From the IMG/VR virus record IMGVR_UViG_3300031760_000033, positions 11,727 through 75,726 of that record: DNA of 64,000 bases; one strand, given 5' to 3'. This DNA is from a virus (lineage: Duplodnaviria; Caudoviricetes). The position numbers were made by a program, and so were the translations under genes. Numbering within the stretch: position 1 is the first letter of the stretch; the number at the start of each line of letters is the position of its first letter. The notes beneath the pieces are model-generated. The model did not search any database, was not told the DNA's origin, and saw only the letters and a list, made by a program, of their open reading frames with translations. Positions 1 through 64,000 of the stretch are shown here, one piece after another.

Positions 1-8
1 ATGCAATC

Positions 9-3000
9 GTGCGAGGGGTTGGAATAAGCAAAGATGCGTTCAGGAGTTTGGTGTCGGAGCTGTCTGGCACAGACATTAAGGGCGCCAGAACCATTGACAT
101 CGTAACGAGGTTGGTTGACGAAAATGGGAGAAAGCTCACCCCGGCATCCATCAAGGCTACAATAGAAAATATCACAAAGGACAATAAGCCACAAACACTT
201 GGCCTTTTCCAATACAAGACGTCCGACCTGAACACTCTGCAACAGATGTTGGCCATGTCGAAGAAAGATGCTGCGGATTTGTTATCCACAGTCTTAAAGA
301 TTTCAAACACTTCGGTTGGACTTAATAAAACACAAGGAACTGCCTATAGCAATGCTTTGGCAAGTAGAATAAAAGAAGAGGCTAGGGCCAGAAATAAAAT
401 AATAAAGCTCCAAGAAAGGCAGCTTCAACTAGAGCAAGCAATCGACAGGGCCTCTTCAAACAAAAGTGGGAAAACCAAGTTTGAGGGTCAGATGAGGTCT
501 GTTGCCGACCTCAATAAGGAGTTAGCAAAAACAGCCAGACTGATAAGCCAACAGAATGCCATCCTTCAAGGCTCAGGTAGAGGTCAGAATGTTGCAAAAG
601 CATTGGGCCTTGGGACTGCCAAAAAGGAAGCTGATATGCTCAACAATTCGTTAAGCAAAACAATCGGTTTGGCACAGCGTCTTGGGTATGCGTTTGGCAT
701 TGCTTTCTCTGCTCAGGGCCTTGTTCAGTTCGGGCGTAAGCTGGTTGAAACGAGAGGCGAATTTGAGTTGCAGCAGGTCGCGTTGCGGTCGATTTTGCAG
801 AATAAACAGGTTGCTGACGAAATATGGGACAAGACGATGCAAGCGGCCCTCCAGTCGCCATTCACTGCAATGCAGTTGACGAAATATACAAAGCAGCTGG
901 CGGCTTATCGCATCGAGACAGAAAAGCTATTTGATACAACAAAACGTCTCGCTGACGTGTCTGCCGGTCTCGGTGTCGATATGCAGCGCTTAATTCTTGC
1001 TTATGGTCAGGTAAAAGCTGCAAATTACCTCCGTGCGTCAGAAATCCGTCAGTTTACAGAGGCTGGCGTGAATATTCTCGGTGAATTATCAACATACCTG
1101 TCAAAGACGAGAGGCGAAATGATTTCGACCGCACAGGTTATGGATATGGTCCAGAAGAGGATGGTTAAATTTGAAGATGTTGAGGCAATCTTCAAAAGAA
1201 TGACCGACGCTGGTGGAATCTTCTACGAAATGCAATATATTCAATCTCAAACCGTGAAAGGTCAGTTGAATAAACTGCATGATGCGTATGACCAGATGCT
1301 TAACAATATCGGTAAGGCCAATCAGGGAGCCATTCGCGATTTGGTTGGCTTGCTGAACAATATAGTCAAAAACTGGAGAGAATGGAAGACTGTTATTGAC
1401 CTTATAGCATGGCCTCTGATTATATCCACAATATACAAATTCGGAAGAGGTCTTATGTATGCTAATGCCTCTGCCATTCTCACAAAGAAAAGTATCAACG
1501 GTGTAACTAGGGCTGGAGCAAGGATGCAGGTGATGATGAAAAGCCTTTACACAACAATGGCTAGCAACCCGTGGTTGGCCATAGCGATAGCAATAGCAGC
1601 AGCGACAGTTGCTCTTATCAATCATGCAAAACAGGTGAAGTTTGTGCAGGACCAGATAATGGAGCAGAATACTAGATTGTATGAGACTCAGGAGCAACTT
1701 AAAGGGTATCAGACTACTATTGAGAACAACAACAAAGCCATCAAAGATAACAAGACGGCAACTGACTCTAACAAACTATCAACTGACGAGTTAAACAAGA
1801 AAAAAGAAGAGAATAGGGAAATACTCGCAAAACTCACAAACGACTATCCTGAGCTTGTGAAAAACATGAAGCTCGAAGAGGATGGAACGATTACTCTCAC
1901 TGACGCAATCACCAAATATAACGATGAGTTGGAGCGTCAGATGACACTAAAGAATATTTTGGCCCAAAATTCTGGCGGTAGCTGGCTCGGAGATTTATTC
2001 TCCGATACTTATACGACCAATCTCACAGAATACATGGAAGGATTGAGTAAATTGAAAGGAGAGTTGATTTCCGCTCAATCTATGGCCACTACACTTCAAA
2101 TGAGAATGCACCTTGCGGGAGAGGACAATCTTCCGTTCTATGGTGCCCTCAAACAGATTAAGGATTTGGATTTGTCAGACATTGAGAAAGCTGCCGGGCA
2201 ATATCGTAATATTATCCAAAGCCTTTATTCTGACGTTCTTACAGGATATACCGGTGAGCATAATACGCCTGTGTACGAGCGTAGTTATGTCGGCGGTGCA
2301 AAGAAATATATGTCTGAACTTCCTCAACTATCCTCGTTTCCGCATGATGCTCCTACGGCAAAAAAAGCAATGGAGGAAAATGCAGATGTGTTTATGGGGA
2401 TGTTTGAGGAAAGTATATCTCAAATATCTGATTATGAGAAGATAATAACCGAAAAATATAACGGTGATGTAGCGGCCTTTATTGCAGACAATACTGAACT
2501 TATCAACAAAGGTATTGTGGAGGGGAATGCAGATGTTGTTTCCACTATCCGTACAGTCTTGCAAACTCAGGGGGGCGCCACCACAAAAGAGGCTAAAGTC
2601 TGGTATAACAAAGTATTGAACGAATATCTTACATTTCATAACGCTCATGCTAAAATAGCCGCTTTGGAGGCACAGGTTTCAGCCGAAAGAGAGAAAAAAT
2701 ACAAGAATCAGGACCACCAGTTGATAGCTGATGCACAGAGAGAGATTGAAGAGATTAAAAATTCTCTCATTGGTGTCGAGGAAATTGATTTCTTTGCATC
2801 ATCGGCTAAGACAAATACCAATGGTACTGGCGGTGAAGACGGGAAGGGAGATAAGACCAAAGAGAACGCAAGTCGTATGCTGTCCCTGATTAAAGAAATG
2901 AGGTCAGAGTATGACAAGCTGGCCAAGTCTGCATACGGATATGCAAAGAGTGAGGCAACTGTAAGAGAGTCGTATAAGCAGTCGGTTAAAGAGATTTTGG

Positions 3001-5696
3001 GTAAGGCAGGTATAACCGACTACGACTTTACTACCAATGCAGGAATGATTGCTGCGCTTGAAAAGGTAATGGAATATGCCACAAAGTTAGGCCCCGAGGC
3101 TGCCGCAGAAGTACAAAAGTACATTGACCAACTTGAAACAGAAATAACCATCAATGCACAAGTGCGCATCCGCGAGGACTTCGGACGCCAGATGGAGGAG
3201 GCTTTCAATGACTACGACCTCACACTCGAATTGCAAAACCTCGGAATCTCTGAGGATATGGCGAAAAACCTTTTCCCAGACTTGGACTACACATCCATAG
3301 GCAAGTTGCAGGAGATAATGAAGGATTTTTATGACTCCCGCCAAACAAAAGACGAGAAGGGAAATGTATTATTTTCCGTGAAAGACTTGGAGGAGTACAG
3401 GAAGTGGGCTGACAAAATTGACGCCGAAATACTTAAAGCCAGAAAAGAGAAGGTAAAGCAGTACAGTAAATACCTCGAAAAAGAGTATAGCGAGAGGGCT
3501 AAACTGGAAATGAAACACGCGCAGGATATTGCCTTCGTAACTGCAAATATTACTGATAAGGCCCAGCGTAAGAATATTATAGAAAATATAAACAGAAAGT
3601 ATCAAAACGACCTGAATGACTTAAACTGGAGGTCGTTCAAAGAGAGTGATTTTTATGTGGAAATGATGGACGATATATCATCACTCCCAAGAGAATATAT
3701 GCAGATGATGCTTGATAAAATTGAGGAGATTTTACAGCATCCAGAGACTCTCTCGCCCCGTGCTTTGAAAGAAGCCATCAATGCTCGTCAAAAGGTTTTA
3801 GAAGCCCAAATGAACTTGGAACCTTTGGATGTTATGCGCTCTTCCCTTACAACTATAAGGGAGGCTCAGCAGGATAAAGAGGTTGGTGGTAAGAATTGGA
3901 AACAAACCAAAGAAAACATCAATAAGGCTGTAGCGGAACAAGCTGAACTGATACAAGGTTATGACAACGAGATACAGCGTTTGCAGACTTTGCAGGGTGA
4001 ACTTGCTGGGTACGAAAAAGCCTTGGAGAACTTACAGAAGGCTGATTCAAATGTTGATATTCCTCTACTGAATAGAGTTCTCGGACTTGACGAGAATGGC
4101 AAGATAACATCAATGGAAGACCTGTCGGATGATGCAATACAGGAAGCCATTGACCGATTGACAACAGAAAACACTCAGGAAAAAGCAAAATACGATGCGA
4201 CCGTTCAGACTGATGAAATGAACGCTCGTGCGGTAGAAATCAGTGATAGAGAAAGGATAATAAAGTTACTTACCGATGAGTTGACAGCGAGAAGAGAGCT
4301 TTCAAATTATCAGATGTCAGATGCAGCAACCACGGCTGTCGCAACTGGCCAAACATCAACAAGTGTTGGCTCTGAGATTCAGGTTGTTCAAGGTAAAAAA
4401 GACACTTCTGTAAAAAAGATACAGAATTTCAAGCAATATCTTGAAGCGTTCACCCAATTTGATGCCGCGTTTGCAAAGTTTAATGCTGCAATCAATTCTA
4501 CATTGAACGCTGTTGCTGGTATGGGTAACGCTTTCTATGATATGTTCGATGCTCTTGGATGTAAGACCGATGCTCTGACAGAAGGATGGAAAGAGTTTGG
4601 CAATACGATGATTAGTAGTATTACCAATGCCCTCACAATGATACCGATGATGGTCGCGGCATTTACCGCAGCCGGCATAGCTATCAATTCTGCTATGAGT
4701 ATCATCGGTCTTATCGCCGAAGCTCTGAACTTGCTGATGACCGCTATTACTGCAATATCCAAACTGCACGATGCTGGGTATGAGAAGGAGATTGAGAACC
4801 AGCAAAAGAAGATTGATGAGTTGAAATCTGCCTATGAGCGTCTGGAGAAGGCCATAGAGAAGACTTGGACCACGATGTCCTATATCGACACCTACAATCA
4901 GCAGGTCGAGAATATCAAGCAGCAGATAGAGGCTCTGGAGGCCCAGCGTAGCGCAGAAAACTCCAAAAAGAACACTGATGAGGACAAGATACGCGAGTAC
5001 GGCGACTCCATACAAGAGGCATACGACGAACTGGAGGAACTGGAGCAGAAGCGTATCGAGGTGTTCGGCGGTGTCGGAGAGGTCAACTACAGGAGTGCTG
5101 CCGAGGAATTTGTCTCTGCATGGAAGGATGCCTTCCTTGAAACCGGCGACGGTCTGGAGGCATTGCAGGAACATTTCGATGAGTTCTTGCAGGAGTGGTT
5201 TGTGAAACAGGCCACGATGCGTATTGCCGGTGCTATGCTGGAACGTACTTTCCGAATGATTGACGAATCGGTCAATGAGAGTAGCGAGGGTGGTGTGGCC
5301 GTTACTATGGCAGAACTACAGGCCATCCGGGATGAGTTTGCTACTCAGGCCCCGCTTATCTCCGAGGCTTTGGAGGAGTTGGCTGGTATGTGGGACCTCG
5401 GTAACGGAGAAGGCTCTCTCAGCGGCCTTGCAGCCGGCATACAGGGCATGACCGAAGAACAAGCAAATATCCTCGAAGCATATTGGAACAGTGTCAGGAT
5501 GTACACTGCAAACCTCGATGTGAATGTCGAGCGTATTGCCAATATTCTTGGCGCCGGCGGCTCCGCAACCAACCCTCAGTTACAGCAGTTGCAGATAATA
5601 GCGCAGCACACTCAGGCCATTCATACACTGCTTGACAGTGTTACAAGAAGCGGACATCCGCAGGGAGGTCTTGGTATAAAGGTGTTTAACAACTAA
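9..5696 (+). CDS. Tail tape measure protein (probably 5'-truncated by the window edge)
   Basis: 1895 aa, helical/coiled-coil; TMP_3-like segment LRSIL...SPF...RLADVSAGLGVDMQRLILAYGQVKA...EIRQFTEAGVNI; hydrophobic A/I-rich stretches; frame is open to position 3. Confidence 0.92.
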   Translation: MRGVGISKDAFRSLVSELSGTDIKGARTIDIVTRLVDENGRKLTPASIKATIENITKDNKPQTLGLFQYKTSDLNTLQQMLAMSKKDAADLLSTVLKISNTSVGLNKTQGTAYSNALASRIKEEARARNKIIKLQERQLQLEQAIDRASSNKSGKTKFEGQMRSVADLNKELAKTARLISQQNAILQGSGRGQNVAKALGLGTAKKEADMLNNSLSKTIGLAQRLGYAFGIAFSAQGLVQFGRKLVETRGEFELQQVALRSILQNKQVADEIWDKTMQAALQSPFTAMQLTKYTKQLAAYRIETEKLFDTTKRLADVSAGLGVDMQRLILAYGQVKAANYLRASEIRQFTEAGVNILGELSTYLSKTRGEMISTAQVMDMVQKRMVKFEDVEAIFKRMTDAGGIFYEMQYIQSQTVKGQLNKLHDAYDQMLNNIGKANQGAIRDLVGLLNNIVKNWREWKTVIDLIAWPLIISTIYKFGRGLMYANASAILTKKSINGVTRAGARMQVMMKSLYTTMASNPWLAIAIAIAAATVALINHAKQVKFVQDQIMEQNTRLYETQEQLKGYQTTIENNNKAIKDNKTATDSNKLSTDELNKKKEENREILAKLTNDYPELVKNMKLEEDGTITLTDAITKYNDELERQMTLKNILAQNSGGSWLGDLFSDTYTTNLTEYMEGLSKLKGELISAQSMATTLQMRMHLAGEDNLPFYGALKQIKDLDLSDIEKAAGQYRNIIQSLYSDVLTGYTGEHNTPVYERSYVGGAKKYMSELPQLSSFPHDAPTAKKAMEENADVFMGMFEESISQISDYEKIITEKYNGDVAAFIADNTELINKGIVEGNADVVSTIRTVLQTQGGATTKEAKVWYNKVLNEYLTFHNAHAKIAALEAQVSAEREKKYKNQDHQLIADAQREIEEIKNSLIGVEEIDFFASSAKTNTNGTGGEDGKGDKTKENASRMLSLIKEMRSEYDKLAKSAYGYAKSEATVRESYKQSVKEILGKAGITDYDFTTNAGMIAALEKVMEYATKLGPEAAAEVQKYIDQLETEITINAQVRIREDFGRQMEEAFNDYDLTLELQNLGISEDMAKNLFPDLDYTSIGKLQEIMKDFYDSRQTKDEKGNVLFSVKDLEEYRKWADKIDAEILKARKEKVKQYSKYLEKEYSERAKLEMKHAQDIAFVTANITDKAQRKNIIENINRKYQNDLNDLNWRSFKESDFYVEMMDDISSLPREYMQMMLDKIEEILQHPETLSPRALKEAINARQKVLEAQMNLEPLDVMRSSLTTIREAQQDKEVGGKNWKQTKENINKAVAEQAELIQGYDNEIQRLQTLQGELAGYEKALENLQKADSNVDIPLLNRVLGLDENGKITSMEDLSDDAIQEAIDRLTTENTQEKAKYDATVQTDEMNARAVEISDRERIIKLLTDELTARRELSNYQMSDAATTAVATGQTSTSVGSEIQVVQGKKDTSVKKIQNFKQYLEAFTQFDAAFAKFNAAINSTLNAVAGMGNAFYDMFDALGCKTDALTEGWKEFGNTMISSITNALTMIPMMVAAFTAAGIAINSAMSIIGLIAEALNLLMTAITAISKLHDAGYEKEIENQQKKIDELKSAYERLEKAIEKTWTTMSYIDTYNQQVENIKQQIEALEAQRSAENSKKNTDEDKIREYGDSIQEAYDELEELEQKRIEVFGGVGEVNYRSAAEEFVSAWKDAFLETGDGLEALQEHFDEFLQEWFVKQATMRIAGAMLERTFRMIDESVNESSEGGVAVTMAELQAIRDEFATQAPLISEALEELAGMWDLGNGEGSLSGLAAGIQGMTEEQANILEAYWNSVRMYTANLDVNVERIANILGAGGSATNPQLQQLQIIAQHTQAIHTLLDSVTRSGHPQGGLGIKVFNN

Positions 5697-5708
5697 AAAC
5701 AAAATACA

Positions 5709-6272
5709 ATGGCAGACATTAACATCCTATCACCATTCATCCTCTCCTTCGAGGGAGGTTTTGCTAACCACCCGGCAGACAAGGGCGGTGCGACTAACAA
5801 AGGGGTCACGATTGCCACATGGCGTAAAGTTGGTTACGACAAGGATGGCGACGGCGACATCGACGTGGACGACCTGAAACTGATAACCGACCAAGAGGCT
5901 GTTGATGCAGTTCTCAGGCCCCACTACTGGAACCGCTGGAAGGCCGACCAAATCAAGAGTCAGTCTCTCGCGAACATCCTTGTCGATTGGGTTTGGGGTA
6001 GCGGCGCACACGGAATCAAGATACCACAGCAGCTCCTCGACGTTCCGGCTGACGGCATTGTCGGCCCGCAAACTCTCGCGGCCCTCAACGCCAAGAAGCC
6101 GGAGGCTTTCTTCAATCTCATCAAGAACAGAAGGGAGCAATTCTTCAATACCATCGTCAAAAAAGACCCGTCTCAGAAGGTATTTTTGAAAGGATGGCTG
6201 AGAAGACTCAATTCGATAAACTTTGGTTATCTGAAAGATAACCGTGGTCGAGTCATTCGGTTCAAAGAATAA
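5709..6272 (+). CDS. Endolysin, glycoside hydrolase family 108 with C-terminal PG-binding domain
   Basis: EGGFANHPADKGGATNKGVT catalytic motif; C-terminal FLKGWLRR; DKDGDGDID Ca-binding-like loop. Confidence 0.93.
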   Translation: MADINILSPFILSFEGGFANHPADKGGATNKGVTIATWRKVGYDKDGDGDIDVDDLKLITDQEAVDAVLRPHYWNRWKADQIKSQSLANILVDWVWGSGAHGIKIPQQLLDVPADGIVGPQTLAALNAKKPEAFFNLIKNRREQFFNTIVKKDPSQKVFLKGWLRRLNSINFGYLKDNRGRVIRFKE

Positions 6273-6296
6273 TTTTCGCAAGTTGAAATATTTTTG

Positions 6297-6304
6297 TATT
6301 TTTG
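6297..6304 (+). promoter_or_regulatory. Bacteroidota sigma-A -7 promoter box (TATTTTTG)
   Basis: Matches TAnnTTTG followed by CA in the intergenic gap upstream of 6347. Confidence 0.6.
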
Positions 6305-6346
6305 CAGCGAAATAGGTTCAACTAACACTTAAAATAAACAAACGCA

Positions 6347-6757
6347 ATGTGGTGGCAAACAATCATTATCGACGTCCTTTCAGTGACATCAATTCTTAGC
6401 ATTATTGCTATGATTCGGTTCTGGAAACAGAACAAGAAACTCAAAGACAATGAGGTAAAACTCAAAGACAGCGAAGTGGCCCAATCGAATGTCGAGGCCC
6501 AGAAATCAGAAATCAGCTTGGCGAACCTCTATAAAGAGGAAATGCTGAAAGTCATTAACTTACTGAAAGAATCCGAGACCAAAAACCTCGGTAATCAGAA
6601 GGAAATGATGGTGACATTGAAGAACCTCGACAGCCGGATGGAGCGTATGGAGTTGAAGGTCGGCGATATAGAAAGTTACCTCAACGGACCGTACCATAGG
6701 TATCTTGCTGACAAAGAGCAGGAACAGGCACAGCACGAACAAAAAGAGGCACAGTAG
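6347..6757 (+). CDS. Putative holin (one N-terminal TM helix plus coiled coil)
   Basis: IIIDVLSVTSILSIIAMIRFW TM segment; lies between endolysin and spanin-like gene. Confidence 0.55.
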   Translation: MWWQTIIIDVLSVTSILSIIAMIRFWKQNKKLKDNEVKLKDSEVAQSNVEAQKSEISLANLYKEEMLKVINLLKESETKNLGNQKEMMVTLKNLDSRMERMELKVGDIESYLNGPYHRYLADKEQEQAQHEQKEAQ

Positions 6758-6758
6758 T

Positions 6759-7283
6759 ATGCGAGACGGTTTTCTTTCATGTCATAATAGTTTTTTATTG
6801 GTTAGCGGTTTGAGAAAAGCCGCACTGGTGGCAGCATTGATTTGTCTGGCTATCAGTGCGGTCTCTTGCCGTTCTGTCAAGGAGGTACAGATAGTAACTG
6901 ACACTTTGGCAGTACACGACACAACCGAGGTCTTCGTCCATGACACAACGAAGATAAAGGAGGTCCGATACGACAGTATCGACCGCTTTGTTGAGAAGAC
7001 CGTGTACGTTGACACCAATGGCGTTGTGCATGAAAAGGAGGTCGAGAAGCTCACCCGCTATATCTATTTGCAGGATGAGCAGTACAAGGTGATGGAGTCC
7101 TATTACAAGAAAAAGGTCTCTGAGCTGGAGAAGAAGCTCGAAGAGAAGGCAAAAGTGGAGTATGTGGAGAAGGAGCTAAACTGGTTCCAGAAGACGATGA
7201 TTGGGCTTGGGTGGTGCTTCATAGCCGCGATTGTAATTTCAGGTATATGCCTGTACTTCAAATTGAAAAGAAAGGTAACATAA
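6759..7283 (+). CDS. Putative unimolecular spanin (lipoprotein signal plus C-terminal TM)
   Basis: (M)RKAALVAALICLAISAVS-C lipobox (probable start TTG 6810); beta-rich middle; C-terminal TM MIGLGWCFIAAIVISGICLYF then KLKRK; T1 gp11-type architecture. Confidence 0.65.
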   Translation: MRDGFLSCHNSFLLVSGLRKAALVAALICLAISAVSCRSVKEVQIVTDTLAVHDTTEVFVHDTTKIKEVRYDSIDRFVEKTVYVDTNGVVHEKEVEKLTRYIYLQDEQYKVMESYYKKKVSELEKKLEEKAKVEYVEKELNWFQKTMIGLGWCFIAAIVISGICLYFKLKRKVT

Positions 7284-7284
7284 C

Positions 7285-10200
7285 ATGAAGGAGAGGTTTT
7301 TGACCGTACTTGTCCCTGTCAAGGATAGCGACGTAACGCAGACATATCAAACGATGGCTGCGCTGCTTGCAAATGTTACACCGAGCATCGCCAACATCAA
7401 CAATATTTATGCCGTCGGCGCTCCTGTTTACAGCTATATGCGTACATGGCTCAATCCTGCCACAAACCAATACGAATTTCATCAGGTGGTTGACCGTGAG
7501 TTCCCGCACATTGGAAAGCCTCTCGAAATATTTGACTTCACCTATGATGCCACCCGTATGGGTTCGGCACCCACTATTACGGCTCAGGGTGTTATGTGGT
7601 ATGCTGACAAGGATTCCAGCGGCAACGACGTAACGCTGGAGGGCCTGTGGAGTCAGGAGTGCCATGTCAGTTTCAATGGCGAAAATTTCTATTTGAAACA
7701 GATACCCACGTCGAGTAAATCAAATGAGGACGCCAGATATAAATACGACATAGATTTCGTGTCTGAGCGCGTTGTTTTGGAGCGTGTGTACCTCTATGAC
7801 GTTGTGCAGCCGTTCGTGTCCTCCAAGCCTATTTCTGAGAGTGCTCAGTTCAGCTTCTATGGCGACATTACTGAGCTTGCAAAGCGCATCAATGCTAGCT
7901 TGCTTAGAAGCGGTTTGGCTTCTATTGCCCTGAGACCCGGAGTAACACCAGGAAGCTACCTGACATACGAAGAGTTCAACTCTGTGGGCCTCGGCACCTA
8001 TACTGGCACGAAGGACACCAGCGACCCATACCCGATTGTTTCGGGAGAAATGCAGTCGTACATCCATTATCCTCATGCCAATATCTACGAGCATTTTGGA
8101 GGCAATTACACCAAGTATTTGCTTAACCTTGTTTATTTTGTAGACAATCCTCAATCGTATCATATCGGCCCCGCAACCGGCGGCTATGATGAAATTTACG
8201 ACGGAGAACCGCGCTTGTCTGGATATAAATGCCTTATAGGTAAAGACAAGAAGGGTGTTATAACAACTTCCGAAGAGAAGCTTATTACTTTCGAGAATAA
8301 CACTATTCACGAGGCATTGCAGCAGTTCCATGACACATTTGGTCTGCAATACTATATCTTTCGCGATACAGATTCCAATGGTGATTTCACTGGCGATACC
8401 ATAATCATGGTAGCTGACTGCCAACACGATTTTGCCGATTGGGACGCTAATGCCGCTTCTGGAGAAGGTGATTACACCCGCGACAGTGATGGTATTCCTA
8501 CCACTACACATCCGTTCGACTATGGCGTTGAAGATGCTCTTCTGTCAAAGGAGAAAACAAACACCACTGACAAGATTATTACCCGGATTACCGGCGTGGG
8601 CAGCGAGGAGAATATACCTTGGTACTATCCCAACCCAAATGCGGACGGGTGGATTAGGCCGATGTATATGACGAATGGCGTAGAACAGTCTACGGCTATC
8701 AATTATCCTACGTCAGAAGGTACAACTGTAGCTGATTCTGTCAGGTACGAAAAATACCTAAAAAACAGAGTAACAGACGTATTCCAATTTGGCAAAAAGA
8801 TATGTACTGTAAATAAAAAAGCAAGTCTCGTAAGCAAATTCTCAACTTACACATCTTATGTAGACGAGACGTCAGCTAGACTTTGCTACGATTTCACATT
8901 GTCGTATGATGCTAGAATAAAATCCGATGGATTCTCATTAACAGGCTTATCAGCTTCAATAACATACTACCTATTTAAGGGAACGACGAACGTTACGGCG
9001 TCCGGAAACGCATTCTTAATCAATGGCGGTAGCGGGACATTGGAAGCTGGTGATTATCATCTTATCATAAACATAACATTCTCTGGTACAGGTCCAACAC
9101 CTGTAACTTCGGTTACGAAATACTATTATCCGGCAAAGAATCGAATTTGCGGATGGATAGATACATTTGGATTCGGAAACCTGAATGGGGCATTGGCAAT
9201 GGGCTTGGGAGTATTAGCGTTATCTGCTGTCATATCCGACTTATGTACAGGAGGTTTTGCTTGCCATTTACCGAGCTTCTTCTCTACTAATCCAAACTTA
9301 ACTTGGAATAACAGTTCCGATGGCTCAAAGATGGGTTGGTATGATGGCAACAGACGAATTGCTATTAGCGAAATGGAGTTTTGTGAGGCTAATTCTGAAA
9401 CATACGCCTTTATGGGTGGTAGTGGAGAGAAAGCTCTGGGTGTCGATGATGTGTACAAGGTGACTTGTGATAATGATACTTGGGTGTCATCTTATAACCT
9501 ACAGCTTAAGGGAATACAGTGGGACGATTGGGGTGACATCTATAGCCTATATATGGATTGGGTGAACGGTTTGCGGGCATCAAAACGCTCGGCTACTTCT
9601 ATTGAAGAGGTTGATGTCAGCGTAGACTCTTTTGTAAACAACAATGTGGCATTCGGTCTTACAGGGTACTTAACTGATGGATGGTATAAGAATAATAAAA
9701 AGTATGCTCTCGCTGATTTCGGAATCACTAACGAATCCACGCTAAATCAAAACGCTGACGTATTTGATACTATTGAATTTCAGCGTGTAAAATACGTTAC
9801 GCCGCAGACGCGGCTTATGCCAGAGTTGTATATCAAGACCGATGGAGAACGTCGTTTTTACAATGCTCATAACTACTATGTCAATGGAAGTCTTCTGACT
9901 GGAACAGCCGACCCGATGATAGGAGAGGTGCAGTCTGGCACAAAGGTCAAGAATCCTCTGTATAAGGAGAAAGAAACGGATGCAGATAACAAGCATTATC
10001 AGTTTGAAAATGAATACGTCCAGATAATGCCGCATGAGCATATTGAGGAGTTCGATGATGTAAAACCGACCATCAAGGGTCAGCAAAGCTATATTCGTGC
10101 TTATCCAACAGAAGACGATTTTTATCTCGACCCAACATCTTTCTATGAGAAGATTCAGGGGCAATATATTCAATGCACTACCGAAACGGTTTATAGCGAC

Positions 10201-12015
10201 ACGTCTGTATATTATCAACTTGTTCGTATAGATATTGTTGAAGAGTTCGCTTTTGATGAACTTGACAACAATGAAATTTGGGAGAGCATCGAGGATGGCA
10301 ATACAAGTGGCGAGTACAAACACCCCTATTTCTTTGCTAAACTTCGTCCGATGGGATTCAATATCTTCGACCTTGCGTTGCAGGATGAAATGATACTTTC
10401 AATGACTACTGGTCATTGTGGAGCCTGTAACTTCAAGATTGCTGTCGATGAGAATACCAAGAAGAATCCTGTTCAGATTTGGGAGTATGATGTGTATGGT
10501 GGTTCCACTTATGAGACCAAGGGTGTTAAGTTATATTCTGCTGGAGAATTGCGCAGGATTATAGATAGCCCCAACCTTCATTATGATACAGATGGAACTT
10601 CCGATGGTTATATACTTGTCGATTATAATCCGAATGCTCTGACTACCGGGTTCCTGATTGACGGAGAAAACACTGGAGCCGCTAGAAGTAGGCGCTTTGA
10701 AAGAACAACATACACCGCAGAGGAGGTTACTAATGGCCGTGTCGGTTCATTAAAACTTGCCCCCAAAAGGCCTTTCGAGGGTGATGTTATGACGAGTGGT
10801 AAGTTTATTGATAGTCAGCAAGATACTTCGGAAGGGTTTGTATGGATTGCTCTCTACAAAGATACAGAAACCTATGGTGCCCTGATGCCATCCGCGCAGC
10901 CTGACTATGGTGACGACAACTACAGCCACTACATTGACCCCAAGGGACACATCTATACAGACAGAAAAACTGGTTTGACTGAGGTGTTGGAAGACGATGA
11001 GGCCGATAAATTTGTTCTGACAAATATCAGGCTCCCTCAGGCATATCTTCGCCGGGCCGAACGCGACCTGTCTCGTAGGATTATTGCCTACATGTATGAC
11101 AATAACTATCAGAAGTTTAACTTCTCTGTTAAGTTCAGCCGTATCTACCTTGCTGAGAATGATGCCATCGAAGGTAACTTAAATGAAAATTCCGTGCTGT
11201 ATGTAACGTTTAATAATAAGATTTACAGGCAGTATGTGAAACATTACACCTACCGCATGGTACATGATGCTTCTCTCCCTGAAATAAGTGTTGAAATGAA
11301 CGAGGAACTTTCTGTTTCTCGCACATCCATAGAACAACAGGCAGCATTACAGGCTCAGGCCACATTGAACAGTAATAGGCGCTGGAGAAGAGAGTTGAAT
11401 GAGGAGATTGCTGGAGTCAGAAGAATAACTATTGGTCGTGGAGAGGATGTCGTTATTAGCGGAAATATCTTTAGCAGAGACAGTCGTACCTCTATAAGAG
11501 ATTTGGCAAAAGAAAGAGAGATTGATGTCGGGGACCTCAATTTGAGACACTTCTCAATGGACGATTTTACTCTGTTCAATGGTACAGACCTCCGAATCGG
11601 CGACCAAATATTCTTACCTACGGCCTTTAAGAACGGACACCATATTGTCCGTAGGAAATGGGATAATACAACACAACAATTTATTGACGATTCGACGCAA
11701 AATTTCTCACCAGCATTCATCGATTCTAATGGTAAAATTGCAGACTATGCAAGCAATGGCAACGAGAATCATTCTATTACTCCTGTTAAGACAAGTGAAT
11801 TTAATGTTGCGGCCTTCAATACTTGGGCTGCTTCGATGCACGATGCTGTATTGCAGATTAAGTACACTGTATCTGCTCATGGGAATGGCCAGCAATGCTC
11901 GACAGACCCGAAGACAGGTAAGAGTGTTTCTTGGTGGTACAATACAAGTAACCAGCAGATTATGGGTGATATGTGTTACGACCTGCAGATTCCTGTGTAT
12001 AATGTTAATAATTAA
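7285..12015 (+). CDS. Tail hub / Tal-like baseplate protein with large inserted domains
   Basis: 1576 aa after TMP; IITRITGVGSEENIPWYYPN and FNFSVKFSRIYL...LNENS segments typical of Bacteroidota phage tail-tip proteins. Confidence 0.7.
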   Translation: MKERFLTVLVPVKDSDVTQTYQTMAALLANVTPSIANINNIYAVGAPVYSYMRTWLNPATNQYEFHQVVDREFPHIGKPLEIFDFTYDATRMGSAPTITAQGVMWYADKDSSGNDVTLEGLWSQECHVSFNGENFYLKQIPTSSKSNEDARYKYDIDFVSERVVLERVYLYDVVQPFVSSKPISESAQFSFYGDITELAKRINASLLRSGLASIALRPGVTPGSYLTYEEFNSVGLGTYTGTKDTSDPYPIVSGEMQSYIHYPHANIYEHFGGNYTKYLLNLVYFVDNPQSYHIGPATGGYDEIYDGEPRLSGYKCLIGKDKKGVITTSEEKLITFENNTIHEALQQFHDTFGLQYYIFRDTDSNGDFTGDTIIMVADCQHDFADWDANAASGEGDYTRDSDGIPTTTHPFDYGVEDALLSKEKTNTTDKIITRITGVGSEENIPWYYPNPNADGWIRPMYMTNGVEQSTAINYPTSEGTTVADSVRYEKYLKNRVTDVFQFGKKICTVNKKASLVSKFSTYTSYVDETSARLCYDFTLSYDARIKSDGFSLTGLSASITYYLFKGTTNVTASGNAFLINGGSGTLEAGDYHLIINITFSGTGPTPVTSVTKYYYPAKNRICGWIDTFGFGNLNGALAMGLGVLALSAVISDLCTGGFACHLPSFFSTNPNLTWNNSSDGSKMGWYDGNRRIAISEMEFCEANSETYAFMGGSGEKALGVDDVYKVTCDNDTWVSSYNLQLKGIQWDDWGDIYSLYMDWVNGLRASKRSATSIEEVDVSVDSFVNNNVAFGLTGYLTDGWYKNNKKYALADFGITNESTLNQNADVFDTIEFQRVKYVTPQTRLMPELYIKTDGERRFYNAHNYYVNGSLLTGTADPMIGEVQSGTKVKNPLYKEKETDADNKHYQFENEYVQIMPHEHIEEFDDVKPTIKGQQSYIRAYPTEDDFYLDPTSFYEKIQGQYIQCTTETVYSDTSVYYQLVRIDIVEEFAFDELDNNEIWESIEDGNTSGEYKHPYFFAKLRPMGFNIFDLALQDEMILSMTTGHCGACNFKIAVDENTKKNPVQIWEYDVYGGSTYETKGVKLYSAGELRRIIDSPNLHYDTDGTSDGYILVDYNPNALTTGFLIDGENTGAARSRRFERTTYTAEEVTNGRVGSLKLAPKRPFEGDVMTSGKFIDSQQDTSEGFVWIALYKDTETYGALMPSAQPDYGDDNYSHYIDPKGHIYTDRKTGLTEVLEDDEADKFVLTNIRLPQAYLRRAERDLSRRIIAYMYDNNYQKFNFSVKFSRIYLAENDAIEGNLNENSVLYVTFNNKIYRQYVKHYTYRMVHDASLPEISVEMNEELSVSRTSIEQQAALQAQATLNSNRRWRRELNEEIAGVRRITIGRGEDVVISGNIFSRDSRTSIRDLAKEREIDVGDLNLRHFSMDDFTLFNGTDLRIGDQIFLPTAFKNGHHIVRRKWDNTTQQFIDDSTQNFSPAFIDSNGKIADYASNGNENHSITPVKTSEFNVAAFNTWAASMHDAVLQIKYTVSAHGNGQQCSTDPKTGKSVSWWYNTSNQQIMGDMCYDLQIPVYNVNN

Positions 12016-12026
12016 AAATCAGATAT

Positions 12027-12422
12027 ATGGCAAATCTAAACCAATTCTACAAAGGTGAGGCTATCAAGATTACGGTAGCCGATGATGATGGCAACGCCCT
12101 TGTCGGCGAGTACAGCTCTACCGGAGTAAAAGGGAATCATTCGGAAAATCCGGACACTTACAAGTATGCGGGCCTCCGTGCCTATCCGGATGACCTGAAC
12201 TTGGAGAATGGCGAGTCCACGAAAATCAAGCCGTTCAAACCGGCGACCTCTGGCGATGGGGCCGGAAAGGTGTTTTCCATTGCCGGCGACGTGTCGAAGA
12301 CTATGGAGGAAGGTCAGTACACCGTGGAGCTTATATACGGCACCGGGGACGACAACCGTACCATTGTGAAGACAAATCATGCTTTTACACTTGTCGGCAG
12401 CGCCTTCAAGAGAGAAAACTAA
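12027..12422 (+). CDS. Small tail/baseplate protein (Ig/BppU-N-like beta fold)
   Basis: FYKGEAIKITV...EGQYTVELIYG beta-strand pattern; position in the tail operon. Confidence 0.45.
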   Translation: MANLNQFYKGEAIKITVADDDGNALVGEYSSTGVKGNHSENPDTYKYAGLRAYPDDLNLENGESTKIKPFKPATSGDGAGKVFSIAGDVSKTMEEGQYTVELIYGTGDDNRTIVKTNHAFTLVGSAFKREN

Positions 12423-12433
12423 CCTAAAAAACA

Positions 12434-12808
12434 ATGGAAATCATCGTACATACCGGGCAGCCGGTAAACATAGACATTACACAGCAGTCGCCCACGATTG
12501 TTGTCGGGAGGTCGCGTAATGTGCAGATGGTGGTCCAGCCTCAGAACGTGGAGATAAAACCCACGAAGAATAGGGGTATGGCTTTCCAGTTCGTACAGAA
12601 CGTACTTGGCGGTTCAGATGTTGTCAGGTGTACACTGGACCAGTTTCAGGCGCTCCCGCATCTTGATGGCAAGACATGGTATGCTGTTACCACGACATCC
12701 GACGAGCTGCGTTACCTGTACCTCGGCGCCACTCTGATAGCTCAGGCCAGCGACGACGGCGGCACATGGGGCTTTGCCTATACTTTCCCTATAATTTTTG
12801 GCAGATAA
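12434..12808 (+). CDS. Hypothetical tail protein
   Basis: 124-aa ORF with A-rich leader, directly before the tail fibre. Confidence 0.5.
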   Translation: MEIIVHTGQPVNIDITQQSPTIVVGRSRNVQMVVQPQNVEIKPTKNRGMAFQFVQNVLGGSDVVRCTLDQFQALPHLDGKTWYAVTTTSDELRYLYLGATLIAQASDDGGTWGFAYTFPIIFGR

Positions 12809-12834
12809 TTTTTTATTAACCAACACATAGTAAC

Positions 12835-15800
12835 ATGGCTTACACAAACATTGATGACTTACTTAACAAAGTCGAGAATGAAGGAATGAACGAGCAGGGC
12901 CGACTTGGTGCCAGTGAGTTCAACCGCCTCGCTCAGGCTGTCAAGGAGTGTCAGGGTGGTGCCAAGAGTGTCAAGTTCGGTGGTCTAGACCCGATTGCAC
13001 CAAATGATGACGGTGTTGTTGTCATTCCGATGGTTTCAGACAGTTGGACTGGCTCACTGCGGTTGCAGCGTAAGGTTATCCAAGACTATGAGGAGGTATA
13101 TGTCGCCGTCGCAGACGATGGCTCCTATCTCTACAAAGACACGGACGTGCCTGTACGCTTTCAGTTCCGCGAGTACCGAATACGCACCAATGACGACACG
13201 GGCGATACGGAGTATCAGCCTTCCAACAAGGAGGTCACGGTGAAGATTCTGAAACCGACACTCACGGGCCGTCAGGAGCTTTACTCGTTTACCTACACCG
13301 CCAAGGCTTTCGCCAGCACGGAATGGCTGGAACTGAACTTGCAGCCTTACCTCTCTGCCGGCGACAACAACCTCATCTTCGAGGTCAGCAACACGTCATC
13401 CGGCGAGACGCCATCGGTGTCGTTCACCATTCAGGCGGCCAACCTGAACCTTCGTGTCGCCGATGACAACAACTGGAACAACACCGCTCTGGTGGTTGGC
13501 ACGGACAACAGCCTCACGGTCGAGTATTATGCCAACGGTGCTGTTGACCGCACCCTCTGCGTCAAGTTCACAGGCGCCAGCGGAACGACATCCACACACC
13601 GCATCTTCGTCCCCAAGGCGACGGCTTCCACGACTGTTACGTCCGAGACGTTCACGGCCACGGAAGATACCGTCAGCTTCTTCTCAGAGGGCCTGAAAAA
13701 GGTCGAGGCTTGGATTGAGGCCGGTGAGGGTGATGACATTGTTACCAGCAACGTGGTGGTGAATAACATCATTGCCGTCCAATCCGGCTCCACGAACAAG
13801 TATGTGGCCATCCAAGGCTGCATCGAGAGTATGCTGAACTTCGAGGCTGCTACGATGTTTGGCTACAACATCTACACTCCTGAGCCTCCTGCGACTGTTA
13901 CCTTCGTTATCGCAGACTCCACGAAGACCAATGTCTATCTGGAAGTTCCGATAGCAAACAGGACTGTCAATACGCTCTACGAGTTTGCCAGCGTCCTGAG
14001 CATCCAGTCCTCTCTCCCCAGCATCCATGTCTATGTGTTTGCTAAGATTGATGGGACCTACGTCAACAGCGGAAATCCTCTCGCAGACTTCCTTGTTGAT
14101 AACAGCGAGGACTTCGGCGCCGTGGAAGGTGCAGACTTCTACCTGAACCCTATGCTTCGTAGCAATCAGGAGGAGAACCCCATGCGTATCATCAACGCTA
14201 TGGATAACACCGTTGTCACCTCAGACCCGTCGAATTTCCATAACATCAGCTTCCAGCCCGGTGTTGACGGTTGGGTGGAACAGAACAACATCCGTTTCCT
14301 GCGTCTTCTCGCCGGCAGTACACTGACTATCCCCTACGACATCTATTCGCAGTTTACCGATAACTCCAGACACGGCCTCACCATTGAGATTGACTTTGCC
14401 GTCCGCAATATCACCAACGAGGAGGACCCGATTCTGACTATCGGCAACCGCAATGCTTCCAACCCGAAGGGTGTCTATATGAAGGCCCTGAATGGCGCCT
14501 TCATGAACCGAAGCAATACGTCGTGGGATTCTGCTGACGTGAGTTGGCAGGAAGGTGTCAGAACACGTCTGGTGTTCAACTTCCAGCACAACTACAACCT
14601 TGTAAGCGCAGAGAGTGGCCGTGGACGTGCAGAATCCGCTACCATCGCAATTATCCGTGCCTATATCAACGGTGTCATCAACCGCGAGGTCAGGGTTGCG
14701 GATGTGAGCAATGCCAACGAAATCAATGCCGGTGGCGACATCGTTATTGGCCAGTCAGGTTGTGACATAGACATCTATGGCATCCGTGTATATAAGAGGA
14801 GCATCACCCCAGAGCAGGTGGTGAAAAACTATATCTCTACCCTCCCTACTGTGGCAGAGAAGAAGGAAATCCACGATGACAACGACATCCTCGATAACGG
14901 TGTTGTGAGCTTTGAGAAGGCTCTTGCAGCTGGTTACAACTGTATTGTGTGGCACGGAACCCACATAAGCCGCCGCTATAAGGATAATCCTAAGCGTTAT
15001 GGCTATTACGAAATCTACCGGCACAATGCCGACGGCACTCTTGACCGTGCTCACTCCGGCATCCAGTACGGTGTCGAGGGCAGCGGTCAGGGTACTACTG
15101 CCATGACCTATGCCGAGTGGAACTACAGCTTCAAGGAGGACAAGAAGAAAGGCTCCGGCCACGACGAGTATAAGTACGACGTCAACGGCACGTTGAAGAA
15201 TGTTTTTGTTGACTTGGACGGAGTTGTGGCTTTCGGTGCTGCGGAGAATAAGCAGAAGTTTGGCTACCAGCTGAAATCCGGCATCCCTGTGGCAAAGAAA
15301 CTTGTCGGCAAAATCAACTACGCCTCCCCGATGCAGTCGCACAAGATGGGTGCCTGTAACCTCTATAACGACCTCTACGCCAGTTGCGTGGCAGGTTTCG
15401 GTGAGAGCGGCTACTCCTTCGACCAGACGGACTGCATTACAGACTTTTCGTCCGGCCAGCGTATAACAGTCATCGAGGAACCTTTCCTGTACTTTGTTCA
15501 GGAGGTTGAGGGCGCCGACAATGCTTTGAAAGTCTTTAAGGGCCTCAGCACTTTCGGTCCCGGTAAGGCCGACAAGCCTACTTGGGGTGTTACCGACGCT
15601 TCACTTCTCGTCGGCGACAGTCTTGTCGAAGGTGCTTTGAACAATAACCCCTTGACTGATATGCGTGTGCCGTTTGTTGACACAATCGACAGCGCAACAG
15701 GTCGTTATGTTTGTGAGTATCAGATAAGCAATGACAAAGGCGACAAGGTGGAGGCTTTCGTATATGCTGGTGCCAAGAACATAAATTGGGGATTCGGCGA

Positions 15801-18800
15801 CACTCTTGAACTGCATGACAGCGCGAATGTTGTATGGCCCGGTGTCCGAGAAGGCGACCAGACCAATGCGGACGCTCCCACCACGAGACAGGTGAAACTC
15901 TGGCAGCCTATCTTCAACTTCCTGTATCTGATGAACACCAAGATAGCGCCGTGGAAAGGGCCGAATGGTGATGGTCAGAACGCCAAATTGAGCCAGTTGA
16001 ACATTGCTGTGCTTTCCAATAGTTTCGACAGCAGTGTGGCCTACTGGATGATTGACAGCGACGCCGGCGAAGGCTATGCCAAGTTCGACCTCTTCCGCTG
16101 CCACTACAAGGCTGACGGCACGAGACAGTACGTCCCCGCAGGTATTCACCTTGTGCAGGGCCAGTACACATTCGAGAATTTTGCCTGTCTGTACGACCTC
16201 ACGGCTTCGCCAACAGGTGTTACCGGGTACAGCGAGTCCGACCTCTGGTACGACGTCAGCAACCCTGCCAACGATACACGCAATATCACCCTGAATTTGC
16301 AGACAGAGCTTAACGCCGTCAAGACCAAGAACGGTCTCACTGACGTTATTAACTACAGCGCCGATGTGGATGCCGTCAACACGGCCATGAAGAAGTTTAT
16401 CTGCAAGATTTTCAGGCTGTACGTTGACAACAACGTGTACCTGAACAAGAAGAGCGTCCAGTTCCACCACGAGACTATGGTTCTCTGGGCCGGCACCGAC
16501 AACCGCTCGAAAAACACCTACTACCGCCTCAATCCCTATGCCGTTCAGACGTTGAATGATACCGGTCACAACTGGCCCAATATGGAAATGAATGACGATG
16601 ACCTCGACACCATTTTCAAGACAAACAACTCCGGCATACAGTCGAAGCCTTATTGGGTGCTGGAATCTGATGCAGACCCGGTTACGGGCTACCATTGGGA
16701 GGGTCAGGACAATGTGCTGAACAACACACTCAACGATGCCTACGGCTACGGGTTCCTAGAAACCGGCGACAAGCAGATGGAGTTGTCGAACATGATGGGA
16801 CGTATCTTCAATGCTATGGTGGCACTCGCCAACGGCCAGACTATGCCTGACGGCACGGCTGTCAGCGCCGACCCCATCGGATGCTTTGACTTCTATTTCT
16901 TCTACATCCAAAAGTATTTCCCGGCTGTGGCCTACAATGAGACGGCCCGCATCCGCTACGAGATTCCAGCCGTGCTGTACCGCTCTCAGGCAGCGGACGA
17001 TGGCGGCGAGGATTACCCGCAAGACCCGATAAGCCAATCTCTTGGCGACCAGTACGATAGCGAGAAAGAGTACATCCGCAAGCGCGTTACCATGCTGGCC
17101 GGATATGCCGGCTACCGTATGAGTCAGTTCGGCTTCCGTGGCTATGCAGGTTCCTATGCCGTGGCTCTGAAACCTCACCAGTACATCTACCCGATGCACG
17201 AGGTTGGCGACCAGAGAAGCTCGTCGCCCGTGCGCTCGATGACTCGTGTGGCCCCCGGAACGACATTCAACCTTTCCTTCGACAACAACAGCGCCACCAA
17301 CGGTGTGTACTTCTACTTCATAGGCTCGATGCGAGAAATCGGCAACATCGCCTCTTGGGGTAACGGTACATACTCTGGCGAGGCTGAGACCACGGCTATG
17401 GCACCCAATGCCGCCCGTTTGGTACGCTTCGATATGTACAGCGCTGATGCCGAGGGAGTGGTTTTCAACCCCAGAGCCGGTGCTTTCAATCTGGCCGCGT
17501 GTCAGAATTTGGAGCACATCGACGTGCATAACGCATACAGGTTGAGTGGTTTGGACGGTTTAACCAATCTTGTCCGCTTACAGGACATTGATTGCCGTGG
17601 AACAGCCCTCACTACGTTAGGTTTACCTAGCACACCTGCGCTCGTTTCACTGAAACTCCCCGCCACTTTCGAGGAGCTGAACGTGCAGGATTGCCCCAAT
17701 CTTGCCACGCTCCAGTTCGACGATTACGAGAATTTGGAGAGCTTCGTCATCGGCGGCAGCACTCAGGTCAGCACTAAGGAGATACTGATGGGTGTGTACG
17801 GCTACAACATCACGCAGGAGGCCAATGTTATCCAGACAATCTCGCTTGACGGCATTGCTTGGACTGGCGTCAACTGGACCTTCTTGGAGTGGTTGCTAAC
17901 CGTTACCAATCTGCACATCACTGGCACCATCGCCATGTCCGAAGGTACAGCCGGTCAGATTAGCTTCTCGTTGAAGAAGAGACTCATCGAGCGTTTTGGC
18001 AACGTGGATAGCGAGAGCAATCCTCTCTACATCGACTATACCCGCTCGACCCTCAGCGGTATCTCTGTCAGCGGCGACGGTTACTTTGATGCCGTCGGCG
18101 AGGTAAAACACTACGACCTCATCCCAAATGCCGCCACAGGCAACACCATTCAGTCTTACCAGTGGGCCTTGTCCGGCGCCAACGCTAACATGGGTAGTGT
18201 TGATGCCCTCGGAAACGTAACCTGTCTTGCTATGGGTTCCGAGGCGGCGGCTCCCACGGCCACCCTGACTTGCACGGTAACTCTGACCAACGGCAACATA
18301 CTTACAGCCTCGATGGATATTCGTTTCTATTTCCGTCAGGCTATGGTGGGCGACTTCGTGTACCACGGTGGCACATGGGATAACAGATACAATGCCAGCA
18401 AGGAAGTTATTGGTATCTGCTTTATGTGTGACCCAATCACGGAGAACGGTGAGGTTGTCGGTTACGACCGCCGCATGTGTGCCCTGAAAGACATCGGAGC
18501 CTATCAATGGGGATTGTACAACAACTCCACATTCGGTTCCAATGGCTTCGCCTCCGACTTGAAGTATGATACCAACAATGATGGCACTCCTGATACATCA
18601 CCATTCAACGTGCCGTATATCAGCGAGCTTACGTCAAATGGAGGTAAGGTCCAGTCAAATACCGTGGATTGCACATCCTATAGTGTTGGTGATAATTATC
18701 AGTATGTCAGGTTCGGCACTATGATTGACCCTCAGACTGGCGATTTCTTTAAGTATGGCAATAATGTAGCCTTTGGTTGTATGGCTCTCGTTGAGCTTTC

Positions 18801-19491
18801 GTCACTAATGAAGGAAAACGTGTTTCCTGATGACGACCTGTTCGCCGCGACTACGAAGGTGCCGCAGGGTCTCAAAGATACCGCCGGCATCATCTACCAC
18901 CGCAACAGAGTTCTCGCTGGTACGACATACACGGGCGACGCCAGCACTCAGGATGACGATGTAAACTACGGCATTGAGTTCAAGACTGACCCCGACATTG
19001 ACGCTTCTCCCGGAAATGTCGCTTTGCAGATTTCCAAGATTAGAACATTTGCCACCAATACGTTATCTTCCTCTTATCCAAATGTTTACTCGCAGTACCT
19101 CTATCCTGCTGCAAGTATGGCATACGCATACGAGCCGAAGAAACCTGATGGTACGGATATTCCGGGTCTGCTTCCAAAGTTCAAGAAGCACCACTGGTAT
19201 CTGCCGAGTTCCGGTGAACTGTGCCGCCTTGCATACTTCACCCTGATATGCTACAGCGGCTCGTCGTACTACGTCAGTCAGGCCAATGGCAACCCCTACG
19301 GCGACATATTTGCCAATGCTGTTGCCAATCTTGGAACGAGATTCAGTAGATTCAACACGTCGTCGAACTACTGGACGTCCACGGAGTACTACACCAACAA
19401 CGCTTGGTACGTCGACTTCACCAGTGGTGGCGTCGACGGCGGCGGCGGCAAGTACCGCTCGTTAGCAGTGAGGGCGTGTGCCGCGTTCTAA
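12835..19491 (+). CDS. Giant tail fibre / receptor-binding protein; DGR target 1 (LamG-like, CotH-kinase-like, LRR, Ig-like, C-terminal C-type-lectin fold with VR1)
   Basis: 2218 aa; LamG-like IRAYINGV...IDIYGIRVY; D-x4-N (GTDNRSKN) plus DLDT; LRR-like LEHIDVHN/LQDIDCRG; ends NYWTSTEY...AWYVDF...SLAVRACAAF. Confidence 0.85.
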   Translation: MAYTNIDDLLNKVENEGMNEQGRLGASEFNRLAQAVKECQGGAKSVKFGGLDPIAPNDDGVVVIPMVSDSWTGSLRLQRKVIQDYEEVYVAVADDGSYLYKDTDVPVRFQFREYRIRTNDDTGDTEYQPSNKEVTVKILKPTLTGRQELYSFTYTAKAFASTEWLELNLQPYLSAGDNNLIFEVSNTSSGETPSVSFTIQAANLNLRVADDNNWNNTALVVGTDNSLTVEYYANGAVDRTLCVKFTGASGTTSTHRIFVPKATASTTVTSETFTATEDTVSFFSEGLKKVEAWIEAGEGDDIVTSNVVVNNIIAVQSGSTNKYVAIQGCIESMLNFEAATMFGYNIYTPEPPATVTFVIADSTKTNVYLEVPIANRTVNTLYEFASVLSIQSSLPSIHVYVFAKIDGTYVNSGNPLADFLVDNSEDFGAVEGADFYLNPMLRSNQEENPMRIINAMDNTVVTSDPSNFHNISFQPGVDGWVEQNNIRFLRLLAGSTLTIPYDIYSQFTDNSRHGLTIEIDFAVRNITNEEDPILTIGNRNASNPKGVYMKALNGAFMNRSNTSWDSADVSWQEGVRTRLVFNFQHNYNLVSAESGRGRAESATIAIIRAYINGVINREVRVADVSNANEINAGGDIVIGQSGCDIDIYGIRVYKRSITPEQVVKNYISTLPTVAEKKEIHDDNDILDNGVVSFEKALAAGYNCIVWHGTHISRRYKDNPKRYGYYEIYRHNADGTLDRAHSGIQYGVEGSGQGTTAMTYAEWNYSFKEDKKKGSGHDEYKYDVNGTLKNVFVDLDGVVAFGAAENKQKFGYQLKSGIPVAKKLVGKINYASPMQSHKMGACNLYNDLYASCVAGFGESGYSFDQTDCITDFSSGQRITVIEEPFLYFVQEVEGADNALKVFKGLSTFGPGKADKPTWGVTDASLLVGDSLVEGALNNNPLTDMRVPFVDTIDSATGRYVCEYQISNDKGDKVEAFVYAGAKNINWGFGDTLELHDSANVVWPGVREGDQTNADAPTTRQVKLWQPIFNFLYLMNTKIAPWKGPNGDGQNAKLSQLNIAVLSNSFDSSVAYWMIDSDAGEGYAKFDLFRCHYKADGTRQYVPAGIHLVQGQYTFENFACLYDLTASPTGVTGYSESDLWYDVSNPANDTRNITLNLQTELNAVKTKNGLTDVINYSADVDAVNTAMKKFICKIFRLYVDNNVYLNKKSVQFHHETMVLWAGTDNRSKNTYYRLNPYAVQTLNDTGHNWPNMEMNDDDLDTIFKTNNSGIQSKPYWVLESDADPVTGYHWEGQDNVLNNTLNDAYGYGFLETGDKQMELSNMMGRIFNAMVALANGQTMPDGTAVSADPIGCFDFYFFYIQKYFPAVAYNETARIRYEIPAVLYRSQAADDGGEDYPQDPISQSLGDQYDSEKEYIRKRVTMLAGYAGYRMSQFGFRGYAGSYAVALKPHQYIYPMHEVGDQRSSSPVRSMTRVAPGTTFNLSFDNNSATNGVYFYFIGSMREIGNIASWGNGTYSGEAETTAMAPNAARLVRFDMYSADAEGVVFNPRAGAFNLAACQNLEHIDVHNAYRLSGLDGLTNLVRLQDIDCRGTALTTLGLPSTPALVSLKLPATFEELNVQDCPNLATLQFDDYENLESFVIGGSTQVSTKEILMGVYGYNITQEANVIQTISLDGIAWTGVNWTFLEWLLTVTNLHITGTIAMSEGTAGQISFSLKKRLIERFGNVDSESNPLYIDYTRSTLSGISVSGDGYFDAVGEVKHYDLIPNAATGNTIQSYQWALSGANANMGSVDALGNVTCLAMGSEAAAPTATLTCTVTLTNGNILTASMDIRFYFRQAMVGDFVYHGGTWDNRYNASKEVIGICFMCDPITENGEVVGYDRRMCALKDIGAYQWGLYNNSTFGSNGFASDLKYDTNNDGTPDTSPFNVPYISELTSNGGKVQSNTVDCTSYSVGDNYQYVRFGTMIDPQTGDFFKYGNNVAFGCMALVELSSLMKENVFPDDDLFAATTKVPQGLKDTAGIIYHRNRVLAGTTYTGDASTQDDDVNYGIEFKTDPDIDASPGNVALQISKIRTFATNTLSSSYPNVYSQYLYPAASMAYAYEPKKPDGTDIPGLLPKFKKHHWYLPSSGELCRLAYFTLICYSGSSYYVSQANGNPYGDIFANAVANLGTRFSRFNTSSNYWTSTEYYTNNAWYVDFTSGGVDGGGGKYRSLAVRACAAF
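19355..19485 (+). repeat. DGR variable repeat VR1
   Basis: 131 nt versus the 128-nt TR (20177-20304): 17 substitutions, all at TR adenines (14 G, 2 T, 1 C), plus one extra codon. Confidence 0.97.
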
Positions 19492-19503
19492 AGAATTAAA
19501 GAT

Positions 19504-19548
19504 GTCATCGTCCGGCTGGTCTTTGACGACCAGCCGGCGGACGATGAC
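19504..19548 (+). promoter_or_regulatory. DGR target-recognition hairpin/cruciform downstream of the VR1 IMH
   Basis: GTCATCGTCC-GGCTGGTC [TTTGAC] GACCAGCC-(GGC)-GGACGATGAC; 8 plus 10 bp stem. Confidence 0.8.
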
Positions 19549-19621
19549 TAAAAGACCATACAATAAAACAGAAAATTTATCGTTACACTAAAAACCAATT
19601 AAAGAAAGGAGAAAATTTCTT

Positions 19622-20062
19622 GTGAAAGCGGAGCAGTCATCATTATACCGGTCTATTGAGAGACTACACCTGTGGGCGCTTGAAACTTTCGATAACGCTC
19701 CTAACAAGCCAGCGGTTCAGGCCGACATCAAGCTTGTTATGGAGAATATCATGCAAGCTCAATCCGCCACTAATGTCGCTCTCAATCTCCCGGACGGCAA
19801 ACAGAAATTAGACCTCCTCGACGTGGTGGTGATGAGCATGACTAATGTAAAATCTATCACAAGGGTACTGTCCGAGTTTTCGGACAAGCCAAACAAGAAG
19901 GACGCTGCGTCAACTGGCGAGACCGTCCTGAGTCCGTCGAGGACCCGTGTAATTTCCCGCAAACAGAGAGTTCCGTTAATTGAACTGATGACTGATATTA
20001 GTAATCAGCTGGGACGCTGGAAATCCAAGGTGGCGAAGATTTGCGCCACGAGTGAGCCGTAA
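19622..20062 (+). CDS. avd: DGR accessory variability determinant (Avd-like four-helix bundle)
   Basis: 146-aa helical protein between VR and TR; C-terminal ISNQLGRW resembles the Avd I..xLGGW motif. Confidence 0.8.
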   Translation: MKAEQSSLYRSIERLHLWALETFDNAPNKPAVQADIKLVMENIMQAQSATNVALNLPDGKQKLDLLDVVVMSMTNVKSITRVLSEFSDKPNKKDAASTGETVLSPSRTRVISRKQRVPLIELMTDISNQLGRWKSKVAKICATSEP

Positions 20063-20082
20063 ACGCCTAAATAACTGAGGTT

Positions 20083-21501
20083 ATGAGGGATGTTTCTTTT
20101 TTTGAATTGAACGGGCGTATGACTAACGAAGCCTTCGAGAAGGGCCGGTTAGTTAAGAATAAGGTACAATACGCATACACGTCATCGAACTACTGGACGT
20201 CCACGGAGTACAACACCAACAACGCTTGGAACGTCAACTTCACCAATGGTAACGTCAACAACAACAACAAGTACAACTCGTTAACAGTGAGGGCGTGTGC
20301 CGCGCTTGATGAAAAAAGAAAAGAGGCTTGGATAGTCGCATTTGATGACTGCTGCCGCCACAAGAAATCTTCCGATAACTGCATCAGATACAGAGTAATA
20401 TACGAAGAAGACCTGTTCATTCTCGCCGCCGAGGTTGAGACGGGCATCTACCAGCCTTCAATATCTGTATGTTTCTGTGTTACAAGACCTAAACTCAGAG
20501 AGGTATTTGCCGCAAACTTCCGAGACCGCATAGTCCACCATTGGCTCATGCTCAAACTCAACCCACTGTTCGAGCAGAGGTTCGAGGAGCAGGGTAATGT
20601 GAGCTTCAACTGCCGCAAGGGTTACGGCACGTTGCGGGCTGTATGGGCGCTCCGCGAGGATATGCGGATAGTCAGCGAGAACTACACCAGCGACGATTGC
20701 TACGTCGGCAGTTTTGACTTCATAGGCTTCTTTATGAGCGCCGACAAAGAGATTCTGCTGGCCCAGCTCAAATGGTTCGTGTATGAGAAATACAAGGAGC
20801 CCGATGTCGATATAGTGTGGAGGACTCTTGAGGTAGTGGTCAGGCACAACCCTGCAAAAAACTGCGTAAAGCACGGGAATATACATCTTTTCGACGAGCT
20901 GCCTCCGCATAAAACTCTGTTCAAGACTCCAGACGGTAAAGGTATGCCGATTGGCAACCTCACCTCTCAAATACTGCTGAACTTCTACCTGTCGTTCTTC
21001 GACGAGAAGATGATTGCGTTCTGCAAAAAGCGTGGTGGCCGGTACGAGCGTTTCGTTGACGACTTCACCGTCGTCATGAAGCGTGTCGAGGATGTCGTGG
21101 CCGCGTTCAGGTATGCCGACGAGATTGCAACATCTATGCTGAAAATCAACTTGCACAAAGACAAGGTATATATCCAGCACTACTCGAAGGGCGTAAAGTT
21201 CGTCGGTTACGTCATCAAGTTCAACCGGGTGTACCTCTCCAACAGGACATACGGCGGTTTTCAGAACTGTGTAGTTCATGCGGCTCGCGTATGCCAGTCC
21301 GAGAAGATAGACATCGCGGAGCTGGCCCATATCGCGTCCTCGCTTAACTCATACGTCGGCTTTACCTGCCACACCAATGGGTACGCCATGACGACAAAGA
21401 TACTCTACTCCGAGTCTGCCTTAGGCAGATGCTTCTACTTCAAGACGAAGCGACAAGTGGTAAAAATCAAGAAAGAATATAAAATACAACCTGTTATATG
21501 A
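20083..21501 (+). CDS. DGR reverse transcriptase (TR read in frame at the N-terminus)
   Basis: KLREVFAANFRDRIVHH, GMPIGNLTSQILLNFYL (DGR SQ motif), RFVDD catalytic motif, KGVKFVGY. Confidence 0.95.
   Translation: MRDVSFFELNGRMTNEAFEKGRLVKNKVQYAYTSSNYWTSTEYNTNNAWNVNFTNGNVNNNNKYNSLTVRACAALDEKRKEAWIVAFDDCCRHKKSSDNCIRYRVIYEEDLFILAAEVETGIYQPSISVCFCVTRPKLREVFAANFRDRIVHHWLMLKLNPLFEQRFEEQGNVSFNCRKGYGTLRAVWALREDMRIVSENYTSDDCYVGSFDFIGFFMSADKEILLAQLKWFVYEKYKEPDVDIVWRTLEVVVRHNPAKNCVKHGNIHLFDELPPHKTLFKTPDGKGMPIGNLTSQILLNFYLSFFDEKMIAFCKKRGGRYERFVDDFTVVMKRVEDVVAAFRYADEIATSMLKINLHKDKVYIQHYSKGVKFVGYVIKFNRVYLSNRTYGGFQNCVVHAARVCQSEKIDIAELAHIASSLNSYVGFTCHTNGYAMTTKILYSESALGRCFYFKTKRQVVKIKKEYKIQPVI
20177..20304 (+). 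repeat. DGR template repeat (TR) with IMH*
   Basis: AAC-rich 128-nt copy of both VRs; ends GTGAGGGCGTGTGCCGCG-CTT whereas both VRs end GCCGCG-TTC. Confidence 0.97.
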
Positions 21502-21866
21502 AAGTTATAGAGAAAAGAGGCTCCGAGCAACCCTCGCTGTACGAAATCAAACAAAATGCTGGCACGACTCAGTTGCTCATCAATGTCGATGTCAGGCAGG
21601 AACAGGTCGCCGGGCCGGAATCCGGTGAAGACCAATGGGTGTGGAACGCCCTTACGTTTGCTCCGGGCGAACATTCCTATGGCGCCATCGTTGATGCGCT
21701 AATTCAACATGAGTACCCGTACTCTCGAATGGAAGCTGTAAGAAACAATCACGACATCGGCACACATATCGAGGAATGGGAAGCCATGCAGGAGTATCGC
21801 AAGTATGCCAAGCAGCTTGCCAGAACCATTGTCAATGAATTTGAACCTAATCCAGAGGAGGAATAA
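21498..21866 (+). CDS. Putative tail-fibre assembly chaperone-like protein
   Basis: ATGA overlap with RT stop; YGAIVDALIQHEY...EWEAMQEYRKYAK helical motif of a type seen after Bacteroidota phage fibres. Confidence 0.4.
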   Translation: MKVIEKRGSEQPSLYEIKQNAGTTQLLINVDVRQEQVAGPESGEDQWVWNALTFAPGEHSYGAIVDALIQHEYPYSRMEAVRNNHDIGTHIEEWEAMQEYRKYAKQLARTIVNEFEPNPEEE

Positions 21867-21869
21867 GTC

Positions 21870-22334
21870 ATGGGAAGAAGCTCACAGTATAACCACTATT
21901 TCCAGCGTATTGACATTCCGGGCCAGAACGTCATCGACATCGAAGAGTATTTCCCCGGCCTGTTGTACGAAAAAGCAGATGGAATCAACAATATCGGGAA
22001 GACCAAGAATGTCTATACCGAGGAGTATGCCGACAGCGACCGCAAGCGGTATTTCCTGCCGGACGACAACAACTATGCCAACGAGGGCACGGAGGTTACG
22101 ATGACATTCCTTGTCGTCGGCACCCCGGTTGAGAGAGAGACCATCATCCACAATTTCTTCGAGTATATCCGCAAGGGTGTACACCGCTATTGGGACAACG
22201 CCCGCAACCGGGAGTTCGACTTCATAGTAACGAAGGAGTTGAAGGTGGGAGAGGAGCGCTGGCACGGAAGCAATCCCTATGCCGAGTTGACGGTCCACAT
22301 GCAGAACCTCAACGGCTGCACCAGACCTCACTAG
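21870..22334 (+). CDS. Distal tail protein (Dit)-like
   Basis: 154 aa; F.EYIRKGVHRYWDNARNR pattern and beta-rich composition typical of small Bacteroidota Dit proteins. Confidence 0.5.
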   Translation: MGRSSQYNHYFQRIDIPGQNVIDIEEYFPGLLYEKADGINNIGKTKNVYTEEYADSDRKRYFLPDDNNYANEGTEVTMTFLVVGTPVERETIIHNFFEYIRKGVHRYWDNARNREFDFIVTKELKVGEERWHGSNPYAELTVHMQNLNGCTRPH

Positions 22335-22373
22335 ACCCTTTTCTTCATACTTTTATATATACCTTCTTTCATG

Positions 22374-22407
22374 GAAAACGGGACCTCAGTCAGTCCCGTT
22401 TTCTTTT
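22374..22407. terminator. Intrinsic terminator between convergent late and early blocks
   Basis: GAAAACGGGAC-CTCAGTCA-GTCCCGTTTTC (11-bp stem) followed by TTTT. Confidence 0.8.
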
Positions 22408-22736
22408 CTCAGCCGGTAGGCTAAGTCTTCGATTTCCGTTCTCTTGAAGCCTACGCTCATGTTGTTCAGCTTGACTTGTTCGATGCAGTGGAGCCGGCAG
22501 ATGTCTTTGAACTTGTTTCTGTTCCTGATGCCGAGCATTTCCATTGCCTCGTCGTAGTTCAGAAGGGAGGTCTTGTCGTAGAACCCTCGGCTCTCCGCGT
22601 TGAACCTTCCTATCATTGCCATTGCGTCGGCCTCGCTGCATTGGTCGTTGTCAATCATTTCGACCGCGTGTAGGAGGAGTGAGCGCAGGTACTTCAATAT
22701 CACGGGCTTTTCTTTTCCTTTAGTTTCGGTTCCCAT
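22386..22736 (-). CDS. Excisionase/MerR-like HTH DNA-binding protein
   Basis: LLNYDEAMEMLGIRNRNKFKDIC...GFKRTEIEDL, HTH_17-like. Confidence 0.6.
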   Translation of the reverse strand: MGTETKGKEKPVILKYLRSLLLHAVEMIDNDQCSEADAMAMIGRFNAESRGFYDKTSLLNYDEAMEMLGIRNRNKFKDICRLHCIEQVKLNNMSVGFKRTEIEDLAYRLRKENGTD

Positions 22737-23092
22737 ATTTTCTTCAATCTTTTTACCCTGATGTAGTGGTTGATGGCCATGCAGGTCGTGGTGAGCAGTC
22801 CTATAGCTATTATGATAGCCGGGACGAACACCATGAAATTGACAGGGAATATATCAAAGAGATTGTCGAAGCAGACGATGGTGTCCGATACAAAGATGCC
22901 ATAGGCCGTCCACTTGATGTATTTGCAATGATATACTCCCTGCTTCGATATGCAAAGACACAGGCATAATTCAAACAGCAGGTAGTAGGTCTGCGACCAG
23001 ATGTTTGTGCCTATAGCAATTTCTACGACATAGCACAATATCAAGTAGATTGCTACTGCGATTACTGTGAATCTTACTGCGAATTTGCTCAT
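22700..23092 (-). CDS. Multi-pass membrane protein
   Basis: 130 aa with about four hydrophobic segments and a basic C-terminal tail. Confidence 0.7.
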   Translation of the reverse strand: MSKFAVRFTVIAVAIYLILCYVVEIAIGTNIWSQTYYLLFELCLCLCISKQGVYHCKYIKWTAYGIFVSDTIVCFDNLFDIFPVNFMVFVPAIIIAIGLLTTTCMAINHYIRVKRLKKIWEPKLKEKKSP

Positions 23093-23217
23093 TTCTTTTT
23101 CATTTCTGCTTTAACTACTACACCTTTTTCAATGATGGTGTTGTGAGCCGTCCTATTCGGCTTTGCCTTCACCTTGGCCTTGGTTTTCACCTTGGCCCTC
23201 GATTTGCTCTTTGCCAT
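23089..23217 (-). CDS. Small Lys/Ala-rich basic peptide (42 aa, not in ORF track)
   Basis: MAKSKSRAKVKTKAKVKAKPNRTAHNTIIEKGVVVKAEMKKK; stop overlaps the next start (ATGA at 23092-23089). Confidence 0.6.
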   Translation of the reverse strand: MAKSKSRAKVKTKAKVKAKPNRTAHNTIIEKGVVVKAEMKKK

Positions 23218-23803
23218 AGCCCATGCGTTTTTCGTATTCTTTACCTTGTTTTTCAAGCCCGGTGGCGAAATTCTCCATCAGCTCGTTTATGCCGACGATA
23301 AACTTGTCGTACTCCGGGTTCTCGGAGTCGAGAGTCGGCACCTCGCCCATCTTCTGCAACAGCAGCATGTATCTCGAAGCGACCTCGGCGATGGTGATGG
23401 TGGCGTCAAAATTGTTGAATATGAACATAGGCAGACGAAACACCATTTCCACGGCGCCGTTCCAAGTATCGACGTCCTCTTTGGTCAGGCCCTCCGGCAG
23501 CGGGTCAATCTTGCCGTCCATGAGTAGCTGTATTACCCCACAGGTGTTCATCAGCTTCTCATCAACGAGGACGCTGTAGCCTCCGTGGTAGTGGAGAAGG
23601 TATCCGTTCTTGGTCTTGTGGACTTTGGCGAACTGCAAGTCCTTCGTTGCTTCAATGTCCTTCTCGCCGACATGAAATGGGCTGAGGATATTGGCGTGGT
23701 CGATTTCTTCCTCGGTGAGCTGGTCGAGGAGCTTCCGGGTCTCGATGGGGTCTTTGCTCAACCCCACGAGTTTCTCTCTTAACTGGATGATACTGTCTGT
23801 CAT
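23153..23803 (-). CDS. Hypothetical protein
   Basis: 216-aa ORF tightly coupled in the operon. Confidence 0.75.
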   Translation of the reverse strand: MTDSIIQLREKLVGLSKDPIETRKLLDQLTEEEIDHANILSPFHVGEKDIEATKDLQFAKVHKTKNGYLLHYHGGYSVLVDEKLMNTCGVIQLLMDGKIDPLPEGLTKEDVDTWNGAVEMVFRLPMFIFNNFDATITIAEVASRYMLLLQKMGEVPTLDSENPEYDKFIVGINELMENFATGLEKQGKEYEKRMGYGKEQIEGQGENQGQGEGKAE

Positions 23804-23806
23804 GGT

Positions 23807-24235
23807 TTATTCCTCCATTGCGTTGAGTTGCTGAAATACTGCGGCCTTGACTATTTCTCTGTTAAGGTCGGCGATACTGGCATTCTCGAAGTCGATTTCG
23901 TAGGGAAGGTGAAGCGACTGGAGATAGTTGATACGACCGTTGCGGTCTTCCTTGTCGGAAAACTTCTTGATGTTCGCACGGTCGATTTTGTTGTAGGGGT
24001 ACACCTCCTCTACATGCAGGATGGGCGACGTAGCGCCGTTGATGTAGGTAACGGTGTAGGTCAGGTCCGGGTTACGTTTCACAATGCCGAAGCCGTAACT
24101 GCCGTCAATAAGTTTGATTTTGCCGATGCCTTCAATCCAGATGAAGTTTTCCGGGTCCATTTTGGCGGGCAGCTTCGTTAGCTGGGCCTTATCCAAAGCG
24201 TCAGCGAGAAGTCTCTGTTCGTACTCTGATAACAT
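23807..24235 (-). CDS. Hypothetical protein
   Basis: 142-aa ORF tightly coupled in the operon. Confidence 0.75.
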   Translation of the reverse strand: MLSEYEQRLLADALDKAQLTKLPAKMDPENFIWIEGIGKIKLIDGSYGFGIVKRNPDLTYTVTYINGATSPILHVEEVYPYNKIDRANIKKFSDKEDRNGRINYLQSLHLPYEIDFENASIADLNREIVKAAVFQQLNAMEE

Positions 24236-24247
24236 ATTGATTTGTAT

Positions 24248-24535
24248 TTAACCATTAAGAATTTCCATCAAGTCTTTGTAGTCTTTTGCCAGCTTGCCTT
24301 TCCCTTTTATTTTGGGCGTGGAGTGCTGGAGCCTATAGCTGATGTTCCGGGCAGTCATACTAAACTCTTTTGCTATAGTTACAATCTTCATGTGCAGCAC
24401 ATTGCGGTACATATAGATTACCATGTCTTTTGCTATATTGTCTGGGTAGTTCTGGTTGAATTTGGCCAGTATATCTTTGTATCTTACATTGTAGTAAGCC
24501 TCTATGGTCCTAACTATGTCTTCTTGTATAATCAC
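24248..24535 (-). CDS. Stand-alone DnaA domain IV (C-terminal HTH)-like protein, copy 1
   Basis: IVRTIEAYYNVRYKDILAK...AKDMVIY...IAKEF...DYKDLMEIL aligns by eye to DnaA domain IV; GTG start chosen downstream of the promoter at 24554-24561. Confidence 0.6.
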   Translation of the reverse strand: MIIQEDIVRTIEAYYNVRYKDILAKFNQNYPDNIAKDMVIYMYRNVLHMKIVTIAKEFSMTARNISYRLQHSTPKIKGKGKLAKDYKDLMEILNG

Positions 24536-24553
24536 AGGTGTCGAAATTTGGTG

Positions 24554-24681
24554 CAAAGATACGCAAATATCTTGAAACATGAAAAGATTTTTTCATCAAT
24601 ATTTGCTAATATTTTCTATAGTAGTGATTTAGTGCGAGTAATGTATTGCGTAGTATTTGGTGATATTCGTTAGTATCTTTG
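24554..24681. promoter_or_regulatory. Divergent pair of Bacteroidota sigma-A promoters
   Basis: TATCTTTG on - strand (24554-24561) and TATCTTTG on + strand (24674-24681) in an AT-rich gap. Confidence 0.75.
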
Positions 24682-24697
24682 CAAAAACGATTGAGAT

Positions 24698-25081
24698 ATG
24701 ATAGCACGGGATGTTATTTTGCATGATTACGCTTGGGTAATAACCCTTTTCTTGGACTGCGACACCGACGATGCGGAGAAGCTGGACGAGTTGCTGTCGG
24801 ACTACGACCTGACAGAGGAGTTTGTGGAGAAGGTCGGCTGCGGGTATAAAAATATTCACCTTGTCCGGTACAACTACGAACAAGGTGAGAGTGTGATTGT
24901 TGTTTCCAAGACCACGGATGAGGATGAGTTGCTTGCCATATTGCAGCGCTGTCTTGTTAATACTGCCATTGATATGGCGACGTTATTGGGGATGCCGGTT
25001 TCCGACATGGTGCCTGATGTGGTGGCTAGGGTGTCGGTCCATACATCCCCAATCGTCATGCCATTGCTTAACCCTGAATAG
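24698..25081 (+). CDS. Paralog of the 51524-51940 HExxH protein lacking the HExxH motif
   Basis: Shares L..Y.W..T.F.D, G..N..L, ES..V.S and E.E with 51524-51940; RCLVN replaces HEVFH. Confidence 0.7.
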   Translation: MIARDVILHDYAWVITLFLDCDTDDAEKLDELLSDYDLTEEFVEKVGCGYKNIHLVRYNYEQGESVIVVSKTTDEDELLAILQRCLVNTAIDMATLLGMPVSDMVPDVVARVSVHTSPIVMPLLNPE

Positions 25082-25358
25082 GCAGCTTCTTCATCTTGCG
25101 GATGACGTCCTTTGAGAACTTGGCGTGGGGCGCATAGTGAGCCGGCAGGATGATGGCCTGTTTCTTGCTGATGTTCTGGCCAATCTTCTCGGCGCGTTTC
25201 TTCGGGGCCAGAGTGAACAGGCCACGGATGTAGATTGCGTTACCTTTGCAGAGGTTCTCGCGGATGACGTTGATAGCTTCGTCGAGGACGACGCGGGTTG
25301 CGGTTTTTTCGACGCCGGTGCGCTGGCTGACGGCATCAATGATTTCTTGCTTTGTCAT
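25068..25358 (-). CDS. hup: HU/IHF family DNA-binding protein
   Basis: MTKQEIIDAVSQRTG...IYIRGLFTL..KKRAEKIGQN...I.LPAHYAP.AKFSK. Confidence 0.9.
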   Translation of the reverse strand: MTKQEIIDAVSQRTGVEKTATRVVLDEAINVIRENLCKGNAIYIRGLFTLAPKKRAEKIGQNISKKQAIILPAHYAPHAKFSKDVIRKMKKLPIQG

Positions 25359-25385
25359 AATGCTTGAAATTTGTTGGTGAATAAA

Positions 25386-25745
25386 TTAAATGTTGTTTTG
25401 AATAAAATCGTCTGTGTTCATTTCCTGCGGCTGGGAGTCTGTTTTTGCGTCCACCTTTATCATGCCTCCTATCTGGTGGTTGGCAAAGGCTTCGAGCTGT
25501 GCGGCAGACAGCTTCCTCACCGCTTCACGGGGGATAAATTTCATCAGGAAGTGTGTGAACCGGGCCTTCGGGTTGCGGTAAGCGAAGGCCCGGAACCACA
25601 GCTGCAATTCGTCTTTCCACTGGACTATTCCGTTGGCCGCAATGGGTACGAATATTCCTTTCTCGACATTGCCGTCATGCTCGATTTCGATGACTTTCGT
25701 GCCGATTAGGGAATTGAAGTCCAATTTTCCGACGTAGTGTCCCAT
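25386..25745 (-). CDS. Hypothetical protein (possible OB-fold/SSB-like)
   Basis: KGIFVPIAANGI motif; acidic/aromatic C-terminal tail. Confidence 0.55.
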   Translation of the reverse strand: MGHYVGKLDFNSLIGTKVIEIEHDGNVEKGIFVPIAANGIVQWKDELQLWFRAFAYRNPKARFTHFLMKFIPREAVRKLSAAQLEAFANHQIGGMIKVDAKTDSQPQEMNTDDFIQNNI

Positions 25746-26134
25746 TACTTTTTCTCCCTCTGTGCGTTCTTGATTTGACTCAACATGATAGAGACCTGAA
25801 CCTCCTGAATGGTATCGAGGCCGAAAGTTTCTTTCAGCATTTCACGGAAAGCGTTGATTTTCTCCTCGGTGTTGTACTCATTCAACAGGCCGTGCTTGAT
25901 GGCATAGTTTCCGCAGACGGAGTACAGGATGGCGGCTGCGTTGAGCATATCCTGCTCGTCGTAGTCTATGTAGGCGGCAGTGCATCTGCCATCCTCATGC
26001 ACCATGTCAATCTCCAGCATGGCGTCAGCCAGATTACTGAGGACTAATTGAACTTGCGGCTCTTGTCTCTTTGCGTGTGCGTAGAGTTCTTCGTCTGTCA
26101 TATAACGATGATTATTAGAATGGTAAGTCGTCAT
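25745..26134 (-). CDS. Hypothetical protein
   Basis: 129-aa ORF with 1-nt stop/start overlap. Confidence 0.7.
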   Translation of the reverse strand: MTTYHSNNHRYMTDEELYAHAKRQEPQVQLVLSNLADAMLEIDMVHEDGRCTAAYIDYDEQDMLNAAAILYSVCGNYAIKHGLLNEYNTEEKINAFREMLKETFGLDTIQEVQVSIMLSQIKNAQREKK

Positions 26135-26501
26135 TTTCTGCGGAGGGCGGCATAGCTGTCGCGGGGGCTGCTACAGGGGCAGTGGCAGGGGCCGGAGCCG
26201 AGGCGTGTGCCTGTGCGGGCTGGCCGGAGCCGACGGCTTGCAGACGGATGCAGTTGAGTTCTGTGTACCAGCGGTCCTGATACTCGCGGCTTTCGGGGTT
26301 GTAGCCCACCTGAACGAGAGTGCCTTCTTTGAGGCCCTTGCACATCTGGAGCCTGTCTTCTCCAAACAAGCTGAAAGCGGCTTTCTTCGGGTATTCGTCG
26401 CCATATTCGATGACGAGACCGGCTTTCACCCAATGTCCGCGTTGACTGTCGCCTTCCTGTTTCGGAAGGAACTTTACGATTCTACCGTTGATTGTTTGCA
26501 T
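26115..26501 (-). CDS. DUF3127 single-stranded DNA-binding protein
   Basis: GHWVK...EYPKK.AF.LFGEDR...SREYQDRWYTELNC; P/A-rich linker and DDLPF tail. Confidence 0.85.
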   Translation of the reverse strand: MQTINGRIVKFLPKQEGDSQRGHWVKAGLVIEYGDEYPKKAAFSLFGEDRLQMCKGLKEGTLVQVGYNPESREYQDRWYTELNCIRLQAVGSGQPAQAHASAPAPATAPVAAPATAMPPSAENDDLPF

Positions 26502-26526
26502 AAATTTGAGAATTAAATTGTTAAAC

Positions 26527-27258
26527 TTACATTATTGTCATTCTGCCCTCGGCGGCATTTTCTTCGTCAGCTGTGGTCTGTGCTTTCTTGAAATTGTGAG
26601 GGTCGCAGAAGGCTTTGTTGAGCTGGCGGAAGGCAACCTGCACATTCTCTTCTTTGTTCAGGTCAATCTCGGCCCTGACGTGGATTTGCTGTACCATGTC
26701 GGCCATACTCGCCATTACTCGTGCAGGTTCCGCGACGATGAGTGGGATGAGCCATGTTACACGCTTCGACACCTTTACAAGCCTCTCAATGATGGATTTC
26801 GAGATTTCTGTCGCATAGTCGCAGACGGTCATGGCGGTCTCGCAACTGGCAATCCAATGGGCGTGGGGTACGTTTTCGCGTTCAAGAACCTCCTGAATGG
26901 CTTTCTGGAGTTTCGTTATCCGGTCATCCATGTATTCGTCCATTTCGGAGAACAGGGTGGCGACGCTATTCTGGTCAATGCCTGTGCTTGCCACAAACTC
27001 CTGATAGGCGGCCCAGCGTTTCATTAGGGCACCATATACTTTGCGGACGTTCTTGGTCTTGTAGGGGATGGTTTCAAGCTCTTTGCCGAGGAACTTGCAG
27101 CAGTTATAGGCGGCATCGTTCACATAGAGAATCTGGAATGTGGCGTAGTTTTCGAGCTGGTTGACCTGATTTTGGTCGAGGTTTTCAAGCATCTGTTGCT
27201 GTGCCTGAATCTCTTTCTTATGGCGTTCTGCCTGTCGTTTTTGAGTCTTGTTTGCCAT
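26527..27258 (-). CDS. Hypothetical helical protein
   Basis: 243-aa ORF with 1-nt overlap to the upstream gene. Confidence 0.7.
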   Translation of the reverse strand: MANKTQKRQAERHKKEIQAQQQMLENLDQNQVNQLENYATFQILYVNDAAYNCCKFLGKELETIPYKTKNVRKVYGALMKRWAAYQEFVASTGIDQNSVATLFSEMDEYMDDRITKLQKAIQEVLERENVPHAHWIASCETAMTVCDYATEISKSIIERLVKVSKRVTWLIPLIVAEPARVMASMADMVQQIHVRAEIDLNKEENVQVAFRQLNKAFCDPHNFKKAQTTADEENAAEGRMTIM

Positions 27259-27674
27259 TAGTAAACGTCTTCATTAACATGTTTCACAATGCGTATCGGT
27301 TTCTTGTAGATGTAGAAGAAGAGTGCAGCCTTAAACTTGAACAGGTCGGTCTCGAAACCCTTAAAATCTTCAACAATCTCTTCCCCGGTCTTGGTTACTG
27401 TGTACACAAAGTCTGCCTCATAGTATCGTGCTGTCTGTACGGTCTTTGTAACCACCTTGTCTTTGGTTTTGAGGTGTACAATCTCTTCTCTGGTGATGGC
27501 CGGGATAAGCTCAAAGTTGACGTGGTATCGTAGATTGGTGATGTCGCCAGCCTGTTCCAATATTTTGAGGAACGCATGTCTTAGGCTCTCGTCTTTCGAG
27601 TCGTAACGTACTCCATCAACTGTAACTTGGTGGTTTCCGTATTTATTTCTAGTATTGTAGTTTTTCCACGGCAT
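27258..27674 (-). CDS. DUF1064 PD-(D/E)xK endonuclease (possible resolvase)
   Basis: NKYGN...VDGVRYDSKDE...F.LIP...YEADFVY...EIVEDFKG; real start probably MPWKNY at 27674. Confidence 0.85.
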   Translation of the reverse strand: MPWKNYNTRNKYGNHQVTVDGVRYDSKDESLRHAFLKILEQAGDITNLRYHVNFELIPAITREEIVHLKTKDKVVTKTVQTARYYEADFVYTVTKTGEEIVEDFKGFETDLFKFKAALFFYIYKKPIRIVKHVNEDVY

Positions 27675-27873
27675 AAGTTTTATTATTTTTACAATAATCG
27701 CAATCTTCATAATGGCACACGCCACCTTTGTAACCTGCGTGATAAAAAAGGTATTGGTGATTTCCAACGGTACGGACAGAAACACACGCATCATTGGTTT
27801 CAACTTCTGACTTAGTAGTGCAAGATGCCAAAAGTAGCATCGGTAATGCAATAAGGAATAATCTTTTCTTCAT
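27649..27873 (-). CDS. Small lipoprotein with H..DC..C motif
   Basis: MKKRLFLIALPMLLLAS-C lipobox. Confidence 0.7.
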   Translation of the reverse strand: MKKRLFLIALPMLLLASCTTKSEVETNDACVSVRTVGNHQYLFYHAGYKGGVCHYEDCDYCKNNKTYAVEKLQY

Positions 27874-27877
27874 ATTG

Positions 27878-28108
27878 TTATTCTTTTACAAGTTCGACAA
27901 AATCTTGTGTTGCTGCATGTATGGTCTTGTGGACCTTAATTTTCTTCTCGCGGAACCATCTGTTTAGTATCTCTTTGACATCCTTGTCGATGGCTCCAAA
28001 CAATTCTCCTCTCGTAACCATGTTCGGGACATGGGTGCTTTTCACCTTCTCTGTCTGCATTTCGTCGAGAAGTTTGTACAGGTATTCGGATAATATGTTC
28101 TGTCGCAT
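27878..28108 (-). CDS. Hypothetical protein
   Basis: 76-aa coupled ORF. Confidence 0.65.
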   Translation of the reverse strand: MRQNILSEYLYKLLDEMQTEKVKSTHVPNMVTRGELFGAIDKDVKEILNRWFREKKIKVHKTIHAATQDFVELVKE

Positions 28109-28860
28109 TAGAATTTATCGTTTTCAATAATAAATCTGTCGTCCGGGTGGGCCACAGCAACAGGAACACCGGGGAGCGCCGCCTGTACCTCTGTATGGGC
28201 GTAACTCTCGTTGATGTTCTGATGGCTGAGGTGTATCAGGATTACTTGTTTGAGGTGAGGGTTCATGTTGGCTTTGCAGAAAGCGATGCAGTCTGACAGT
28301 CCGAGGTGGTTTTCCGGGTGGCTGGGGCTGACCTCGTTCTCTGCGAGGTTGTCGAGGAGGGTGTCATCGTCGTGGTTGCACTCGACCATGATGCAGTCGA
28401 TGTCTTTGAAGCGATACTTGCATTCTATGGCGTCGGTTACGAACACTATTCTCTCCCCGGACGGAGTTTCTATCAGGAAGCCGTAATTTGGCACGTTGTG
28501 GGCGACCTCAAACGGTTGGATTGTAAATCCTCCAACGTCGGTCTTTGAGGCTGTCAGGAGGCGCTTTACGCCATAAATATCGCCCTGAGGTACGGATGCT
28601 GCAATCTGGTCGAAAACTCCCTCATAGACCTTCTCGCCTATATAGACCGGAACGCCACGATGGAGCATTGACTTTACGGTCGAAGGATTGAAATGGTCAT
28701 CATGCTTGTGCGAACAGGCCGCACCAACGATTGAACCATCAGCAAGCGAATAGTATTCGAGAGGCTTGCAACCAAGCTCCAAAAGAAGGGTCTTGTGGTT
28801 ACTGACAAGCAAATATCCGTTGCCGGCAGAGGATGACGATATAACCTTAATCACAGTCAT
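28108..28860 (-). CDS. MBL-fold metallo-hydrolase (phage recombination-associated exonuclease type)
   Basis: SSSAGNGYLL, HKHDDH, HNVPNYGFLI, FVTD, ECNHD, HL, ILIHLS motifs. Confidence 0.9.
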   Translation of the reverse strand: MTVIKVISSSSAGNGYLLVSNHKTLLLELGCKPLEYYSLADGSIVGAACSHKHDDHFNPSTVKSMLHRGVPVYIGEKVYEGVFDQIAASVPQGDIYGVKRLLTASKTDVGGFTIQPFEVAHNVPNYGFLIETPSGERIVFVTDAIECKYRFKDIDCIMVECNHDDDTLLDNLAENEVSPSHPENHLGLSDCIAFCKANMNPHLKQVILIHLSHQNINESYAHTEVQAALPGVPVAVAHPDDRFIIENDKF

Positions 28861-29240
28861 TATTCTTCTGGTTTAATGCTTACCAATTCATTACTGGCCA
28901 CTTCTTTGAGCATCTTTGCAATCTCATCAGGTTCATATTGTGCCGTGGTCATAGATTCTGTCAGGAATCCGGCAAAGGTGCAGACAAACTTTTCGTTGGC
29001 AGACAGCTCTTTCTCTCCCATATTGTCGAGAATGACATGGATAAGCTCATGGAAGAAAGTGTTGACCTTGTTGCCGGCGCCCTGAACGCTATTCTTATCG
29101 AATATGTCTGCAATCTCTATAAATCCACCACAGTAGGATGAAATACCGACAGCGTTTCCGTCGCATCGTTCGACTCTTCTGACTTCATACGGCTGACCGC
29201 CGCAGTTGAATGTAGATGGAATAAGGCTTGTATTCTTCAT
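28860..29240 (-). CDS. Small HExxH zinc metallopeptidase-like protein
   Basis: TFFHELIHVIL...NEKFV; start MKNTSL at 29240. Confidence 0.7.
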   Translation of the reverse strand: MKNTSLIPSTFNCGGQPYEVRRVERCDGNAVGISSYCGGFIEIADIFDKNSVQGAGNKVNTFFHELIHVILDNMGEKELSANEKFVCTFAGFLTESMTTAQYEPDEIAKMLKEVASNELVSIKPEE

Positions 29241-29258
29241 TATCAGTGAATTTGGTTT

Positions 29259-29314
29259 GAGAGGCACCGAGACTCGAACTCGGACGGGCTTAACCGCGCT
29301 GCCATACCACCTCT
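29259..29314 (-). ncRNA. tRNA-like RNA lacking the anticodon arm
   Basis: Acceptor AGAGGTG/TGCCTCT, D-like arm GGC-AGCGCGGTTAA-GCC, perfect T arm CCGAG-TTCGAGT-CTCGG; no anticodon arm. Confidence 0.6.
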
Positions 29315-29320
29315 TCCAGA

Positions 29321-29328
29321 CAAAAGTA
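29321..29328 (-). promoter_or_regulatory. Sigma-A -7 box (TACTTTTG) directly upstream of the tRNA-like RNA
   Basis: Box ends 7 nt before the acceptor-stem 5' end. Confidence 0.55.
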
Positions 29329-30063
29329 TTACTGCTCGATGATGGCGATTTCGGGGCCGTAACCCTTAATTTCTTCAATCACCTTGTCGATGGCAGAGTT
29401 GCGGGCCTCCTCCATGATGTCGTTCACGCCGGCAGACTGGAGGACGATGGTAACGTCGGTGCCGTCGATGCTGGCGTAGGTCTCGACCTCAACCTCGACG
29501 GGCTGGCAACCCTTGAACACGGGGATGCGGAGGGAGAACTTCTGGGGAATGTTGGACTCGACGGCCTGACGGAAGGCGTAGTTGCGGTTGCCGTTTTCCT
29601 GACTCTCGCGGGTAACGTCCTGAGCAACTCGTGCGTTGAACGATTTGAGAGAGCCGACGGCGGCCATGTTCTCTTCCTTCGAGACGAAGAGGGAGCGGTT
29701 CATTTTGAGGAACTGGCCCAGCTGCTCAGGGTTCCACTTCTTGCCAGTGTTGATACCGAACTTGGTAACGATGTCGCAGACGGCAATCTTACCACGGATG
29801 GAGCCGTCTTTGTACGGGTCATCTTCATTGATGACAAGGCAGATACTCATGCCATCGCGGTCAACGAGAACATGGGCCTTGTGCTGGTCGATGTCGCCGA
29901 CACGCTTCTCCAGCCAACGGGCGGGGGCTTCGATGGTGCCGTCAATACTGACTTTGATGGGAGCCTTTGCGTCCAGCTGCTTGGGGGCCGGGCCGTAGAG
30001 GACCTGAACTTGGGTCTGACCTTCGGGGAGGTTCACGGTGATGGGTTTTTCGTTGTTTTCCAT
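29329..30063 (-). CDS. Conserved phage protein (YfdQ/DUF2303-like)
   Basis: GTIEAPARWL.KR, KFGINT, F.KMNR, SNIPQKFSLRIPVFKG. Confidence 0.55.
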   Translation of the reverse strand: MENNEKPITVNLPEGQTQVQVLYGPAPKQLDAKAPIKVSIDGTIEAPARWLEKRVGDIDQHKAHVLVDRDGMSICLVINEDDPYKDGSIRGKIAVCDIVTKFGINTGKKWNPEQLGQFLKMNRSLFVSKEENMAAVGSLKSFNARVAQDVTRESQENGNRNYAFRQAVESNIPQKFSLRIPVFKGCQPVEVEVETYASIDGTDVTIVLQSAGVNDIMEEARNSAIDKVIEEIKGYGPEIAIIEQ

Positions 30064-30089
30064 AGCTATGATAATTTTATGTTACTGAA

Positions 30090-30521
30090 TTAGTTGTTTG
30101 TGCCGGTCTTGCGGGCAGCTTGGAAGATGTTACGCTGCAACTCGTCAGCGAAAGCCGGACGGCTGTCAACGAGGTCGCCTTCTTTATTGTAGAAGTCAAC
30201 CATGCGGGTCTCTTCGTCGATGAACTTGTAGCACAGACCGGTTACGACCTCGGATTTGTGTTTGAGGTTCTTAATCTGTTTGGTGCGGATTTCCTCGTAA
30301 GGCTTTGCCTCTTCTTTGAAGGCATCCATGGCGAGTTTCTTCTCCTCGGCGATGTCGGCCAGCTTGATACTGGCATCTGTGAGTTTTTCACGGCACTCAG
30401 CCAGTTCCTCGGATGTCAGCTGGCGGGTGTAGGTAATTTCCTGCGTAGCGTCGCAGTTGTCGTTCAAGTACTCCGCACGGCGTTCAATGGGGTACTCTTT
30501 TCCAAGTTCTTTGTCTAACAT
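30090..30521 (-). CDS. Conserved hypothetical coiled-coil protein
   Basis: 143 aa with high-expression codon usage. Confidence 0.7.
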   Translation of the reverse strand: MLDKELGKEYPIERRAEYLNDNCDATQEITYTRQLTSEELAECREKLTDASIKLADIAEEKKLAMDAFKEEAKPYEEIRTKQIKNLKHKSEVVTGLCYKFIDEETRMVDFYNKEGDLVDSRPAFADELQRNIFQAARKTGTNN

Positions 30522-30539
30522 AATAAACTGTTTTAATTG

Positions 30540-31064
30540 TTAATATTTGATTTTGTGAAAAATACGTTTAATCCAAGGCATAGTGTTGTATGCTTCGATT
30601 TTGTTCTTGATGGAGGTAAGCTCAGTGTTCTTCTTGTCGATTGTCTGGGCGTAGTCACGGACCATCTTGAAGCACTCATCTTTCTCTTTTTTGGCCTTCT
30701 CAATTTCGTCGGAGGTGTATCTGTCGATAGCGAGTCTCTCGCAATACTCTTCCACGGCATTTTCATCGACACCGAGGATGCAGTAATGCTCGATGGTGTG
30801 GTCATGCACATGGAGGATGCTATCTACCATATCGTCGTGGGAGTGTCGCACGGTTTCCTTGGCACCGACAGCGACCTTGATACATTTGAGCTGCTGGATA
30901 ACCATTCCCATAGTCTTGGCGTTGCAGACAAAGTTGCCGTACATCTTGACGAACTGCTCACCGTCAACCCAGACACCTTTCTTCGACTCTACAACGAGCT
31001 TTCCCTCCTCGTTGAAGTAGAATTTCTGTGCTTTCTTGTATTCTCTTACTTCGTTGTCTTCCAT
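30540..31064 (-). CDS. Hypothetical protein
   Basis: Probable start MEDNEV at 31064 (the longer track ORF starts inside the tRNA-like element). Confidence 0.65.
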   Translation of the reverse strand: MEDNEVREYKKAQKFYFNEEGKLVVESKKGVWVDGEQFVKMYGNFVCNAKTMGMVIQQLKCIKVAVGAKETVRHSHDDMVDSILHVHDHTIEHYCILGVDENAVEEYCERLAIDRYTSDEIEKAKKEKDECFKMVRDYAQTIDKKNTELTSIKNKIEAYNTMPWIKRIFHKIKY

Positions 31065-31078
31065 TGTTTTTGATATTT

Positions 31079-31159
31079 TGGGCCCTCGACTGGACTCGAA
31101 CCAGCGACTTTTACCCACATGGCCGTGAGTAACGGTCTAACCAACTGAACTACGAGGGC
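31079..31159 (-). ncRNA. tRNA-like RNA with extended anticodon arm (8 bp, 6-nt loop)
   Basis: GCCCTCG/CGAGGGC acceptor then CCA; TA-GTTC-AGTTGGTTA-GACC D arm; TTACTCAC-GGCCAT-GTGGGTAA; AAGTC; GCTGG-TTCGAGT-CCAGT. Confidence 0.75.
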
Positions 31160-31163
31160 ATTT

Positions 31164-31250
31164 TGGCTGCAAAGGCGGGATTTAAACCCACATCTGGCGC
31201 GTGGCGCCGTTTTACCAACTCTCCTGAGGAGATTAAACTACAATGCAGCC
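31164..31250 (-). ncRNA. tRNA-like RNA with 3-nt anticodon loop and hairpin inserted in the D loop
   Basis: GGCTGCA/TGCAGCC-A stem; TAGTTTAA[TCTCC-TCA-GGAGA]GTTGGTAAAAC; GGCGC-CAC-GCGCC; GTGGG-TTTAAAT-CCCGC. Confidence 0.6.
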
Positions 31251-31276
31251 CCCTAGGTTTCAAAGCGTGTTGCTCT

Positions 31277-31438
31277 TCAAATTGCTCTGACTGAACGGAG
31301 CTTCTTCTTGTTGTTCGTCCGGTTGTTTGTGCGGGCCTTACGGCATTTGTAGCGGTATGGTCTGGCGTACTTACTGGCGCAGAAGCGGCCACCGAACTCA
31401 TCGGATGTCATTAACGGTTGCGGTAACATAACTGTCAT
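31277..31438 (-). CDS. Small basic protein (53 aa, not in ORF track)
   Basis: MTVMLPQPLMTSDEFGGRFCASKYARPYRYKCRKARTNNRTNNKKKLRSVRAI; starts 13 nt after the recT stop. Confidence 0.45.
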   Translation of the reverse strand: MTVMLPQPLMTSDEFGGRFCASKYARPYRYKCRKARTNNRTNNKKKLRSVRAI

Positions 31439-31451
31439 GTCTTATAGGTTA

Positions 31452-32330
31452 TTAAATTTTGTACTCTTCGGGGACTTCGCCGGCGGCGGGCTGGGCGGCA
31501 GGAGCGTCAGGAGCAGGAGCTGTGTCGGGTGCCGGCTGTGCGTTGTCAGGATTGTCGTTGGAATTGGTCTGGACCTCCTCAAAGTCGGTAAACTCCTCAC
31601 CGTTGTCGCCAACGGGGTCGGTGAAATTGTTGGGGTCATCGTCATCGTCCGGCATGTTCACAGGGTCTGGAGTGGCGTTGATGACTTTCGTGCAGCCAGA
31701 GTTGATGATGGTTTTGAGGGCCATCTTCTCGTCGAACTGCTTGTGGGTGGTGAGGTTGGTATTGCTCGACTTGCTCCAAGCAGCGAGGATTTGTTTCTTG
31801 GTCATAACGTACAACTCCTGAGTGCCATCTGAGCAGGGAAGGTACATGTATGCACCGATAAAATCCTTGTCGAGGTTTTCGAGCTTCTGGACGTGCTTTT
31901 CGAGACGCATTTTGCCAGTCTCAGGGTCGATGGAATACTCGAACTCGTCGCCCTCGCGGATAGTGTGTGCGATGGGGGTCCAGTTGGGGAACAGGCGGCG
32001 TACTTGCAGGATGTGGCCAAAGTAGGACACATGGAGGCAGAGCTTGTCGCCTCTCACGATAAAGTAGGCGGTCTTCTTCGACACATCGAGGCCCTTCGTA
32101 CACATTTCAAAGAGTGCCGTCTGGACCGATACCGGTGTGCAAACTTCGAGAGCCGGCTTCTTGTAGCGGTCAACCACCTCGGCGAGAGCCAGCATACTCG
32201 ACTTGATGGCGTTTACATGATTGAAATCGCGTGGCATTACGAAACCTGCCTCGCAGAGGGCGTTCACGCGGTCAATGACCTGCGTACCCACATCTTTTTT
32301 TACGGCTACGGCCTTGTTGTCTTCTGCCAT
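31452..32330 (-). CDS. recT: RecT/Red-beta family single-strand annealing protein
   Basis: SVQTALFEMCTKGLD...AYFIVRG...SYFG...IREGDEF...MALKTII; acidic P/A-rich tail. Confidence 0.9.
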   Translation of the reverse strand: MAEDNKAVAVKKDVGTQVIDRVNALCEAGFVMPRDFNHVNAIKSSMLALAEVVDRYKKPALEVCTPVSVQTALFEMCTKGLDVSKKTAYFIVRGDKLCLHVSYFGHILQVRRLFPNWTPIAHTIREGDEFEYSIDPETGKMRLEKHVQKLENLDKDFIGAYMYLPCSDGTQELYVMTKKQILAAWSKSSNTNLTTHKQFDEKMALKTIINSGCTKVINATPDPVNMPDDDDDPNNFTDPVGDNGEEFTDFEEVQTNSNDNPDNAQPAPDTAPAPDAPAAQPAAGEVPEEYKI

Positions 32331-32334
32331 AATA

Positions 32335-32619
32335 TCAGCTGTTTAATTGTTGGTTAATTTTTTCGATGTCTTCCTTGAATTTTGTGTCCGATTTAAGGGC
32401 AACACAGGCTCTGGCACAGATAATCTGGACCTGCCTGTCTGTAACGCCGAACAGCTCGGACAGGACGTAGCTCTTGACTCCGTTGGAGTACAGCAACCAC
32501 ATCAGTGCGCTACGGGCACCGTCGTAGGGATAAGTGTACTTACCCTTCTTGTACAGGTCGGCGGCATCCACCTTAAAGTGGGTGCTGACCGCTTTCTCTA
32601 TATCTGATTTCTGTTTCAT
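32335..32619 (-). CDS. Stand-alone DnaA domain IV-like protein, copy 2
   Basis: IEKAVSTHFKVDAADL...ARSALMWLL...LFG...C...LKSDTKFKEDIEKINQQL; ATG 32619 just downstream of a promoter box. Confidence 0.7.
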   Translation of the reverse strand: MKQKSDIEKAVSTHFKVDAADLYKKGKYTYPYDGARSALMWLLYSNGVKSYVLSELFGVTDRQVQIICARACVALKSDTKFKEDIEKINQQLNS

Positions 32620-32623
32620 TTCG

Positions 32624-32670
32624 GATGCAAAAGTACGAATAATTTTTGATACACGAACAAAATTTTTCGC
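32624..32670 (-). promoter_or_regulatory. Phage promoter family copy A (TTCGTACTTTTGCATC)
   Basis: -7 box at 32628-32635; 37/47 nt identical to 46305-46351. Confidence 0.8.
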
Positions 32671-32677
32671 GTTTTCT

Positions 32678-33382
32678 TCAAGATTTTTTGTTAAACATTG
32701 TGTCTGAGGGAATTGTGGCGATAAATTTTTCACTCCAAGACTCCTCTTCGAGCTTTTTTGTGAGAGGATTGTTGCTATCGAACACCTCGATTTTGTGTTT
32801 TTGCATCAATGCTTTAGACGCATCGTTGAGAGTCGCTGTGCTTCCGAGCCTTCCATAGAAGTCCTCTTTGAGGTATTTTATCATCCTGTCGGCATGGTGC
32901 TTGCGCCGGTAGCATTCTTTTGTCTCAATGGTGTAGATGGTCTTCCACTCTTCGTAACCCTCGCTGTCAAAGCCAACAGCATAAATGCAGCGACAGAACT
33001 GCGACCGGGCGTCGTACACCTTGACAACCTTGCCTTCCGTGACAACGAATTGATTGGTGATGTTGCGCTCCGCAATCATAGCAATTTCGACGTCCTCTTG
33101 TAGCCTCTTATGAAAACTATCCTCGCCATCGTCGCCACACTCCAGTCGGTCTATTCTGTTTGCATACGCAAATGCAACACGCATGGCGATTAAGCCTTTG
33201 CGGTACTCTTTCATTGTCTCTTCGCTCAGAGACCTTGCATAGTTTTGCTCCCAATCATCCGGGTCAACCTTGTCCTCTTCGAGGAGCCGGTGTTCCTCAA
33301 ATCGTTTCAGCTGTTCTGCGAAAGGAATGATGTAGTGGATGTTGAAATGGTCCTGAGCATATTCAAATTTTCCTCCACTCAT
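32678..33382 (-). CDS. Hypothetical protein
   Basis: 234-aa ORF with ATGA coupling. Confidence 0.7.
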   Translation of the reverse strand: MSGGKFEYAQDHFNIHYIIPFAEQLKRFEEHRLLEEDKVDPDDWEQNYARSLSEETMKEYRKGLIAMRVAFAYANRIDRLECGDDGEDSFHKRLQEDVEIAMIAERNITNQFVVTEGKVVKVYDARSQFCRCIYAVGFDSEGYEEWKTIYTIETKECYRRKHHADRMIKYLKEDFYGRLGSTATLNDASKALMQKHKIEVFDSNNPLTKKLEEESWSEKFIATIPSDTMFNKKS

Positions 33383-33828
33383 TGTTTACCTCCTTCCAAA
33401 AATTTTTGGTTATCAAATTTGTTTCCTATCACCTCGAAGGTTGCTTTGCATTCGACATGGCAATAGCCGTCGTTGTAAATATCGCTGGCGACAAAGTCAT
33501 ATCGTTTTATAGTTCCGTTGTTCTCAACGTGTAACCGAAAGCTTCCTATGGCCTCGTTATACACCACAACACCAACGTCTGTAAGGTTAAACGGCTCTTC
33601 ATGGCGGCGTACAATATCGCCCTCAAATATTTTGACATCGTTTTTATCCTTCATGCCAGTGTATTGACCGATGGTGTTTGGGTCGACCTCCCAATAGAGC
33701 CAAAAATCCTCAGCGACATCTATCAATTCCGCAATAAAGGGCCTGCCGTTTGTTTTGCAGACAACAAGGTGTCCTTCGACCCATTGTCCGTTGTATAGAA
33801 TTTTGCCACGGAAAAGTATCTCACGCAT
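33379..33828 (-). CDS. yopX: YopX family protein
   Basis: MREILFRGK...WVEG.L...TIGQYTGMKDKNDVKIFEGDIV...FEVIGNKFDN. Confidence 0.9.
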   Translation of the reverse strand: MREILFRGKILYNGQWVEGHLVVCKTNGRPFIAELIDVAEDFWLYWEVDPNTIGQYTGMKDKNDVKIFEGDIVRRHEEPFNLTDVGVVVYNEAIGSFRLHVENNGTIKRYDFVASDIYNDGYCHVECKATFEVIGNKFDNQKFLEGGKQ

Positions 33829-34108
33829 TGGGGCCTCCTTTCATTGCTAATGAAGCCGCAAGCCGAGCGATACGGACTGCTATCTTGTTGTGTTCTACGA
33901 ATCTCTCGGGCTGTGATGTGTGACATACTGTGCTGATGGCTGACAGGACGTATCCGTTAATGACATCATCATCGATTACTGTAGCGCCTGCTTTACCATC
34001 ATTACACGAAACTTCAACGATGACATTGAAATTTTTGTCATTTTCTGCGTATGCGTATTCTGTTGCTGCACTTGTCAGGCAGCCTTCAAATCCTAATTGG
34101 TCTTTCAT
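33821..34108 (-). CDS. Hypothetical protein
   Basis: 95-aa coupled ORF. Confidence 0.6.
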   Translation of the reverse strand: MKDQLGFEGCLTSAATEYAYAENDKNFNVIVEVSCNDGKAGATVIDDDVINGYVLSAISTVCHTSQPERFVEHNKIAVRIARLAASLAMKGGPNA

Positions 34109-34346
34109 TTCTTTCCTCCTTTGCTTTTTTGTGTTCTATATAAAGTTCGTTGTCGTTATCCATGCAATCAAGTGGCATAGTGTGCCATACTACGTTTGGC
34201 TTCTTTGGGTCTTGATACATCAAATAGCGGATGCAAGTTTCTCGGATGGGACAATTACATATCTCTGTTTTCCCATCTGGGAACAGCTTAACATCGGTGC
34301 CTGTACAAAGACTAATGTCGCTTCTGAATGGCAGATATTCGCTCAT
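34086..34346 (-). CDS. Hypothetical Cys-containing protein
   Basis: DISLC.G...CPIRETCIRY motif. Confidence 0.6.
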   Translation of the reverse strand: MSEYLPFRSDISLCTGTDVKLFPDGKTEICNCPIRETCIRYLMYQDPKKPNVVWHTMPLDCMDNDNELYIEHKKAKEERNERPIRI

Positions 34347-34675
34347 AGGTCAAGTTTTTGTTGGTTAATTGGGTCTTTCTTTTTGTATTTCTTCCGCTCA
34401 GTCTTCATATAGGGACACAGGGTGCCGTGGAAGATGAAGTTGTTGCACACGTCTATCGTTTCCTGTTTGATGGGGTCGTTGCAGAACATCCGGGTCATAA
34501 TATCCCGCAAGATGGAGCACTTGTTAGGCATATTCTGCTCATCAGCGTTGGTGTACTTGTCTCGCTTCTCGTCATAGTTGCTGTTCTTAATACACCTGTC
34601 GCAGTTGTAATGCTCCCATATCCGGTGTTCTTCTCCGTTACTGAACGGGTCTCGGTTTACTTTCTTTAGTTTCAT
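34343..34675 (-). CDS. Hypothetical Cys-rich protein
   Basis: PFSNGEE...NCDRC...C...CPY; ends QKLDL. Confidence 0.6.
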   Translation of the reverse strand: MKLKKVNRDPFSNGEEHRIWEHYNCDRCIKNSNYDEKRDKYTNADEQNMPNKCSILRDIMTRMFCNDPIKQETIDVCNNFIFHGTLCPYMKTERKKYKKKDPINQQKLDL

Positions 34676-34686
34676 ATCGTGTCGAA

Positions 34687-36831
34687 TTAGAATGGGGCGT
34701 CAGGGTTAGGGTCATGCTTAAATTGCTCTTCGTATGGGTCGGTCAGACCTTGGTTGTCGAAATTGGTATTCGGCATGATGGGTGCCGGCGGTGCATCCGG
34801 GAGTTTGTGATACTCCTCAATGCCTTCTTCCCAATCGTAGTGCATATTCTCGGCACGGCTGTTTTTGAAGCGTTTTGTCTCAGGTTCGTAGTATAGGCCG
34901 ACAATGAAGTTTTCGACTCCATAGTCTCGGTTCTTGGCTACCTCTATGATGTTGTTGTAGCCCTCGAAGATAATCCTTGATGTCTTGTCTTTGCCCCAGA
35001 ACTCCGTGGCCCTCTTCTCAAAGTCATCATTGATTCTGTGCAGCAGCAGGAGGTTCCAGCAGATGTTTGTCAGGTCCGACGTGCCGCTGATACTCTCTTT
35101 ACGGAGTAACTGGAAGTTTGCCTCCTTACGAGGGTGTGCGATAATCAGAATATGCACATGGTACTTCTTGGCAATCTCATCGAGCTTCAACATCAAAGCC
35201 TTCTGCTTTTCGTTCATGGTGCCGACGAGGTAGTCAAGCGACAGAGCCATCAGGTTATCAAGTACAATGAATTTGAGTTTGTACTTGACGATAGCCTCTT
35301 CGACGTCTGCAAGTATCTGTTCACAGTTGTTTCCGTAGTTGTTGTTGTAGATGATGAGGCGCTCGTCTAGCCAATTCTCAATTTTTGGAATTACGCTGTC
35401 TATAGCTTCGTAGGCGTTGTCCCGGCCCTCGACCTTGACGACGTTGTTCTTGCCGGCAGCGGTCTGGCAGAGCCATGCCTTGATACGCTTGGCAGGAAGC
35501 TCACCGCTCCAGAGTGCCGACGGGATGTCTCGCTGGACGGCATTTAGGAGGAGCTGGTTCAGGATTGCCGTCTTACCGCTGGCGTTGATGCCAGAGAGAA
35601 CGGTTGTCTGTTCCTCGAACAGGCCGCCTATAGCTTTATCTAGAGCGTAGATGCCGGTCTTGATGGAAAAGCGGTCGCTATCCCTGACAATCTTGATGTC
35701 GCGGGCCGTGAGCCATTTCTTACCAAGCTCATCGGTCTCGGCCTTAATCTCCACTGGCTCTGGAGCCGGGCGGTACTTTTCATAGTATCGCTGCTTGTAC
35801 TTGAACTCGTTGTAGTCTTTCTTGTCGTAGGCGTCAGGTTCAAAGTGTAGTCTAAATTCTTTCCAGTGATATTGTTCGCAATGAGCATGGAAGCACTTAA
35901 ATTCGATGGCCCCATTGTCATACTGAAAAACCATACTATCGGGGTCTGCATGGTCGGCACCGCCAAAGGGACATTCTTTGAGGATGTATCTGGTGCCGGA
36001 TGATGTTCTGACGGTCCTGTATTCAATGCCATGCTTTGCAAAGAATCCAAGCAAGTCGAATTGTTCACCTCCATACTTGTTTTCCCGTGTAGGTTTGGGA
36101 GGTTCCTCCTGAAACAGGGCTGCGACTTTCTCTATATAAATTTTGTCAGTTATCTGAATGGAATCAGGTACTTTGATGATTTTTGCCATTCTCCACGGAC
36201 GTTCCGCTGTATTGGCACCCTTTTTGGCATACGTTCCGTAGAGCTTGCAGATTCTCGATGCGTTATCGACTGATGTGTCAACATGAACAGAGTCGGTGCT
36301 GAACATCATGTCAAGAGCTTTTATAAACCTGTCAACAAGTTTCTCTGACTCCTCATCGTTTTTCAACGCAATCGGGATTGTAACGTGATAGCCGTTTCCA
36401 GAGCGACTAACTATTGGCTCGTAGAACCCCTGCTGAATGAGATAGTCATAGACTCTTCTTGCGACAATGTGTGCATCTTTCAGCTGGGCCTCCGTACTAC
36501 CGGTCCCCGGAACCCTCTCAGGGTCGAAATCGAGAAGGATGAAATCTCTTCCGATGATGTTGTTGTCTTTTGTGGTTTCTTTCGGGAACTTAATCAAGCG
36601 CTCATGCTGCGTTCTATCATAACATTCAGGCGTGATAGAGTTTAGCATGAAGTAGAATTGCAGGGAATCGTTGTTCGACAGTGGCTCAATATCGCGAATG
36701 ATGTTGTTTACGTCGCGGTAATATCCACTGTATGTTTCTTTGTTTTTCCCAAGAACACGAATCTCGCATAGCTTTTGACCGCCATTTTGGAATATCTCCC
36801 ACCACTTGTATATTTGTTCTCTGTCTATCAT
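34687..36831 (-). CDS. Primase-helicase fusion (AEP-type primase, Zn-binding domain, SF4 DnaB-like helicase)
   Basis: ILLDFDP and SRSGNGYH (AEP); CPF...H...C.H.HC; SGINASGKT Walker A; IVLDNL; IIAHPRK; EVAKNR. Confidence 0.88.
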   Translation of the reverse strand: MIDREQIYKWWEIFQNGGQKLCEIRVLGKNKETYSGYYRDVNNIIRDIEPLSNNDSLQFYFMLNSITPECYDRTQHERLIKFPKETTKDNNIIGRDFILLDFDPERVPGTGSTEAQLKDAHIVARRVYDYLIQQGFYEPIVSRSGNGYHVTIPIALKNDEESEKLVDRFIKALDMMFSTDSVHVDTSVDNASRICKLYGTYAKKGANTAERPWRMAKIIKVPDSIQITDKIYIEKVAALFQEEPPKPTRENKYGGEQFDLLGFFAKHGIEYRTVRTSSGTRYILKECPFGGADHADPDSMVFQYDNGAIEFKCFHAHCEQYHWKEFRLHFEPDAYDKKDYNEFKYKQRYYEKYRPAPEPVEIKAETDELGKKWLTARDIKIVRDSDRFSIKTGIYALDKAIGGLFEEQTTVLSGINASGKTAILNQLLLNAVQRDIPSALWSGELPAKRIKAWLCQTAAGKNNVVKVEGRDNAYEAIDSVIPKIENWLDERLIIYNNNYGNNCEQILADVEEAIVKYKLKFIVLDNLMALSLDYLVGTMNEKQKALMLKLDEIAKKYHVHILIIAHPRKEANFQLLRKESISGTSDLTNICWNLLLLHRINDDFEKRATEFWGKDKTSRIIFEGYNNIIEVAKNRDYGVENFIVGLYYEPETKRFKNSRAENMHYDWEEGIEEYHKLPDAPPAPIMPNTNFDNQGLTDPYEEQFKHDPNPDAPF

Positions 36832-36834
36832 GGC

Positions 36835-37626
36835 TTATTGATATTTAATGCCGGCAGGAGAGTAAGACTCATTCTGTGTGGGTGAGAATAAATCCTGTTG
36901 TCCTTTGGCAGGTATGTTTTTGAAGAAATCAGGTTCGACTCCACCCCAGCTTCTTTCAACGGCAGTACGGATAATTTCGTTGGCAGATAAGTTGTGGGTG
37001 GATGATATAGTCTCAATATTTTTCTTTGTGTGATTGAATGCAGTTTGGGTTTGAGAAAGTTTTTTGTTCTTCCGGACCATAATCCAATCATTAGCTACTT
37101 GCTCATCCACCCCCAAGGCAATAAGCTCGTTTTTGAACGAAAACTTTTTTTGAGATACGTCAGTATCTCTTTTTTCTACTTCTTTACTTCTTTGCTTATT
37201 ATATTCTTTGTTTGGGTCAGCCGAGGGGTCAGCAGAGTGGTCAGAGTTGGGGTCATTATAGTGGTCAGTATTGGGGTCAGCGTTAAGGTCATCTATTGGT
37301 TGATATTTGTCATAATTACAGATTGTTATTATATTGTATTTGGGGTATGCGGTTTGAGTAATCATATCGTCCATTTCAAGTAGCCTGAGAAAATTACGGA
37401 CGGTATGGGTGCATACACCCCATTTATCCATAAGGTATTTGTTTGAAGCGAGAAGTTGGCCTCTTTTTATCACAACAATCGTGCTACCAACAAGCACTTT
37501 TTTTTCTTCCCAATTAGCCATGAGCAGCAACCCAAGCCACCATTTCAGCTTTACTGGGTCTTCCCATATCCAGTGGCTCTCTATACCTCGATGGAGTCTC
37601 ATCCATCCTCGTGGTGAATCATACAT
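36835..37626 (-). CDS. Phage replication initiator (lambda O/DnaD-like)
   Basis: GWMRLHRGIESHWIWEDP...KRGQLL.S...L..KW...VRNFLRLLE; internal D-x3 repeats. Confidence 0.85.
   Translation of the reverse strand: MYDSPRGWMRLHRGIESHWIWEDPVKLKWWLGLLLMANWEEKKVLVGSTIVVIKRGQLLASNKYLMDKWGVCTHTVRNFLRLLEMDDMITQTAYPKYNIITICNYDKYQPIDDLNADPNTDHYNDPNSDHSADPSADPNKEYNKQRSKEVEKRDTDVSQKKFSFKNELIALGVDEQVANDWIMVRKNKKLSQTQTAFNHTKKNIETISSTHNLSANEIIRTAVERSWGGVEPDFFKNIPAKGQQDLFSPTQNESYSPAGIKYQ
37215..37291 (+). repeat. Seven GGTCA iteron-like repeats at 12-bp spacing (putative origin)
   Basis: GGTCA at 37215, 37227, 37239, 37251, 37263, 37275 and 37287, next to a T-rich tract. Confidence 0.7.
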
Positions 37627-37633
37627 GGCTTAA

Positions 37634-38233
37634 TTATTTTGAATGAAATTTACGATGGCAGTCATGGCACAAGACAATCAAATCTTCCAGATGGGCCTTC
37701 TCGTTCCCTATATGCTCGTAGGAGTTATGATGTACTTCTAAGTTTGTTTTTGAGCCACATAATTGGCATTTACCTACATTAGATAGCATAATAGCTCGAA
37801 TCTGCTTCCATCTTGGTGATTGAAGATATGCTTGATAATTATCCTTCACTCCTCCTGCATCATCAATAATATGGTTTGCAACACGAAATATCGTCACAGC
37901 ATTATCTATGGCAAGGTAATCAGATTTTGATAACTCATAAAAATCAATCGCGGCATTGTAGTACCTATGATTCTCTTTGAGATTTTTGAGACCTTCCCAA
38001 AAACAATCGAACAAGAAATCAGAATTATTATATCTAATTTCTTCAAATTCAGCTTTTACAAACTCTTCTATAGGTATGACGTTCAACCATAACGAAGATG
38101 GGTCGCCCCCATCGTCGCTTTCAACAAAAAACCAAAGGTCTCTTTCTTTCTTGAAACATAATGATATGTTTCGATAGTCACTATGATAGTATTTGTAAAA
38201 GTGACCAATCTGAGGTTGTTCTAGTGTTTGCAT
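37634..38233 (-). CDS. HNH endonuclease (C-terminal) with unknown N-terminal domain
   Basis: YLQSPRW...CQLCG...LEVHHNSY...DLIVLCHDCHRKFH. Confidence 0.88.
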   Translation of the reverse strand: MQTLEQPQIGHFYKYYHSDYRNISLCFKKERDLWFFVESDDGGDPSSLWLNVIPIEEFVKAEFEEIRYNNSDFLFDCFWEGLKNLKENHRYYNAAIDFYELSKSDYLAIDNAVTIFRVANHIIDDAGGVKDNYQAYLQSPRWKQIRAIMLSNVGKCQLCGSKTNLEVHHNSYEHIGNEKAHLEDLIVLCHDCHRKFHSK

Positions 38234-38254
38234 AGCAGACTCCTTTCAAAAGAA

Positions 38255-38356
38255 TATCGCCCATCATACTCTCGGCTTCCACTCCGATTTCTGATAGGCG
38301 ATAATTCCTATACTTCTCGTTGATAACTAACGGCTAAAGTGGAAGACACCGCAGTT
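38255..38356 (-). ncRNA. Structured intergenic RNA: two hairpins with 8-bp complementary loops and a loop-E-like motif
   Basis: HP1 AACT-GCGG[..CTTCCACT..]CCGT-T-AGTT; HP2 12-bp helix, GAAA/GAGTA internal loop, TCGG/CCGA, loop AGTGGAAG. Confidence 0.7.
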
Positions 38357-38407
38357 AAATTTATTTTCATTGTACCTACATAACGCATGGTTTCATGGTT
38401 TATTGTG

Positions 38408-38614
38408 TCAGGATGAAAAATTTTCTACTTTTTCTCCAATCACCACCCGGACATAACCAAGCTCCATGTTCTCGCAGTGTTCGTAGGTCTTGATGTCTTT
38501 CAGACCCAATGCGAGTGCTTCGAGGTATGCCATGTAGTGAGCACAATCGTCCTTTGTTTCGCAATTTTTGCCGGTGCAGTGGCCGTATTTGTGGTTGAAT
38601 CGTTCTGATGCCAT
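38408..38614 (-). CDS. Small Cys-rich hypothetical protein
   Basis: HCTGKNCETKDDCAHY motif; first gene after the promoter at 38644. Confidence 0.6.
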   Translation of the reverse strand: MASERFNHKYGHCTGKNCETKDDCAHYMAYLEALALGLKDIKTYEHCENMELGYVRVVIGEKVENFSS

Positions 38615-38643
38615 AGCTGTATAATTTTGAGTGAAACGAGTTG

Positions 38644-38655
38644 CAAAAATACGAA
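38644..38655 (-). promoter_or_regulatory. Phage promoter family copy (TTCGTATTTTTGCA) heading the replication operon
   Basis: TATTTTTG -7 box preceded by TTCG, as in the copies at 32624 and 46305. Confidence 0.7.
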
Positions 38656-38659
38656 TAAA

Positions 38660-38872
38660 TCAGGACTTATCAGAATTTTTTTGATGCAGCCTATCGTACC
38701 TCTTCATACGTCGGCAGTTACCGTTGCACCCGGCGTTGATGTGGCAGTTACCGGACCACCCGGAGCGGGCGTAGCAGGTGCCTTCCATACCGTAATGCTT
38801 GCACTTTGTCTTGTATAATTCTCTATCGTTGTCTGGCATATCAGTATTTCTTGTTACCGTGCTTGTACTCAC
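38660..38872 (-). CDS. Small Cys-rich hypothetical protein
   Basis: CKHY..EGTCY...C...C...CRRMKRYD. Confidence 0.6.
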   Translation of the reverse strand: MSTSTVTRNTDMPDNDRELYKTKCKHYGMEGTCYARSGWSGNCHINAGCNGNCRRMKRYDRLHQKNSDKS

Positions 38873-39416
38873 GGAGTTCGTTGTACTTCATTTTGAGTTC
38901 GATGTGCTTGTAGATGTCAATTTTCAGATAGTCGGACCAGTCGAGCATGAACTGAATTGACTTCTTTATGTCGTATGGGGACTGGCCCAACTGATGCCGG
39001 ATGAGAATCCAAGCGTTCTCAATGAACGACTGGTCCCGTTTGAAATAAACACCTCCAAAGCAGTTCAGTGAGCCAAAGTTCATAGATTCTCCGTACAGCT
39101 CATACGCCATGTCGAGCAGACGGATGATGACATCTGCAAACTCATCCTCGATGGAGTTCTTAACGAACAGCTCGAAGCAGAATTTCCAGTGGTCTTTCTT
39201 GCGGTTGATAGGTTGCGGTGTCTGGCTCTCTTTCTCGAACATAGGCATATTGGCCCGTTTGCCCTTGCGGTCGGCTTCCACAGCTTCCGCAACCTCTGTC
39301 ATAACGAGGCCCAGCCAATGCTCAGGTGAATGTTTTTCTTCGTGCCATCCGTGTATGGTGGCAACTTTGTGGATGTGGTGCATCCATTCTTCAATTTGTT
39401 TCTGGTCTATGTACAT
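38841..39416 (-). CDS. MazG-like nucleotide pyrophosphohydrolase
   Basis: EVAEAVEADR and EDEFADVIIRLLD; KYNE.R..KHG.KY; start MYIDQ with TAATG overlap. Confidence 0.8.
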   Translation of the reverse strand: MYIDQKQIEEWMHHIHKVATIHGWHEEKHSPEHWLGLVMTEVAEAVEADRKGKRANMPMFEKESQTPQPINRKKDHWKFCFELFVKNSIEDEFADVIIRLLDMAYELYGESMNFGSLNCFGGVYFKRDQSFIENAWILIRHQLGQSPYDIKKSIQFMLDWSDYLKIDIYKHIELKMKYNELREYKHGNKKY

Positions 39417-40009
39417 TACTTTAGGAATTTGAATGAATAACAGAATACCCACTGATTTGCTTCCCAAGTGCCTTTCCCGGACACTTTATCAATAAGGTGT
39501 GAGAAAGCCTCTCTAGCGGTATCGTAGTGCCTCAGGGCGGGGTAGAATGTATATGCGTAGCACAGGTCAAGTTTTGCATCAAGCACCTCCTCGCCATATA
39601 TACCCTCTTTCAAGGCATCCTCTTCTGAAATTTCGTGCAGACGTTCAATTTTGACGTCAGTAATCCTGACAAAGTGCTGCATATACTCCGGGCAGATGAA
39701 CATGGAGTTATCCCACCCGCCAAGTTCTATTGCAGGATACCAGCCTTTCTTTCTTTTGCCGTTGATAACTTTGCTGCCTTGTAGTAGTACGTCAGGTTCA
39801 AAGATGTTTTTGTACGGCTCCGCAACAGCCACAACATCGTCAATCTTGTATGGGGCGCAGAGGTTGGCCACCTCGGTATAGCCTTTCATATATGCGGCAA
39901 TATCGTCGGGAGTCATGCGGTCTCCGACGAGCCGTCGGGTCATCGTCTTTTTCCCTTCGACGACCGCAGTCCTGAGCTTGTAGTGCTCATTGAAAAGAAA
40001 ACTATTCAT
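39416..40009 (-). CDS. ASCH/PUA domain protein
   Basis: AVVEGKKTMTRR...VRITDVKIERLHEISEEDALKEG...W..N.WVF.Y.F. Confidence 0.8.
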   Translation of the reverse strand: MNSFLFNEHYKLRTAVVEGKKTMTRRLVGDRMTPDDIAAYMKGYTEVANLCAPYKIDDVVAVAEPYKNIFEPDVLLQGSKVINGKRKKGWYPAIELGGWDNSMFICPEYMQHFVRITDVKIERLHEISEEDALKEGIYGEEVLDAKLDLCYAYTFYPALRHYDTAREAFSHLIDKVSGKGTWEANQWVFCYSFKFLK

Positions 40010-40037
40010 GGTTCAATGTTATGTGATTATAACTAAT

Positions 40038-40235
40038 TTATATCAAGTTGACGATGCTGTGGACTGGCAATCCATCCCCTTTTGAATTTATGAGTGTTTT
40101 GTTTTCACCCAATATACGCCAACTATCTTGCTGATATTTACGCATTGCTCTACGATGTAGTATTTTCTCCAAGCGTTCGGCTTTTCTGATTCCAACATAA
40201 CGACGTCTGATTGGAAGTAGGATATTTTCGCTCAT
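40038..40235 (-). CDS. Hypothetical basic protein
   Basis: 65-aa ORF directly after the previous stop. Confidence 0.5.
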   Translation of the reverse strand: MSENILLPIRRRYVGIRKAERLEKILHRRAMRKYQQDSWRILGENKTLINSKGDGLPVHSIVNLI

Positions 40236-40239
40236 GTTT

Positions 40240-40485
40240 TTAGCATTTTGTCATTCCAACAAATTCGTATTTTGGGTACGGGTTGTCGCCGGCGAATTGG
40301 AAGCCATAGCATCGGTCTTCCCAATCGGAAGCTACCTGTATGCCGAACAGCCCGGAACCACCGGTCTCTTTATAGTCCTGATTGAGAATTTTGATGATTT
40401 CGTCCATCTTCGTGAACGTATCAGGGAACAGCGTTTTGTATTGTTCAAAACACTGGTCAAACTCTTTATAGTTAAGTATTTTCAT
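40240..40485 (-). CDS. Hypothetical protein
   Basis: 81-aa ORF with ATGA-type coupling. Confidence 0.55.
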   Translation of the reverse strand: MKILNYKEFDQCFEQYKTLFPDTFTKMDEIIKILNQDYKETGGSGLFGIQVASDWEDRCYGFQFAGDNPYPKYEFVGMTKC

Positions 40486-42380
40486 TGTATGTATTTCCTT
40501 TCAAAATCTTCTTTTGGTAGAATTTCAAATACTTGATTTTGTTTCGATGATATAACAATGACTGCCTCTTCCGCAACCTTGTACTTCTTAAACAGTCTTC
40601 TTGTACAATATCCGCAAAAGGGAAACGAGACCGCAAAGTTATTTGGGTTTCTTTGAGAAGCATAGTCTCGTTCCAGCGCTGTAAATTCAGGTTTTACATT
40701 ATCGAGTATGCTGTTGCCTGAATATGGTATGTATTGGTGGCTTAAATAATCCCTAAACAGGGGAGGTAGTTCATTGCGTTTAATATTCAAGATGGTTGCT
40801 ATTTCCGTATAACGCAAAAAAGAGAAAGATTTGAATTGCTCCTTTTTTACCTTGAACCCGTCTTTATTTGCGCAATACACATAATGGTCGATACATCCCG
40901 GAATCAGATTATATCTGTCTTTTCCAGTTACAACAAAGTTGTTTTTGTATCTATAAGAGGGTGTTGCAGACCAGCCACAACCATATAAGAAAGGATGGTC
41001 TCTATCATGTAGATATACTTTATCTCCAGCAAACAAGAATGGCTCCAGAGATTTGATTTTATCCTTAAACATATCGAGAAGCAAGTCCCTCTGTTTTGCG
41101 TATTCGTAGTAATATTCAGAGTCGAATTTTACTTCGTACTTATTCCCCCACCTATTGCGAATATGCTGTTCAGCGACTTGTTTGTGAGCTAGATATTGAG
41201 TGTTTTTCTCAAACTCTTCGACAGTCATAAGTGTTGATGACACACCCATCTGTTCAAGAAGTTGCTTATTTTGTACCACAACCGCGCTTGTGTCCTCTTC
41301 AAAAATCTCTTTAACAAGTTCGTTTAACTTGTCTATGTTGGTTTTAGAGAAATGAGAGTCATCCGACATGTTGACGTTTCCATCAGTCAGTTGCAATAGA
41401 CTTGCATTGGCACCCAAGACCTGTTTGACATTATACCCGTTGACAATTTTCTCAATAGTATAGCCAATTATGTAGTATAGTGTGTTGCAGAGGTACTCAT
41501 CAATGGGGAAAGTCCAAATTTCGTCGCAATTTGGGTTGGCTAATGTTTTTGCTTTTTCTCTATTCTCAATTACCTTGTCGATAAGTATATACGGTAGGAA
41601 ATCGAGTTTATTTTCTCTGTCTTCCGAGAATCTTCTTCCTCCGTTTCTAAGCCTGTTTATCTGGTCTGGATTCTGATAGATGAACTTATCGGTAAGTACA
41701 TATACGTTACCGTTTAACGAGAATGTGATGACGAAGTATGATAGGTCGATTTTTTTCTCAATAAACAGACCAACAGTAATTGACCAAGCATCATTTGACA
41801 CTCTTCCGGATATTAGTTTCTCTAAGTTGTTGGATGCGATAATATTTTTGGCCAGCTCAAACTTTGTTGTTTCCGGGAGTCCATTGCCGGTTTTATACCT
41901 GTACAGATGGAAATATTTACTGTCGATACTGTTTTTAATTGCAAGAATGTCCTGAGCATTTAGCGTTATATTGTCGTCTATCGGTATATTGGAGAGTGAT
42001 AGATTCTCTTTCTCTTTATTGTTGAAAATCTTTATGTACTCATCGCAAATATCAATATAGTTACATGCTTCATCCAAGAAGTTGGCATACTTCCGGATTT
42101 CTGACGTATTTTTACCAATATCGTATGTGTCAATGAGAGCATAGACGCATTTACGCAATGTTACGAAGGCTGCATCAAGCTCTCCTGATAGATATAGTTT
42201 TATGGTTGATTCAAGCTCTTTAACGACCTCGTATCTTGCTAATTTACCAGAAAAATGGAAAGAGTCTGCCTCTACCATTTCGGCGATACTTTTTATATCG
42301 TTATCAGATGTTTTCCCCAACCAGATAAGCATTTGCTCTATGCAGTCTTTTTTCTGTTCAAAGCTAGTTCCTACATTCAT
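40482..42380 (-). CDS. Large AT-rich hypothetical protein
   Basis: 632-aa open frame, visibly lower GC than its neighbours; no motif recognised. Confidence 0.8.
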   Translation of the reverse strand: MNVGTSFEQKKDCIEQMLIWLGKTSDNDIKSIAEMVEADSFHFSGKLARYEVVKELESTIKLYLSGELDAAFVTLRKCVYALIDTYDIGKNTSEIRKYANFLDEACNYIDICDEYIKIFNNKEKENLSLSNIPIDDNITLNAQDILAIKNSIDSKYFHLYRYKTGNGLPETTKFELAKNIIASNNLEKLISGRVSNDAWSITVGLFIEKKIDLSYFVITFSLNGNVYVLTDKFIYQNPDQINRLRNGGRRFSEDRENKLDFLPYILIDKVIENREKAKTLANPNCDEIWTFPIDEYLCNTLYYIIGYTIEKIVNGYNVKQVLGANASLLQLTDGNVNMSDDSHFSKTNIDKLNELVKEIFEEDTSAVVVQNKQLLEQMGVSSTLMTVEEFEKNTQYLAHKQVAEQHIRNRWGNKYEVKFDSEYYYEYAKQRDLLLDMFKDKIKSLEPFLFAGDKVYLHDRDHPFLYGCGWSATPSYRYKNNFVVTGKDRYNLIPGCIDHYVYCANKDGFKVKKEQFKSFSFLRYTEIATILNIKRNELPPLFRDYLSHQYIPYSGNSILDNVKPEFTALERDYASQRNPNNFAVSFPFCGYCTRRLFKKYKVAEEAVIVISSKQNQVFEILPKEDFERKYIQ

Positions 42381-42970
42381 GCTATTTCGAGTTTTGAGGT
42401 TAGCGTTTCGATTTCTTCATCCAGCTCGGCATTACGCTTCTGGAGAAAGTTGTTTTGGTCCACTGTGGGCCAGTACCGCATGGATAGCAGCCGGCCCACA
42501 GTAACCACTTCTTCGAGGAAAAGTTTACGACCACCGGTGTACGACCAGCCACCACCCTGATGTTGATAGTCGAGGTTGCACTCCTCATCGTACCAGATGA
42601 TAGCAGGGCGCTGGCTGTGTGTATGATATAGTTCCCGGAGCTTCTCTATATTCTCCTCCTCGGACATCACCTCCAGAGCCTTGTCTTTGATGGTCAGCGG
42701 CAGACAGAAGAAGAAGCGGTACACACGGTCATCCCGGTGGAACACATCTTTCTTGAAGTCGGCCCTGAGGTCCTGCAAAGACCTCTTGATTTCGACCTCT
42801 GTGAGATAATGGCTCTTATTGATGCACACAAAGTCTGCCTCGTGGTTCAGGAGGCCCCAAGACAGGTTCGGTATCATAATGTCCTGCCTGATGTTGAACA
42901 GCGGACAGCGGAGGGCGAGAGCGGATTGTATCTCTGCCACGGTTACTTTTGTGTCTAAACTTTTTCCCAT
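42377..42970 (-). CDS. MmcB-like PD-(D/E)xK nuclease-family protein
   Basis: PNLSWG...EADF...EVEIKRSLQDLRADFKKD..H; start MGKSLD at 42970. Confidence 0.65.
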   Translation of the reverse strand: MGKSLDTKVTVAEIQSALALRCPLFNIRQDIMIPNLSWGLLNHEADFVCINKSHYLTEVEIKRSLQDLRADFKKDVFHRDDRVYRFFFCLPLTIKDKALEVMSEEENIEKLRELYHTHSQRPAIIWYDEECNLDYQHQGGGWSYTGGRKLFLEEVVTVGRLLSMRYWPTVDQNNFLQKRNAELDEEIETLTSKLEIA

Positions 42971-42974
42971 AACT

Positions 42975-43364
42975 TTATTCGTCGTAGATGTTGCCGATAA
43001 CAACACAGTGAACATCCCACACCTTGAAGAGAGCAACCTCTATCTGGCCATTGTAGGCGGCGAAACAAGCCTTCTCCTTGTTGTATCGGACGATGTAGTT
43101 GATTCCGTTTTTGTCGTTGATGACGTCGCCGGTGAACACCATAGTGTCGTTCTCATCTTTGAGTCCGGTGTAGGCTCCTACGGTGTCATCTATGACGGCT
43201 GATTTACCTATAAGGGCAAACCAACCGCCATTTGTGATTGGGGAGTCAACAATCCAGCTCTTGTGCGGTTTGTGTCCTCTCCACGACCGATGACTCTCGA
43301 CAAGGTAGCCATAGACCCATTCTTGGTCTTTGCACCTTTTGCCGCGAAAGAGATTGTTAATCAT
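42975..43364 (-). CDS. yopX: YopX family protein (second copy)
   Basis: LFRGK...WVYGYL...TVGAYTGLKDEN...FTGDVI...VIGNIYD. Confidence 0.85.
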   Translation of the reverse strand: MINNLFRGKRCKDQEWVYGYLVESHRSWRGHKPHKSWIVDSPITNGGWFALIGKSAVIDDTVGAYTGLKDENDTMVFTGDVINDKNGINYIVRYNKEKACFAAYNGQIEVALFKVWDVHCVVIGNIYDE

Positions 43365-43758
43365 GGCTGCCTACACCTTCTGCGATATGCCCCATTTCGT
43401 TCTCTTCATTGGCGGCGGCAGAACTGGCTGGCTGGCCGGTGTCTGGTCCCTTCTTCTCCGGCTCAGGACTATCCTTATCATCTTTACCCAAGTGTAAGCC
43501 GGCGAAGAGTGCGGCGCCGACAGCGATAGGCAAGACCCGTTCCGACAGACCATCGAGACGTTTCTCACGCTCGTCCAGCTCTTTCTCTTTTCGGAGGATG
43601 CTCTGCCAGCACAGCATCATGGCTGCGAGGATGAGAATGAAGAGGCCGTTGCTGATGACATCGACCCACTGGTTCATGGCGATAAAGGCGCCGATGGTAA
43701 CGAGGCTGATTGCGAGAACAATCAGACAGAAGATGTTGTTGAACTTGTAATTTTTCAT
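43357..43758 (-). CDS. Membrane protein (2 TM plus coiled coil)
   Basis: Two N-terminal hydrophobic helices and an acidic tail. Confidence 0.65.
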   Translation of the reverse strand: MKNYKFNNIFCLIVLAISLVTIGAFIAMNQWVDVISNGLFILILAAMMLCWQSILRKEKELDEREKRLDGLSERVLPIAVGAALFAGLHLGKDDKDSPEPEKKGPDTGQPASSAAANEENEMGHIAEGVGSHD

Positions 43759-43807
43759 TTTTTTGAATGTTTGATTGTTAATGAATTGATTTTATATTCT
43801 ACATAGG

Positions 43808-44299
43808 TTAGTCTTCTTCTTTAATAACAAATCCGAATGGAACAATACCATCAACGATACTCTGCCAATGTTTTACCACGTCAGGATGAGCATGGCTCCC
43901 TCTGCTTTCTATATAGCTTGCGGCAGTTTCTTGAACCAATTTCCATGTTTCTTTTGAGATAGTTTTCTCAAACTTGTCAGAATATTGAGGAAACAACAGG
44001 TTGTCATAGTTGAGGATGCGTAGTCCGGTTTTGTTTTCGCTATACATCCACTCGCGAATAAACCCCCACATAACAAATCCTGCCTGAAAGCCAGTGATAC
44101 CTTCTCGCTTGGCACCATACCATGCCCCTGCAAGGGCTAATGCTGCACAGGCATTACATGCGGTTCCGTAGTCATGGCGAGTACGATGGAAGAGAAGCCA
44201 CGCCAACTTGATAAGTTGAAATATCGTCTTTGTTTCGTGGGCCATCTTAAACCACTTTTTTTGTGGTCTCATTTCCTCTGTTACAGTTACTTTTTTCAT
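43808..44299 (-). CDS. Conserved hypothetical phage protein
   Basis: HDYGTACNA...GITGFQAG.VMW...YDNLLFPQY...HWQSIVDG.VPFG. Confidence 0.7.
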   Translation of the reverse strand: MKKVTVTEEMRPQKKWFKMAHETKTIFQLIKLAWLLFHRTRHDYGTACNACAALALAGAWYGAKREGITGFQAGFVMWGFIREWMYSENKTGLRILNYDNLLFPQYSDKFEKTISKETWKLVQETAASYIESRGSHAHPDVVKHWQSIVDGIVPFGFVIKEED

Positions 44300-44306
44300 G
44301 GTGTTG

Positions 44307-46280
44307 TTATTTTGTTTCTACTTTTAAAGATGTGTCTGCACGGAACATATAGAACATCTGTGTGTTCTCAATGCGAGGCAAATTCTCGTCATCAACCACG
44401 GAACTTTCATCCACCCAGCACGGCATATTCACGCCAAGTTTCTCGCAGAAGAAACGCTGGACGTCGATGGCCGTAACGATGCGACTGGCGTTGTTTGTCG
44501 TTGAGTATGACACTCCCTGAGCGTCTTTCAACACGAGGTCTGGGACCACAGTACCATCCTTCTGCTTTGACCAAACCTCGATGCGAGAGAACTTCAAGCC
44601 GTCGTTGACCTTGTGGCTGAGGATTTCCATCTGTTCCTGCTTGTAGTTTTTGACAAGCTGGCGCTGACGCTCATAGGTTGCAAGCTCGACGCCTTTATCG
44701 CGTTGTTCCTTTCGGAGTTCCTCGATGTTTTTGCGGAGCTTCTCGGCACGGGCTTTCAGACCGCGTTTTTCGTAGAGGGGAACCAACTCGGCGTTGATTC
44801 TGTCTTTCTCGGCCTTGATGTCGGAATCGTCCGGCATCTTGACCTCCGGGATAACAACGGCGTCGATGGCGGCTTGGAGTTCCTTGCCGTGGTCGGTGGC
44901 GGCGAACACCTCTTTGCTCGTGGAACGACCAGTAAGCTCGGCAATGCGTTTCTCCTGATTCTCGGTGGACTGGTTCAAGACCTCAGGAAGGGGAGCGTCG
45001 ATGAACGGCTGTGCGTCTTCGGCAATCTTGGTCAGGCGCTCAATCTCGGCGTTCTCGCTCTTGCCTCTGGCGACAATCTTCTGGATGTTATCGCGTTTGA
45101 CAAACTCAAACTTGTTGATGACCTCCTGCAACTTCTCGCCGGTGAGTTCTGCACCGCAATATTGGCAGACTTTCGCGGACGGGTCCATCGTGCGGGCCAT
45201 TTCCTCGTCGCGGTCGATGATGCACTGTTCGCGTCTCTGCTCGGCCAGTTTGAGTTCGCGGATAGCGTTGTCGTGTTCAGTGGTCTTCTGCTGACGGACT
45301 CTGACGGCCTCGTCATACTTGGCCTTACTGTCGGCGTTCTGGCGACGGACGGCGTTAATCTCACCAGTCAGGCGGTTGATTTCCTCCTGAGGCTCGTTGC
45401 ACCACTTGCGGTATGCCTCATCGAAGAGGGTCTGCTTCATCTGACGCGAGGAAATAGCCTCAGCACGGGCCTCCATCTGCGGTCTCATACGCTCGGTAAG
45501 GTCGAGCTGGCGTTTCTCGCAAGCCTCACGCTCACCTTCGAGGCGGGTAATCTCCTTCTCGTTGGCAGCAAAGTCAGTCTGCTCAATCTCGGAGATTTCA
45601 TTAGTCATACTCTGGATGAGAGACGGGATTTCGTCGAGGCGCTGCTTGATGCCCTTAGAGAGGTTGGCAGCACGGTTCTCAATCTCGTCGAGACTGTACT
45701 TGGCCAGCAGGTCGGCAATGAGGCTGTAGTCGCCCTTCATTTCCTCCGGCGTAACCTCGCCGACGATGCGCTCGATGATTTGGCGGGCCTTCTTCTTGTC
45801 GTCGAAGATTTGGCTGATGAAAAACTCACCACCGAGGACGAAACGCATCATGTCATCCGGGGCGATGTTGGCGGTCAGCCAATCCTTGAAGTCAGTGGCG
45901 TTACGCTCGATGTTGTCGATGGAGTAGCCGTACTCATCGCTGGGCGCCTTCTCGTAGATGTCGGTGCCTTTCTTGCGGGTGAACTTGGCCTTTGCGGTAC
46001 GCTCCAGACGATAGGTCTCGTTGCCTACCTGAACGACAGCCCACACGGATGCCACCGGCGTGTCTTTGGTGAGTTCGATGCGGTCGTCGAACAACTTTGA
46101 GTTGGCCGGGCTGTTGGGGTCTGTGTACGCACACATCAGCCAGCACCATGCGGCGAGGCGGGTTGACTTACCGCTCCTGTTGCGACCTGAGATACGGTTC
46201 TCCTGCAAGCCATACTTGTCGCAAAAGTTCTGGCCACGGAAATTTGAGCCTCCAAGCTCTAAGATTTTAACGTCTGTCAT
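44307..46280 (-). CDS. SMC/Rad50-like ATPase
   Basis: GRNRSGKST Walker A, long coiled coils, CQYCG Zn hook, WVDES Walker B. Confidence 0.88.
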   Translation of the reverse strand: MTDVKILELGGSNFRGQNFCDKYGLQENRISGRNRSGKSTRLAAWCWLMCAYTDPNSPANSKLFDDRIELTKDTPVASVWAVVQVGNETYRLERTAKAKFTRKKGTDIYEKAPSDEYGYSIDNIERNATDFKDWLTANIAPDDMMRFVLGGEFFISQIFDDKKKARQIIERIVGEVTPEEMKGDYSLIADLLAKYSLDEIENRAANLSKGIKQRLDEIPSLIQSMTNEISEIEQTDFAANEKEITRLEGEREACEKRQLDLTERMRPQMEARAEAISSRQMKQTLFDEAYRKWCNEPQEEINRLTGEINAVRRQNADSKAKYDEAVRVRQQKTTEHDNAIRELKLAEQRREQCIIDRDEEMARTMDPSAKVCQYCGAELTGEKLQEVINKFEFVKRDNIQKIVARGKSENAEIERLTKIAEDAQPFIDAPLPEVLNQSTENQEKRIAELTGRSTSKEVFAATDHGKELQAAIDAVVIPEVKMPDDSDIKAEKDRINAELVPLYEKRGLKARAEKLRKNIEELRKEQRDKGVELATYERQRQLVKNYKQEQMEILSHKVNDGLKFSRIEVWSKQKDGTVVPDLVLKDAQGVSYSTTNNASRIVTAIDVQRFFCEKLGVNMPCWVDESSVVDDENLPRIENTQMFYMFRADTSLKVETK

Positions 46281-46304
46281 ATCAGTTGTTTATTGTTTAA
46301 TTTT

Positions 46305-46351
46305 GATGCAAAAGTACGAAGAAAATTTGAATTACGAAAAAAAAAGTTCGC
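46305..46351 (-). promoter_or_regulatory. Phage promoter family copy B
   Basis: -7 box at 46309-46316; 37/47 nt identical to 32624-32670; upstream ATTACGAAA/TTTCGTAAT inverted repeat. Confidence 0.8.
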
Positions 46352-46836
46352 TAAATTTCGTAATAATTTTTTAATGTATTGTAGTTCATTAGGTTGTACT
46401 TGAAATATTTTTTCACGGAGCCTCGATAATCACTCCCACAACCGGGATTCCACACGTCGATGGCCCTGTCTATTTCAAGATTTGGGTTGTGTCGTTCCTG
46501 TACGATTTTGAATATGGCATAGCTTCCCTGCCGGTCGTAACGGTCATCGTAATTGAAGCAATCGAACCCTACGATGCGGTTGGCTTCGCGAACCATAATT
46601 TCTGACAGCTGGAGGCATCCGACCCATCGTCCGCATGGAGATACTGCCGTGTGGTTGAAGTTCGATTCTTGTTTGGCGAAAGCGAGAGCCATTGCGTTAA
46701 TTGTGTCCTCGCGTGTCAAGACATACTCCGTTTCTTTCGGAAAGGTGTCCGCAATCGTTTCTTTTTCGTCTTTGGTGTAGTTGGCACATCCGACCGTTAG
46801 AAGTGCCGCAAACACGGCGAAAATTGTTTTCTTCAT
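46351..46836 (-). CDS. Lipoprotein lytic transglycosylase (SLT-like)
   Basis: MKKTIFAVFAALLTVG-C lipobox; QESNFN..A...VGCLQL; WNPG. Confidence 0.75.
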   Translation of the reverse strand: MKKTIFAVFAALLTVGCANYTKDEKETIADTFPKETEYVLTREDTINAMALAFAKQESNFNHTAVSPCGRWVGCLQLSEIMVREANRIVGFDCFNYDDRYDRQGSYAIFKIVQERHNPNLEIDRAIDVWNPGCGSDYRGSVKKYFKYNLMNYNTLKNYYEI

Positions 46837-46838
46837 TG

Positions 46839-47105
46839 TTATTCTCCTTTCATATAGTTTTTGAAATCCTCGATAAATTCTTCTTTTGATGTAATTGACT
46901 CTATCGCTGTACCAAAAGTAACAACTTCAACCCTATCGTATAGTTTATAATTTAGGTATCTTGCCGCCTTCTTAATAAAGGAATCAGTGCGGGTGTATTC
47001 AATGTCATTCTTAGTAAGTCTTTTAGGCATCCACTCGAGTACGAGTGTACCATTTACAAGACTTTCAAACAGATAAATCTTCTCAGGTGCTTCGTTTTCT
47101 TTCAT
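46839..47105 (-). CDS. Hypothetical protein
   Basis: APEKIYL...DIEYTRTDSFIKKA...FIEDFKNYMKGE. Confidence 0.65.
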   Translation of the reverse strand: MKENEAPEKIYLFESLVNGTLVLEWMPKRLTKNDIEYTRTDSFIKKAARYLNYKLYDRVEVVTFGTAIESITSKEEFIEDFKNYMKGE

Positions 47106-47848
47106 AACATCTTATCTCCTTTCATTCTTTGTTTGAGGGATTTGAGCCAAAAAATACAGTCTCCAGCTTTACCATACCCGTCACCAAACCTTTTTTTTAG
47201 TTCTATAAGATTATCAATTGAGAGTTTTAAAAGATTTTCATCCTCTTCACTCCAAGCGTCGTGTTTGTTGGGATGCAGTGATTTAAGCCAAAGTAAGGTT
47301 TCGTGTACATCTTTTTGATAACTTGATGATTTTTCGGTTGGAGAATGATGGTCTTGTACTTGCAAAAAGTATTCTAATTTATTATAATAGTATAAATCTT
47401 TATCTGTCCACTGAGTAGGTTTCTGCTTTGTAAGTACATAATCGTTTTCATCGCAAATTGGTAAAGAAAGAAACGCTGTACGGTCGTCAGATTCACAGGA
47501 ATAAGCACCTTCACCTATATATTTAACCCTTACGGGAACATAATGACCGTTTGGTTTGGTTGGTTCTATAACATCGCCAACTCGAAATTTAGGATAGATG
47601 TACTTAATTTCGGGCTTCTGCTTACCTTGCTTTTCAAGCCAATCAATTAATTCTTCTTTTCTCCAACCTGAAATAACAGATACGTTATATTTTATATACT
47701 GTATTAGTGCTTTTCTTATCCTCTCATCCTCGCTCTCCTTGAGTTCGGGGAAATAATGTTCAGCATCTTCCTTTGTTGCGCCGTGCAAACCATCATAAAG
47801 ACTTTGCATCCAAGCTAATGCTTTTTCGTATTTTTCTTTGTAATCCAT
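47102..47848 (-). CDS. Hypothetical repeat-containing phage protein
   Basis: ESEDERIRKALI, WTDKD and WSEEDE...WLKSL repeated modules. Confidence 0.7.
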   Translation of the reverse strand: MDYKEKYEKALAWMQSLYDGLHGATKEDAEHYFPELKESEDERIRKALIQYIKYNVSVISGWRKEELIDWLEKQGKQKPEIKYIYPKFRVGDVIEPTKPNGHYVPVRVKYIGEGAYSCESDDRTAFLSLPICDENDYVLTKQKPTQWTDKDLYYYNKLEYFLQVQDHHSPTEKSSSYQKDVHETLLWLKSLHPNKHDAWSEEDENLLKLSIDNLIELKKRFGDGYGKAGDCIFWLKSLKQRMKGDKML

Positions 47849-47869
47849 AATTGTCCTTTTTAATTGTTA

Positions 47870-48673
47870 TTACTCGAACAGGCTCAACTGAGTGCCTGTC
47901 TTTATTTCTGTCGGGAGTGTGTAGGAGTCCTCAAAATTGTCGACGTGCTCATGCGGTAGAGAGTCCTTCTTGATGCGGTAGTGCTTTATCCAGCCTTTCT
48001 CGGCTATATCAAGCCACCACTTGCGGCGTTGTTCCTCAACATCCTTTGCGGTCGCCAGTGTGTACTCCCAATAGGTAGAGAACACGGCGCCGGACACCAT
48101 GTGCCTCAGGCTGTCAATCTTGAAGAAGGTGAAATGCTCGTAGTCCAGAGTCAGGGCATTGCCGCACGTTACCTCGCCGGTGACGGAGTTTGTAACAAAG
48201 TTGAGCAGAGTCATCTTTGCACACGTCATCGACAGGTCGTTGGCATAAAGCTCTATGTCTTTGCCTTCGTTGCGGGCAATCTTCAAGGCGTTAAGTAACG
48301 TCCTGCCGCTTCCACAGGCCGGGTCGTTCACCGTGGCGCCATCCTCAATGCCAACAATCTCGGACATCAGGAGAGATACGCTGTCCGGGGTGAAGAATTG
48401 GCCCTTCTCTCCGTGGCTGATGCGGCGCATAAACATATCGCCGAGTGGGTCTTTGAAATCCTCAGCTTCCTCGCCGTAGGCTTGCATGGCGGCAATCATA
48501 TTCATTTTGAAGTCAGGATTGCTGTTCATGTGTTTGAACAACTCGCGCTGCCTGTCATTTGGATTGTTGCAGAAGAACTGCAACTGGAGGTCGAGGAAAT
48601 TGTCGAAGCAGTCAGCAAACTGTGTTCTGCCTCCGATAGATAGCTTCTCGATGCACTTTTCTAAAGAGTCCAT
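47870..48673 (-). CDS. N6-adenine DNA methyltransferase-like protein (type I M-subunit-like, no NPPY/F motif)
   Basis: KGQFFTP; SAM-binding motif NDPACGSGRTL; GNAL without a following NPPx. Confidence 0.75.
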   Translation of the reverse strand: MDSLEKCIEKLSIGGRTQFADCFDNFLDLQLQFFCNNPNDRQRELFKHMNSNPDFKMNMIAAMQAYGEEAEDFKDPLGDMFMRRISHGEKGQFFTPDSVSLLMSEIVGIEDGATVNDPACGSGRTLLNALKIARNEGKDIELYANDLSMTCAKMTLLNFVTNSVTGEVTCGNALTLDYEHFTFFKIDSLRHMVSGAVFSTYWEYTLATAKDVEEQRRKWWLDIAEKGWIKHYRIKKDSLPHEHVDNFEDSYTLPTEIKTGTQLSLFE

Positions 48674-48692
48674 AGGTCTGAAATTTTGGTTA

Positions 48693-48820
48693 CAAAATTA
48701 GTGATTATTTCCGGATGATGAAAAAACCTTTTCACCATTATCAATTACAATGTTGTATATGTTATTGAATTATAGCGTAAAATATTCAATAGTATTGAGT
48801 ATTGATTGTTAGTACCTTTG
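48693..48820. promoter_or_regulatory. Divergent sigma-A promoters (MTase-like gene / six-gene cassette)
   Basis: TAATTTTG on - strand (48693-48700) and TACCTTTG on + strand (48813-48820). Confidence 0.6.
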
Positions 48821-48870
48821 CTTCCGGTTGCAACCACAAACGCAGTATTAACAATTAAAACATCAAACAA

Positions 48871-49824
48871 ATGAGCGAAACTATCGTAGTTCCCGATAAC
48901 GGGAGCAACATGAACAACGCATGGCCCTTGCTGGCTATGAACAACGGTGGGTTCGGTGGTCTTGGCAACGGCCTTGGTGCCGGTGTCGTCGGCTTTATCC
49001 TTGGCGCCCTCATCAACGGTAACGGAAATGGACTGTTTGGTAACGGCGGGAATAACGCCGGTGCCGCCGCCGCCTCTCTTGGCGCACAGGCTACCGCCCT
49101 GAACAACACCGACCTCTTGATGAACGCCATCACGAGCAGCGGTGAACGCCAGCATGAGGCGGTCCAGACACTCAGCACGATGCTCGGTCAGGACTTCAAC
49201 CTCGTGAACAGCGGCGTCCAGACCGTACAGACATCACTTGCCACCATTGCCGCCAATCAGGGCATGAATGTCATGCAGGTCATCAATGCCATCCAGAGTG
49301 GCAATACGGCTCTCCAGAGCCAGCTTTGCGAGTGCTGCTGCAATATGAAGCAGCTTGTCACTGAGCAGGGCTACCAAGGTCAGCTCCGCACTCTCGAACA
49401 GACTGCCGCTATGAACAACGGCTTCGCCGGCGTAAACACCAACATCGCCGCGACCAAGGCCGCACAGGAGCTTGCCGACTGCAAGCAGACTTACGCACTC
49501 ACGGACACCATGAACAACCATTACATCGCGCTTGACAATAAGCTCGACGCTATGGAATCTGGACGTAAGGACCGCGAGATTACGGCCTTGACTGCCAAAA
49601 TCGCGCAGCTGGAGTCGCAGAACTTCACCACCGCCGCTCTCGGTCAGGCTGTCGCGCCTATCAACGCACAGCTTGCAGCCCTTGCCCGTGAAGTTGACAC
49701 CATCAAGTGCAACCAGCTTCCGACGGTCAACGTACAGTGGCCTCAGCTTACCGCCGTCAACACCACTCCTTATGTGAATGGTGGCTTCTACGGCAACGGT
49801 TGGGGCAATGGCCTTTACTTCTAA
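48871..49824 (+). CDS. Gly-zipper/coiled-coil protein with CECCC motif (cassette gene 1)
   Basis: GGFGGLGNGLGAGVVGFILGALING hydrophobic segment; long heptads; QLCECCC; aromatic G-rich C-terminus. Confidence 0.85.
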   Translation: MSETIVVPDNGSNMNNAWPLLAMNNGGFGGLGNGLGAGVVGFILGALINGNGNGLFGNGGNNAGAAAASLGAQATALNNTDLLMNAITSSGERQHEAVQTLSTMLGQDFNLVNSGVQTVQTSLATIAANQGMNVMQVINAIQSGNTALQSQLCECCCNMKQLVTEQGYQGQLRTLEQTAAMNNGFAGVNTNIAATKAAQELADCKQTYALTDTMNNHYIALDNKLDAMESGRKDREITALTAKIAQLESQNFTTAALGQAVAPINAQLAALAREVDTIKCNQLPTVNVQWPQLTAVNTTPYVNGGFYGNGWGNGLYF

Positions 49825-49842
49825 TTAGGAAAGGAGTAAGAA

Positions 49843-50181
49843 ATGAACAATCCATTCAGTAATATCACTACGAATGTCAACGGGATTCCGTACCTGTCGA
49901 GCACCAACATCACTGTTACTGACACTGCTGTTGACATCGCTCTTGGATTCCGTCGCATCCAGCCTGTCGGACATCTGACGGTACGGATTGCCTCGTCCAT
50001 CCCTGACGGAACCACAGGCACATTGCCAGTGACGCTGACCCTCAATGGCACCAGCCGTGCCTTGACGTTCTTCAACGGAACGCCTGTGACGGCTGCCGAC
50101 CTTACGGGAACCGGCGTGATTACCGTGTTTAACGACCGCTTCAACGGCATCTTGCAGCTGACGTCGCCGCTCACGGCTTAA
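49843..50181 (+). CDS. Small all-beta protein (cassette gene 2)
   Basis: 112 aa, T/V-rich beta pattern. Confidence 0.75.
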   Translation: MNNPFSNITTNVNGIPYLSSTNITVTDTAVDIALGFRRIQPVGHLTVRIASSIPDGTTGTLPVTLTLNGTSRALTFFNGTPVTAADLTGTGVITVFNDRFNGILQLTSPLTA

Positions 50182-50213
50182 CAAAAGTTATTAACAATTA
50201 AACGAGTAAAAAG

Positions 50214-50744
50214 ATGTTTGGAACACTCAGAGCAGGCTCGCTCCTGTATATCCTTAACAAAGGAGAAAACCCCAGCCTTACGGTTGGGCAGGTCCTCTCG
50301 ACGACACCGCCGAGAGCAAAAGTAGGGAACCAGTTTATGCCGAACCCTCTCCAGATGGAGCAGGTTATCGACATAACAGTCAAGGTCGGCGACGACACGA
50401 AGACATTTTCCAATGTCAATACGGCATTGTCGATTGTCGATACCGGTGCCAACAACTACGTCATATCTGACGACAAGACAGCAATCACCAACGAGGTGGA
50501 AGCTTATGGAACACTGTCGCAGAACGCATTGAACAGTGTGCCGTACCACAAGAAAGTGGTCGCCGCTTGCAAACAGATGATGTTGGAGTTGAACCCCAAC
50601 TTGCAGAAAGAAGCCGACCGAGACACAAAAATCAGCAACCTTGAAAAAGAACTTGCTGAAATCAAGGGTGGTTTCTCAGAACTTACGAACTTTCTCAAAG
50701 GTGCCCTCGGAACACCTCAAACCTCGTTGATTAAACCTCAGTAA
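50214..50744 (+). CDS. Beta-domain plus coiled-coil protein (cassette gene 3)
   Basis: MFGTLRAGSLLYIL...ELNP..QKE..RD.KI.NLE. Confidence 0.8.
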   Translation: MFGTLRAGSLLYILNKGENPSLTVGQVLSTTPPRAKVGNQFMPNPLQMEQVIDITVKVGDDTKTFSNVNTALSIVDTGANNYVISDDKTAITNEVEAYGTLSQNALNSVPYHKKVVAACKQMMLELNPNLQKEADRDTKISNLEKELAEIKGGFSELTNFLKGALGTPQTSLIKPQ

Positions 50745-50746
50745 TT

Positions 50747-50983
50747 ATGGGCTACACAATCATTCACAGAAAAGACAAGGAGAAGATGGCCGACATGGTG
50801 GAGGACATTCTCTACACCGCCGGTCGCCTGATGTCCTGTGTCGATGAACTCGAAGACTCCAGCATGATGGGTGAGCGTCGTTACCCGGACGGTATGGGGA
50901 TGCGTGACGGTGGTCGTATGGGCTACCGTTGGGACGACCCCTACATGATGGGTGAACGCCGTGGCATCGTCAGACGTTACTAG
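50747..50983 (+). CDS. Small Met/Arg/Gly-rich protein with two MMGERR repeats (cassette gene 4)
   Basis: 78 aa; MMGERRY and MMGERRG. Confidence 0.75.
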   Translation: MGYTIIHRKDKEKMADMVEDILYTAGRLMSCVDELEDSSMMGERRYPDGMGMRDGGRMGYRWDDPYMMGERRGIVRRY

Positions 50984-50997
50984 ACGTTCCAAACGCG

Positions 50998-51032
50998 GGG
51001 TAGGAGGCTCCGGCCTCCTGCCCTCTTTATTT
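50998..51032 (+). terminator. Intrinsic terminator inside the cassette
   Basis: GGGTAGGAGGC-TCCG-GCCTCCTGCCC then TCTTTATTT. Confidence 0.8.
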
Positions 51033-51098
51033 GCAGAGTAAATCACGCTGCAAGGCAATTAACAGAGTACCAATAACTTTTTATCTTCACAGAAAATC

Positions 51099-51512
51099 AT
51101 GGGTAAATCAAAACAACCTCTCGATATGTACGACATCATCCCGGAAGAGCAACGGGCGTACCTGATGAACTACGGCAAGCACTTCAACGAGAAGATGTGC
51201 AAGTTTGCCGTCAGCCTGATGCTGGACCGTAACGGAAAGAAGATTTCGTTGATGAAGAAGGATGACGTTCTCGCGAAACTCAAAGAGAACGGAGTTACGC
51301 TGGAGAACGATGTCATGTGCGACAGCACTTTCGTCTATCACATGGCCCTGAGCGACTTCATGGGAAGCAGCATCGAGGACGAGAAGCACATCTGTCTCTA
51401 TGTCAAAGACCTCATCGACGACGAGGACCAGCGGGACGGCTTCATTTTTGCCCGCTTTGTAAGTGACTGCATCAACAACGGAGAGCCTATCGATTGGGCC
51501 GAAATGCTGTAA
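51099..51512 (+). CDS. Acidic helical protein (cassette gene 5)
   Basis: YLMNYGKHFNEKMCKFAV...D..FVYHM..SDF...DLIDDED...F.RF..DC. Confidence 0.8.
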   Translation: MGKSKQPLDMYDIIPEEQRAYLMNYGKHFNEKMCKFAVSLMLDRNGKKISLMKKDDVLAKLKENGVTLENDVMCDSTFVYHMALSDFMGSSIEDEKHICLYVKDLIDDEDQRDGFIFARFVSDCINNGEPIDWAEML

Positions 51513-51523
51513 GTGCATAAGTT

Positions 51524-51940
51524 ATGAAAGTCCAGCGCTTATATCTCGGCCCGTACAGATGGCAGATGACCGTGTTCTACGACACGGCCCCTGAAGACTG
51601 CGACACCATCCTGAAATGCCTCGCAGACATCGGATGCGAAAGACGCAAACTCGGACAAGCGGAAGAAAACCTCCGTGGAGGGGCCAGAAATACCGGCCTG
51701 ACGTTCTCAAATCGCCAGAATAGGGAAAGTATCGTCGTGCTGTCCGAAAGCTCGTCAGAAGCCGAATTTGCGAATACTTGGTTCCATGAGGTCTTCCATG
51801 CCGCTGTACACATAGCCGAGGCAGACGGTCTCGGATGTAATGGTGAGCCTGTGGCGTACATCGGAGGCTACATTGCCATGAGGATGCAGCCACAGGCATC
51901 ACTCTTCATGTGTTCAAAATGCCACAAATATGAAATGTAG
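51524..51940 (+). CDS. HExxH zinc metallopeptidase-like protein (cassette gene 6)
   Basis: WFHEVFHAAVHI...GEPVAY; C-terminal CSKCH. Confidence 0.75.
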   Translation: MKVQRLYLGPYRWQMTVFYDTAPEDCDTILKCLADIGCERRKLGQAEENLRGGARNTGLTFSNRQNRESIVVLSESSSEAEFANTWFHEVFHAAVHIAEADGLGCNGEPVAYIGGYIAMRMQPQASLFMCSKCHKYEM

Positions 51941-52047
51941 GAGAATTAGGACTCGGTTGACTCCTCTTCTGGAGATTCTACAGGACGATTGTCTGGTTGA
52001 CCTTCACCGACTGGCTCATCTATGGTATCTTTGAGGTGTTTATGTCG

Positions 52048-53244
52048 TTATATGACAACATATTGACGCTTCATTGTTCCGACCAATGTCGATAACTCCA
52101 CGTCCGCTATCCCGTCCACCACGGGTGATATTTCTCCTATGAGATTCTGCTTCTGCAAGCCGAATCTCTTTATATTCACTGCTGCTAGCAAGTCGCGGTC
52201 GTTGTGCCGTCCACACTGCGGGCAATCCCACTCTCGGTCTTTTAGTGTCAAGTTTTTATTGATATACCCGCATAGGCACATTTTAGAACTTGGCTCGAAG
52301 CGACCGATACGAATAAGATTTTTTCCATACCAGTCGCATTTGTATTGCAACTGACGGAAGAACTCAGACCAACTTGCAGAAGAGATATGTTTGGCGAGGC
52401 TGTGATTTTTGAGCATACCACTCACATTCAAGTCCTCAATAATTACCGTTTGGTTTTCGCGGACAATTCTTGAAGTAACTTGGTGAATGAAATTTTCGCG
52501 TCTATTGCATATTTTTTCATGTTGCTTTGCAACTGCTATCTTCGCTCTTTCTCTCCTTTTACTTTCTTTCTGTTTTCTTGAAAGGCGTTTTTGTAATACT
52601 TTTAGTCGTTTTTCATCTTTCTCAAAAAATTTAGGGTTAGAATAAACTTGACCGTTTGATAGGACTGCAAAATCCTTTATTCCGACATCAATACCAACTG
52701 CGGTGTCAGTCGTTATCGGTGCTTTCTGCGGTAGCGGCTTTCCGTCATCAACAAGAATGGAAATATAATACTTTCCGGTAGGGGTCTTTGATATTGTACA
52801 AGTGCCTATTTTGCCATCAAAACTTCTATTTTTACCAAACTTAACCCATCCGCATTTTGGCAATTTTATATGATGTGTTTCAAAATTTATAGACACATCT
52901 TTGACGACTTGAAAAGATTTCTTATTTTGCTTTTTTGAACGGAACTTTGGAAATCCTCTCTTTTCTCTGAAAAATTTTGTAAAAGACGAGTCTAAATTTC
53001 TAATTGAGCATTGTAGAGTTTGTATGGAAATTTCGTTTAACCAATAGGTTTCTTTTTGTTTTTTTAGGTTGGTTAATTGCTTACAACTTTCTACCCAAGA
53101 AATGCGAGTGCCGTCTTTTTGGTAGGCTTCGATACGCTGATTAAGTGCCCAATTATAGACAAATCTAACACAACCAAACGACTTCTCGAAGAAAGTAATT
53201 TGCTCATTGTTAGGATATAATCTATACTTGTATGTCTTAATCAT
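52048..53244 (-). CDS. tnpB: TnpB RNA-guided endonuclease (IS200/IS605 family, no TnpA)
   Basis: KTYKYRLYP HTH; RuvC D (GIDVGIK), E (IIEDL), D (DRDLLAAVNI); Zn ribbon CLCG/CPQCG. Confidence 0.95.
   Translation of the reverse strand: MIKTYKYRLYPNNEQITFFEKSFGCVRFVYNWALNQRIEAYQKDGTRISWVESCKQLTNLKKQKETYWLNEISIQTLQCSIRNLDSSFTKFFREKRGFPKFRSKKQNKKSFQVVKDVSINFETHHIKLPKCGWVKFGKNRSFDGKIGTCTISKTPTGKYYISILVDDGKPLPQKAPITTDTAVGIDVGIKDFAVLSNGQVYSNPKFFEKDEKRLKVLQKRLSRKQKESKRRERAKIAVAKQHEKICNRRENFIHQVTSRIVRENQTVIIEDLNVSGMLKNHSLAKHISSASWSEFFRQLQYKCDWYGKNLIRIGRFEPSSKMCLCGYINKNLTLKDREWDCPQCGRHNDRDLLAAVNIKRFGLQKQNLIGEISPVVDGIADVELSTLVGTMKRQYVVI
52063..52200 (-). ncRNA. Predicted TnpB omega-RNA scaffold / right end (5' boundary approximate)
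   Basis: Hairpins at 52111-52125 and 52076-52096; ends GAAGCG-TCAA at 52063; putative guide TATGTTGTCATATAACGACA follows. Confidence 0.6.
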
Positions 53245-53249
53245 ATATG

Positions 53250-53257
53250 CAAAGATA
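53250..53257 (-). promoter_or_regulatory. Sigma-A -7 box giving a near-leaderless tnpB transcript
   Basis: TATCTTTG ends 5 nt upstream of the ATG. Confidence 0.7.
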
Positions 53258-53283
53258 ATAAAAATAATTAAAACAACAAGAAA

Positions 53284-53496
53284 TTAGTTATTTTTTTTGT
53301 TATTAAATAATTTTTCCAGTTCATCTTGTAATAAATCGAAGGCTTCGTTATTGCAGATGTGCTCGTATGCCTCTCTCCATTCCATTGCCTTGTCGTGGAA
53401 ATACGCTCCGTCGGCGAAATAGACGCTTTGAGCCATAGCACGGATTATATCCATGTCATTCGCAGTTACCTTTTGATGTGCTTCTACTTCTTTCAT
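53284..53496 (-). CDS. Hypothetical protein
   Basis: 70-aa ORF with A-rich leader. Confidence 0.65.
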   Translation of the reverse strand: MKEVEAHQKVTANDMDIIRAMAQSVYFADGAYFHDKAMEWREAYEHICNNEAFDLLQDELEKLFNNKKNN

Positions 53497-53573
53497 TGTC
53501 TTTTTGACTTGGTGCCCGTGGGTTTGTCTCCTCGCCTACGGGCTGTTTGCAGATTGGGTTGGCGAACCTCGGG

Positions 53574-53840
53574 TTAATCTACGACTTTCACCTCTTCGAT
53601 TGGGTGCTCTTTTGCCCACTGAAGTTTGAGGTCGTTCATACGGCGTTCGACGTCGTGCTGGCGTGCGGTGTGTTCGTCGCGCTGCTTGTTCACGACTTCT
53701 TTGTAATAGTCGTTTTCGTTGCGTATGCGTTCGGTGTGTTCCTTGTTCAAGGTGTCAAGGATTTCGCGATTTTTTTTCGCGTTAGACTGCTGCTCCTCAC
53801 GGAGTTCTTGCATTTTTGTGAGATACTGTTCTCTGTTCAT
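53574..53840 (-). CDS. Coiled-coil hypothetical protein
   Basis: 88 aa, E/R/Q-rich. Confidence 0.7.
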   Translation of the reverse strand: MNREQYLTKMQELREEQQSNAKKNREILDTLNKEHTERIRNENDYYKEVVNKQRDEHTARQHDVERRMNDLKLQWAKEHPIEEVKVVD

Positions 53841-53872
53841 TTTTTTTGAATTTTAATTTGTTAAACTTTGGG

Positions 53873-54280
53873 TTAATTAGGTTGATTGTTAATTGAATCT
53901 TCAACGTCTGGGTTGATGAGCATCGGCAGGAAGATTTCGTCGAGGCGCTTCTTGGGCCACGGGTGCTCTTTCTGATAAGCCTCGCGGCGGGCCTTCTCTT
54001 CCGGTGAGTTGTAGAGCTTCTCGCTCTGCGGGAATTTCCACTTGCGGACGATTGGGTCGTCTTTCTCCATCAGGCGGCGCTCGACCTCTTTCAGGTCTGC
54101 CGTGTTGTCAATCTGGACCTGAGATACTTTGACAGTGGCACAGACGTTACGCTGTGTGGTGCCAGTCTTGGTGAATGTGATTTCCGGATAGTAATAGTCA
54201 ACTATCTCAATCAATACCTTGTCGCCATACTTTTCGATGAGGCGCTGGCGCTCTTTTTCAATTTTCGTTTTTGTTGCCAT
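53873..54280 (-). CDS. Hypothetical protein
   Basis: 135-aa ORF. Confidence 0.7.
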   Translation of the reverse strand: MATKTKIEKERQRLIEKYGDKVLIEIVDYYYPEITFTKTGTTQRNVCATVKVSQVQIDNTADLKEVERRLMEKDDPIVRKWKFPQSEKLYNSPEEKARREAYQKEHPWPKKRLDEIFLPMLINPDVEDSINNQPN

Positions 54281-54290
54281 ATTGTAGGTT

Positions 54291-54989
54291 CTAAATGATT
54301 GGTAAATCGAACTCGTCTTTCACAATTTTCATTACGAGGTCTTTTTCGTTGTCCGTCCAAGGCAGGTGGATGCCATAATCCTTAGACACAAAATCTCCTT
54401 CACTGATGTTAAGAATAGGCATTACCAACATAAGGTCCCCATTATTTCGCTCGTTAATGGTAGCTCCAAAGGAATGACCGATGTACCATCCTTTGAGTCC
54501 CCAAGACAATATCATTTTCCCAAACCTTGGTGACACCCAAAAATTTTTACCGGTATGAAAGCGTACCGAGACTTCGCTATTTCTAAATTGAGGAGTATTA
54601 TGTAGTTTGGTCGCAGCCAAAACTCTATCCTTAAACCAAGCATCAATAACCACCTCTTCGTAAGTAGTGTCGTATCTTGGTTTTTGTCGTTTGATAGACC
54701 CTCTTTCGGTATATGCCCGTGGGATGGTCGGCTTCCAATTTGGATATTTCGCAAGGATTGTGTGATGTCCGTCAGGGGCTTTGATGTATGTGCCGTTTTT
54801 CAAAGCAGAGCCATCTTTATAGACAATCATGTCGGCTTTGTCTTGGTCGTAAAGCTCGTGACAGATAAGCATTACATGCGCGTCGGTTGCCACAGCCGCT
54901 TTCTCTTCCGGGTCCATATATACGCCGCACATGGCCGGCTTGAACTTGTCTTTGCTGACAAATTTCCAAATGAAGTTTTTAAGTTCCAT
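54291..54989 (-). CDS. Protein with a sliding-clamp (beta) central-domain-like N-terminus
   Basis: KD.FKPAMCGVY...AVATDAHVM...KYPNWK resembles the DnaN domain-2 VATDGHRL...G.YP motifs. Confidence 0.45.
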   Translation of the reverse strand: MELKNFIWKFVSKDKFKPAMCGVYMDPEEKAAVATDAHVMLICHELYDQDKADMIVYKDGSALKNGTYIKAPDGHHTILAKYPNWKPTIPRAYTERGSIKRQKPRYDTTYEEVVIDAWFKDRVLAATKLHNTPQFRNSEVSVRFHTGKNFWVSPRFGKMILSWGLKGWYIGHSFGATINERNNGDLMLVMPILNISEGDFVSKDYGIHLPWTDNEKDLVMKIVKDEFDLPII

Positions 54990-55000
54990 GATATTTTTGA

Positions 55001-55948
55001 TTAAAGGTTGTTTGCTATTGCATAATCCACAACGACGTCGCGTCTGAGCGACAGGGCGCTGGCTATCTCTGTGTACGACATATCCTCGCTACTGAGCATC
55101 CTGACAAGCTCAATCTCCATTTCAGGAGTAATCTCGGTGAACCAGAGGTCGTCGTTCTTGGGATTGATATGCGCGTCTTCGTCAATCATGCCGGCGTACT
55201 GCATACACAGGTAAGGCTCGGTGGCAATCTTGACGGTCATAACGTCGGACAGCTTCTCGCCGACCCGCGTCTTAATCTGCTTGACGTACTTGGTTTCGTT
55301 GTTCAGCTGTGAGGGAGCGATAGCAAAGGCGCTGTCGCAGAAGTTGAGTATCATCTTCGTTCCTCCGAGGCTGTTGTCCGTGATTGGTGTGTTAGGCTTA
55401 CGCTTGGGACAATGTGCGATGAGTAGGATGGTCAGGCCGAACCTGCTTTTGAGAGTCTTCAACTCAGAAATCAGCTCTTTCATCTTTGCTGCCGAGAAGA
55501 TGGAGCCGAAGCCGTTGGTAATGTTGTCGATGATGATGAACTTGGGCGGTCTGTCCGAGCTTTGCTGGAGAATAATCTCGGTCTTAATGGCCGAGAAGAG
55601 TTTGCTCTCGACGCACTTTAGGACGTCCACCTCCGTCCTATGGAAGTCGTCGGTCATATAATCACCGGCGTTGCGGTATCTGTCTGCGTACTGCTTGCTG
55701 GTCATTTCCATGTCGATGTACATGGTGGGTATCTTCGGCGATACCATTCCGGGCCATTCGTGGCCGCCTCCGCAGACAAAGAAGGCGATGTCGTTGGCGA
55801 GGATTGATTTGCCGGTGTTGCTGTCGCCGAACAGGATGCCAAGCTCACCCTCGTAGAGGTATCTGCCGAACACCGGACGGCTGCTTTCCGTTGTCTGGGC
55901 GAGGATTTCCTTGCCCGACTGTGTTCTTACTAAATCTTTGATGGCCAT
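55001..55948 (-). CDS. RecA-fold AAA_25 ATPase/helicase
   Basis: GELGILFGDSNTGKS; IDMEM; IIIDNI; LLIAH..K; KQIKTR. Confidence 0.85.
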   Translation of the reverse strand: MAIKDLVRTQSGKEILAQTTESSRPVFGRYLYEGELGILFGDSNTGKSILANDIAFFVCGGGHEWPGMVSPKIPTMYIDMEMTSKQYADRYRNAGDYMTDDFHRTEVDVLKCVESKLFSAIKTEIILQQSSDRPPKFIIIDNITNGFGSIFSAAKMKELISELKTLKSRFGLTILLIAHCPKRKPNTPITDNSLGGTKMILNFCDSAFAIAPSQLNNETKYVKQIKTRVGEKLSDVMTVKIATEPYLCMQYAGMIDEDAHINPKNDDLWFTEITPEMEIELVRMLSSEDMSYTEIASALSLRRDVVVDYAIANNL

Positions 55949-55951
55949 AAC

Positions 55952-56239
55952 TTAGTCTATTACTGATTTGATACTTTCGATTGCGGACTCTATGTCAAGC
56001 GAGGCTTCTTTCAGAGTCCAGTTAGAACAATCCAGCCTGTCGAAGCGGGATGAACACTGCAAGCCTTTCGGTAGGTTGTCGTAAATATCCATGCCGGCGT
56101 TGGCCATCTTTTCGATGACTTTCTGCTGCTCGGATAACGTCCTCACCACTTGGAGTAGTGTACCCCTGCTTTCTTTGTTCAGGATTGTCTTCTCGCTTTT
56201 TTCACGGGCCTCGCTCCGCTTCCGGTCGAATAATGACAT
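55952..56239 (-). CDS. Hypothetical helical protein (paralog of 57464-57700)
   Basis: NK..R.T...IE.M...D.Y.NLP.G.Q.S.R shared. Confidence 0.7.
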   Translation of the reverse strand: MSLFDRKRSEAREKSEKTILNKESRGTLLQVVRTLSEQQKVIEKMANAGMDIYDNLPKGLQCSSRFDRLDCSNWTLKEASLDIESAIESIKSVID

Positions 56240-56244
56240 GACGT

Positions 56245-56319
56245 TTATTTTACGAAGGATTTACCCGTATTGTATTTGTACCCGTCGCACAGGAGGGTAA
56301 GAAGAATGATGAAAAACAT
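56245..56319 (-). CDS. Putative 24-aa hydrophobic peptide
   Basis: MFFIILLTLLCDGYKYNTGKSFVK after an A-rich leader; fills the gap. Confidence 0.35.
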   Translation of the reverse strand: MFFIILLTLLCDGYKYNTGKSFVK

Positions 56320-56343
56320 GATTGATTGTTTTGGTTTATGAGT

Positions 56344-56371
56344 TAGGGAAGGACATCAAAGTCCGTCCCTA
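56344..56371 (-). promoter_or_regulatory. DGR target-recognition hairpin downstream of the VR2 IMH
   Basis: TAGGGA-C-GGAC[TTTGAT]GTCC-T-TCCCTA; same loop as the VR1 hairpin. Confidence 0.75.
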
Positions 56372-56385
56372 TAATGTTTTAAGTC

Positions 56386-56994
56386 TTAGTGCTTGAACGC
56401 GGCACACGCCCTCACTGCCAACGAGTAGTACTTGAAGCTGCCGTAGTAGTAGACGCCACCATAGGTGAAGTTGACGAACCAAGCGCCGCTGGTGCCGTAC
56501 TCCGCGGACGTCCAGTAGTAACCTTTCAGCTCGTCGCCACCAATCTCTCGAATAGCGGCATTGATTTCGTCGCGGTAGGCAGCCATGAGGAGGCCCTGCT
56601 TGTGGGAGAAGGTTTCCTTCCCGACCTCTTTGAGGCGTTTCATGGCATCGGGCCACTCATATTCCTTGCCGTCATCAAGGTCGTGAGCCTCGATGAACAT
56701 ATCCACGTCGCCGATACAGAAGCGAACACCCTTCTGGCCGTCCTGCTCGGCAATGCTGACGATGGGGACTCGCTCGAAGTTCGGGCAATCGTGCTTCTCG
56801 GCAATGAGAGGATGGAAGGTCTCGGCGTGTTGGCATCCACATCCGGGGATGTACTCCACCTCAGGCTGGCTCTCCCAATCCTTGCCGTACATTTCTGCCA
56901 TGAGTTCGTTGGCAATCTTGACTACGTTCTTGATTTCGTAGTCTTGGTGAATCATGGCGATGATAATCTGATGTCTTTGTTCTTGCTTTGTCAT
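56386..56994 (-). CDS. Remote DGR target 2: small C-type-lectin-fold (DUF1566-like) protein
   Basis: 202 aa, no signal peptide or TM; ends YYWTSAEYGTSGAWFVNFTYGGVYYYGSFKYYSLAVRACAAFKH. Confidence 0.9.
   Translation of the reverse strand: MTKQEQRHQIIIAMIHQDYEIKNVVKIANELMAEMYGKDWESQPEVEYIPGCGCQHAETFHPLIAEKHDCPNFERVPIVSIAEQDGQKGVRFCIGDVDMFIEAHDLDDGKEYEWPDAMKRLKEVGKETFSHKQGLLMAAYRDEINAAIREIGGDELKGYYWTSAEYGTSGAWFVNFTYGGVYYYGSFKYYSLAVRACAAFKH
56398..56520 (-). repeat. DGR variable repeat VR2
   Basis: 123 nt versus 117 nt of TR (20188-20304): 20 substitutions, all at TR adenines (12 G, 8 T), plus two extra NNC codons. Confidence 0.96.
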
Positions 56995-57000
56995 AATAGG

Positions 57001-57222
57001 TTAGTTTAAGATTGATTTGAATTTCTTTTTTAATTCTCGGAAGGCGTTGTCGAGGGCCTCGATATTGCTGTACGACTGCTCACCGATTACGGTAGTGAAG
57101 CCGTGCTTGATTTTGAACTGGTAGAACTCTCCGTTCACCAACCTCCACCATAACATGCACTTACCCAGCCGTTCCACCTCTATTTCCTGCCCCCCCCCAT
57201 TCCATAACTGATTGTTTTTCAT
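57001..57222 (-). CDS. Hypothetical protein containing a G9 tract
   Basis: Start MKNNQLW at 57222; GGG GGG GGG codons at 57198-57190. Confidence 0.6.
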   Translation of the reverse strand: MKNNQLWNGGGQEIEVERLGKCMLWWRLVNGEFYQFKIKHGFTTVIGEQSYSNIEALDNAFRELKKKFKSILN

Positions 57223-57233
57223 TGGTTTGAATT

Positions 57234-57461
57234 TTACAAGTCTTGCCACCACTTGTTTGAATTATCCACAGGAGGCTTCGGCACAATCACCGAGTCTTTC
57301 CTGACCCAGATGCAGTCGCCGTACTGACGTCCCCTGACGTTGGGAGCCAAGAGTTTTATAAAGTAACTCTGCTCGGTTTCCTTGATGACATCGCAAGGTA
57401 CTCTACAATGCTCCGGCTCCTTATCGTACCGGAAGTTCAAAAACTTGTATGTGGCTTCCAT
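57234..57461 (-). CDS. Hypothetical SH3-like protein
   Basis: 75 aa; PC.VIKETEQSYFI.L...WVRK. Confidence 0.6.
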   Translation of the reverse strand: MEATYKFLNFRYDKEPEHCRVPCDVIKETEQSYFIKLLAPNVRGRQYGDCIWVRKDSVIVPKPPVDNSNKWWQDL

Positions 57462-57463
57462 GA

Positions 57464-57700
57464 TTAGCCCTCCCCCTGTGCTTCGCTGAGGTAGTCGAGG
57501 GCTTCGTCGAGGCTGTTGGCTGCTGCCTCCAAACTCTCGATGCCTTCGTACATCGCGGTTCCACGGTCGCTGTCTTGGATGCCCTCAGGGAGGTTTTCGT
57601 ACTTGTCGTTCTCTTCCTCCTGCATTTCCTCAATGCCGGACTTTATTTCTTCGAGAGACTCTTTCCATCCGTCGATGGTCTTGCGTTGGTTCTTGTTCAT
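57464..57700 (-). CDS. Acidic helical-hairpin protein (paralog of 55952-56239)
   Basis: MNKNQRK...EEE.DKYENLPEGIQDSDRG...LE.A. Confidence 0.75.
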   Translation of the reverse strand: MNKNQRKTIDGWKESLEEIKSGIEEMQEEENDKYENLPEGIQDSDRGTAMYEGIESLEAAANSLDEALDYLSEAQGEG

Positions 57701-57719
57701 GTCTGTTGGGTTTTATTGG

Positions 57720-57977
57720 TTAATACGTTTTTCTCTTTCGTCCGGCCAGCTCATGTGCATAGGGGCTTTCGCTTCCCAGCACGATGTCCGTGTCCTTGCC
57801 GTTGATGGTGTATGTCATCTTCACCTCGCCGTTGTCCGTGTAGGATGCCTTAATATCCGTGATGGCTTCCTTCCGACCAGTATAGAGGTTGCTGAACATA
57901 GATACATAACCACGGGCGCGGTGGCGGGCGATATTGAGGTCTTTCTGGACCTTATCAATCATTTCTTGGTACAGCAT
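57720..57977 (-). CDS. Hypothetical protein
   Basis: 85-aa coupled ORF. Confidence 0.6.
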   Translation of the reverse strand: MLYQEMIDKVQKDLNIARHRARGYVSMFSNLYTGRKEAITDIKASYTDNGEVKMTYTINGKDTDIVLGSESPYAHELAGRKRKTY

Positions 57978-58264
57978 TACTCAACCTCCTTCCCTTCGAT
58001 TTCTACCACGCTGTCGAACTTGCAACAGCGCCAGTCGGATTTTTCGAGGTCGTAGTACGAGGTCTGGTCCGGACGCTCAACCCGCTCGGACTCGGAGTGC
58101 TTGAACTGCTTGTCTGCCTCAGGCACATCGTCGAGATTGAGGGTTCCGACGGCTGCACGGCGGCTGCCGTCTTTCTTGATGAATACGAAGTTGGTCTTGC
58201 CAGCCTTCAATGCGGTGCGCAGCACTTCGGGCACGTCTTCTCTTTTGATTTTGTTTTCTTCCAT
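57977..58264 (-). CDS. WYL_2/DUF2693-like SH3-barrel protein
   Basis: FVFIKKDGSRR.AVGTL...YYDLEKSDWRC. Confidence 0.7.
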   Translation of the reverse strand: MEENKIKREDVPEVLRTALKAGKTNFVFIKKDGSRRAAVGTLNLDDVPEADKQFKHSESERVERPDQTSYYDLEKSDWRCCKFDSVVEIEGKEVE

Positions 58265-58282
58265 TGTGTGATGATTTATGGG

Positions 58283-58576
58283 TTAGTTTACATATTTTGG
58301 TCTTAGCTCGACACGATAATGCTCTTCGTAGTAACTGCCCTCGTTGTAGGCAAAATACTCGCGGCGCATCTGGTCGCCGTCCTCTTCAAAGTCATAGACG
58401 TTCTCGGTCTTGACATCAAAGTCGTTTCCGTCCGCATGGCCGTTGTGTATCTTTTTGACGAGCTTATCATACTGATTTCTTGCTTTCTCATGGGTGTCGT
58501 AAACGAACAACTCCAGAGCCTCATTGTCGTTTACCCACTCATAGATAACGACGAATACCACTTTCTTATTGTCCAT
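58283..58576 (-). CDS. Acidic hypothetical protein
   Basis: Start MDNKK; D/E-rich. Confidence 0.65.
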   Translation of the reverse strand: MDNKKVVFVVIYEWVNDNEALELFVYDTHEKARNQYDKLVKKIHNGHADGNDFDVKTENVYDFEEDGDQMRREYFAYNEGSYYEEHYRVELRPKYVN

Positions 58577-58581
58577 AATTG

Positions 58582-58935
58582 TCAATTTTTGTCAGTTTTT
58601 GTATGAATTTCTACGATGTCGTCCCAGCTGTACACCTCCTCATCTTTGTACATGATGTTTGTGTCAGCGGCGCCGTTGCAGCAATAGTCGAAGTCTTCGG
58701 CATTAGCTCCAAGCTCATCTACGGCCCTTTCAATGACGGCCTCGCAGATGTACGATGCGATACGGTTGCCTAACTGAGGATGGTTGTCGCCGAGGCACTC
58801 GTTCAGGTGGTCTATCGTCTCATCGTCTGACCAGTCGAGAGACACACCGAACTTCTTTTCCATTTCGTCCAGATACTCGCCGTTGTCATAGACACCGATG
58901 CAGCGGAGTACCCAATCTCCCCATCCGTCGTTCAT
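58582..58935 (-). CDS. Highly acidic hypothetical protein
   Basis: About 29 D/E versus 8 K/R in 117 aa (hand count). Confidence 0.7.
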   Translation of the reverse strand: MNDGWGDWVLRCIGVYDNGEYLDEMEKKFGVSLDWSDDETIDHLNECLGDNHPQLGNRIASYICEAVIERAVDELGANAEDFDYCCNGAADTNIMYKDEEVYSWDDIVEIHTKTDKN

Positions 58936-59279
58936 TTGGCACCTCCTTCCTTGATGTACTCCAGCAGGACTGAGAGCATTTCCGGATAGACAGCGCTGCG
59001 GTAGCAGACCTCGCTATCATTGACAGTGTTGCCGGTGTCGGTATCGAGGACCAGCTGGCCACAATCTCCGATGGAGAGTCGCATAATCTGCTCCTCGCGG
59101 GTCTCACCGTCATCGTAGCCGATGATGGCGTACATGTTGTCATTATTGCCGTCATAGACGGATATTGTCTGACCTTCCTGCTGCCCTACGAGGTACTTGA
59201 TTTCCTCAAAACAACGGTCGCTACGCTCGTTGATTTGCTTTATGATGTTGGTAACATCGCTATCTTTCAATCTTTCCAT
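58932..59279 (-). CDS. Hypothetical protein
   Basis: 115 aa with ATGA coupling. Confidence 0.7.
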   Translation of the reverse strand: MERLKDSDVTNIIKQINERSDRCFEEIKYLVGQQEGQTISVYDGNNDNMYAIIGYDDGETREEQIMRLSIGDCGQLVLDTDTGNTVNDSEVCYRSAVYPEMLSVLLEYIKEGGAK

Positions 59280-59286
59280 GATAGAT

Positions 59287-59547
59287 TTAATTTATGGGTT
59301 CGAGATAAAGTTTGGTTGATGTGCCTCTTTGGGAAATGTGTCCGCACACCTTATACGGCTTCCGATTGAATGTGATATACTGGCATTGATGGGTGCGCCA
59401 TGTTTCCAGAGTATCACCCTTTGTGCTGCATATCTTGGTCGTCTTCCCGTCCGTAACCTCCAGCTTTCCGTATGGCATCGTGTGTCGGTTTCCGAAGTAC
59501 GGGAACACCCAATCGACAATGCGTTTGATTCTGACTTGGTTTGACAT
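59287..59547 (-). CDS. Hypothetical basic protein
   Basis: QYITFNRKPYKV motif. Confidence 0.6.
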   Translation of the reverse strand: MSNQVRIKRIVDWVFPYFGNRHTMPYGKLEVTDGKTTKICSTKGDTLETWRTHQCQYITFNRKPYKVCGHISQRGTSTKLYLEPIN

Positions 59548-59551
59548 AATA

Positions 59552-59890
59552 TTAGGTGTTTTTGAACGTGTTTACATACCAGCCACATGGAGTTTCTTCG
59601 CTGAGACAGCAAAGAGGCGTGGGCGTCGCTTTCTCATAATACTTTACTGCATCCTCAACGGATATTTCTCCCTGATACTGATTGCAGCAGTCGGCGACAT
59701 CCATAAAATCTTCATATTTCCAGCTGTCTGTATCTATTAGACGGAATCGGACATCGGTAAATTGGACTAATTGGAGCCCCTCTTCTCCTCCATCGAAAAT
59801 ATATCCGTCAATATGAACAACCTTATGGCCATCTTCGTCTTTTTCGACCTGATACAATTCGCAGTCGAGGTATTGTTTTACGTCTTCCAT
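59552..59890 (-). CDS. Acidic hypothetical protein
   Basis: 112-aa ORF. Confidence 0.65.
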   Translation of the reverse strand: MEDVKQYLDCELYQVEKDEDGHKVVHIDGYIFDGGEEGLQLVQFTDVRFRLIDTDSWKYEDFMDVADCCNQYQGEISVEDAVKYYEKATPTPLCCLSEETPCGWYVNTFKNT

Positions 59891-59895
59891 GATGG

Positions 59896-60270
59896 TTACT
59901 TTTTGATGATTTTGAACTTGCCACTATGAAGCCACCGGCGTATCTCCTGCCAGTTTTTTCGATATGGCGGGTCTTTATAGTTGTCAAGGATGCAGTCAAC
60001 ACAAGCGGTGATTACATCCATATCTTTCTTTGGCACGAGCACGAACTCTTCTTTGATGTTCTTGGCTTTCTCATACTCCTGCGCCGTGATACGCCTGATG
60101 CCACACTCTTCAAGTGCTGCGTTGTATTTCGATATGTCGAATCCGTATCGAAGACCAACCTCCTCAATGAAGTTGTCAAGGGTCTCACCGGCATACGAGA
60201 TACCTCCAGTATCAGTGTTGTCATCGTGAAGTTTTATTTTCTTCGCGATAGCTCTTGTTACTCTCATCAT
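59896..60270 (-). CDS. Hypothetical protein
   Basis: 124-aa ORF. Confidence 0.6.
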   Translation of the reverse strand: MMRVTRAIAKKIKLHDDNTDTGGISYAGETLDNFIEEVGLRYGFDISKYNAALEECGIRRITAQEYEKAKNIKEEFVLVPKKDMDVITACVDCILDNYKDPPYRKNWQEIRRWLHSGKFKIIKK

Positions 60271-60273
60271 AGC

Positions 60274-60453
60274 TTAGTCCTCCACTTCTGTACCGTCGAG
60301 ATTGCGGTTGTTGAGCAGGTTCTCGGCGAGTGCCATGTCCGACATATTGAGCATTGTGTCGTTTGCTTTGATGCGGGCTGCATCCTCGCTGGACGCTTGT
60401 ACGGTAATATCCACATGAGTGGTATAAAGAAATCTTACTGTGTATTGTTTCAT
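60274..60453 (-). CDS. DpnD/PcfM-like small protein (59 aa, not in track)
   Basis: MKQYTVRFLYTTHVDITVQASSEDAARIKA...; paralog of 61976-62143. Confidence 0.65.
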   Translation of the reverse strand: MKQYTVRFLYTTHVDITVQASSEDAARIKANDTMLNMSDMALAENLLNNRNLDGTEVED

Positions 60454-60471
60454 TTTGAACCTCCTTTCTTG

Positions 60472-60654
60472 TTAGCAGATGCAGTAGCAGTCATCGACAT
60501 TGTTGTAGGTCAGGAAGAACCCCTGTTTTTCAAGTTCGAGCTGCAACTCGGTGATTTGCATATCGGTCATCGCATCCAACTCCCGATACTCGTCGCTGCC
60601 CTTGCAATAGGTCTCGCAATGGGCGTATTTTTTAACTAAATCTTCTTTTACCAT
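60472..60654 (-). CDS. Small acidic hypothetical protein
   Basis: Start MVKEDL at 60654. Confidence 0.55.
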   Translation of the reverse strand: MVKEDLVKKYAHCETYCKGSDEYRELDAMTDMQITELQLELEKQGFFLTYNNVDDCYCIC

Positions 60655-60665
60655 GATGATTGATT

Positions 60666-60911
60666 TTATTGGTTGATGAATACTTGTTCCGGATTGTGCT
60701 CCAGTTTGTCCCAATCGACGTTCTGATGAGGCTCAACTGGCTCGACGTGGACGTTACGGAGTCCGATGCCGCACTCTTCTGTTACGAAGTTGGGCTGAAT
60801 GGCCAGACCGAGGGCGAAATGGTCTTTCTCCTCTTGTGGCATATCGGCATAGTAGCTGTTGTCGTCCTGTTCGTATTCGATGCGGACTACCGCGTTGACG
60901 ACTCGTTTCAT
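60666..60911 (-). CDS. Hypothetical protein
   Basis: 81 aa with ATGA coupling. Confidence 0.6.
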   Translation of the reverse strand: MKRVVNAVVRIEYEQDDNSYYADMPQEEKDHFALGLAIQPNFVTEECGIGLRNVHVEPVEPHQNVDWDKLEHNPEQVFINQ

Positions 60912-61174
60912 GCTTGGTCTCCTTTCTTGATTGCGTCAATTTGTGCTTGTAGGGCAACAATCTTGGCCCTCTCCTCTGGTGTGAGGAATTTGACATGCTT
61001 GTTGACCAGTTCCGTCAGGGCCTCAAAGTCTTTTTTCTTGTCGAACATACCTTTCACGAAGGGATTGTGATAGCAGACGAATGTCTTGGCAATGGTCATG
61101 TCGAAGTATAGACCTCCAAAATGCACTCTCATTTCCGCATAATAGCCATCGGCATCGGATGGGGAGAATGCCAT
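60908..61174 (-). CDS. Hypothetical protein
   Basis: 88-aa ORF. Confidence 0.6.
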   Translation of the reverse strand: MAFSPSDADGYYAEMRVHFGGLYFDMTIAKTFVCYHNPFVKGMFDKKKDFEALTELVNKHVKFLTPEERAKIVALQAQIDAIKKGDQA

Positions 61175-61279
61175 TCTTACCTCCTCATTAAGGATGGCTT
61201 TTTTTCAAGGATGTGTGGAGTCTGGAGAGAGCGGACTCGCAAGCGCTCTTTTTCTTTGTGTTTTCCATGATAGATTTTT

Positions 61280-61480
61280 TTATTTGTTTGTATTGATTTT
61301 GAAGTACCAGCGACTACGTTTGTGTTCTACAATGTAGTTGCTCAGGTACATGTTTGTGAACGTGTTGAAGATACGGTTGTCATCTGTGATGAAGAGAGAA
61401 AGGGAGTGAAAATACTCGTTGATTAACTCCTGCAATTTCTCTTTTGTTGGCGCCGATGCCAAGATGCCCGTCTTTGTCAT
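61280..61480 (-). CDS. Hypothetical protein
   Basis: ILAS.PT.EKLQ.LINEYF...RWYF. Confidence 0.6.
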   Translation of the reverse strand: MTKTGILASAPTKEKLQELINEYFHSLSLFITDDNRIFNTFTNMYLSNYIVEHKRSRWYFKINTNK

Positions 61481-61734
61481 AGTGCTGTGGTGTTGAGGTT
61501 AATTACGATGCACCACCAGCCACCATCAAGCTCTTCGTCGTTGTACATTTCCTCGAAGTCTGCGAGGTTGGGTGACGGCTCTGCTCCCCAACCATAATGC
61601 TCCGTGTCAAAGAAATGCACTTCGTCATCATCCAACTCGTCCAGCATTTCCATGATGGTCTCTGGCCTGAAATTGTCGAATGTATGACGCTCATACTTTT
61701 TGGAATTATCTACTTTGTAGAACGCGAGTATCAT
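61477..61734 (-). CDS. Highly acidic hypothetical protein
   Basis: About 21 D/E versus 5 K/R in 85 aa. Confidence 0.65.
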   Translation of the reverse strand: MILAFYKVDNSKKYERHTFDNFRPETIMEMLDELDDDEVHFFDTEHYGWGAEPSPNLADFEEMYNDEELDGGWWCIVINLNTTAL

Positions 61735-61765
61735 TGTGTTATCTCCTATTTTTATTTGTTAATTA

Positions 61766-61963
61766 CTAATTGCATTGCTTGTCGCCGAATATCCAATCAA
61801 GGGCATCAGCGTTGTAACGGTCGATTACATTCCACTCCACCAGATAGTCGAGGACTCGTTCAATCTTTGCCTGAACAGCATCCTGCTGGCTGAGTGGTTG
61901 CGAGAACATGTGGCACAAGTCCTCGACATCGCAAATCTTTGGGTAGGGATTTCCGTCTGCCAT
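61766..61963 (-). CDS. Small hypothetical protein
   Basis: 65-aa ORF. Confidence 0.55.
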   Translation of the reverse strand: MADGNPYPKICDVEDLCHMFSQPLSQQDAVQAKIERVLDYLVEWNVIDRYNADALDWIFGDKQCN

Positions 61964-61975
61964 ATCAGATGAGGT

Positions 61976-62143
61976 TTATTTGATTTCAGTAACATCCGTT
62001 TCGTTGTCCGGAACCATATTGTCAAGCAACTGGTCCATGTCGTATTCGAGGTTTTCGGCCATGTCGATAGCCTCTTCTTTGCTTGCTGCCTCCACTTGAA
62101 AATCTACAAATGTGTGAAGGTAAAATCTAACATTGTACTTCAT
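61976..62143 (-). CDS. DpnD/PcfM-like small protein (55 aa, not in track)
   Basis: MKYNVRFYLHTFVDFQVEAASKEEAIDMA... Confidence 0.65.
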   Translation of the reverse strand: MKYNVRFYLHTFVDFQVEAASKEEAIDMAENLEYDMDQLLDNMVPDNETDVTEIK

Positions 62144-62162
62144 TTTGATTGATATTTAAGGT

Positions 62163-62447
62163 TTAACCAAATATTTCCTCGATGTCGTAGTCAGGAAACT
62201 CGGAGTCGTCAGATGTGTCGTTGTCAACCATCCAATCGGCTCCAGCATCCAAGATGTCATCGTATAGTATCGGGTCTGCCATCCGCAGAGGACAGCGGTC
62301 GCGTCCGATAATTGAAAGTGCGTGTTGGTAACGAGACTCGAAGTCCTCAACATTATCAATGATGTACTGCACCATTTCTGCAGGTGCATCCGTTGAATCA
62401 AAGTCTTTACATGTAAACATGGTCTGAACATTTTGTTTGTCCTTCAA
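62163..62447 (-). CDS. Highly acidic hypothetical protein
   Basis: About 24 D/E versus 7 K/R in 94 aa; start could be the later MFTC. Confidence 0.6.
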   Translation of the reverse strand: MKDKQNVQTMFTCKDFDSTDAPAEMVQYIIDNVEDFESRYQHALSIIGRDRCPLRMADPILYDDILDAGADWMVDNDTSDDSEFPDYDIEEIFG

Positions 62448-62598
62448 TTAACTGGAGATAGATGTTTGTGTAACGTTCGCGCTCCGAACCCTCACAACAC
62501 ATCATACCCTCTTTGTATTTCTTGATTGCTGCGCTACGGGAAAGAGTTTCCTCACGTCCGTAGCAGGTAACAGTTACCATATCTTTTTTATTTGCCAT
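62407..62598 (-). CDS. Conserved small phage protein
   Basis: VTCYG...R..A...Y.EGM.CCEGSERERY..IY..L..G. Confidence 0.65.
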   Translation of the reverse strand: MANKKDMVTVTCYGREETLSRSAAIKKYKEGMMCCEGSERERYTNIYLQLIEGQTKCSDHVYM

Positions 62599-62616
62599 GG
62601 CTATTGTTTGTCGTTG

Positions 62617-62889
62617 TTAATAATGCCGTATTTTTATGTCGTAGTTTTCGCTTTTTATCTCTATCTTCGTGTCGATAGAAGAGTTGGGATAACAGAGGCG
62701 GGTGATAATAAACTGGTCGTGGTGGTTCCACTCGCTATACTGCAAATTGAACTTTCCATCCTCCGAACAGTATATCTTGATAGATGACGTTTTGACTTCT
62801 CTGCCGATGGACACCTTTATCCACTCGACGAACTTTTCTCTTTCCCTGATGAGCTTGTCCTCATCGAAAATAAATTCTTTTGTTTCCAT
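62617..62889 (-). CDS. Hypothetical protein
   Basis: 90-aa ORF. Confidence 0.55.
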   Translation of the reverse strand: METKEFIFDEDKLIREREKFVEWIKVSIGREVKTSSIKIYCSEDGKFNLQYSEWNHHDQFIITRLCYPNSSIDTKIEIKSENYDIKIRHY

Positions 62890-62901
62890 GATATTGTGAT
62901 T

Positions 62902-63219
62902 TTAATGGTTGTAATTGTCAATACTGCGGTTGCACTCTTCGTAGAACTCCTTGCAGTTGTCGTAACTGTGAATGAGGTCTGTGTACCCCACGGACAACTC
63001 ATCCACATAGTTGATGAGGTCTTTCTTGGTGTACTTTTTGGCATCCTCACCGAGGAACTCTAACAACTCAAAGATGTCGAACCATACCACGAAGTGAAAC
63101 CTCTTGAAGCGTGTCCGTGCATCGTTGATTATCTGGCCAAACACTCCAAAGTAGAAGTTGTGGCACATATCGTTGTTGACCTCGTGGAGTTTCACTCGTT
63201 TTGTTATCTTGATTTCCAT
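62902..63219 (-). CDS. Hypothetical protein
   Basis: Probable start MEIKITK at 63219. Confidence 0.65.
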   Translation of the reverse strand: MEIKITKRVKLHEVNNDMCHNFYFGVFGQIINDARTRFKRFHFVVWFDIFELLEFLGEDAKKYTKKDLINYVDELSVGYTDLIHSYDNCKEFYEECNRSIDNYNH

Positions 63220-63235
63220 GATGTTAATTGTTTGC

Positions 63236-63315
63236 GGTTGAATTAAAGGGGCATTGTCGGCTGCCCCTCGGTCAACCTTAAAATCTATCAATGGTACACC
63301 TGCCGACACAAGTGT
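63236..63315 (-). ncRNA. Second intergenic kissing-loop RNA
   Basis: HP1 ACACTT[GTGTCGGC]AGGTGT; HP2 GGTTGA-CCG-AGGGGCA[GCCGACAA]TGCCCCT-TTAAT-TCAACC; 7-bp loop-loop complement. Confidence 0.65.
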
Positions 63316-63326
63316 TCACACAACAT

Positions 63327-63584
63327 TCATTCTTCGTTTCTCATTCCACACTTACGGAATAGTTCGTAGATGATAGGCTCCATAGCCTTCGGCATCCACC
63401 GTGCTGGGCCATAAGTCTCTTCGTATGGAAGCCATGTGTCATCGACATACAACTCAATATCCATACCTCCGTAATTCTGAGGCTCACGTCCCACAACAAA
63501 GAACCAGCGGACAGAACATCCGTCTCGGTCCACCTCAACAACGATGCGTCCGTCTTTGTACTTTTTGCTTGCCGTGCTTTTCAT
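63327..63584 (-). CDS. Hypothetical protein
   Basis: 85 aa with ATGA coupling. Confidence 0.6.
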   Translation of the reverse strand: MKSTASKKYKDGRIVVEVDRDGCSVRWFFVVGREPQNYGGMDIELYVDDTWLPYEETYGPARWMPKAMEPIIYELFRKCGMRNEE

Positions 63585-63979
63585 AGTAATGCTGCTTTAA
63601 GTACGGTACGCGGTGTCTTTCTCTCATAGATGGCCTCGCCATTGGAGAACTGAGCTGTCTTGACCAACTGCTCCTCAGCACATGCCTGTGCAATCTTCTC
63701 GCAATCGGCCTTGATGCTGTCTAGCCATGAGGTCAGGCGTTTCTCCAACCCCTTGCGGTGCATGGTGGCCAGACCTTTGTTGATGGCATGGTGGCCGTCC
63801 TGATACTTGTCGTTAATCAGGCAGAGGGCGAGATAGTTTGTGTCGCCGTCTTGGAGATAATATCCGTCATACCACTCGTCCTCCAACTCAATGTTGTAGT
63901 CGATATTGCCGCCTTCAAAGTACGCGGAACGGATGCCGATTTGTACCTTGGCAAAATAACTCTCACCGCCATAGGTCAT
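63581..63979 (-). CDS. Hypothetical protein
   Basis: 132-aa ORF near the window edge; GIRSAYFEG...FSNGEA.Y. Confidence 0.6.
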   Translation of the reverse strand: MTYGGESYFAKVQIGIRSAYFEGGNIDYNIELEDEWYDGYYLQDGDTNYLALCLINDKYQDGHHAINKGLATMHRKGLEKRLTSWLDSIKADCEKIAQACAEEQLVKTAQFSNGEAIYERKTPRTVLKAALL

Positions 63980-64000
63980 GCTGTACGAGCGTTCGGCTGC

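Follow-up and report, generated by a model that had tools for sequence, protein, structure and literature searches.

A two-hairpin RNA with polymorphic kissing loops at the entry to a phage replication module

Results

Organization of the locus

The window, that is, the whole stretch of DNA that was analysed, comprises 64,000 nucleotides of a 75.7-kb IMG/VR virus record, from a phage of the rumen/gut type. On its minus strand a gene for a small Cys/His-rich protein is followed by a leader RNA, by the gene for an HNH endonuclease, and by the genes for a replication initiator and a DnaB-type helicase (Table 1). The HNH gene uses the Shine-Dalgarno-like sequence that follows H2, and the initiator gene begins 7 nt past the HNH stop codon without a Shine-Dalgarno sequence.

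The 68-residue protein has conserved His and Cys positions near its N terminus and no match in Pfam or PHROG. It accompanies the RNA element even beside a different initiator: in the divergent phage L070, a 61-residue homologue with 53% identity to it precedes the element, and the initiator of that phage (328 residues) has no BLASTP similarity to the initiator of the window. The small protein may be a factor for RNA binding or antitermination.

Transcription of the element likely starts at the TATTTTTG box. This box precedes the gene for the 68-residue protein; a single transcript running through that gene into the element would fit, and no promoter-like box fits between the gene and the element. 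The pattern TANNTTTG has 55 sites in the window where 37.8 are expected, and the enrichment of TAnnTTTG in the window supports a Bacteroidota host. A perfect match to the Bacteroidota type, consisting of TTTG, 22 nt and TACTTTTG, lies elsewhere on the minus strand at 32628–32661, and a related repeat at 46289–46351 includes a TACTTTTG box.

Two further transcription starts were considered and rejected. A promoter immediately before H1, with TAAATTCG or TAAATTTA as a degenerate -7 box, does not keep the key TTTG and has no conserved TTTG at -33; moreover, the outer stem of the type-1 H1 can form only if those bases are transcribed. The other candidate was an antisense RNA that would end at the complement of H1. 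The plus strand has a U-rich run at that place, but the types share no conserved promoter box, and a reading of the sequences of the types found no TAnnTTTG-type box on the plus strand that is consistent among them.

Table 1. Coordinates of features at the leader RNA locus, numbered along the window
Feature	Position	Strand	Remarks
-7 promoter box, Bacteroidota-type TATTTTTG	38644..38651	-	About 30 nt before the 68-residue protein gene; putative promoter
68-residue Cys/His-rich protein gene	38408..38614	-	From the ORF list; directly upstream of the element in nearly all relatives
Conserved 5' block	38380..38419	-	UUUUCA (38419–38414), CACAAUAAA (38407–38399), GCGUUAU (38386–38380)
Mini-ORF, candidate leader peptide	38308..38370	-	20 codons; from translation of the sequence
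Hairpin H1	38324..38357	-	10 bp with one bulge in type 1; kissing segment CUUCCACU (38345–38338) in the loop
Linker	38310..38323	-	Conserved motifs ACGA(A/G) and UAUAGG (alignments A4–A6)
Hairpin H2	38255..38309	-	Basal extension, 12-bp lower stem, internal loop, 4-bp apical stem, 8-nt loop
U-rich tail	38243..38254	-	UUCUUUU, then invariant UGAAA
Shine-Dalgarno-like GAAAGGAG	38240..38247	-	Serves whichever gene follows the element first; absent in some types (L045, L052)
HNH endonuclease gene, 199 residues	37634..38233	-	Pfam HNH, E = 1.5e-4; PHROG HNH families
Replication initiator / DnaD-like helicase loader gene, 263 residues	36835..37626	-	PHROG 2514, E = 2.4e-31; PHROG 678 "replication initiation O-like"
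DnaB-type helicase (primase-helicase) gene, 714 residues	34687..36831	-	Pfam AAA_25 and DnaB_C

Architecture of the leader RNA

A preliminary description of this DNA had drawn two hairpins on the minus strand, and its account of them is borne out: H1 occupies 38356–38325, with CUUCCACU in its loop, and H2 occupies 38303–38255, with a lower stem of 12 bp, an internal loop, a 4-bp stem and an 8-nt loop. In the minus-strand sequence the two loops are exact 8-nt complements. The end of H2 lies 21 nt from the HNH start codon (38233), and the Shine-Dalgarno-like sequence is present, both as described. That account did not include the H1 outer stem, the basal extension and U-rich tail with which H2 continues, or a mini-ORF that spans H1. 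Its assignment of the fold to the minus strand also stands: UG and GU pair types occur at four stem positions, and since these become A-C mismatches on the opposite strand, the fold belongs to the sense RNA. RNAfold returns precisely the hairpins H1 and H2 at -31.2 kcal/mol (z = -2.65), a stability equalled by 4 of 200 shuffled sequences.

H1 in types other than type 1 consists of 6 + 5 bp separated by an internal loop. The outer stem is UUCGU/ACGAA in most types and a different 5-bp extension in type 1; this exchange is itself covariation and shows that the 5' flank belongs to the RNA. In H2, the basal extension pairs AGGAAU with AUUCUU, the internal loop sets GAAA (38291–38288) opposite GAGUA (38271–38267), and the apical stem UCGG/CCGA presents the kissing loop AGUGGAAG (38283–38276). 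In the predicted folds of every type, the linker ends in purines (AGGAAU or similar) that pair with the pyrimidine-rich stretch following H2. With its basal extension, H2 is a hairpin of about 22 bp, broken by an asymmetric internal loop and located between cistrons.

The internal loop had been described as a loop-E (bulged-G) module. The part of this claim that concerns sequence holds: the AGUA strand is invariant in all variants, its partner strand is GAA in 13 of the 14 variants (AAA in L070), and the signature is flanked by helices. The likeness to the sarcin-ricin/loop-E motif is therefore one of sequence signature, AGUA opposite GAA within H2, and any loop-E geometry in the fold is read from that signature.

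All 14 variants have a stable H2 (about -25 kcal/mol) with a U-rich tail behind it, a combination that looks like an intrinsic terminator. The type-1 tail, UUCUUUU, is interrupted by a C and can pair with the purine-rich linker, so that H2 could instead be merely a long hairpin. A simple terminator scanner did not list H2, because of the internal loop. The three motifs of the conserved 5' block are invariant down to the divergent members (alignment A6). RNAalifold pairs the UUUUCA of this block with the UGAAAG that follows H2 as a closing helix, which lacks covariation; a hairpin that would present GCGUUAU is weak and shows no covariation either. The core of the leader, from H1 to the U tail, measures about 115 nt, and the whole perhaps about 175 nt if the 5' block is included. 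A hairpin in which the U tail would sequester AAGGAG was set aside as a feature of the type-1 fold only, not conserved.

The preliminary description had presented the element as new, and comparison with Rfam 15 upholds this. At gathering thresholds, tRNA is the sole match in the whole window and no family falls on the element; in the region 37500–39000, searched at E ≤ 10, matches are at chance level and none lies on the element. The tRNA is an 80-nt tRNA-Val on the minus strand at 31080–31159 with anticodon CAC at position 33 (ARAGORN; 47.5 bits in Rfam).

Relatives and covariation

The 90% cluster of the 68-residue protein has 31 members and leads to about 35 encoding loci from many samples; four divergent members (L070, which is an 84-kb phage, and L193, L195 and L196) were added by pattern and protein searches. 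The element is present in more than 40 related loci. Covariance models built from the window alone (R1) and later from 11 variants (R2) find one element in each of these loci, and one copy per genome in three near-complete genomes. Neither model matches the distant helicase relatives L007–L018 (36–41% identity), L197 or the P0099 loci.

Wider searches added little to this set. A blastn search with 36800–39500 against 50,697 phage records gave no match. In IMG/VR, locus searches found one contig with the 68-residue protein, none with the HNH protein, and no further loci with the L070 initiator; exact-pattern scans found one IMG/VR contig and one metagenome contig. The pattern AAATTCGTCGG...ACGAAC retrieves one true member from IMG/VR, L070; in bacterial genomes it gives chance matches alone among the matches listed, and is thus uninformative on prophages.

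Complementary loops in a single sequence are weak evidence of a kiss. A two-hairpin scan finds 26 pairs of hairpins with 7-nt complementary loops in the window, and since shuffled windows average about 18 such pairs, the kiss as seen in one sequence could be chance. The comparative data prove the pairing. Alignment A5 contains 11 distinct variants, which represent about ten independent types, several of them with shared ancestry, and includes the loop-loop helix as a pseudoknot. Standard pairs fill 94.9% of its cells, and 18 of the 35 pairs change on both sides. None of 500 shuffles reaches the observed pairing values, and sliding the partners by 1–3 columns lowers pairing to 35–47%. Alignment A4 gives the same result.

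Changes on both sides affect 3 of 6 pairs in the inner stem of H1, 4 of 12 in the lower stem of H2, and all four in its apical stem. Covariation between the loops, which had been named as the check on the proposed kiss, is present, with compensatory change in 6 of the 8 kissing pairs. In L195 the letters of the lower stem of H2 are wholly different and yet paired. The two-hairpin kissing RNA is therefore real.

Polymorphism of the kissing loops

The loop sequences fall into nine "addresses", each forming 7–8 contiguous Watson-Crick pairs between the loops. Read on the H1 side they are CUUCCACU, CGUCCAC, CUUGCCC, CCUUCAC, UCACUAC, UCUCCACU, GCUCCACU, UGUCUCAC and CAACCAC, and every one has its exact complement in the H2 loop. 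In a matrix of all H1 against all H2 addresses, each row peaks at its cognate pair. Mismatched combinations form 3.9 pairs on average, and a cross-match of 7 is seen only between two closely related types. All eight addresses with an 8-nt H2 loop share one register, in which positions 4–11 of the H1 loop pair with the whole of the H2 loop. In type 9 (L193), where the H2 loop has 10 nt, both sides of the register are displaced by 2 nt.

Variation is sharply confined. In close relatives the 77 nt before H1 hardly vary, and diversity reaches 0.25–0.8 per column from H1 to the end of H2. The H2 hairpins of types 1, 2 and 3 are identical but for one or two loop letters, and H1 changes to match them. 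On the divergent backbone of L070 the type-3 address appears again, and there the H2 stem too has covaried. One mismatched combination was found, in two contigs from two runs (L022:1630–1727 and L023:881–978): a type-2 H1 stands before a type-9-like H2, leaving 4 contiguous pairs, or 6 bp with a bulged A when the loops are paired by eye. L193 supplies the cognate H1 for this H2 loop (8 bp), which makes L022/L023 a natural hybrid. Taken together, the type-3 address on the L070 backbone and the type-9-like H2 behind a type-2 H1 indicate from sequence comparison that address alleles are old, reshuffled and mostly kept matched. The window was also scanned for a second copy of its address that could serve as a target, and one further AGTGGAAG was found, which is the chance level.

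A variable gene slot behind a constant element

In all relatives examined, the element lies upstream of the replication module. What follows it directly varies. The HNH gene is facultative, inserted where element and initiator gene would otherwise adjoin; it stands behind the element in the window, L024 and L039–41, following elements of types t1 and t4, and in most relatives it is missing or exchanged for another gene. Its place is taken by a T5orf172 (GIY-YIG-like) gene in L019 and L038, by a Bro-N/ANT gene in L195, and in L002/L004, L020, L021, L032–34 and L047–50 by unrelated proteins of 186–209 residues (P0002), for which there is no family match. The slot is empty in L025–30, L022/23 and L053–55, where the Shine-Dalgarno sequence is followed directly by the initiator gene, and in L045, L052, L070 and L193, where the initiator has no Shine-Dalgarno sequence or one further on. 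The position directly after the Shine-Dalgarno sequence of the element is a hot spot for inserted genes, and each insert captures that sequence, so that the initiator gene begins a few nt past the stop codon of the insert.

Since the small gene, the element and the entry to the replication module stay while the gene in the slot varies, the HNH gene is a passenger, and the conserved unit is the small gene, the RNA element and the entry to the replication module, in that order. It had been suggested that the RNA is a partner of the HNH protein, following the logic of HEARO and RAGATH RNAs; the persistence of the element where the HNH gene is replaced, or where the slot is empty, contradicts this. 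We conclude that the element is a control element not previously catalogued, and that it does not serve as partner to the HNH nuclease.

A mini-ORF over hairpin H1

The AUG of the mini-ORF (38370) lies 10 nt upstream of the outer stem of H1, and its stop codon UAG (38310–38308) falls within the conserved UAUAGG motif of the linker, at the base of H2. Thirteen of 14 variants keep the frame open between identical start and stop positions, ending 4–5 nt before H2; the spacing between AUG and stop is always 63 nt, and the stop codon is UAG in most variants and UAA in one. The exception among the 14 is L193, which has no in-frame canonical start. The other two frames contain stop codons. The peptide is not conserved where the RNA varies. 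From the open frame we infer that the mini-ORF may be translated; however, the conserved ACGAAC is read in two frames, so that RNA geometry, and not coding, may account for the open frame and the constant spacing.

Discussion

Bacteroidota phages are the dominant phages of the gut and rumen, and to our knowledge almost nothing has been reported on how they control replication. The element described here is a compact RNA device, supported by covariation, that stands exactly at the entry to the replication module and has survived repeated insertion of mobile nuclease genes behind it. Because it heads the replication module, a cis-acting regulator of the replication genes, as the preliminary description had proposed among other roles, is the likeliest function.

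The form of regulation to which we give about half of our weight is a transcription gate: the element would be a cis-acting kissing-loop attenuator of the replication operon. This reading is suggested by the presence, in every variant, of an H2 and tail shaped like an intrinsic terminator. The sequence comparisons show the fold with its kissing pairs, the conservation of the motifs, the position before the replication genes and the independence from HNH; termination at H2, and an effect of the kiss upon it in one direction or the other, we infer. The gate would set how many polymerases continue into the replication genes, and the kissing contact would tune the speed or completeness with which the H2 terminator forms. 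A kiss of 7–8 bp would stack the two hairpins end to end, and by our own rough estimate a linker of 20 nt would hardly span H1, the kiss and a fully zipped H2 with its basal extension. The gate might be toggled by ribosomes, which would have to open H1 while translating the 20 codons of the mini-ORF and the foot of H2 on reaching its stop codon; alternatively, a protein might read the invariant motifs. The kiss and the ribosomes might each promote or relieve termination.

Several observations count against the gate. A terminator placed before essential genes would need a mechanism of read-through. The L022/L023 hybrid persists in two samples despite its poor pairing. A purely cis-acting device has no need of address diversity, and the model leaves that diversity, beside a near-invariant 5' flank, unexplained. 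The diversity points to one of three sources: action in trans between genomes, old alleles that have been reshuffled, or pressure that homing endonucleases nearby exert. It is possible, though less likely than not, that the address of 7–8 nt is a specificity code, the contact between H1 and H2 acting in trans as well and gating the replication operon only of genomes that carry the same address. If so, virulent Bacteroidota phages would possess an RNA-based system of compatibility or kin discrimination, kept polymorphic by selection in a manner comparable to plasmid incompatibility groups or to the heteroimmune phages P1 and P7.

A specific version of such action, which we consider rather unlikely, is an address-coded trans regulator: a short RNA ending at H2, or a processed piece of H1, would kiss the H2 loops of other genome copies with the same address. 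The outcome would be feedback on initiator synthesis, and hence copy control, or the silencing of co-infecting kin, comparable to the action of plasmid incompatibility RNAs, and new addresses would escape the cross-talk. The nine poorly cross-reacting addresses among phages with an almost invariant 5' flank, the matched exchanges of one or two loop letters that alone distinguish the H2 of types 1–3, and the reappearance of the type-3 address on L070 and of a type-9-like H2 behind the type-2 H1 of L022 would all be accommodated. Phage P4, moreover, blocks expression of its replication genes through pairing of complementary leader segments on the same strand (CI RNA, seqA/seqC), which leads to premature termination before those genes (PMC4825925). 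However, no consistent antisense or internal promoter was found, the window holds no target for the address beyond chance, and the diversity could stem from recombined old alleles or from homing-endonuclease pressure. A role in lysogenic immunity is unlikely, since no integrase was found in the three near-complete genomes; no resolvase was found in G000.

Control might alternatively be exerted on translation. In the plasmid rep leaders of the IncI-alpha, IncB and IncL/M groups, a leader-peptide ORF and the pairing of an upstream hairpin loop with a downstream hairpin precede the gene for the replication initiator. The distal partner abuts the rep Shine-Dalgarno sequence and stays hidden until translation of the leader, hairpin I is overlapped by a gene for an antisense RNA, and sequence differences in such control RNAs define incompatibility. 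Control of plasmid rep genes by leader peptide and pseudoknot is reportedly the subject of work by Asano and Mizobuchi in 1998 and Praszkier in 1992, both listed among the references of PMC10724649. Transferred to the phage leader, translation and termination on the mini-ORF would open the foot of H2, and the pairing of the loops would be an activating pseudoknot for ribosome loading. The end of the mini-ORF, so close before H2 in nearly all variants, fits the plasmid logic, as does the replication initiator as the downstream gene in genomes with an empty slot, and in many types the Shine-Dalgarno sequence begins 8 nt past H2. Nevertheless we judge a translational switch of this kind unlikely. 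In predicted folds H2 does not sequester the Shine-Dalgarno sequence or the start codon; several types (L045, L052, L070, L193) have no Shine-Dalgarno sequence or a start 40 or more nt past H2; and the kissing site, an exposed loop, lies about 35 nt before the Shine-Dalgarno sequence rather than adjacent to it. The terminator-like tail of H2 and the want of an evident antisense RNA gene further separate the element from the repY-repZ and repB-repA leaders, which it otherwise resembles in combining a candidate leader ORF and long-range loop pairing before an initiator gene.

Two remaining readings treat the RNA as a substrate or a partner. The intercistronic hairpins of T7 early mRNA separate mRNAs by processing, and H2, as a long intercistronic hairpin with an asymmetric internal loop, might likewise be a site for processing of the RNase III type or a structure that protects a 3' end, and so separate the mRNA for the small protein from the replication mRNA. 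Such a role would agree with the RNase-resistant element that the preliminary description had proposed. It would leave H1, the covarying kiss and the conserved U tail without explanation, and we consider it improbable. A guide or partner RNA for the HNH nuclease, of the HEARO/omega-RNA kind, has adjacency to the HNH gene in this window as its sole support and is scarcely credible. HEARO/omega-RNAs are obligately associated with IscB-type HNH/RuvC proteins, whereas the neighbour here is a free-standing HNH-only protein of 199 residues that is not IscB-like, is missing or replaced in most relatives that keep the element, and sits behind two element types. There is no HEARO match in Rfam, and the match to IS605-orfB-I is at chance level (14.6 bits) and inside the HNH coding region.

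The element belongs to no Rfam family. It shares working principles with the guanidine-IV riboswitch, the IncI-alpha/IncB leaders and the P4 CI system, and lacks a defining feature of the first and the last and probably of the second. The guanidine-IV (mepA motif) riboswitch also consists of two neighbouring hairpins with kissing loops, and its kissing loop competes with completion of the terminator stem, deciding read-through; the lengthened second hairpin and poly-U that form the terminator there resemble H2 and its tail (PMC11611296). The loop nucleotides of the ligand site are conserved in that riboswitch, whereas the kissing letters here vary freely, and the element has in addition an internal loop of the loop-E type, a mini-ORF that covers H1, and a setting before phage replication genes. 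Since the nine addresses make the kissing letters hypervariable, in place of a conserved pocket, a sensor of small molecules at the kiss is unlikely. In P1 and P7, compensating changes in c4 create new specificities. Like P4 CI and P1/P7 c4, the element has complementary segments on the same strand in an operon leader; it differs in that the contact is a loop-loop helix of 7–8 bp within one compact unit, in the absence of a match to the Rfam families C4 and isrK, and in the lack of an integrase in the three near-complete genomes. Address polymorphism and the overlap with the mini-ORF are its unusual features.

Nine orthogonal loop-loop pairs of 7–8 bp on one scaffold constitute a natural experiment on terminator gating and on codes for self and kin, and the kissing pairs are potential orthogonal RNA parts for Bacteroides engineering. 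Even if the element is only a cis attenuator, it is a new RNA family with an uncommon combination of loop-E motif, kissing loop, terminator-like hairpin and mini-ORF.

Two other candidate leaders came to light in the course of this analysis. Locus L197 (700–930) is without the element despite a similar N-terminal domain in its initiator; a TATCTTTG promoter box stands before a gene for a 187-residue protein, and the leader of about 100 nt that follows the box contains a G+C-rich, terminator-like hairpin and may be of a different type. Within the window, a second two-hairpin candidate lies on the minus strand at 63240–63308, in a gap of 108 nt before an ATG at 63218. Its first hairpin has a 7-bp stem and the loop UGUCGG, and its second an 8-bp stem within a 6-bp outer stem; the 8-nt loop of the latter, GCCGACAA, complements the first loop plus its closing C (z = -3.59). 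This candidate has no U tail, and its hairpins are identical in the related genome G001.

Follow-up and report, generated by a model that had tools for sequence, protein, structure and literature searches.

Reports of phage DGRs with a distal second target go back to 2017-2021. In Quimbyvirus the second target (ORF 80/84) lies distal to the structural module and on the opposite strand, and was read as a non-structural protein engaged in phage-host conflict (Benler et al. 2021, PMC8008677); four induced prophage species were later described whose second VR is likewise distal and lies near counter-defence genes (Dahlman et al. 2025, PMC12629997). Bacuni phages also carry a distant target, which the authors read as a fimbrial-tip-like adhesin (Hedzet et al. 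2021, PMC8143477), and for phage-associated DGRs Wu et al. noted many targets that are non-adjacent yet within 50 kb. In the literature we searched, no function for a distal second DGR target was found.

The window (the whole stretch of viral DNA analysed here, 64,000 nt) comes from a partial phage contig of 75.7 kb whose close relatives measure 85-95 kb. The records of these relatives suggest an origin in the ruminant gut, and the phage itself is probably rumen-dwelling with a host among the Bacteroidota; the two pointers to that host are the Prevotella sp. MAG label of one member of the VR1-protein cluster and the related Bacteroides phages. The best matches to its TerL are C3_41T2LP and LoVEphage-like phages, at 28-29% identity, and no relatives were found in GTDB genomes. 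A DGR directly follows the tail module, in the order 2218-aa target, probable Avd, template repeat (TR) and reverse transcriptase (RT), and a second target lies far from it:

12835..19491, + strand: proximal target gene, 2218 aa, at the end of the tail module (sequence and family searches)
19355..19485, + strand: VR1, with 17 substitutions at TR adenines and a 3-nt insertion
19504..19548, + strand: hairpin after VR1, loop TTTGAC
19622..20062, + strand: probable Avd accessory gene, a 146-aa ORF, assigned by position only
20083..21501, + strand: DGR reverse transcriptase ORF (RVT_1, E 6e-9; phrog_1423, E 1e-51)
20177..20304, + strand: TR, in frame within a 5' extension of the RT ORF
56344..56371, - strand: DNA hairpin after VR2, loop TTTGAT, one stem mismatch at 56350
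56386..56994, - strand: remote DGR target gene, 202 aa (AlphaFold and structure search; weak Pfam Lcl_C match)
56398..56520, - strand (read 56520-56398): VR2, 20 substitutions, each at a TR adenine; AAC tract longer by 6 nt; GC-rich, IMH-like end

The RT ORF is uninterrupted and retains FVDD and IGNLTSQ motifs, and the remote target shares its replicon with a cognate, intact DGR-type RT and TR. The 146-aa ORF in the Avd position has no family match in Pfam or PHROGs. No third DGR target was found anywhere in the 75.7-kb contig, and scans with the TR pattern gave 0 viral matches and 1 metagenome match.

An initial annotation of the window, made from its letters, had described the 202-aa gene as a second target 36 kb from the DGR and on the opposite strand, with adenine-restricted substitutions, the same IMH as VR1 and a TTTGAY hairpin of its own, and each of these points was borne out. 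Aligned with the matching portion of the TR (20188-20304, + strand, 117 nt, 40 A), VR2 differs by substitution at 20 positions, 20/20 of them TR adenines, and there are 0 mismatches at the 46+28 non-A positions of the two ungapped blocks; the hypergeometric probability of hitting A 20 times out of 20 is ~1e-11. What had been missed is that the AAC tract of VR2 carries an in-frame insertion of 6 nt; it gives six codons where the TR has four, and accounts for the 123-nt length of VR2. VR1 and VR2 have an identical 3' end (a GC-rich stretch, then TTC) at which the TR has CTT, and the hairpin loop starts 38 nt beyond the end of VR2 and 37 nt beyond that of VR1. The distance from TR to VR2 is 36.1 kb. 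Judged from sequence, the gene is a real and well-supported DGR target, and it is almost certain that its family is diversified by DGRs.

One TR with a tail-region target and a distal C-type-lectin (CLec) target is the arrangement of Quimbyvirus and of the prophages of Dahlman et al., and as in Quimbyvirus the remote target is on the opposite strand. Unlike Quimbyvirus, the window has an RT encoded by a single ORF and no methyltransferase island among the ORFs scanned. Orthology to a Quimbyvirus-type remote target was considered and rejected: gp58 of PV4-TP1, which we infer to be a Quimbyvirus/LoVEphage-like phage and used as a stand-in, has no sequence match to the window family. The likeness extends to sequence for the distal DUF1566 target of Bacuni F1 (locus tag 00026) and gp76 of BS-TP1, proteins of ~200-225 aa with a short leader and an Lcl_C-type CLec domain, encoded remote from the RT and with an adenine-specific VR. 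In a search of 7 sequences, an HMM of the scaffold without the VR matched Bacuni F1 (E 4e-7) and BS-TP1 gp76 (E 2e-9), and matched neither the VR1 protein nor PV4-TP1 gp58. However, the window target is only 33-35% identical to the Bacuni F1 and BS-TP1 proteins over the C-terminal part and its leader is different; the Bacuni remote target, moreover, is on the same strand as its RT, whereas that of the window is opposite. In BS-TP1, a cultured Bacteroides salyersiae phage, gp76 (5572-6243 of its record) lies ~51 kb from the RT on the opposite strand and shows 11/11 adenine-only changes.

With Bordetella phage BPP-1 and its target Mtd the window shares the target-avd-TR-RT order, adenine mutagenesis, an IMH with hairpin and the CLec fold, but Mtd forms the trimeric tip of a virion fibre and has further domains, and BPP-1 has one target (in part after PMC10743442). 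The tgt2 proteins of the nd4/nd12 phages (Baykov et al. 2023, PMC10743442) are likewise small, single-CLec second targets, sometimes with an optional N-terminal helical motif, but are of DUF6273 type and were described within the DGR cassette. Tentaclins begin with an N-terminal CLec domain to which Ig domains are joined (PMC10743442); the CLec domain of the window protein is C-terminal and its AlphaFold model contains no Ig domain, which rules out a tentaclin.

Evidence for diversification of the remote target comes from its relatives. In a set of 22 orthologues whose scaffolds are >=88% identical, variation is found at the adenine-containing codons of the TR and other codons are nearly invariant; positions derived from AAC take many residues. 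An AAG-encoded lysine is retained in 22/22 orthologues despite its two adenines, to which sequence context may contribute. In close relatives pN of the scaffold core is 0.005-0.03 against a pS of 0.075-0.16, while pN of the VR is 0.16-0.24, so that the scaffold is, by these estimates, under purifying selection. Orthologue variation and purifying selection together rule out a fossil at the level of the whole family, an outcome that the initial annotation had allowed for. The adenine footprint recurs in the nucleotide TR/VR2 pairs of a relative from the same sample, of a second close relative and of an unrelated integrated prophage whose two targets lie ~41 kb apart.

The window TR has G at a position where two related TRs have A, and most VRs of relatives carry A there; both VR1 and VR2 of the window carry G. 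The simplest reading of this shared marker suggests that both were rewritten from the window TR. Across the RT cluster the TR is almost constant and always has four AAC codons in its tract, whereas the loop spans 4-5 codons in VR1 and 4-6 in VR2. Such variation in length would fit slippage of the RT on AAC repeats, as proposed previously (PMC5758913); the codon insertions are, for that reason, not a new mechanism.

The homing signal after VR2 is less uniform. The window hairpin is mispaired (C.T) in its stem at 56350, a mismatch unseen in any relative having the VR2-type hairpin, the stem being perfect in five close relatives (-7.7 vs -12.3 kcal/mol). In L003 and L006 the hairpin is retained through a compensatory pair change, in L026 and L027 it is lost, and in L030 the RT is split. 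Given the mismatch, the window copy of VR2 may home less often, or the mismatch could instead be an assembly error. A complete 85-kb relative (G001; L006, L011) keeps both target genes and their hairpins together with only a remnant of the RT, and its small target has lost most of the leader. Two protein clusters with other leaders (P0047 and P0070) have VRs that are nearly fixed across 11 and 9 sequences; these are possibly domesticated copies, or the product of clonal sampling. In some RT records (P0213, P0075, P0294, P0302) VR-like residues have taken the place of part of the TR peptide, which would represent assembly chimeras or VR-to-TR conversion.

The 202-aa protein is modelled by AlphaFold2 as a helical hairpin leader (residues 3-36), a disordered linker (47-74) and a compact domain (~76-202), with pLDDT of ~90 over residues 81-170 and 75-94 across the VR, and VR2 is predicted to occupy the C-terminus of a C-type-lectin fold. 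The Pfam Lcl_C match is weak (E 0.006, under the curated cut-off); the lectin fold suspected at the outset nevertheless holds up in the model and in structure comparison, where the closest structure is the C-terminal domain of Legionella Lcl (Z 13.1, rmsd 4.7, 115 aligned), with further matches to Bdellovibrio Bd2740 (Z 11.6, rmsd 2.4, 104 aligned) and to Mtd (Z 7.9). Neither a signal peptide nor a TM segment is present, as had been noted, the maximum hydropathy being 0.77 over 19 residues. The protein has no match in PHROGs or PADLOC, a search of the ESM Atlas with leader residues 1-45 gave no usable feature match, and an HMM of the leader matched no paralogue elsewhere in the genome of the window phage. 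A homotrimer prediction scored 0.09, which counts neither for nor against a trimer.

The same family was sought in other phages by profile search and is represented by 243 sequences at E <=1e-10, the best 150 of which are for the most part small, at about 110-260 aa. Of 151 full-core members 18 lack a leader, and the leaders of the remainder form 45 BLAST clusters, a variety that could in part reflect start-calling noise or passenger fusions; a signal or lipobox is found in only one of the 151. Some leaders resemble window ORFs: one, that of the first member of a tandem pair in L001, is homologous to the free-standing ORF 59896-60270 (E 7e-20), a second to part of the ORF that ends at 47102, and a further one weakly to 53574-53840. 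The tandem pair itself (9323-9910 and 10001-10594 of L001) comprises two family members, each with a hairpin, that match two different TR types, and lies in a different context, near amidase and glucosaminidase genes.

A virion tip protein is expected to retain its attachment segment. With about 45 types of leader, or none, the family has no conserved virion anchor, which favours a free, soluble binder; an Mtd-like tail-fibre tip was rejected on the grounds that conserved N-terminal attachment domains are absent and that the gene lies outside the tail module. The initial annotation had described the protein as hypervariable and apparently cytoplasmic. That it is a real remote target, diversified across the population, stands, and from its location and modular leaders we consider it quite likely that the protein is indeed not part of the virion.

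Encoded antisense to the structural module, the gene belongs to a series of small ORFs lying upstream of an AAA_25 ATPase gene and a weakly processivity-factor-like gene. It had been placed among small early host-takeover genes; the small ORFs are there, but a host-takeover character is not apparent from the neighbours, which are small uncharacterised ORFs, a WYL_2 gene (called by Pfam on the orthologous gene in L002), the AAA_25 ATPase and the processivity-factor-like gene. No recognised anti-defence gene was found among the neighbours, and the subset of ORFs scanned within 7 kb contained no methyltransferase, MutY-like nuclease or tRNA ligase, the nearest N6-methyltransferase found being ~7.7 kb away. 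Two phrog_4068 homologues (55952-56239 and 57464-57700) flank the target gene, and a TnpB/IS605 OrfB-like gene occupies 52048-53244 (Pfam on the gene of the same length in L002 and L026) and is absent there in L025. A scan for promoters and terminators stayed at shuffle level, so that early expression is argued from gene context only. Comparable positions are seen elsewhere: the family homologue of the unrelated prophage lies between YqaJ and an AAA gene, the remote target of Bacuni F1 between a DNA polymerase and a methyltransferase, and that of PV4-TP1 likewise has an early or replication-side position.

Homing of adenine-mutagenised cDNA from TR to VR is the established mechanism of DGRs. 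The footprint seen here indicates that in this phage a single DGR sends such cDNA from its TR both into the tail-module gene and into the remote gene, each homing locus bearing an IMH-like 3' end and a hairpin, and that RT slippage on the AAC tract would add codons, varying loop length as well. The remote gene would sit, by its context, in an early, replication-side transcript, and most likely it encodes a C-type-lectin binder that is soluble and not part of the virion, with the ~125-aa core as its working unit and an exchangeable leader. The surface, rich in Tyr/Gly/Ser/Asn, would most likely engage some variable protein within the infected cell, for example a host defence component, and variants neutralising the factor of a given host strain would be selected. 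As a whole this explanation, a DGR-diversified, soluble intracellular binder of a host protein that varies between strains, for instance a defence component, has in our estimate a probability of roughly 0.55. Against it count the extracellular adhesins that are the closest structures to the domain, the lack of a recognised anti-defence neighbour and the frequent decay of copies among relatives. An anti-defence function specifically is plausible at somewhat less than even odds. More tentative still is the picture of an antibody-like, continually re-randomised intracellular inhibitor of strain-variable host defence proteins, in which a mobile lectin-VR-hairpin cassette would enter early operons and fuse to small genes.

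The adhesin structures lead to a different reading, in which the protein is an auxiliary adhesin, either decorating the virion or released at lysis to bind surface glycans or receptors. Structurally it comes closest to adhesins and pilin tips (Lcl, Bd2740, BACOVA_04982, TvpA), and this is how small second targets have been interpreted before (Hedzet et al. 2021, PMC8143477; Baykov et al. 2023, PMC10743442). The residue preferences of VR2, moreover, are the same as those of VR1. A Tyr-rich VR2 and a Gly-rich VR1 had been taken to imply different ligands, a claim that fails: at AAC-derived positions Tyr and Gly make up 29% and 21% in VR1 vs 31% and 16% in VR2 (Fisher P 0.73 for Tyr and 0.27 for Gly; 12 VR1 and 23 VR2 variants). 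The contrast is, on these sequences, a sampling effect, and the variants therefore point to no different class of ligand. An adhesin is nonetheless unlikely, since no attachment segment is conserved and 18 family members are bare cores, the gene is far from the structural module as well as antisense to it, and host range in Bacuni tracked the RT-proximal VR (PMC8143477).

Distinctly unlikely, in our estimate, is an intracellular protein whose ligand comes from a competing phage or mobile element, or which acts as a sensor tuning the phage's own replication or lysis decision. The position among replication and recombination genes would suit it, as would one look-alike domain fused to a kinase in Bacteroidota, which is a lead only; however, the 202-aa protein has no effector domain, leaders are exchangeable, and the temperate example appears to lie in a lytic early operon rather than in a cassette expressed during lysogeny. 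It might finally be argued that the window copy, though diversified in the past, has since suffered damage to its homing hairpin and is by now frozen or close to neutral. The C.T mismatch, the loss of hairpin or RT in other copies and the near-fixed VRs of two related clusters all lean that way, but VR2 shows zero non-adenine change, its ORF and the RT are intact, it shares the TR marker base, its scaffold is under purifying selection, and the mismatch could be an assembly error; we regard this as very unlikely.

The intracellular binder remains our preferred reading. Its novelty had been overrated by the initial annotation, because Quimbyvirus (PMC8008677) and four induced prophage species (PMC12629997) had already been published with the same arrangement and the same inference. 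What the window locus adds is a large series of orthologues, evidence of purifying selection and an exchangeability of leaders that favours a non-virion role. With no cultured host and a damaged hairpin, the window phage is a poor experimental entry; the cultured Bacuni F1 and BS-TP1 carry homologues and are better systems. If these proteins are indeed adaptive intracellular binders, targeted hypermutation in such phages would serve counter-defence as well as host range.
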